From NCBI RefSeq assembly GCF_006345805.1, contig NW_021829617.1:1-35035 (forward strand): DNA of 35,035 bases. Reading direction: 5' to 3'. Both the position numbers and the translations under genes were made by a program. The first letter of the stretch is position 1; the number at the start of each line of letters is the position of its first letter. This DNA comes from Octopus sinensis (taxonomy: Eukaryota). Positions 1 to 35,035 of this stretch are shown in pieces. The notes beneath the pieces are model-generated. The model saw only the letters and a program-made list of their open reading frames with translations, did no database searches and was not told where the DNA came from.

Positions 1-231
1 CCTGAGCCTGGGCAACAGGAGTGTTGGACGAAACGGACTATTCAGTATTTTAAGAAGAACTTTTTAAAATTGCACTAGAGACCAAATTTCAGCAATCATT
101 CGTTGTTTTTCAAAAAAAACAATGGCTACTAAACCTACAGTCATTGCTAAAAATCCGCGCGATAAATATATTCTTCAAAAAATGATGGTTATTCTGGTAA
201 GAATCAATAAATTAATGAATAGATTCTTGTA

Positions 232-486
232 GTGATTTACTCATTCTCCAAATTTGGAATTGTTGATATTGCAAAGACAAAAAATGAAGAAGAGATTACT
301 GAATTGTTTCGGAAAATTTTTTATGGATATCAAACACCAACAATTCTGCATACCGACAATGGTAGAGAATTTAAAAATTCTAAAATGCATGCGATGTGCC
401 TCGAGTTGGGCACTAAACAGATATTTGGTAGACCTCGTGCCCTTGGATACAAGGTCAAGTTGAAAGGTAGATACAAGGTAATTTAA
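232..486 (+). pseudogene. Retroviral-type (rve) DDE integrase fragment, Ginger/GIN/KRBA2-SCAND3-like
   Basis: Translation TPTILHTDNGREFKNSKMHAMCLELGTKQIFGRP contains the LHTDNGxEF core of the second catalytic Asp and the downstream GRP motif. Truncated on both sides. Confidence 0.8.
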
Positions 487-897
487 CATTAAGATTCAAT
501 CAATCAATAAAAAAGTGGATTTCGTCAACAAATGCTTCAGTCTGTATAAACAAAAAAAACTACAAATATGAAAATAAACAATAAAATATTAAAAATATCA
601 AAAAGATGTGAAAAGGAATACATATGAATGGAGATTAATTAATTGATGAAATAAATACAAATTCACATGCAAAATAAACTTTATGCAGAATATTTTACAA
701 GTAGTCAAGTTAATCAATCTTCAAACAAATAAAAAACGGAAATAATATAAAAATAAAACATTTATAGCACGAAATAATGAAATAAGAATTAAAAACAAAA
801 GCACAACAAAAGAAAGTAATATAACACGTGTAATAATTTATTGTATTTAATTAAATAAATTAAAAACATTTAAAAAAATAAAAAACTTTTAAAAATA

Positions 898-940
898 ACT
901 GTAGATCCTTAAGTCCCCGGTTCGAATCCGGGTCGCGGTA
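898..940 (+). tRNA. 3' half of tRNA-Tyr(GTA); 5' half missing, non-functional fragment
   Basis: ACTGTAGATCCTTAAGTCCCCGGTTCGAATCCGGGTCGCGGTA has the anticodon loop CTGTAGA, the 3' anticodon strand TCCTT, a perfect T-arm CCCGG-TTCGAAT-CCGGG, a 7-nt acceptor strand plus discriminator A, then a T-tract. AT-rich repeat replaces the D-arm and 5' acceptor strand. Confidence 0.8.
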
Positions 941-976
941 CTTTTATTTTACATCGTCGGTATAATTAAATTTACA

Positions 977-1830
977 TTTTTGTTTGTTTTTTTTATTTAA
1001 CCAAAGAATGTGTTAAAAGATTAATCAATGAAAAGGCCAGCGGCCTGACGGATCGCCAAACTGTTCCCCCGGATAACTGCGATCAAGAACCGTTGGAAAA
1101 GCCAGTCCACCTTCCGAGGATCTTCATTGCGCATTGAGATTTTGACCTTGAGCTTGCGGAGAAATTTTTCCGTCTTTGGATCAAGGGCACCCGACGTCTC
1201 CACCGCTATCGACAACACGAAAAACTCATCCGAAATGGCAGAATATTTGGTTAGCTTGAAATCTTCAACCTGCTTAGCAGCAGATTTAGTCTCTAGAGCA
1301 CACGAAGTTAAATGTGAAGCAGAAAAAGTGTCCCAGCAGGTTGCATCCCATACGAGGCCTTTTCCGCCCTCAAAAGGGAAAAGGGTCATCCCAACAGAAC
1401 ATTTCCCGTCACTGCGGTCAAGACCCGGTGGTTCGAGGACCGGAAGAAATCCCGACGAGTCGAAGGCCCACCGTATGATGTCATTCAAAGCAGAGTGTTT
1501 TGGAAACCGTCCGACACTCCTCCTGCACGATAAAGAATGCAAACCGAAAGGCTCAACAGGGCAGCCACAACGACACACGTGCGGAACACATTGACTTAGC
1601 TCGAGGCGCAGAGAGATTCCAATTTTTACCGATTCATCGTCGAGGAGAGTGCCAGAAAGTTTGCTTGCATCCAATTCGATACCAGGCTCGTTGAGACATT
1701 TGATCTTCCGGAAAGTCAAGACCTTGTTTCCTCGATACTTTGCTGAAATGAGCCACATTTGTGTCCAAGGAAAATTCAGAAAAGAAGCGTAGAATTTCCA
1801 TGACAAGTGTGTGAATCACGAGCAGTTAAA
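977..1830 (-). mobile_element. 5'-truncated CRE-clade non-LTR retrotransposon, second family (endonuclease region only)
   Basis: ORF 1021-1806(-) has CRCG...HSLSC (CCHC knuckle), HSALNDII, EPPGLDRSDGK, LVWDATC and AVETSG, collinear with the C-terminus of the 5134-8115 ORF. Degenerate poly(A) tail appears as the T-tract at 977-994. The 5' boundary is approximate. Confidence 0.9.
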
Positions 1831-1849
1831 AAAACATAGACTCTCAGCC

Positions 1850-2030
1850 ACGACGGCGAATCACGTAACAAGTATTGCAATGGATGTTGGGGCAATCAAT
1901 AAGCGACTGAATGAAGAAGTAGCCACCACGAGACATCATTGGAACTTGTCAAACACACAAAAGCTGTATCCTGGCCTATGAATCTGGCAGAAAGAGGCGG
2001 ATCGACAGCAAAGAAGAGTTAATGAAGTTG
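1850..2030. repeat. Diverged dispersed repeat, inverted homolog at about 30760-30915
   Basis: gcaatcaataagcgactgaatgaagaagtagccaccacg...ctgtatcctggcctatgaatctggcagaaagaggcgga aligns by eye with the reverse complement of 30760-30915. Family not identified. Confidence 0.75.
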
Positions 2031-2246
2031 GGATGTGTGTCAGCTTGTGGAATATTGAGGGAATATAAGAATGGGGGCCAACGGATATATTGTCCAGGAT
2101 GAGTTTGGCAATAAAAATAGAGTGTTTGTTGTGGAGTACTCCTCTGGTGTCGCCACGGGCTGTTCCGCCATTTCTATTGTCTTGTGAGGCATCTCCTTCA
2201 CTTTACAGTGAAAAACCGCCAAGTTGAAGAAAGGCCCTAGTCGGTT

Positions 2247-2664
2247 GAAATTGTCGGGCTGCAGAGAAAACAGAGACAATTAATGTGCTTACGAATAGGC
2301 CTCTAAGATTTGTATCACCTCCTCTACACATGTAAAATGGGAGACTTTCGTGGTGGGGTCGACTATTTCCGTCTTGTAGCAGAGATGGTCGTCGACTGTC
2401 TTGTAGTATTACACCCTAATCTCGAGTGAGTGAGATTGGTGGGGCAGTCCAACACTTGCTCACAATACTGCAAACTTCTTCCCTCTCCTTCTCAATCATT
2501 TCATTTATCAGACATCTCGTCAATCGATTTCAGCAGTCGGTGCGACGTAGGTGGCATCCAATCAGTGTTTTGTAAGTAATTGAAACCAGGCATTTCTCCT
2601 CTTGCTCAATTCTCTACAATTCCTTTGTTAATCATCTTGACTGCTTCCGAAACAGAAACCACTG
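2247..2664. repeat. ~418-bp near-identical direct repeat, second copy 33478-33894
   Basis: gaaattgtcgggctgcagag...aacagaaaccactg occurs twice with only a few differences. Confidence 0.95.
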
Positions 2665-3494
2665 CGACACCGCTTGCCTAAAATTTTTTCTTATATACTA
2701 TCCGTGGATTAGCACTGTTTGGATAGACGTAAATAATACACAATCTTCCTCTGCTTTAATAAATGTGGCATTCCAGTAAAAATATATGATTTAAACGACA
2801 ATCATGAAAAAAATAGTGTTTTATCTTTTTGTGAATAGGGACGGAGTAGGTTTAAAAGTATTACAAAGTGTTCTATCTCCTATATCGAAAGATTATTTGT
2901 TCAAGGCCCGACGAGAACATACATTCTCGAACTTGTAATGAAAAATACACTAGAAAGCATCGTGGTGGAGCATAGAAATGCGAATTAATATGCCTAATAA
3001 AGAAGTCATTACGGCAGTTGTTTGCAATGACAAACTAATAATGCGAAAACCCCAGATGAAACAAATTGACAAATTATAAATGACTCTGAGCATGAAAGTA
3101 AATGTTAGTTAGTTATGTTACCCCGGCTTCACTAACACGTAGGAAGCCGGCTGCAATCAGGTAGCGAGACGCGAAGATCTGGCGCTCCCAGAGATCCCGA
3201 ATCCCAATAGGCGGAGACATGTGAGGCGGTCCAGGACAGGGGAAGAGGTCTTCAGGGGTGAAGGAACGGTATGTTTCGAAAATGAGTGGATGATGTCCCG
3301 AGCGAATTTGAAAGTAAATGTGGAAATAATGAGTTATGGAGTCCCCTCAGGATGAAAAAAATTTCCAAAAACTAGTATCAATAATTACGTAATTTTTTAT
3401 TATTTTCGGTTTTGGATTTAGTTAATAAAGTTTTTAATTTATTTGTTGTCTAACCAATGAGTTATTCGCAATAAAATATTAGCTTTAATTAGAA

Positions 3495-4329
3495 CAGTGG
3501 TTCTCAACCTGGGGTCCGCGAAAGATTCCAGAGGGTCCGCGAGATTTTTCTGAAACTTTATTTAAATGTTTCTATTTAATGATAACAATTTTAAATTAAT
3601 ATATAATAGAATTAAATCATAATTAATGATATCTCTTTTAGATATATTATAAATTGATATATTTTAATATTCAATAATACTGAGGAGGCTAAATTACTTT
3701 AAAGCTGAATGTAACTCAATTATTTATAAAAATCGTATATATATTTATTTTTTAGTAAAAGTTAATAAAATTTTTAAGCACGCTATTGATATGAATTCCT
3801 CGTATGTTTTTAAGATACGCAAATATAATCCTGATTATATAAAATAGGGGTTTATTTGTATTGATAAAGATGGATTTGAAAGCCCAAAATGTGTTGTGTG
3901 CATGAAAATTCTGTCACACAATAGCATGAAACCAACAACTCTTGTGAGACACTTGCGCACATGTCATCCCCATCTAATTCACAAAAATAGGGATTATTTT
4001 ATTTCTTTGCGTAAGCGATGAAAAATCAAGTATTTATGCGAACATGGCTTCTCAGCACTTCTCAATATAAAAAATAATCATCGCGCAAGACTGAATATTG
4101 AAGATGACATCAGGGTTTGCTTGTCGACAACCGAGCCTCTTATTGAAAAAATTGCCTCGAAAAAACAATATCAACCTTCTCACTAATTTTCTCTATTGGT
4201 TTAATAATAAATTTTGTTTTTAGATAACTAAAATTTTTTTGACAAAAAACTTAATAAATATGTAGGGGTCCGTGAAATTTTTCATTTACTCACAAGGGGT
4301 CCGCGGACAAAAAAGATTGAGAACCACTG
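3495..4329 (+). mobile_element. Non-autonomous Buster-type hAT DNA transposon, internally deleted
   Basis: TIRs CAGTGGTTCTCAACCT / AGATTGAGAACCACTG. 8-bp TSD AATTAGAA (3487-3494, 4330-4337) with central TA. Keeps the BED-finger start (PKCVVC...SMKP) and the transposase C-terminus ending QPSH*. Confidence 0.95.
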
Positions 4330-4439
4330 AATTAGAATGCTTTCACTTGTCCTACTTATTGTTCACTTAGTGGTCCAAAGTGACTGTGACCAATCAGACA
4401 ATTTTTTGCCAACTGCGAAGAGATTCAATTTCAAAATTA

Positions 4440-4600
4440 ACCCAATTGATGAAAATTCGATTTATTACAAAGCTATGAAAAGGAGAATGAATGTTCATAA
4501 TAGTAAGTATACTTTTAGCGTGGGAGATAAAGTAAGAATTAAAAACATTAATAAATAGGCACAGGTTATAAAGAACTTTGGAACAAATCCTTCATTGCGA
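4440..4600 (+). pseudogene. Integrase C-terminal remnant, Polinton/Ginger-like
   Basis: KYTFSVGDKVRIKN followed in a shifted frame by GYKELWNKSF resembles the FxVGDxVRI...KGYxxxW motif downstream of these integrases. Confidence 0.45.
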
Positions 4601-4899
4601 CTGGATAACTTTGAGTTCCGTAATCTTCCGCTGCAAAAATAATTAATATTTTATCGAATAATCGCGTTGAGGTAGTTTTTAAATATTTTAATTTAATAGA
4701 TAAAAATTCGAAAGGAGAAATATCGACAGTACTAATGACCAGACTTTAAAAATAGTTACCAAAATTTTACTCTTCGTGGTTTTATTAATAAAATGAAATT
4801 AATTGAAGTTAATCTTAATTCAAAATCAATGTAACAGGCTGCCCACAGGTATCGCGTGGCCCATGTGACATATTATAGCAACGTTCTTTATGAAATGAT

Positions 4900-5051
4900 A
4901 TGTACTGATGATCTTAAAAATACTATTCGACTTTATTGAAAATTAATATGAGGCAAATAATCGCATATGTGGGAGAAGCATGGAGTTGAGTAACAACAAT
5001 AACAATTGTTGGATGAAAATAAACTAACAGAGAACATGTTTTCCTGAAATT
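4900..5051 (+). pseudogene. pogo/Tigger (CENP-B-like) transposase remnant, left half of the interrupted target
   Basis: KINMRQIIAYVGEAWS*VTT, then after a frameshift NNCWMKIN*QRTCFPEI. This matches the AWxxV...TIxNCW helix after the DDE_1 domain and parallels the pogo fragment at 33.2-33.5 kb. Confidence 0.75.
5040..5051 (+). repeat. Target-site duplication, left copy (TTTCCTGAAATT)
   Basis: Abuts and overlaps the T18 tract at 5050-5067. Identical 12-mer at 10877-10888. Confidence 0.85.
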
Positions 5052-8000
5052 TTTTTTTTTTTTTTTTAAATTTCAAAATTTTAAAGAAACAAATGTCAGT
5101 TAATAAATTCAGAGAAGAGATTGATTTGAGAAATCAATTGAGGAAGCCCGCTGCCTGTATGGAAAGCGAGTTCCCTCGGAGTATGGCTATTCCGATCCTT
5201 TGTCTTAGCCATACTCCTTCACGAGGATCATTTTTCTTTGTGGCGAGCATTCTTCCGAGTTCGCGCAAGAACTCGGCAGTCGCTGGGCCAACTGCTCCTG
5301 ATGACTCAGCCGCAACAGGGGTGAATCTGTAGCGGTCCCCGAGGAAGGAATATTTTTTGGTTTTAAGGTTTTCCGCGATTGAGGCAGCTGCTCCAGGTGT
5401 CTGAACCGATTTAAGGAGATTCGTGCTTGAGTAAGTATCGACGCAAGTTGCGTCCCAGACCAAAGATCGTCCGGAGTTGAAAGGGAAAAGAGTCATCCCG
5501 TCAGGTCTCTTTCCATCACCTCGATCGAGACCCACTGGTTCAAGCTGTGCTGGGAAGCCTGCAGCCTTCAGAGCTCTGACGATCACGTCGTTCAGAGCGG
5601 CGTGACGTGGTCCTCTTCCGGCGGATCTCCTGCAGGATAGCGGGTGCAATCCCTTCGCATCGACCGTTTTCCCGCAGCGGCATCGGTGCTCCTGGCAAAC
5701 GTCTAGTCCAAGTCTTTGTCCGATTCCAATCCTCAAAGAATCGTCGTCCAAAAAAGTCCCGAGATTTGGGCAAGGGATTGCACCAAGCCATGCTCCGCTC
5801 CCTCCACTTGAGGCTGACACCAGGCAAGCAAGACGATGTTGATTTGCTTCTTTTTTAAGCCCTTCTGAAATTTTGGAGCAGACAATGTTATCCCAGTTCC
5901 TTTGTTTCGTTGTGTCTTCGGGGATTTTGAGTCCTGACCCGTTCCAATCCCGGCAAGCTTCATCAAATGACTCATTCCAGCGAAGTCCAATAGTGTGACG
6001 AAGGACTTGCCGTGTCAAATGGTTGCAGCTTGAGAGAGACGAAAGATATGCCGGGTACGCGACCTCCAGCGCCGATCTTAGACCGACACCCCCAAATCCA
6101 GAGGGAAGCTTACATTGCTTCCAACCGAGTTCGTCGAAGCGGACGTTGATTAGTGACTCAACAGTTTGTTTGAGAGATTTGTCTATCGAAAGTAGACTGT
6201 CGTAATGTTCGTGGCAGGGTGAACTTCGCAGTAGGTATAAAAGCTTGGGTAGTCCGATGTTGTTTCTCATCAGGAAGAAGGATGTGTGAGAGTCGAGGCA
6301 TGACAATCTTTTTGCGAGGCGAGATAATTCTTCATTTTTAGAAAGTAGATGGTTCCTGAGTTCGTCTTCACTGAGTGGACATCCAAGGAAATATAGTTTA
6401 TCAACTGGCACAGTCGGGATCCCGGGAAGCAGTTCGTTGAAAAACTCCTTGATAGAGAGAAAGTCGGTGTTTGAGTATGAGACATTTATTAACTCTGATT
6501 TGTTAATATTGATGTCCAATCCCAAGTGTTTTAATGCGGGAAGTGCTTGACGTAAAGAATTGTATGTTTCCTCGAATGATCCTCCAATTGTGGCATCGTC
6601 GAGATACCAGAGATTTAGTTGTGCGTCAATTGATCTCACAACATCATCAATTGTCAGGGCAAATAAGAGGGGTCCGAGCGGATCTCCCTGCTGGACACCA
6701 GTTTTTGATTTAATGATTTCATCATCAAAAACCAGAGACGTATCTTCTCCGTATGACAATTTAACAAGAGGGAAAAGCATGGGAGCCCTCTTCCAACACG
6801 TTTCCATAATGGAGTCTCTTCTGAGAGAATTGAATGCATTGGTTATGTCCAATTTGATTCCAATGCATTCGTTTGCAGTATTCTTCTGTGTGAAGAAACG
6901 CCTTGCTGCATGAACCGCTGCCTCACATCCGTTCTGGATACTAACACCCATTTGTTCTGGGAAGAACTCCGCACCGAGTGGGCGGCTCACGAGGGTCGAA
7001 GCAATCTTCGCTGCGAGTCTTCTGAAATAGTTTCCGACCGCAATGGGGCGGATTCCTCCGTTGGGTTTTTTGAACGCGAGTAGCCTTGCGGAGAAGAGCA
7101 ATTCTCTGGCATACTCCGGGATGTCGCCATTCACCATTTTCCTTATTAGGTCCGTGATCGATTTAACAAGACAGCGTCCTGCTTCCGAGGTGTAGGTGGA
7201 CGTTAGGTCCTTGATATGGCCGGGGCGTAACCCATCCAAGCCTCCGCTGCTGCTAGCGGCAAAGGAAGCGATTCCGCGCCGCACTTCTGATTCGGTAATC
7301 ATAATCTCTTGGGTTCCTTCAGGATTCGAGAACTTTACATAATCACTCGGTGCACTTGGGTGCTTCTGAATTAAGGTATTCAGGACCTCGGGGGTGCTAG
7401 ACAGCACGGTGTCATCGGACGTGATAACCCGTAGGGCTGCCCGCACATCGCCCTCCAGAAGTTTCCGATTCACTCGCTCCTTCAGTTTGTTGGGGGCATC
7501 TTTGGTGAATGCTCCTCTGGTTTTGACCGCATTGGCAATAAGTGGCTGTTCAAGTATTGCGTGTATGCTATGACTGCCGTAATTCAATATTCTTCCTTTC
7601 AGTTTCCCGGTTAAGTTTAGCCGGGGGTTTGTTTCTTTACTCTGGTTATCAGATTCCGTTGTAGGTGTTCCGAGTGCAACAGGTGCGAAGCATATAAGTT
7701 TTAGCCAGGATTCCCAGCTGTCAGAGGACAGTGCGTTGTCAATGAGGTCTGAAAGGCACGTTGCTGCGGCAATACGTGCTCCTTTTGGGATTTTTACTGG
7801 GATTTTCCTGGCTTTCCGGAGGTTCGAGATCTTCAAGAGAATGTGGTCAGTATGTGGTGATGTAAAGTTTGGCTGAGCTGTTGTTTTCCGCCTGGGGACC
7901 TCGTTTCCAATACAAGGGGGGCACTGCCAGCTTGACAGCGTCTCGGCGCAGGCTTTGCTCATTTTTATGCAGCCCAAATGGGCGAATGATTCACATGGCG

Positions 8001-8215
8001 TGCAGTTAATTCCAAATTTCCTGATATTCGACTGCCCACAAAAGAGACATGCCCGAGTTGTCCTCAGTGGCTTTGTTCCTCGTACTTCGTCTTCGCTTCG
8101 TTCTTTATTTACCATCTGAGGTTTCCGTTCCGTTTCCGTTAATCCGTTAATCACACCACAGCCTAAATTCGATTTTTTCTGAGGCCGAGAAAAAACACCA
8201 CTCCCTAAAGAGACT
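5050..8215 (-). mobile_element. Full-length CRE-clade (RLE-type) non-LTR retrotransposon with A18 tail
   Basis: Single intact ORF, 66-nt 3' UTR (5068-5133), pure T18 at 5050-5067 on the + strand, ~100-nt 5' UTR. The exact 5' end cannot be placed; it lies between about 8150 and 8255. Confidence 0.92.
5134..8115 (-). CDS. CRE-like polyprotein: PHD finger, reverse transcriptase, CCHC knuckle, restriction-like endonuclease (~993 aa from MVNKERS)
   Basis: RT motifs KKPNGGIRPIAVG, KLDITNAFNS, GVQQGDPLGPLLF, WYLDDATI, YFLGCP. Knuckle CRCG...HPLSC. Endonuclease KRPDG...LVWDATC...KKY...AESSG. N-terminal C4HC3 finger. No stops or frameshifts. The track's GTG start at 8289 runs into the neighbouring viral segment; ATG 8115 is the likely start. 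Confidence 0.95.
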   Translation of the reverse strand: MVNKERSEDEVRGTKPLRTTRACLFCGQSNIRKFGINCTPCESFAHLGCIKMSKACAETLSSWQCPPCIGNEVPRRKTTAQPNFTSPHTDHILLKISNLRKARKIPVKIPKGARIAAATCLSDLIDNALSSDSWESWLKLICFAPVALGTPTTESDNQSKETNPRLNLTGKLKGRILNYGSHSIHAILEQPLIANAVKTRGAFTKDAPNKLKERVNRKLLEGDVRAALRVITSDDTVLSSTPEVLNTLIQKHPSAPSDYVKFSNPEGTQEIMITESEVRRGIASFAASSSGGLDGLRPGHIKDLTSTYTSEAGRCLVKSITDLIRKMVNGDIPEYARELLFSARLLAFKKPNGGIRPIAVGNYFRRLAAKIASTLVSRPLGAEFFPEQMGVSIQNGCEAAVHAARRFFTQKNTANECIGIKLDITNAFNSLRRDSIMETCWKRAPMLFPLVKLSYGEDTSLVFDDEIIKSKTGVQQGDPLGPLLFALTIDDVVRSIDAQLNLWYLDDATIGGSFEETYNSLRQALPALKHLGLDININKSELINVSYSNTDFLSIKEFFNELLPGIPTVPVDKLYFLGCPLSEDELRNHLLSKNEELSRLAKRLSCLDSHTSFFLMRNNIGLPKLLYLLRSSPCHEHYDSLLSIDKSLKQTVESLINVRFDELGWKQCKLPSGFGGVGLRSALEVAYPAYLSSLSSCNHLTRQVLRHTIGLRWNESFDEACRDWNGSGLKIPEDTTKQRNWDNIVCSKISEGLKKEANQHRLACLVSASSGGSGAWLGAIPCPNLGTFLDDDSLRIGIGQRLGLDVCQEHRCRCGKTVDAKGLHPLSCRRSAGRGPRHAALNDVIVRALKAAGFPAQLEPVGLDRGDGKRPDGMTLFPFNSGRSLVWDATCVDTYSSTNLLKSVQTPGAAASIAENLKTKKYSFLGDRYRFTPVAAESSGAVGPATAEFLRELGRMLATKKNDPREGVWLRQRIGIAILRGNSLSIQAAGFLN

Positions 8216-8255
8216 AATAACCTCGTTGTTGTACATAGAGTTTGTATCAATACGA

Positions 8256-10004
8256 ATGAAAAATTTTCAGGATGAGATGCGAGAATCAATAGGCGACGTG
8301 GAATACCAACAGATAATAAAAGTGCAATGTCTAAAAGAGGGTGAAGAAAATAAACCGAGAACTATACCTCTCGGTGAATTTTTGAAGCCGAACTCTGAGG
8401 ATTGGGAGAATCCTGAGTATCAGAAGATATACATGGGAACCGGGCCCATACTGCTTAACATGAATGTGAAGATGGAGGTGGGAACATTTGCACGTGAGTA
8501 TCGACCATTCTTGGTTGAACTAAAATATAAGTACACCAAGAATGAGCGTGCGATTATAAACACACTCAATCGAATGGTAGACTTCAATCAGGATCTAGTC
8601 ACATCAAGCCTTGCGATCTTTTTGATGAACTATACCTTCGATATGAAGGCAAAATTCGGGGATGTAGAGATAACAGAAGAGTACCAAGATATAAAGGGTT
8701 ACTCTCTTGTCGGAAAAGGTTTCAAAATAAAAACTGCGCAAATGGCGATGAATTATGGAGAGTCAGGAGTAGATGGAGGAAGGGCTACTGTAGAAGAATG
8801 GCGGGCCGCATTGATGAAGGCACTGGCTCCAGTCAGATTTGCCCATGCAGCCGAGAGGAACCCCGACGCGGTCGATCCATTAACAGATCGATACCATTCT
8901 GTAATGAGGAGCTTAGACCCTACATATCAACCCGAAAGGTCGCTTGTCTTAAAGATGTACCAAAAGTACATCCCAGACCGTGATCTTGATAAGCTTTGTT
9001 GTCTTCTAGACAAAATGCTGTACACATGCCAAGATGATCCTATGTCCGGACTTAGGTTCTGTACTATACCATTTTATAACGCCGGGAATGCCGTCCTGTC
9101 TCGGGTCGTGTCATTGTGTGCTGCGTTCCCAAGTGAGCTTGAAAGAGCGATAATGGTGGAGTCATTGTTTGCATCTGCTCATGCCGGTGAAGTCGGTCGC
9201 TTCATCGGACATTGCTTTGAAGTTTTGAATCCAGACCATCTATGCATTTACCAAAAAGGTCTCGGCCTAGTCAAAGCTTCTGCATTTAGTTCAATGTCGT
9301 TGCCCGGATACTTTATGTATACGAGCGCAATAGCAGCTCTAATAAAGCATCCAAAATTTATGTTCTCACGCTCAATAACTCCAAACCCTCAGGCGATGGT
9401 AAATGGATTCCTTTTTGCCATCATGCATGAGACATATAGGACTGCTGGCGAAACTCCTGCATTAACAGCACAAGAGTACGCAGTAGAGAAAGCTATAAGT
9501 TTAGATCTTGCAAGAAATGTTCCCGCCGATGATCCTCAGAACACCTTGTCAGAAGCGCAGTATAAAATATATTGTGAGATTGTAAAGACTGAGGAATATA
9601 AACAAGTTGTAAAAGATATGGAGAAAATCGTCAATCCATATACATCTTTAGGAGTTAAATTAAAGAAACGTATGATGTACCATCCTTATTTAACACCGCA
9701 AGAGTACGACCATATTAAATCGCGTGTGGGCAATCAAAGGAAGAGAGAAGGTTCTCTACTCGAAGTTTTTACAAACTATGAACCGATATCGCATCCAGAT
9801 ATAACATTTATAGGGGGAGTTCCTAGGTACTCACTGGCTGAAGAAGAGGAGAAAAAGCGTTTAAGAGAGGATTTATACCGAAATGAAAATAATCAAAGGA
9901 GGGACACGCGTGAAAGGGACAATTTGAGGAGTATAAGGTTTGGTTCAGATGATGAGTCTTTTTATGATGATGAAGATAAATCTGATACTTCAAAGAAACA
10001 ATAA
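8256..10004 (+). CDS. Endogenous rhabdovirus-like nucleoprotein N (582 aa, intact)
   Basis: Two blocks align without gaps to VSV N as recalled from memory. LLDKMLYTCQDDPMSGLRFCTIPFYNAGNAVLSRVVSLC matches AVDMFFHMFKKHECASFRYGTIVSRFKDCAALATFGHLC. YQKGLGLVKASAFSSMSLPGYFMYTSAIAALIKHPKFMFSR matches YLIDFGLSSKSPYSSVKNPAFHFWGQLTALLLRSTRARNAR, the G(L/I)SxKSPYSS signature region. Intronless, unlike the host genes. Confidence 0.85.
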   Translation: MKNFQDEMRESIGDVEYQQIIKVQCLKEGEENKPRTIPLGEFLKPNSEDWENPEYQKIYMGTGPILLNMNVKMEVGTFAREYRPFLVELKYKYTKNERAIINTLNRMVDFNQDLVTSSLAIFLMNYTFDMKAKFGDVEITEEYQDIKGYSLVGKGFKIKTAQMAMNYGESGVDGGRATVEEWRAALMKALAPVRFAHAAERNPDAVDPLTDRYHSVMRSLDPTYQPERSLVLKMYQKYIPDRDLDKLCCLLDKMLYTCQDDPMSGLRFCTIPFYNAGNAVLSRVVSLCAAFPSELERAIMVESLFASAHAGEVGRFIGHCFEVLNPDHLCIYQKGLGLVKASAFSSMSLPGYFMYTSAIAALIKHPKFMFSRSITPNPQAMVNGFLFAIMHETYRTAGETPALTAQEYAVEKAISLDLARNVPADDPQNTLSEAQYKIYCEIVKTEEYKQVVKDMEKIVNPYTSLGVKLKKRMMYHPYLTPQEYDHIKSRVGNQRKREGSLLEVFTNYEPISHPDITFIGGVPRYSLAEEEEKKRLREDLYRNENNQRRDTRERDNLRSIRFGSDDESFYDDEDKSDTSKKQ

Positions 10005-10130
10005 AATATTTAGTTTAAAGTCTTTCCTTACGGTTAATCTAAATAATATCACATTTCTTTTAAAAAGAAATTGAAATAAACCAAAGAATTCAGTAATATT
10101 CATTGATATTTGAATCATATCAATTATATA

Positions 10131-10931
10131 ATGAGCAAAAAATATAATACAGAAGAACAAGAAGTAGAAAATCAAACACTTGAGGACGCGAAGAATATAA
10201 GCGCATTAAATAAAGTTTTCGAGCAAAAGGTCCTGAAGTCCAAACTAAGCGCAGAAGAAAAACGCGGATTATGGAAAGAATTAACCAAAGGGAAGGATGA
10301 ACACATAATTGGTAAGGCAACATCATTATTATTCAAACAATATGGACAAGCTGTGCAGTTTCTCTTTGAAGAAGCTGATTACAGCGATATGACGGTCACA
10401 TTTGATGCAAAAGATGAGTCATATCAAGATGACATGTCACGATTATATAGACAGACCCACAGCATAGATGAAAAGGACGAGATCAACAAAGGTGATGCAG
10501 CAATAGGCTGCTTTGAAAGAGCAATGATTAGATATCGCGGACATCAAATTGGTAGTGATATAGAATTTTATAAAGACTGGTTTGAAAGAAATATTATATA
10601 TGAAAGGTATACATATCTATACCCAATTGAGGAAGTGACACTCGCTGATCTTGATTTCTACAAAATGCTAAAAGAAATAAGCCATAGATATCATGGTGTG
10701 ATTAACAACTATTTATGTAATCGAACCAGACAGGAACATAATGTCTGGCTCAGAAACAAATCTGTAAATCTTGGTCCGCAAAAGAATGTTAGGTTAGAAG
10801 ATGTTATTAAAGAATCCAAGAAAAGAAAAGGTAACTTCACTGTTCATAAGAATGATCGTATAGATCGAGGATTTCCTTTCCTGAAATTAATTCAAAAAAA
10901 GAATCTGAATTATTTGATAAGAATGTTTTAG
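10131..10931 (+). CDS. Second viral gene, probably phosphoprotein P by position; viral part ends at 10876 and the last ~18 codons read into host flank
   Basis: Intronless ORF 126 nt after N on the same strand, with a charged and acidic N-terminus. The P call rests on N-P gene order only; no motif was recognised. Confidence 0.55.
   Translation: MSKKYNTEEQEVENQTLEDAKNISALNKVFEQKVLKSKLSAEEKRGLWKELTKGKDEHIIGKATSLLFKQYGQAVQFLFEEADYSDMTVTFDAKDESYQDDMSRLYRQTHSIDEKDEINKGDAAIGCFERAMIRYRGHQIGSDIEFYKDWFERNIIYERYTYLYPIEEVTLADLDFYKMLKEISHRYHGVINNYLCNRTRQEHNVWLRNKSVNLGPQKNVRLEDVIKESKKRKGNFTVHKNDRIDRGFPFLKLIQKKNLNYLIRMF
10877..10888 (+). repeat. Target-site duplication, right copy (TTTCCTGAAATT)
   Basis: Identical to 5040-5051 and marks the switch from viral ORF2 to the pogo reading frame. 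Confidence 0.85.
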
Positions 10932-11157
10932 CTTTAATGGATCTTGAAATAAACGGAATTGAGGATAATGATACTTTGTATAATGGAAATAATGAAATTG
11001 AAGGGTCCGACTTAAAAGATTCAATGAGAATAATTAATGATCTTGAAACTTCCTTATTCAACACTTGCCCTGAAGGACTCAAAGAATACTATGAATTCAA
11101 GATAAAAATGTCGAAGATTCTAAGAAATAATTCAAAATAACTGATTATTTTTCATAG
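10877..11157 (+). pseudogene. pogo/Tigger transposase C-terminus, right half of the interrupted target (includes track ORF 10937-11140)
   Basis: FPEINSKKESELFDKNVLALMDLE..., an acidic linker, a helical segment DLKDSMRIINDLETSLF, and after a 1-nt shift KITDYFS*, the typical pogo/Tigger terminal motif. Same frame as NNCW...CFPEI in the left flank. Confidence 0.78.
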
Positions 11158-11200
11158 AATAAATTAATTCCTCTTTTTAATACGAAAAACTTTATAGGTA

Positions 11201-11575
11201 AGAACAGACACCAATAAAAAAACTCTTTTAATATACATATAAACAAAAAAACTACAAATATAAAAATAAACAATAAAATATTAAAAATATACAAAATAGT
11301 GTGGAAAGAAATACATATGAATGGAGATTAATTAATTGATGAAATGAATACAAATTCACATGCAAAATAAACTTTATGCAGAATATTTTACAAGTAGTCA
11401 AGTTAATCAATCTTCAAACAAATAAAAAATGGAAATATTATAAAAATAAAACATTTATAGCACGAAATAATGAAATAAGAATTAAACAACAAAAGAAAGT
11501 AATATAACACGTGTAATAATTTATTGTATTTAATAAAATAAATTAAAAACATTTAAAAAATAAAATAACTTTTAA
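11201..11575 (+). repeat. AT-rich dispersed repeat homologous to 545-895 and 34014-34930, lacking the integrase-bearing segment
   Basis: agaacagacaccaataaaaaaactcttttaatat runs directly into tataaacaaaaaaactacaaat...aacttttaa, collinear with the other two copies. Confidence 0.9.
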
Positions 11576-11937
11576 CGTAAATCTATTTGAATTCAACTAA
11601 GAACGTTTTTTCAGACCGTTCACATAATAACATATTACATATCCCTTCTAAAGGCGTCATGTGATCCACCCGTTGGGAGGCGCCGTTAACAAAAGGATCA
11701 TTTGCTACCCACACACCCATTGGACGTCCCTTTGGGTCATCCTTCTGGATGCCTACAAGACAGTTAATTAGTTTGGTTTACTTGTGTCTGTTTGGTGTTC
11801 AAAATAAATAAAAATAAATAAAAGATTGATGGCATACCAAATTATTGCCTTTACTTTCTTTCGATTAAATTTTATTAAAATAAAACATGTAATTAAATTT
11901 TAATATTATTTTTAAATTTTGAATAGTATATATCATC

Positions 11938-13342
11938 ATGGACAGGCGCTATGTGGAGAGATTGTGGACTGGTGTCGATTGGCGTCGAATATTTAACTAC
12001 AAGCTAAAAACAATGCCCATAACCACAGTCCTCCCCGACTCAATCAAACCAAGTATGACCACACCTAATTATAGCTGACTACATCGACGTTGAAGAAATT
12101 AATAAAAAGCCTAAACCCTCTGCAAAATGGACACATTCTTATGATAGAAACACACGCCATTACTTAGCCTCGAGCTTAGAAGAGGCAAGAAATCGTCCTC
12201 TTTTCAAAAATGGCTATTTATTTGACCATTCTGTTGTTTTAAGGGAAGGTATCAGTAACATGAAGAATATTGGCAGGAGAACCAATAGCTCAGAATCTGA
12301 CGAACACATTACTGTGCCACACATCACTAAAAACAGAATCAACATCCTATTTAATTGTGGGTAACCATCATAAATAATTTAATAGAAGAAACAACAATTA
12401 AAATATTTAATATTAAAATCAAATATATATGACACAAAAAATGAACAACTCCCAAAAAGACACAATCCAACCTATCAAATCTGGAAATTCAAATCAGAAA
12501 CTGGAATTCCCGCCTCTCGATCATTGTAATTATTTCCCGCCATTATCCAAGTCAAATCCTGTTGGAAAATCTTCTGGGCCTTTGCCAAAGCTGTTCTCAG
12601 GCCTCGGAAAAGGGAGGGAGGGTCAATCTGATACATAACTATAATTTGTCCCTTAATCTATCTCACAATCCTCTTGTGAGAGTAAACGGGACTTTTCCAT
12701 TTGTTTTAATGTCTAAAAGTCCACTTAATATAAATATGGAGAATTTAATTGGTTTATTTATTATTTTTTAATTAAATATTATTTAAATAAAATATAAATA
12801 GGGTCGGCTGATGTGGAGTCAAATATTCCTGATATATACCCACTAAACCCTACAATTGATCTCATTAAACAGTGTCCCTCAGGTATATGAGTGATTGGAC
12901 TATTAGTAGAATATGGACTAATCACCGACCACAACCCTTTGTTGTATCCACATACTATATTTGTGGACTGTTCTGAAGATAGACTTCAAAGCGGTCAAAG
13001 ATCGGCTAATGCTTTGATGTATTGCCACGCGATTTGTCTGAGTATTGCCAGGAGGAGATATGGAGTAGTCTTAGAGGGACTGATGAGTAGGAGGGAGTCA
13101 CTGGCCGTCTGACTGAGCCTGTGACTGTTCAGTGTATAAGCAGTGACGGGATTCGATTTCACTTTATGGTGTATCAGATGAGGGCAGTGGGGTCAGGGGA
13201 GGTTAAGAACGTGGCTGTGGTGGACAGTCAGAACATGCTATTCCATAAAGTCCTCCCCAATAAGTCAATGTTGAGGAATACAAAGTACGAGAATTTGAAT
13301 ATTACTGTTTTCGACAAATTACTCTCATTTTATTTGGCCTAA
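11938..13342 (+). CDS. MRPL37: Mitochondrial ribosomal protein mL37, multi-exon
   Basis: Exon translations ILLENLLGLCQS, RVNGTFPFVLMSKSPL, DIYPLNPTIDL, LYPHTIF, and after a 26-nt intron GRLTEPVTVQCISSDGIRFHFMVYQ...VKNVAVVDSQNMLF...FDKLLSFYL. These are collinear with human MRPL37 as recalled ([62 protein letters not shown]). The start codon is less certain. Confidence 0.85.
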
Positions 13343-13536
13343 TATCATTTATTTTAAAATATTTTATTTATTCTATGTTGTGAAAATAGACAAAAACACT
13401 TTGTAAAATACCAGAACTGTAGACTCCACCTCATTCATTTAATATTGTTGGCGGGAAAATTTTGAAATTTATTTATATTTTTAATTATTTAATTTGTAAA
13501 TTATTATTAAATAAATAGTAGTTATTGTGGTCTTAA

Positions 13537-14038
13537 ATGGACACTCAACAGAATTGTGTCAATATGGGGTACAACGGTGACCTGTCTCTTAATGGAAGCG
13601 TCGTCTATGACGGAGATGGCAACTCCTGGCTGGTAGTCTGCACTCCTTCGACCCCCATTGCCCCCCAGCCTGGCTATGCCCCTTTCAAGTCACTCAACGA
13701 TGCTCTCAGACGACTACAGGAAGTCAAATATACTCTGGACAGACAACAGCCCCATTCCACCACCCCTGAACACTCCCCGACACCAAATCTGGGGGAAATA
13801 GCCCGGGACATCGAGGACCGATTGAGGTCTACATTGTGGAGAGTGTCGACTGTATAATGACTGGTTTATTGGTAAGAGAGAACAACACCCGGAAGATGAG
13901 GTTATGCTCAGTCGACAGTATTTGGAGGACGAGACTGCTTTCGTGATGGAGGAACGGTGGAGAATACTCAAAGAGAGCTCAGCTAAGGACGACTTGATTC
14001 CACTATCCTCTATGACTCACTGCTATAGAGATAAATAA
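13537..14038 (+). CDS. Small GLTSCR1-domain (BICRA/ncBAF-like) protein; one apparent frameshift near 13830-13850
   Basis: PGYAPFKSLNDALRRL resembles PDYKTAFPSFEDALHRLL, and HPEDEVMLSRQYLEDETAFVMEER resembles SPSAEMVMIDRMFIQEEKTTLALDK of the GLTSCR1 domain, both recalled. Confidence 0.6.
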
Positions 14039-15612
14039 TCTTAAATTGTTTTTTAATAAAAATTGTTGAGATTGGGATTCGATGTTGAGAACATCTTGTT
14101 TACGGGTATTAATCAGCAAGTTATGTGTTATAAAAACATGTAAAATGAAAAAAATTACATAATTTATTTGAAAAAAATTTATTTGAACTGCAAATTGTTA
14201 TAAAATTGCCAGTCAGATCTATGCATTATTGAAAGTTTAGGAGACGATGTTGATCCTGATTTATTTAGTCTTACAAGAAACTGAAAACTTTGTTTAGACT
14301 CACGTCGTCGAATTCCTCAATGGTTTATAGAATGTCGAGATTGTCTCCATGCGTTTAAACTCATTTAAGAAAAAATTTGAACAGTTTTTAGAAAGGTTAT
14401 TTTTAGTGAAAGTGGAAACCACTTTGGAACATTTAGTTGATTGTTTTTTAGCATGAAATTATGTGTGCTTTTTTAATTTACTCACTAAATTTTGCACTGT
14501 TTGATATTACATTTCCGGAATTTGTTTCCGAAATTTGTATTAATAAATTTCCTACTTTCACTCAATTTGAATTAATTAAATGGTGTTTAAGCATAGTGGA
14601 AAAATTTAGAACAAATAAAGCAGTGTTTTAATTAAAATTGATTAAATAAATAAAATTGAAAATAGTATAAAGGTTGAAAAATATTGTTTGTAAAAAAAAG
14701 AATAGAAAATTTAAATAAATATACAATGTACAGACGTCGAAGTTTCTTTTAAATTAAATATTAAGTCTTAATTTAGAAATTAATGTTTATAAATTATTTC
14801 CATGTTTAATATTTCTATGTTTTCGGAAGTATTTTTCGCTTGCGGAGAAGTACCAATTCCTACTTTTCACAGTTGCGACTTCCGGTTCCTTGTGTGGAAA
14901 GGCAATCAGCTTCGTTCAGGAGATCAAGTCTTGGATATCTACATTTACAGGCGACACCCGCGAATCGAGATGGTTTTTTGAGCGGATATCTCTTCGATAG
15001 TATGCTCTAATTCTTTCTCGATCGCGTCAGCTTCTCGCCTGGCGAACTAGAGATGTAGGTTTATTAAATTAATGTCGCATCTTGATTTTTTCCAAATTCA
15101 AAAATATTAAAAAATCATATTAAACTCAGAATTGTTTTTATTTTCAATATATGGGTGATTAATAGCTTATATTAAGCTGATAAAAATTATTTTATCGATA
15201 GTCGCATTTTTATAACGTTTTTGCAAAAAAGATTTTTCAAGTAAAATAATGACATACAGAATATTGAGTGATCTCATGTTTAGGCCCTAACTGTTTATTA
15301 GTAAGCACATTCACTGTGGATGGTCATATTTATTGACAACAATTAATGGAATATATCAAAAGTGAAGTCGGGATCAATTAATAGGTACAGTAAAATATAT
15401 TAAAACACGCAAAAATACATTTTTGCTTCACTTTACTTCTCTTTTACTTTGGAAAAAATTAACATTTTTGCCAAATTTTTAGAATTGTGCAGAGCCTTAA
15501 AATTTTAATTAATAGTCTTACTAAAAATTATTTTTTGATTCAATAATTTTTATTTTAGAATGGATTTTAATAAAATTAGTCATATAAGTATAAATAAAAT
15601 AAAAGTTTTAAA

Positions 15613-15968
15613 ATGTATGCCATCGTACTTGTGCTGACCTATTTTGTTATAAGTGATAAGATTCACATGGATAACTCAGAAAATCAATCTCCAGAAGAAT
15701 TGGAATGGCAGAAATTTATTCGTGATTTCAGTTATATATTGTAATCTACTATTAAAGACAGAACATACACTGGGGACGAATTAATTGAAAGAAAAAAAAT
15801 TTTCATGAAAAACTTGGAAATAATAAATGAACACAATTCTCAAAAAACAAAGACTTTCGAAATGGGAGTCAATCATATGGCTGATATGGTTTTCTCCACT
15901 TGGTAGATTTCTAGAATGAACAAGAACTTCAAAATTTTCACGGTTTTGGGGATCAAATGACACTTTAA
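15613..15968 (+). CDS. Secreted stand-alone cathepsin propeptide-like inhibitor (Inhibitor_I29), 100 aa, 3 exons
   Basis: Exons 15613-15730, 15758-15888 and 15915-15968 with GT-AG introns of 27 and 26 nt. They give MYAIVLVLTYFVIS (signal-like)...EWQKFIRDFNRTYTGDELIERKKIFMKNLEIINEHNSQKTKTFEMGVNHMADMNEQELQNFHGFGDQMTL*, with ERFNIN and GxNxxxD motifs. No protease domain follows. Confidence 0.85.
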
Positions 15969-16379
15969 CCTTTCAGTCTTTAAAGAACTAAATATCTTAA
16001 CTAATAATTTCTCTAATTCTAAAATATTTTTTGGGTTAATTATTTAACAAATTCGTTAATCATTATCCTATTACATCAAATTCGTCATTTCCAGTGAATT
16101 GTGATGATGACTTTAAATTTCAATTCTTAGTGTATTCAGTTTCAAGTTTATTACGGATACTCTTTTTTAAAATTCATTTCAGTTTCGTAGCTGTTTGTCT
16201 CCAAAAACTCGTCATTGCGTATTTCATCCGAATAAATCCTTAGTATGTAGCGCCAGATTATAAATGGATAGATATGTAACAATATAATTTAATTATTTTC
16301 TTTTTTTGGATAAATTTGTATTATTTTGATTAGTTTTAGATCCTGATTTGTGTGTTTGCTAAAGCAAAAATCAGAAATG

Positions 16380-17000
16380 ACAACACTAAAATATTGTGGT
16401 CTTCGACTCCTGACAACACTAAGATCCTTGGCGTGGTCTTCGACTCCTTAATGACGTTCTCAAGTCACGTGGAGGAGGCCCTAGCTAAAGGTCTTCGGAA
16501 GTGGAACGTCTTGAAAGCTCTGTTAAAGAAGAGTCCCTTCCCCCTGAAAGCTTGTGTCAGCAAGGTCTACCAACAAGTGATTGCCCCGACGGTTAAGTAT
16601 TCCTGCTCAGTCTGGAGGTTTGCAATTGCTTGTTCGAAAGCGGAACGTTTGAACTCACTCAGAAGGAAGATTATGCTCCACACTGACACCTCAGTTGGCA
16701 GCCTTGCTTCCGAGGAGGCGACGCAAAAGAATGGACAGGGTTTCCTATGTTTCTGCAAGGAACTGGGAAACCCATTCAAGGAAAAGATGGCTTATGCAGA
16801 GGAATTTCGGTCGGTTATAAAGAAATGCACTCCAATTGAGTTCCTCTGCAGAAGGAAAAGAAGGCGTTTCCGGGTTACGGTCGGGTCATCAGAAGATCAT
16901 GTAAAGAGAGTACGGCTGTTGTTGAAAACAGGGATCACCTAATTAGTTAGTTCTGACCTATCTTTCTCGGTGATCTTGGAGTTAATAAATAAATAATAAA
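16380..17000 (+). mobile_element. 5'-truncated LINE (APE-type clade) RT C-terminal fragment
   Basis: KILGVVFDSLMTFSSHV...VYQQVIAPTVKYSCSVW is the LG/thumb region of a non-LTR RT. AAT-rich tail near 16983-17000; short duplication at the 5' junction. Confidence 0.8.
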
Positions 17001-17160
17001 ATATTGTTTTAGCAATTTTATTTACTTCTAACAACAATATATATCTCGTCCATCAAGGCGCTCAATTCTATCATTCTGCGGGGAGTAAGAAGCTTTGCAA
17101 GTTCAAAGAAACCGAAATAGTCGAAAATGAGTAATAGTGAAAGTCGTGAATTAGTCTATA

Positions 17161-18140
17161 CCAGTGTTTCTAAATTCGTTTTGATTTCGCAGCCCAAAAT
17201 TTTAAAAACCAACTGAGCACCCCCGTTTTTTTAATCTAGCAGAGAATATTATTAAAAAAATAGTTAGATTCTTTGAAATTTCGCTTTCTTTTAGTTTTAA
17301 TTAATTCTTCGGAACGCGGTTTTTTGTTTGCTAATGCAATTCTGAGATTGTTTTCAGGGCTAAGAAAGTTTCTATTCTTATTTTTTATATATAGTAGAGA
17401 TAAAAATCCAGATTCGCATAGTCAAGTTGTTGCAAATGGTACCAGAACTTTTCTTTGCAAGTTTAGGAATCTAACATGCAAACCGAACCAAAAAACCTCT
17501 AAAGAATTTGATTGGTTAAACATTATTAGTGATTTAGATGCTTGCAATTCAATTAATTTGTTTTTAACAATCTTTTCTATCATCTATTTTTTATTTTTAA
17601 AACAAATCGATTAATGTTAAATGTATCAGAATTTTTAATAATTATACGAAGAAAATATCCTTCAACTGAATTTTTATAAAATTCAAAATAATTTCTGATT
17701 TCTTTTTTGATTTTTTTATCAAAAATCAAGTCGGAATCAATAGCAACTTGATCAAAAATTGGCAAAACTATTGTCTGAATACGGCAAATCTACAAGAAAA
17801 GTTTATTCTTGAAGGCATTTAGACTGTTAGAAGCATTAACAAAAGGTCTGGACCCAGAACTGTTGTCACAATTTCCAATGAACACTTTTTAATAAGCGTT
17901 TCCGCTATAGTATGCGATTTCTTCGATTGCTAAAAGTAACTGCATTTTCGAGAAGATTGACACAGTTTGTCAATGGATATAAATACATGTTTCGGAAGCG
18001 TTCCTTTAATATCTTCTCGGACTTTTTTAGCCTTGAAAAATTCGAAATCCTTTCCTGAATAATTTCACTGTTTTTTTAATATCAAATCATAATTTAAGTT
18101 CCCGATAATCATTTCTCTTTCTGCTTACCAGGTCCCCCAG
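17161..18140 (-). mobile_element. Degenerate Buster/ZBED5-type hAT remnant
   Basis: The minus strand near 17850-17920 reads KSHTIAETLIKKCSLEIVTTVLGPD, matching the KPHTIAExLI motif. hAT-like terminus CAGTGTTTC at 17162. Boundaries approximate. Confidence 0.6.
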
Positions 18141-18307
18141 TTTAATAAGGAATTTTTAAATTCGTTCATATTAACCAAATAAGCAAATCAGAAATATATA
18201 AGAAAATTAAAAATAATTATAAGTTAATAATTGACTATAAAATATTAAATCCTAGTACAACATCGTGTCCACGTTGTGAACGTTAATATAAATTTTAGTA
18301 GATAAAA

Positions 18308-20118
18308 ATGTCACTCCGAGTACCCGTCCCTGCAGGAATTGAACGAATGATGAAACAAGGCTCCCAAGTATCAATCCCCCAATAACCCATCCCAGCGTCA
18401 TACCGGACTAGAAGACGGAGTATATCGCAACATTGAAGCATGTATTCAACTTGCAAATTACATAAACACAACTTTCGGCCCAAATGGCAATCCTACTAAA
18501 TAAAAATTCCCAGGAAGAAGTAAAATGGTGATAAACTATCTCGAAAAATTATTTGTGACCTCCGATGCCTCCACAATCGTGAAAGAACTCGACGTCCAAC
18601 ACCCTGCCTGCAAATTAGTCGTGATGGCCATCCAACACCAAGAACGAGAATGTGGGGACGGGACAACCCAAGTGCTCCTTCTTTGTGTCAATCTTCTCGA
18701 AAATGCAGCCAAACTTTTAAAATCAGTTCGATTTTAGTTTTTTTGACATCCAAAGGGACTTCCTCTTAAAGATGTGATTTCAGGATTTCAAAACGCTTTG
18801 GATTTTTGTTTAAAGACCCTCCCCGGTGTTTTCACGGTGAAATATTTTTTAGAGTTGGTTGTGGACTCCCCGGTGGATCTCAAAGACAAAAATTCCGTGA
18901 TTAAAGCCATCCGTACCCCAATATCCTCAAAACAGTGTGGATTGGAGGATTTGATCACAGATTTAGTGGCCGATGCCTGCAGTATTCCAAAAAGTGAATA
19001 AAAACGTAATTTAGTGTCAATTTTGCCACCATCTGGCAAGTTCAGTGTGGACAATGTGAGAGTTTGTCGCATTCTGGGGTCGACGGTGGAATGTTCCCGA
19101 ATAATGGAAGGGATGGTGATCGAGACAAACCCGAGAGTGTGGAGACAAGTGTAGAAGGTGGAAAAATATTGATATATTCGTGTGCATTTGATGTGGCACA
19201 CACCGAGACGAAGGGGACAGTTTTGATCAGGACAGGAGAAGAGTTGGTCAATTTTAGTCGGAGTGAAGAGAGGAGTATTGAGGAGGTGAATATGGCACTA
19301 TATTTGTAGCAAGTAAAGGCAATTGCTGAGACTGGTTGTAACGTGGTTGTGTCTATTGGGAAGGTTGGGGACATGTATCGACATTTTGCGAATAAGCATG
19401 GACTCGTTCTTATTAGATTTACCTCAAAGTTTGATCTCCGTCGACTTTGTTTGCTGACGGGAGCCACTCCTCTCCCAAGATTGGTGGTGCCTGATCAGGG
19501 GGAGTTGGGGAGGTGTGATTCTGTCCATTTTGAGGAGATGGGAGCACTCATGTTGTCCTTTTCAAGCAGACAAGTTTGGTGTCGACTGTCATCCTGCGTG
19601 GTTCATCTGACCATATTATGCTGGATGTGGAGAAGGCAGTGGATGATGGGATCAATGCCTTCAAGTCCCTCACGAGGGATAATCGGTTATTGCCCGGGGG
19701 AGGGGCTGTGGAGTTGGAATTGGCCAACAGACTGAATGTTCTGTCGTGTCCTGGTGCATTGGAGCAGTGTTCATTGGCCATGCTGGAGTGGTGAGACAGA
19801 TTGGAGACAACGGGGGACTGAAGGAACAGTCAATGCATTACTTGGTGAGCATGTGAAGGGGAGTGTGAATGCGGGGTATATTGCGGAGGGGGATAGTCTT
19901 CGAATGGGGGATGTTGTGGAGGCTGGATTGTTTGATTTGTATAACACTAAGCATTGGGTGATAAAGAATGCATTTATACTGCTATTACTATTTTGAGGAT
20001 TGATGAGGTGAGGGGTGTTTTGTATTTGTAGGTTATCATGTCTAAGCCAGCTGGAGGACCCCGACCGAGGGAGACGGGGACTAATGCAGTGAGAGATACT
20101 GGACCGGAAGAAGACTAG
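18308..20118 (+). CDS. CCT8: T-complex protein 1 subunit theta, multi-exon; apparent homopolymer frameshifts
   Basis: MSLRVPVPAGIERMMKQGSQ/RHTGLEDGVYRNIEAC...FGPNG/RSKMVINYLEKLFVTSDA...GDGTT; LRGSSDHIMLDVEKAVDDG; ends VIMSKPAGGPRP...EED*. Introns are 24-33 nt. Confidence 0.95.
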
Positions 20119-20359
20119 ATTAGTCCATTTACATTCTTTTGATTCCTTTAATGCTTTTTGGTTATATTCTTGTCGTAAACTTATGATATATGTTGTGATA
20201 AACTAAAGTTCATCATTTGTCCTTTTAAAAACAGTTAATTACTTTTTATCAGTTTCAAATGAATAATCAAAATATAGTATAGTGTTAATTATCATATTAT
20301 GATATTTCAAAAGTGCTAGTTCAAGAGCCAGAGAAGACTCTTGGGTGATATTAAAAAAA

Positions 20360-20700
20360 AAAGCAATAGCCGGGTTGAAAAACAAATCACCTGGTTTCGA
20401 CTACATTCCTCTGATATTGTTGAAGAAGGCGTCTAAACTTGTGCTGCAAGCACTGACTATGATGTTTGACGCCAGCTGGACATGTTTCATCGACATGGAA
20501 ATGTACGATCGTTTGAACGATATCAAAATCTGGTAAATCGGAACTGCTAGCAATGAACTATCGGCCGATTTGTCTGATTTGTCCTTTCTCCAAAACTATG
20601 GAAAATATTGTCTTTAACAGACTTTCTTGTTATCTAGAATCACAAAATCTGCTCTCGTCCGTACAATGGGGATTCCGTGAAGGAAGATCCACAAGGGACT
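20360..20700 (+). pseudogene. LINE RT N-terminal fragment
   Basis: KSPGFDYIPLILLKK, then in a shifted frame NYRPICLICPFSKTMENIVFNRL (RT domains 0-2). Confidence 0.75.
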
Positions 20701-20849
20701 TTTTTTAATTTGGGATCATTTTTAATTTGAACTTTTCTCATCACATATAACTTTCTTTAAATTCTGGGTCATTTTTTTCCAAATTTAAAAACTTTTTCAA
20801 TTAACATAAAATCTGATTGAACTGAACTGATATAGATTTTACTAAGTCG

Positions 20850-21280
20850 AGGGTGGCCGACCAGTCGATCGCCTTCGATATATAAATTGCTAATTATATT
20901 TTTATATTTAGATTATTTCAATTCGTTCAGATCTGCGACAATTGCATCACTGCGAGTGAAAATTACTAATTCCATCTGACAAGAGCTTACAAAGAAGATT
21001 ATTTCGACTTTTTTACAGGAGGTCGATGCAATCTACCTTTAAAGTGTGACACAAAATGATCAAGCACGGTACTAGAAAATATAATGAATGATTTTAAACA
21101 CAGATTTAGCGATTGCTTTAGAACAGCACTAAGCTCATATGAGTCAGAATTCGAAATAATGGCAAGAGAATTACAATGCCAAAAATCCCATTAACTTTTA
21201 ATTATAAAATAAAAATTTTGTTATTAAAATAAGTCGATCGCCAAAAATATAAAAAGTAGCTCGCCGGTGAAAAAGGTTAA
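20850..21280 (+). mobile_element. SPIN/GTF2IRD2-type hAT remnant (3' end)
   Basis: Ends DCFRTALSSYESEFEIMARELQCQKSH*. Subterminal AGTCGATCGCC motifs at both ends. Confidence 0.65.
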
Positions 21281-21298
21281 GTTAATGATTAACTATAG

Positions 21299-22799
21299 CA
21301 GTGGTTCTCAACCTGGGGTCCGCGAAAGATTCCAGGGGGTCCGCGAGATTTTTCTGAAACTTTATTTAAATGTTTCTATTTAATGATAACAATTTTAAAT
21401 TAATATATAATAGAATTAAATCATAATTAATAATATCTCTTTTAGATATATTATAAATTAATATATTTTAATATTCAATAATACTGAGGAGGCTAAATTA
21501 CTTTAAAGCTGAATGTAACTCAATTATTTATAAAAATCGTATATATGTTTATTTTTTAGTAAAAGTTAATAAAATTTTTAATCACGCTATTGATATGAAT
21601 TCCTCGAATGTTATTAAGATACACAAATATAATCCTGATTATATAAAATATGGGTTTATTTGTATTGATAAAGATGGATTTGAAAGCCCAAAATGTGTTG
21701 TGTGCATGAAAATTCTGTCACACAATAGCATGAAACCAACAACTCTTGTGAGAGGAAACGAAACATATGCATTGTATGCTACATCGATATGCACTTGCTG
21801 CAAAAACATTACCTTCAGATTTAAGATATGTTCTCGATGATGTCGTACATATCATAAATTATATTAAAAAGAGTGCTTTAAATTCGCGCATTTTCAGACT
21901 TATTTGCGAAGAATTTGAAAAGGATGGAAAGGCTTTGTTATTTCACACTGAGGTGAGATGGCTATCTCGGGGAAACGTTCTTGCCAGAGTTTTTTCTTTG
22001 AGGAATGAATTATCTGAATATTTTATCCGCGAAAACAATTCCAAATCATCGGAATTTATTTCGAAATTAATGGATAGTTCATGGCCATCTAAACTTGCTT
22101 ACTTGAGAGATGTCTTCTCTCGTATAAATTCACTCAACAAATCGCTTCAGGGAAGACATGAAACAATAATTGATTTTGTGGATAAAATTAAGTTTGTTAA
22201 CTGTTTCATATTAATTATTAGTGCTTTTTTGATGAAGTCAACACTGTGGAAAGAAAAAGTAAAACTAAATAATTTTACTATGTTTGAATCTTTTGAAGAA
22301 CAATCTGTAAATATAGATGCATTTGAAATCAAAAAAATAACCGAACTTATTTATGCACATTTAACATATCTTCAACAAGAAGTAAATAAAAATACTTTCC
22401 AGAATTGAACGAAATTGATTTGAAATTCATTCGTACACCATTCAGTGTTGATCCACGTTTGGTCGATGAAAATATCGAAGAGGCTTTTATTGATATGATC
22501 AATAATTCAAACGCAAGAGATTTGTATGAAAAACTTGCTTTATCAAGATTTTGGTGCGAAATGTGTAAGCATTATCCTTCCGTAAGCGCAAATGCATTAA
22601 ATTTGTTGCTTATATTCCCGACAACATATTTATGCGAACATGGTTTCTCAGCAGGGGGTCTCAGCATTGATTTAATAATAAATTTTGTTTTTAGATAAGT
22701 AAAATTTTTTTGACAAAAAACTTAATAAATACAGGGGGTCCGCGAAATTTTTCATTTACTCACAAGGGGTCCGCGGACAAAAAAGGTTGAGAACCACTG
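21299..22799 (+). mobile_element. Buster-type hAT, same family as 3495-4329, with a different internal deletion
   Basis: TIRs CAGTGGTTCTCAACCT / AGGTTGAGAACCACTG. 8-bp TSD AACTATAG (21291-21298, 22800-22807). Transposase pieces HCMLHRYALA, LLFHTEVRWLSRG and FPTTYLCEHGFS. Confidence 0.96.
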
Positions 22800-23161
22800 A
22801 ACTATAGCATGGATTAACTGTTAATCCACGCTATCATCGCGCTATCAATTTCATTAAAATTGAGTTTTGGAATTATAGTTATGTTTAATTTTATGATATC
22901 AGTCCTATTCCGATGTTTATTTAAAGTCGTTTATAGTTCTCGATGAACTGTTACTTTTTAATCACTAAAAAAATCCTGGAAATTTAGTCAGAGAAATAAT
23001 TTTCCATAATAAGAGCGAATTCGAATATCATCCATTGTAAATTTCTGAAACAAGAGGAAATTTCACTGCAATTAAATACAAATATAAAATAACTAGTCCC
23101 ACACTAGTTATTAAAATCTGCTTAAAATATATTAAAAAATGAAAAGAACTGTACACCAAAG

Positions 23162-26100
23162 TCATGAAAACTCACTCTGATACTCAGCCTCATCCCACAA
23201 ATCATGTAGGTCAGCCTTCTTAGCACAATCCCTCTCTTCACTACCCACAAACAGTCCAATCAACTCCTCCGTCTCCATCGACAGCAGACTACTATTCTCC
23301 TCAGAAATAACCGTGGACGACAACAATCTCTTAAATCGTTGCAAACAAAAATAAAGCACAAATCCAACTTCATAATCTTGTCCTCGACTGTGTCTGTAGT
23401 AATCAGTCGGTACACATTCACTGCCCTCCTCTGGCCTATTCGATGAGCTCGGTCCATCGCCTGTGGGTCAGTCCCTCCTCCTACCTGCATGTCATTCGTC
23501 GGGTTCCAATCGTGGTCCATGAAAATAATTATGTCCGCCCCCGTCAGACTCAGTCCGTGTCCACCAATGGCCGTCGTGGCCAACATAATCTCCACCGAGG
23601 GGTCAGAATTGAACCTTCCACTAACCAATCACCCCTCACATATTAGCACAGTCCACCCTCTCCTTTGCCGGCACTGTCCCGTCCAGTCTCATATACACCA
23701 CACTCCCCATATGCACACTAAATACACACATCACACTCACTTTAACATATCCCTTATTATTATGTCAATAAATGCCCTTGTCTGACAAAATATCACTGCC
23801 CTGTGCCCACAACTGACCGAATCAGCCACCCCAATCCCACAGTTCTCCAACAGACCTCTATCCCTCTCAATCATAAGCATACTTGAGTGCCACTAACTTC
23901 CCCGACACCCCAATGTCCTTCACATTGACATTCAAACGGACACACATCGACTCCACTTTGTCCACTTCTTTCAGCAGTCCAGGGTGATTGCAGATCAGCC
24001 GAGATTTATTTATCAGCTACAATGAGAGACACAGTACTGAGAGCTTCCATCCACTGTCCTTTCGGTCTCCACATTTAGTCACAATCAGAGAGAGGGAGTT
24101 GTAGAGGGCTGTTTGGAGTGGACTCATCTGGCAGTGGTAGTCCTGGATTGTCTTGGGAGGGAGGTCATTGAGGACATCCTCCTTCATCCTCCTCAGAATG
24201 AAGGGGAGGACCATTTTGTGCAAACTCTGCAGAGCTATCAGTCCCTCTGATGGCTGGAGGGACGTGGGGTCAGTCTGATCTCTCAGGGACATGACTGTCT
24301 TTACAAATCGACGGTTGAAGGCTCGCTCAGTGCCGAGGAACCCAGGCATAAGAAAGTCAAACAAGGCCCAAATATCCCCCACATTGCCCTGAACTGGTGT
24401 CCCAGTCAATATAAGTCTATTCTTACACTTCAACAACTTTAAAGCCCGCGAAATCTATTTAATTTAAAAATAGAATAAATAAACCTTATTATTTGGGTTT
24501 CTTACGACATGTCCTTCATCCAATATACAAAAGTCCCACTCAATCGAACTAAAGAACTCAATGTCGTACCGCAATGTCTCGTATGACACCACCACAACAT
24601 TATAATTCAAAATAAACTCCCGCAACCTTTATTAATTATTTAAATATACTTTTCTCTTTTTCTTTTAACTCCAGAATATATAATATGAGTAAGGAGTTTA
24701 TCATCAAAGAATTTATCAATCTCATAATGCCAGTGAGTGGTCAACGTGACTGGACACACCACCAGAGAAGGCTTCCACCCAGTGGACTTGTAGTGGCTGT
24801 GGAGGAGGACTATCACTTGGAGTGTCTTCCCCAGCCCCATGTCGTCGGCCAGTATTCCATGCAGTCCATATGTGTGGAGAAACCTCAGCCAACTCACTCC
24901 TTCCTGCTGGTAAGGACGAAGACATGTCCTCAGTTCAGGAGGGGTCTCCACTAACATTATATTGCCCGGGTTGGTCAGATTGTCCAGGAGTTGTCTCCCC
25001 CTCTCCCACACCTCCCTCACTCCACTCTCCACATCCTCCACTGAATAGGCTGCCTGCAGAGGGAATAGTTCACCCAGTTTGGAGAAACACAGGGCGGCCA
25101 CTGTCCTCACATGTCCCACGTGGTCTCCCAGTGAGGACAGGACGGGCAGGATCAGCACTGGCACGTGTATAGCCAGGGAGGGACATTCACATATATCTAC
25201 CAGTTTAGTCACGTGCTTACGGAATATGCACTCAATCACCCCCACACGTGACCAACAGCCATTCAATTCCTCAAAAAACAACCAAATAATTTCCCGCGTA
25301 TACATGTTCCCGCCAAAATACCAATAAAACGTGCACACATGTGACGAACTAAACAATCCGAGTGAACTATGCATTGTTTTAGGAGGGAAAAATCGTTGAT
25401 AGAATGTTCTAGAATGTTCTCGGCCAGGTATGGAACAATCAATTCAGTGCATAATAAATTGTGAGATATATCCTCGACAGACATGTCTGAAGATATCATC
25501 AAATAGACCACAACTCTGAGATTTTTCAAAAACTGAGAATTGTTTTTTGATGAAATCGTCAAATCCAGCAATTTTATTCTCTTCATATGAACATAAGAAT
25601 TTCAAAGATAATTCCGCACCTCGCCTTTGGATGTCAGTCCCATTTGTCTAAATATTAATTAATTATATTTATAATATTAATTAAATAAATCAATAAACTT
25701 TATAAATTAAGGGATCCAAAAAATCGACGTTTGTTGTTGTGGGGAAACTAAATCTCGAGGCCCTTCTCAATTGAGTAGACTAAATTAAAACCAAAAAATA
25801 CCCAATCAGGGAGAGCAGAGGCAATGACAACCGTCGAGTCAGTCAATCCCTCCTCTAAGATGACTGACTATCCTAACCTTCCATCATCACCCCCAATGAC
25901 TCTCTCAACGACGACAGAGGAGGAATAGATAACTTCCTCAAGTTGTCCAATATTTTACCAGCCGACTGAGGACATGCCCTGATCAAGGCAGGCACAAAGG
26001 ATGCCGACAACACCTTATATATAATGACAGCCACACCTGCAAAGTACAGCAGTTCTCACATTGTAAAGAGTCCATGATGGGCTTCACCACAGGGGAAACC

Positions 26101-28598
26101 CTCTCCAAAATCAACCCCGCAGAGACCACAGCCATTGAGGCAGCACAGCGAGTTCTAGGGTACTCTCTGGCCTATATATACCTCCGAATATTCGAGGATT
26201 GAATAAGACTGCATTCCCGCAATGCCCACGAAAATGAACTGTAATATCGATCCATAATTTGTCTATTCTCATCCTCCGTGTTAAACGTACCACAAAGAGC
26301 CAGCACGCTTTTCTCCAATTGACAGGCCGTGGTATACGTCCACGTCATACTGCAGTCGACAGAAGGGCATACCCAATGGGAATGTCCTTCCCTTCTAACT
26401 GTAGTGACAACCCAAGACGGGCACACTCCATTGCCAGGTTGTTGCAGAGAGCACTCAGTGTAGACAGGTTGGCCACATCCTCGTCATAGCAGATGACGTC
26501 ACTCAGTTGGGCTTTCATCGTCTCTTTGATCTCTTCCGTCAATAGAAAGTGCTGTTTGATAAGAGTGGAGACAAACTTTGTTGATGGCAAATATTTCCGC
26601 CACCGTGAAGAGTACAATCTGCCTGTGGATGGCATTGCGGTGACAGAGGTGACGAAATATTAGTTTTTGGATAACATTCCCCATTTCTCCACCAATCTGG
26701 GCAACCACAGTGGCAATCATCCTATAAACTGACAAATACAACAAACCTGCACATTGTGAGTCTAATCTGATAAACGACATCCTCCCTCTCACTTTGTGGT
26801 AATGTAGACAAGTCACCCTCTCCAATACTTATATGAAATGACCTCTGTGTGTAAGCACGGAATATTACCATGTTACTAAACCCGGCGGAGATTATACTCT
26901 CAGGGACGTGTGACCCCATTGGTTGGGAGGCCAGGAGTAGCCAGGTGTCCACAGCAATGACAATGTGTAGGTCAGTCAGACTGGCTATGAATGGCTCAGT
27001 CAACGTCTCCCAACACTACGACTACAGACAACCCTCACCCTGAACATGGCCTGTCTCATATCACTCCCTATCTCAAGGAAGGTGAGGGCAAATATATTCT
27101 TCATAAACCCCAGCAGCAAATCAAAGTTTAATATGCCGGGCTCCTAACAATAAGCCCAGTCAGTACATGTGCAATGACCAGACACACAATCTGCCTGAAA
27201 GCAGAGAAGGCATTAATCCTCACATGGGAGTAAGAACTGTCAAAGAATGTGCTGACACGTCTTAGTAGTGCCTCAGTCAAATGACTACACAATAAGTATA
27301 TAAGCCACGTTTGGAGTATTTCCCCACTCAGACTGATTAGACTCGTCAGGAGTAATAAAGCCTTGTCTGCTGCCGATGAGAGATCTGTCGAGTCACCCAG
27401 GACTGTGATTGTCCTCCCAGTTATGTCACGTAACTAAATGTGTGGAGATATTCTCACAACCTGATCAGGAGACAGCACCACAACCAGTCGATCTGCCACA
27501 TTTGTGAGCACTCCTGCAGCCAGAGATACGTTTGCTTCATCTTCTGACACAGAAAGGAGTCTGACCACAGCAATATAACTGCTGGAGTAAATAAATGACC
27601 ATAAACAGTCTAATGGAATCAAACAATCAATAATACATTTTCTGAGGCAGAAATGTATTTTAATATGAGTAGTCCACTGTGGCGAACCTCCCACTCACAA
27701 TAAAACATCATCCGCACAGAAAATTCTAGAATTGTACCACGTGATTGATCAGAAAGTGCGGGAAATATTTGACAAATCACTTGTGCTAACGTTTCTCTCA
27801 CAGGGGCCACCATCTACTGGTGAAATCACGGAAAATAACCTCCCCGGAGACATAGTCCCCAAACCTGTCCAAGACAAGTACACAAATCACTCTCAGAGCA
27901 ATAAAATGGAGAGGAATCAAACTTTCCGTGGGAATAATGTCAAAACATCCACTTTCCGCGGTCTCCGGTAACACGGAATTCCCTCCGTTTTTGAGAACCT
28001 CACGGAGGGCCACGGCAAATCCGTGTCTGGCCTGCCACTGGAGACTGAATATGCCATCCAAGGCAGTCCTCAGTATCCCAGTCATGTCGTACTGCTCCCT
28101 CACATTCATTTCCGTGATCGGCAAAACACGGAAAATCACGGAATCACAAAAAACGGTAATTTCTTCTTTCTGTATTGTTTTAAGTCTTTTTGAGGGTGGT
28201 TCTAAAAATAAATAAAACACGGAAAAACGTGGACTATCTCCAAGGACAGAAGGACAGTCGGAGAGAAGCAACATTCCAGAGGCAATGACTCTCTCAAGAT
28301 CAAACTGTGTTAAATTGGCGGGAAATATGGGTGTATTTTGTGGGGCAGAGGAAGTGAAGGATTGCATGGCCAGAGCGAGGGCATATCCAGTGGCAATGCG
28401 AGTGTCCCACGAATGGTCGGTCAGGCAGCGAATAAGCTGTGGATGTGAGGGTGGGGAGTGCCTGTGAGTATGCCTGGCTGGAGAAATGTCTTAGAAGGGA
28501 GTATCCAATTTGTTCGGCCGAGTGTTGCTTGATGGAAATGCTGGAGCCTGATTCCAGCAGGGAGAACAGTTTGGAGAGGAATGGTGTCTTGTGGCCAT
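23162..28598 (-). CDS. BTAF1: TATA-binding protein-associated factor 172 (Mot1), Snf2-family ATPase with HEAT repeats; many micro-introns and apparent frameshifts
   Basis: N-terminus MATR...LSKLFSLLESGS...SWDTRIA; VAPVRETLAQ; WQARHG; LRPYQQEGVSWL...GILADDMGLGKTLQ; RLILTGTPVQ; LPFILRRMKEDVLNDLPPK; IGGHGLSLTGAD; QAMDRAHRIGQ; DLWDEAEYQSEF. Confidence 0.95.
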
Positions 28599-29129
28599 TT
28601 TGGGCGCCCTGAGTACAACTACAAATAAGGGTTTGAGCTATTTGTTTATATTTTAAATATATTATTAATATAAATGTGAGTAAATATATTATTATTTATA
28701 AAATATTACTTCATTATTTTCAGCTATGTCGTGCATCGTGTATATATATGTAATGCATCTAGTTATATTGTCTAATTTGGGCTATGATTGGTCGAGGAAC
28801 GTTTTTTCTTTTATTAGTTTATAATCTTAAAATTATTTAAAAAATATTATATTAATTAATTAATATACATTAAGATAATGCAGATTAAAAAAATTATGGA
28901 CTATCTGAATTAAAAAATATGAGTAAAAGCATACTCAATAAATATGTTTTTTATATTTATAGTATTTATATAGTGATGATTTTCAAATCTATTAATTATT
29001 TAATTTTGTATTTATTAATAAATATTCCACGTGTTTAATTTTGTGGCGTTTTTTAATAATCTATTTACCTAGAAGTTATTTATTTAAATGTTATAAAATA
29101 TTTTATTTGTGCATCAAAGTGGGGTCACA

Positions 29130-30350
29130 ATTGATTAAATGTGGCCTTAATTATGGTGCATACATTATCTGGTCATGTTTTCATTGTCCGACAACACTTG
29201 ATGTTTTCAGAGTCTAAATATATTATAATGTTGCTGGGAGGGTGAATGAGCATATACTCCACTCCCACTTGGACAGGCAAATGGACTGTCAGTGGATTAG
29301 TTCGGCCAATATATTGCTGTGTTTAAAATTCTCATTATAAGGGCACTACACAATGTCCACATCTCTTCGTGGAGACGCTTACGTCCTTAACCTCCCCTCC
29401 CTCCTCAACACCACGTCCATTTTATATCCACCTAGTTGTTTTCCCATTTACTTATTATTAATATTTAAATAGACTAACAAATGTTGGCTAATAAAGAAAA
29501 TACGGGTTTTGTAGACAACTATGCTTAGTTAATTAACACTCAGTTAGTATGTGCAATCATCCAAGATTTGCATATTTTGTGACCACCCTTTATTGGCTGT
29601 GGACAATGTAGTGTACCACATCAACGACATTGAAATGCCACGTGCATTCCCACCAACAGCCTCAAATAAATATTTTCTTTCTCTTTCAGATTGGCAACAC
29701 AACTCAGGATTAATATAGTCCGTTCCATCGTTGATGTACTGTTTTTGTACATATCGACCTTACTGTGTCCATTAATTCAAAAATAGGCTTTGGATTAGTA
29801 AATCTTTCATCTTTGTGGTGAATTTCTATAAACACGTGGATCTAAGTACTTTGCCTGGCAGTCACACTCCGGGACTAGTCAGTTGTTTTTCGGTTGTTTT
29901 CCCGTGGAGGTGAGTGGAGGGTAGACCATTCGACTAGCCATATGGAAAAAGGTTTCGGGATGAAGGTCTTGTATGAGTGGACGTTGCGGAGTCCTGCCAA
30001 TTCTGTAATTCACAATCGTAACGGATGTGCTGATTCCATCTATTTTTAGATACTTTTTTTACTCTTTTGTTGTTGTCCTCTAAATAGCCACTGTGGGAAT
30101 TATAAGTTAAGGGTCATGAAGTACATCCCCTTATAAATATGCATCAGGCCTCATCACGATTTCTGAATTCACAAAAAGTGAACTTCTAGACTAAATTACG
30201 TTTTATATATTTAACCTCACAAAGTCAGTAAGCAAATTGTCCTCCTTTAAGTTGTAATAACACGTAACCTGGTCTGCTGTGAATCAATTTTCTTGTCGAT
30301 TCTGAATATAAGTGGAGGTTAAGTTTCTTGCAAATCCTGATTTTCATATT
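29130..30350 (-). CDS. Probable multi-exon host gene, product unidentified
   Basis: Exon-like base composition and several 22-34 nt GT-AG micro-introns on the minus strand (e.g. gtaaaaaagtatctaaaaatag). Open peptide stretches such as QYIGRTNPLTVHLPVQVGVEYML. A full model could not be built. Confidence 0.4.
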
Positions 30351-31189
30351 TATAAAAATAAGTTAATGAATTGTGAATAATTATAGCATAAATTATCGAA
30401 TTCATGATTCTTCTAGTTTCTAAACCTACATTAACCAATTGTTAAATGTCTAAAGGCAATTATATGTTTTTTATAAAATTTAAAATGTTCGTAGCACTCT
30501 TCAAGAGTGCATTTATCAACCAGACTTAACTGTTTATTCAAATTTAATAAAACTTAAAATAAAAAAACGTTTTTTGTTGAAAGGCCCAATTTTCAAATTT
30601 TCCCATCACTTGAAAAACTATTGATAATTGTCAATATATTTTTGTAGAGACTGTTATAGGTCCTTGATGTATATCATGAATGATACTTTTCATTATTAAA
30701 TTAATTTTTACAACAGATGGCTCCATAGCTGCTAGGAATCGCAATATTTCATTTGTTTGGCACTCTCGACTGTTCTTTGCTTTCGCTCCGCCCCTTCTGG
30801 CAGATTCATGGGCCGGGATACAGCGTCTGTATCCTTGACAAATTCCTCTGATGTCTCACGTGGTGGCTGCTTCCTTCACTTAGTCGTTCATTGATTGCAT
30901 AATTCGCCGTTGTAGGTAAGAGCTTGTACTCTGGGCCCATTCTCTCCAGTGTTTTTTAATCACGATTGTCTGAACATAAGCACGTGTTGAGTCTTGGATT
31001 TAGGGGTTTTGGTAGTGCTTGTAAAATTTGGATGTTATTCCATCTCATGTAAAAACTAGTAGTACGACGTTACATTTACATTGTGGACTAACTTCAATTC
31101 GCTTGCCAAAAGTTCGTATTTATGTAATTTCTCAACTTCCATATGCTTCAAAGATTGTTTAGAGTAATCCCAACTTCGATGAGCGTAAT

Positions 31190-31650
31190 GATATTCCAAA
31201 CTTTGTCGTAGACAAAATGTCCGATTTATTATTATTGACTTTAGTATCAGTCGTGATCGTCGTGTCCACCCGTATTTCGAACAAATGAGTTAAATCTTCA
31301 TTTAATACCTGAAACTTCCATAATTTTATTTTCGAAATAAAAAACTTAATATCATCTGACAACTGAGTTATGAGCTTGTTTTTGTTTTGCAATTCCAAAT
31401 TAAGGTCGTTCAAATGTGTAGTAATATAAACTGCAAAGGCCAAATCTTAGATCAAGATTCACTTTTCATCTCGTCTGTGTTTCATTTCCATAAATAAAAT
31501 TATTTCCTGTCTTAAGATATAATCTTTTGACAACTTTGTGAATCGATAATTAACGTACTGAAGAATAAAAAGAAAGGTCGCTGACCTGATTATCCATATC
31601 TACCAACAGTTTGCTGAATTGGCGGTGGTTGATTGCATTACCTCTGTCAC
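31190..31650 (-). pseudogene. GTF2IRD2/SPIN-type hAT transposase fragment
   Basis: NHRQFSKLL...SVR*LS...AFAVYITTHLNDLNLELQNKNKLI...KIKLWK. Confidence 0.8.
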
Positions 31651-32081
31651 GCCCACGATGGCGACCAAGGCAACCTTCATTGTTGACAGGATTGACAAGA
31701 TGACCTACATAGTTTGACATTAGCTCCTGGAACGTCTGTCGATTGCTGTGATCCGAGAGAACGGCTTTGCCATTCGCGAGGGTGGCCGGGTGTCTCGTGA
31801 GGCCATTAATTAGTTTAGCTATCTTTTTACTTACCTATATATCGGTCTTAAAAAAAGTTTGACATTAATAACCGATTAAAGATAATTGCTAAAAATTTAA
31901 AAACTTAATTTTTTAACTCTATTCATAGTAGCCATCTTTGTTTTATTTTTAATTCGATCTTAATGTTAGGAAATATAACTTACCAGTATCCTTGACCGAC
32001 CCTTGTTGCTTCGTCCCCCTGACTTTCAAAACCAGTGGGATAATTGGACATCCTTTAATATAGTATATTGTTTTCGTGACT

Positions 32082-32178
32082 CTACTAATAGTATTTTCTA
32101 TTTTTAACATCTTTGAGCACAAATTTACCGACCCTACTAATAGTATTTTCTATTTTTAACATCTTTGAGCACAAATTT
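32082..32178. repeat. Two exact 45-bp direct repeats separated by 7 nt
   Basis: ctactaatagtattttctatttttaacatctttgagcacaaattt at 32082-32126 and 32134-32178. Confidence 0.9.
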
Positions 32179-32569
32179 TTCTGATGAATAAAACAATGAA
32201 AATGTAAAAAAATAATTAAAATTAAAAATATTTTATATTTTAAAAACTTGCGGATCGCATCTATACATGCAGAGGGTCGCATGTTTTACATAGAGATAAA
32301 ATTCGCTACTCTGAATAGTATGATTGGAAAAAAAGAAACTAACTAAACATATAAGAAAGAAGAGACATTAGAATTACATTTACGAAAAAATACAAATTTC
32401 AAAAAACTTGTCAATCTTCAACAAAAACAAGAATCTGGTCTTACCGTTGCTTTATGGGGTCCACCATGTCAGTTGGAACTTCCGGTACTTTTCTATATAA
32501 CTCGCTGCGGGAGGTATGTGCTGCATATTTAGCAAATCGTCCGAACACACTGATTGGTATTATATTACA

Positions 32570-32800
32570 TTATTAGATTGCATAGGTGGAATTGAAAATG
32601 TCGTAGAAGTTGACGAAAGTATGTTTTCGAAAAGAAAAAATAATGCAGGACGGATTCTCCCTCAACAATGGGTGTTTGGGGAATCTGTCGTGGAACAAAA
32701 GACTGTTTCCTGGAGATGGTACCAGATCGCGCCAAAAGAACGTTAACCGCAGCGATACAGCGAAATATCGCACAGTGATACACTCTGACAAATGGAAGGG
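32570..32800 (+). pseudogene. Merlin (IS1595/ISXO2-like) DDE transposase fragment
   Basis: IGGIENVVEVDESMFSKRKNNAGRILPQQWVFG, then in shifted frames CFLEMVPDR and VIHSDKWKG. These match the VExDES...WVFG...SDxW motifs. Confidence 0.85.
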
Positions 32801-33229
32801 TCTCAGTCCATCATGCGGGCAGGATCGAACCTTTCAGAAGCATCTCCCTCGCTTGAATCGGGGATCACGGGGATTATAATTAACTGGCTTACCTGGTCTT
32901 TTGGTCAATAAATAAATAATCAAATGACAGGGCAATATAAAAATTGGAGGGCCAAAAATAATTCCAAAGGAACAATACAAAAATAAAGGTTGAGAACGAC
33001 TGATATAGACAACGCCACATGTTAAGACATGAGAAAATGACACAAATATTAACATTCTTTCTTGTAATACTAATATTCATTCCTGTACTTAATTAAGTTC
33101 ATTCATATTATTATCTTCCTTGTCCGTTCGATTAAGTATTTTGCAATCCATTCTTTTGCCTCAGGTTCTATCCAAACCTTCCTTTAAGTGTGTGACTATC
33201 TGATCTCCAATTATCTGATTCAGTTTTTG

Positions 33230-33470
33230 TGCTTTGAGGATGATGGTGATGAATTCAAACGGTCGATAAACAAAATAAACCTTCGTCAGGTATTTCTGCT
33301 AATTTCTAAAAGCTGGGAAAAACTTGATCCAAGTTTAATATTTAATTGTTGGAATCAAAATGAAAATATTCATGATTCCGTAAGAATTGAAGAATTAATC
33401 AAAAATGCCGTAAACGAAACATTGAATGGGGAAAATGACGAATTCGTCGATAATACAAATGTCCCGTCCA
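33230..33470 (+). pseudogene. pogo/Tigger transposase fragment
   Basis: KINLRQVFLLISKSWEKLDPSLIFNCW followed by an acidic region. Confidence 0.65.
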
Positions 33471-34060
33471 AATATTAGAAATTGTCGGGCTGCAGAGAAA
33501 ACAGAGACAATTAATGTGCTTACGAATAGGCCTCTAAGATTTGTATCACCTCCTCTACACATGTAAAATGGGAGACTTTCTTGGTGGGGTCGACTATTTC
33601 CGTCTTGTAGCAGAGATGGTCGTCGACTGTCTTGTAGTATTACACCCTAATCTCGAGTGAGTGAGATTGGTGGGGCAGTCCAACACTTGCTCACAATACT
33701 GCAAACTTCTTCCCCTCCTTCTCAATCATTTCATTTATCAGACATCTCGTCAATCGATTTCAGCAGTCGGTGCGACGTAGGTGGCATCCAATCAGTATTT
33801 TGTAGGTAATTGAAACCAGGCATTTCTCCTCTTGCTCAATTCTCTACAATTCCTTTGTTAATCATCGTGACTGCTTCCGAAACAGAAACCACTGTATTTA
33901 TAATGAAGGTTTAGAAAACGATAACATGGAAACAATACTAAAAGAAACGCAAGCGGACTGTAAGGTGGAAAATGATAACTCTGTGTTTAAACTTTGAGAG
34001 GGAGTTATCGGTTAGAACAGACACCAATAAAAAAACTCTTTTAATATGTCACGGTCGGTA

Positions 34061-35035
34061 CGTGAGCCTGGGCGACAGGAGTGTTGGACGAAACGGACTA
34101 TTCAGTATTTTAAGAAGAACTTTTTACATTGCACTAGAGACCAAATTTCAGCAATCATTCGTTGTTTTTCAAAAAAAACAATGGCTACTCGCGCGATAAA
34201 TATATTCTTCAAAAAATGATGGTATTCTGGTAAGAATCAATAAATTAATGAATAGATTCTTGTAGTGATTTACTCATTCTCCAAATTTGGAATTGTTGAT
34301 ATTGCAAAGACAAAAAATGAAGAAGAGATTACTGAATTGTTTCGGAAAATTTTTATGGATATCAAACACCACAACAATTCTGCATACCGACAATGGTAGA
34401 GAATTGAAAAATTCTAAAATGCATGCGATGTGCCTCGAGTTGGGCACTAAACAGATATTTGGTAGACCTCGTGCCTTGGATACAAGGTCAAGTTGAAAGG
34501 TAGATACAAGGTAATTTAACATTAAGATTCAATCAATCAATAAAAAAAGTGGATTTCGTCAACAAATGCTTCAGTCTGTATAAACAAAAAAAACTACAAA
34601 ATATGAAAATAACAATAAATATTAAAAATATCAAAAAGATGTGAAAAGGAATACATATGAATGGAGATTAATTAATGATGAAAATAAATACAAATTCACT
34701 GCAAATAAACTTTATGCAGAATATTTTACAAGTAGTCAAGTTAATCAATCTTCAAACAAATAAAAAACGGAAAAAATAATATAAAAATAAAAACATTTAT
34801 AGCACGAAATAATGAAATAAGAATTAAAAACAAAAGCACAACAAAAGAAAGTAATATAACACGTGTAATAATTTATTGTATTAATTAAATAAATTAAAAC
34901 ATTTAAAAAATAAAAAAACTTTTAAAAATAACTGTAGATCCTTAAGTCCCCGGTTCGAATCCGGGTCGCGGTACTTTTATTTTACATCGTCGGTATAATT
35001 AAATTACATTTTTGTTTGTTTTTTTATTTAACCAA
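34061..35035. repeat. Terminal direct repeat, copy 2, including the integrase fragment, the tRNA-Tyr half (34931-34973) and the CRE poly(A) tail
   Basis: Collinear with 1-1004 and runs to the window end inside the CRE 3' UTR. Confidence 0.97.

Follow-up and report, generated by a model that had tools for sequence, protein, structure and literature searches.

The window, by which we mean the whole stretch of 35,035 nucleotides analysed here, is a contig of an Octopus sinensis assembly. It carries a full-length CRE-type retrotransposon on the minus strand (5050-8162) and, facing it head-to-head at its 5' end, a rhabdovirus-like segment of 2.7 kb on the plus strand (8207-10865) consisting of a nucleoprotein gene (N), an intergenic region and a truncated second open reading frame (ORF2); N and ORF2 are the only genes in this insertion, L being absent from it. 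The window contains exactly two perfect copies of the 12-mer TTTCCTGAAATT (plus strand), at 5040-5051 and at 10877-10888.

The element ends in a poly(A) tail of 18 nt (5050-5067, a run of T on the plus strand, two of its bases being shared with the 12-mer), preceded by a 3' UTR whose distal part varies among family copies (5068-5133). A single intact ORF of 993 aa, read from 8115 to 5134, encodes a PHD-like finger (weak match), a reverse transcriptase (RVT_1, E=1e-17), a CCHC knuckle and a restriction-like endonuclease of the CRE type; in its C-terminal part, the cysteine-histidine knuckle and a KRPDG..WDAT motif were read directly. The 5' UTR (8116-8162), delimited like the 3' UTR by family comparison, includes 19 nt of short tandem re-copies (at 8124) that are absent from the rest of the family, and the element stops about 5 nt short of the usual family 5' end. 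The best solved relatives of the protein are R2 proteins (E=8e-9), and among the 120 homologues listed for the C-terminal region one bears the name 'Retrotransposable element SLACS protein' (P0104, 54%, E=1e-68). One ORF in which the reverse transcriptase is followed by a CCHC motif and a PD-(D/E)xK-type endonuclease is characteristic of the CRE clade, as are target-site duplications, which measure 12 nt here and 12-14 nt in family copies L022, L028 and L032 and in the 5'-truncated L034 and L038. Insertion into spliced-leader genes is typical of most, not all, early-described CRE members; the 19 other family copies that we examined share no common flank. At least 45 other matches to the element are present in the assembly, 13 of those listed reaching the 5' end, and the ORF region is 99.2-99.7% identical to 12 of the 14 family copies compared.

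The viral segment opens with the N 5' untranslated region (8207-8255), which has a putative gene-start motif at its start and was delimited by comparison with other N copies; in four of these (L081, L082, L088 and L099) the viral likeness begins at the same point. The N ORF of 582 aa (8256-10004) is intact. It is followed by an intergenic region of 19% GC (10005-10130), with no poly(A) tract and with a gene-start-like motif at 10063, so that similar putative motifs lie upstream of both N and ORF2. The latter occupies the P position (10131-10865) and is recognised from copies elsewhere in the assembly (61-70% identical at L093-L095, L097 and L098), which extend 12-45 residues beyond the break at about 10865; it gave no useful Pfam or Atlas match.

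Homology of N to rhabdoviral N has weak but consistent support. The match to PF00945 (E=0.0064) falls under the cut-off, and the two proteins P0004 and P0005, both PF00945, are the only non-repetitive matches among 1.84 billion sequences; P0004 aligns with N at 31% identity (E=5e-5) and itself matches PF00945 at 2.5e-55. The hhalign probability is 94.8. A strong match of profile A1 to VSV N was discounted as circular because A1 includes P0004 and P0005; profile A2, which contains only the genome's own copies, retrieved no viral N from the PDB. A single-sequence PDB search and a word-index search with N gave no match, Atlas searches with N and ORF2 returned matches under 0.9 only, and the AlphaFold model of N has a mean pLDDT of 39.

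These results bear out much of a first-pass annotation made from the letters alone, which had described a CRE-clade element with an intact ORF and an A18 tail, a rhabdovirus-like N, and a young event, the last in keeping with the intact ORFs and the near-identity to family copies. Its call of an intact element stands, with the element's end at 8162 rather than near 8255, followed by a 44-nt linker. It had ORF2 lose its sense at 10877; viral homology ends at about 10865, and the frame stays formally open to 10931, its last 18 codons being host repeat.

A single duplication in a host repeat

Both flanks belong to a host repeat of about 0.5 kb, of which 4871-5051 forms the left part (paralogue matches run from 4871 or 4955 to 5049-5051) and 10877-11189 the right part. 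Genomic matches to the left flank end at 5051; on the right, 22 of the 25 other matches start exactly at 10877 and none starts upstream of it. All 19 paralogues examined have the empty site, that is, left flank, a single 12-mer (exact in 11, with one mismatch in 8) and right flank. A third copy of the 12-mer with one mismatch lies at 8017 within the element ORF; chance alone predicts 0.79 matches at up to one mismatch. The duplication is genuine rather than a chance match, since right-flank matches begin at 10877 and the paralogues carry one 12-mer. Because both flanks are host repeat with the empty site in 19/19 paralogues, the element and the virus lie within one duplication. The earlier proposal of a single insertion event, with one 12-mer at the poly(A) junction, another at the right end and an empty allele to be sought, is supported by these paralogues. 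The right part of the repeat also contributes the apparent end of ORF2 and a 67-aa ORF (10937-11140); the latter was considered as a third viral gene and ruled out by paralogue comparison.

The linker between element and virus (8163-8206) may be filler, viral leader or both. It occurs nowhere else in the assembly, and its 8-bp hairpin lacks significance (z -1.3). At the element's 5' end, opening the linker, 8 of 9 bases at 8162-8169 match part of the duplication, a score equalled by 4.4% of random control 16-mers. The other junction holds an 11-nt filler (10866-10876) that ends with a 5-nt repeat of the duplication's first bases; short re-copies stand at both junctions. Other family copies behave alike: L022, L028, L030 and L032 have extra bases between duplication and 5' end, and L024 and L029 have an inverted piece of the family 3' UTR at the 5' junction. 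Extra sequence at the 5' junction is thus a habit of this family.

The partial copy at 8162-8169 could also be the remnant of a separate duplication, an observation that runs against a one-step view. In such a history the element would have inserted first with its own duplication and viral cDNA would have been patched in later at the 5' junction, the same 12 nt being duplicated again; that contigs are rich in CRE pieces and viral pieces would suit it. However, this requires a second cut at identical 12-nt offsets and the decay of one duplication copy while all else stayed pristine, and the virus-free L028 has a similar imperfect second copy of its own duplication (equalled by 0.8% of random controls). 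We consider two steps improbable.

An assembly chimera of an element copy and contaminating viral sequence would fit a contig that is short (35 kb), unplaced and repeat-rich and whose CCT-theta gene contains frameshifts, yet a mis-join would not break off, left and right, precisely at the 12-nt target site in a host repeat. The viral part, moreover, recurs without differences in contigs of runs X1 (8298-10834) and X2 (10532-10812), which are guessed to be DNA and come from one sample, possibly the source of the assembly. No RNA run is listed as containing the sequence. None of the reads or contigs listed, from which a filter drops records, bridges 5050, 8162-8207 or 10877; among the contigs X1 has no piece at 8224-8297 or past 10834, and X3 and X5 do not cover the viral part. 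These holes prove nothing because of that filter, and we regard a chimeric assembly as very improbable.

The first-pass annotation had also entertained a mobile retrotransposon-virus hybrid family, for which the intact ORFs of element and virus and a unit with one duplication and one tail could speak. Of the 29 matches to the viral segment in the assembly, the window itself is the only one above 84%, no likeness to N, ORF2 or an L fragment was found in 19 other family copies with their 1.5-kb flanks, and the viral genes are oriented away from element transcription. On these comparisons the insertion appears to be a one-off, and a hybrid family, to which we give hardly any credence, is largely refuted within the assembly, where 40 of 419 candidate element copies were scored.

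A probable target-primed insertion from two RNAs

One duplication around both parts, a tail at the element's 3' end and a known empty site make up the arrangement of a template-switch chimera. We think it very probable that the locus arose by a single target-primed insertion, during which the CRE-type reverse transcriptase used two RNAs as templates. The host repeat was cut with a 12-nt stagger, and the poly(A) tail lies at the first nick. The first RNA would be the element's own full-length transcript and the second a rhabdovirus RNA covering N, the gene junction and the greater part of ORF2, with the viral DNA presumably made by the same enzyme as the element copy. Since the gene junction is crossed without a poly(A) tract, the viral template was not a single-gene mRNA.

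Two routes can be drawn, which are not separable from sequence. By the first, to which we give a nearly even chance, the first strand would run off the element's 5' end, stutter and jump to the 3' end of a minus-strand viral RNA; the stutter at the element's 5' end and the 44 extra nt upstream of the gene start speak for it. By the second, a serious possibility that we put below even, the second nick would prime synthesis within the ORF2 part of a plus-strand viral RNA, in the manner of twin priming, and two cDNAs would be joined head-to-head with filler. For this route, L088 ends at the putative N gene start, where a free minus-strand end is not expected. Rhabdoviral genomes and antigenomes are normally coated by N, so a genome-length template of either sense would be hard to reach.

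Alternatively, viral minus-strand RNA could have been ligated to the element transcript before reverse transcription. Excerpts of PMC8857657 document template jumping by the R2 reverse transcriptase and state that human L1 chimeras arise by prior RNA ligation, not by jumping, and the element is full length, as ligation at its 5' end would need. The 5' UTR re-copies and the linker's partial copy of the target have the look of polymerase products, however, and about 5 terminal bases of the element are missing, so that we hold ligation to be very unlikely. The product of the target-primed insertion is a fixed one-off, which most likely sits in the germ line of a dicyemid co-assembled with its octopus host.

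The contig probably derives from such a parasite of the octopus kidney, because of its introns of 24-33 nt and because a second CCT-theta exists on a chromosome-scale contig. Six of eight candidate CCT-theta introns measure 24-33 nt and a candidate BTAF1 intron (23461-23484) 24 nt, all by splice-and-score and not from RNA; the median of dicyemid spliceosomal introns is 27 nt (PMC6543705). The separate CCT-theta (47%) lies on chromosome-scale C19, and a 97% match carries an octopus label. GC content is 37%, compared with 36.7% in PMC6736024, and CpG is not depleted (0.85, versus 0.41 at a C23 locus). No named dicyemid sequence was among the sequence matches checked. Neither this probable origin nor the recurrence of viral capture in the parasite figured in the first-pass annotation.

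Other viral insertions and known systems

The assembly holds N copies from nine viral lineages together with L and G pieces (three matches for G). The L piece at L141 is rhabdoviral: its two best-matching L structures, one of which is named VSV, score E=4e-90 and 4e-84, against 4e-8 for the next. Three further virus-CRE junctions were found, at L088 (head-to-head, as in the window), at L090 and at L141/L145, where an L gene and a CRE 3' end are fused and a tandem re-copy marks the joint. A search for an enclosing duplication around L088, L141 and L086 gave no convincing pair; at L086 the CRE apparently has its own 8-nt duplication. With events grouped by eye, direct junctions account for 2 of the 17 N/ORF2 events (p=0.046) and, once L is included, for 3 of about 29 (p=0.02). 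Of 20 viral loci 18 contain CRE sequence, compared with 2 of 18 contigs picked arbitrarily and 12 of 20 control stretches from the same contigs; much of the association is regional.

A first adjacency test (6 of 17 viral events within 300 nt of CRE, p=2.5e-4) was rejected because in three of these six cases the CRE sequence is a scrap lying within certain copies of an 875-nt repeat (199 candidates in the assembly). As the scrap is present in only some copies, the repeat is not simply CRE-derived. Five viral pieces, three of N and two of L and from different lineages, stop at the repeat's first base or no more than about 25 nt from it; synonymous sites are saturated between the N pieces, while the adjoining repeats differ by mismatches of only 3-4%. 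Five loci chosen by the repeat (three independent) showed no recognised viral family upstream. The window's insertion may be the clearest case of a standing dicyemid route of virus capture, in which CRE-type reverse transcriptases repeatedly write copies of rhabdoviral RNA into loci rich in repeats and the 875-nt repeat serves as a fixed docking point, but we rate this speculative and rather unlikely. Antisense small RNAs from these loci, if produced, would make them an acquired antiviral memory with a defined acquisition site.

How non-retroviral RNA viruses get into the germ line is as a rule deduced from neighbouring transposons or from a poly(A) tail. In the present case four components are preserved, in an active family: the gene for the enzyme, its viral passenger, the target-site duplication and the empty site. 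They form an unusually clean record of RNA virus entry into animal DNA, the mechanism of which is therefore testable with the very enzyme. CRE-type elements are thereby indicated, alongside L1 and LTR elements, as a source of viral insertions. The nine N lineages imply that a rhabdovirus family infected dicyemids repeatedly, a phylum for which our literature search found no virus; rhabdoviruses from cephalopod samples could partly belong to kidney parasites, and users of this assembly should note that its viral insertions are probably not the octopus's own.

Template-switch chimeras and retrotransposon-made viral insertions are already known, and our literature search found no case of a CRE-type viral insertion. 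The comparisons that follow concern excerpts of the cited papers. In the LINE chimeras WEIRD-MGL of Magnaporthe and mammalian U6-L1 (PMC2104539), a foreign RNA copy is likewise fused to the 5' side of a non-LTR element within one duplication; here the passenger, in opposite orientation, covers two genes of a negative-strand RNA virus, and the element is full-length and of the restriction-like-endonuclease type. L1-made VSV cDNA and the bornavirus elements cited with it (PMC4038843) also show a non-LTR reverse transcriptase copying mononegavirus RNA. Those are copies of single mRNAs, made in trans from the poly(A) end to the cap and not joined to an element, whereas here there is no viral poly(A), a gene junction is crossed and the element is co-inserted.

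LTR-associated insertions (Aedes, PMC5497376; LCMV-IAP, cited in PMC4038843) resemble ours in that viral fragments, including rhabdoviral ones, lie clustered in repeat-rich regions joined to retrotransposons. In the Aedes flanks LTR elements are enriched and non-LTR elements depleted (3.9-5.5% versus 12.8%), and neither P nor M insertions were detected; in the present assembly it is a CRE-type non-LTR element that forms the partner, and copies of the second gene are common. With CRE1, SLACS and MoTeR, CRE-clade members of the R2 group (PMC3636483), the element shares the single ORF with reverse transcriptase, CCHC and PD-(D/E)xK domains and the duplication. Unlike them, it is not restricted to telomeres or spliced-leader genes, as copies that were examined lie in unrelated sites, and it has an N-terminal PHD-like finger. 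Finally, 5'-inverted L1 copies made by twin priming (PMC2912911) similarly consist of two cDNAs head-to-head within one duplication. In those both cDNAs come from one RNA and extra bases are rare, whereas in the window the inverted part is a copy of another RNA, joined through a 44-nt linker.

One insertion between two copies of a 12-mer

Both flanks of the insertion are parts of one dispersed host repeat, and the 12-mer read as a target-site duplication by the first-pass annotation occurs exactly at 5040-5051 and 10877-10888, with the T run of the element tail at 5050-5067. Elsewhere, right-flank matches begin exactly at 10877 in 22 of 25 cases and earlier in none, and proximal left-flank matches stop at 5049-5051. 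Each of the 19 paralogues that were extracted runs without a break from left flank through a single 12-mer (exact in 11, one mismatch in 8) into right flank. Over the 40 bases upstream, 18 paralogues share 32-38 positions with the left flank of the window (an indel shifts the remaining one), as compared with 11-13 shared with its viral side. Because the paralogues have contiguous flanks and a single 12-mer, 5052-10876 is a single insertion, as had been proposed, and the empty site is known. Host repeat supplies the last codons of ORF2 (the truncated second viral ORF) and the 67-aa ORF that follows it. At 8162-8169 part of the duplication recurs (8/9 positions; chance level 4.4%), which counts against a single event, but a virus-free element copy (L028) has the same habit, with an imperfect second copy of its own duplication at the 5' junction. 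The window holds a real, young, single co-insertion.

The element encodes a 993-aa ORF (8115 to 5134, minus strand) with an RT domain, a weak PHD finger and a C-terminal CCHC/endonuclease region. This architecture and the duplication appear compatible with the CRE clade as described in the available part of PMC3636483, and one among 120 listed homologues bears the name SLACS protein, in agreement with the earlier CRE-type assignment. At least 45 matches are listed elsewhere in the assembly (40 of 419 candidates scored), 13 of them reaching the 5' end. ORF identity is 99.2-99.7% in 12 of 14 compared copies. The family is young, according with the young event first proposed, and lacks site specificity. 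The window element stops at 8162, about five bases before the usual 5' end, and its 5' UTR has 19 additional bases that are short re-copies; additional bases between duplication and 5' end are frequent in other copies. At two loci (L024, L029) inverted 23-31-nt pieces of the family 3' UTR lie between flank and element, just upstream of the 5' end, and 3' ends are highly variable across the family.

The viral passenger and the host genome

The passenger comprises an N-like ORF of 582 aa (8256-10004, plus strand) and ORF2 (from 10131, plus strand). Each test of N is weak, but together they are consistent with a rhabdovirus-like nucleoprotein, as identified earlier: a Pfam match at E=0.0064, matches among 1.84 billion proteins of 31% and 26% to two rhabdoviral N proteins (P0004 and P0005, respectively), and an hhalign probability of 94.8. 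A profile built solely from this genome's N copies matched no solved N, and fold prediction gave no usable model. ORF2 matched no protein family; its copies elsewhere (61-70% identity) extend 12-45 residues beyond the window's break. The viral likeness of four other N copies starts at the equivalent of 8207, a putative viral gene start, preceded in the window by 44 further bases that are unique within the assembly. Since the N-ORF2 junction is crossed without a poly(A) tract, the viral template was genome, antigenome or read-through RNA. The viral part is free of differences in contigs of two sequencing runs, X1 and X2, which are one sample and maybe the source of the assembly itself. A low-depth X1 contig (record 7; window 10083-10356) resembles the intergenic region and the beginning of ORF2 at ~90%; this close variant of the virus has no counterpart among the listed assembly matches to the viral segment.

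Among 29 viral-segment matches only the window itself exceeds 84%, and N, ORF2 and one L fragment had no match in 19 other copies of the element, 1.5-kb flanks included. These comparisons point to a one-off and not to the mobile retrotransposon-virus hybrid family that had been envisaged.

The window also carries compact CCT-theta (18357-20080, plus strand) and BTAF1/Mot1-like (23260-28490, minus strand) genes with candidate introns of 24-33 nt (6/8 in CCT-theta, one in BTAF1); its GC content is 37%, without CpG depletion. A CCT-theta piece recurs at 97% on another small contig, and a homologue at 47% lies on C19, a chromosome-scale contig; the best database match to the piece is labelled octopus. 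Dicyemids parasitise the renal sacs of cephalopods; their median intron is 27 nt (PMC6543705, available part), and their genome has 36.7% GC and numerous LINE copies (PMC6736024, available part). Matches to the element, N/ORF2 and target repeat were absent from C19 and C23 (also chromosome-scale) and from beyond 0.7 Mb of any contig. We consider it likely that the contig is co-assembled dicyemid. The window CCT-theta carries frameshifts (errors or decay). Other features are a second, decayed CRE-type fragment (1180-1524), another non-LTR RT fragment (16340-16942), a hAT-like transposase remnant seen by eye (21472-22698) and three copies of an AT-rich repeat (190-992, 11201-11576, 34223-35025).

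Recurrent capture and the 875-nt repeat

Ten N segments were compared, counting pairs with at least 60 aligned codons: 38 of 39 such pairs differ at 0.59-1.0 of synonymous sites with dN of 0.015-0.29, so the segments diverged as viruses, in nine lineages. For the mononegavirus L family the assembly gave 33 matches, one piece being clearly rhabdoviral; rhabdoviral G gave 3. On C23, four of the L matches make up a single low-CpG locus (L139) that shares no DNA likeness with the 14 other L loci retrieved; it may be an octopus insertion from a different lineage.

CRE sequence is present in 18/20 viral 10-kb loci, 2/18 arbitrary stretches and 12/20 same-contig controls, and the last figure indicates that much of the association is regional. 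Direct junctions beyond the window's (L088, L090, L141/L145) amount to 2 of 17 N/ORF2 events (p=0.046), or 3 of ~29 including L (p=0.02), against a background of 2.0%, with events grouped by eye and the 33 L matches represented by 15 fetched stretches. Three loci (L087, L089, L091) were excluded because the CRE match there is a scrap inside an 875-nt repeat; such internal scraps occur in some copies of it. At L088:4476-6460, a 5' part of N (96% amino-acid identity to window N) faces a 5'-truncated element from a different CRE family head-to-head and a third CRE element, nearly complete, tail-to-tail; 300 nt of coding-like sequence of unknown kind follow. A rhabdoviral L frame joins a CRE 3' end at L141:2770-2815 and its paralogue L145, and about 20 nt are copied again in tandem at the joint. 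The N fragment at L084:3517-4410 (minus strand) continues directly into a 298-aa open frame without Pfam match, possibly a piece of another virus. Degenerate telomere-like repeats adjoin viral insertions at L092:2300-2340 and L152:3205-3220.

The 875-nt host repeat has a fixed first base (L089:5409-6283; also L081:5003, L087:4582, L091, L152:3113, L153:1668 and L154-L158), and five pieces of virus from different lineages stop there or within ~25 nt, a stranger observation than CRE adjacency. Of ten repeat starts listed, five lie immediately behind rhabdoviral N or L sequence, at loci chosen for virus; four come after coding-like sequence of unknown kind, and one after a tandem repeat. Three independent loci chosen by the repeat alone held no recognised virus. 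There is a small probability that repeat-anchored capture is a system.

Possible copying routes and known systems

The insertion shows a staggered cut, a tail at the first nick, a complete element, an inverted viral passenger and one duplication, and we infer that one enzyme copied both RNAs. The first strand may have jumped from element RNA to minus-strand viral RNA, which agrees with the stutter at the element's 5' end and would resemble the template jumping and non-templated addition demonstrated for R2 RT (PMC8857657, available part). Alternatively, the second nick may have primed on plus-strand viral RNA, resembling twin priming (PMC2912911, available part); the viral part of L088, which halts at the gene start, agrees with this route.

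Our search of mainly open literature, mostly by titles and without supplements (where octopus viral-insertion lists could stand), found no RNA virus co-inserted with a CRE- or R2-group element and no virus of dicyemids. In the available parts of the sources, LINE template-switch chimeras inside one duplication are known (PMC2104539) and L1 copies VSV mRNA (PMC4038843). The viral insertions of Aedes are linked there to LTR and not non-LTR elements (PMC5497376), whereas the partner in the window is a CRE-type non-LTR element.
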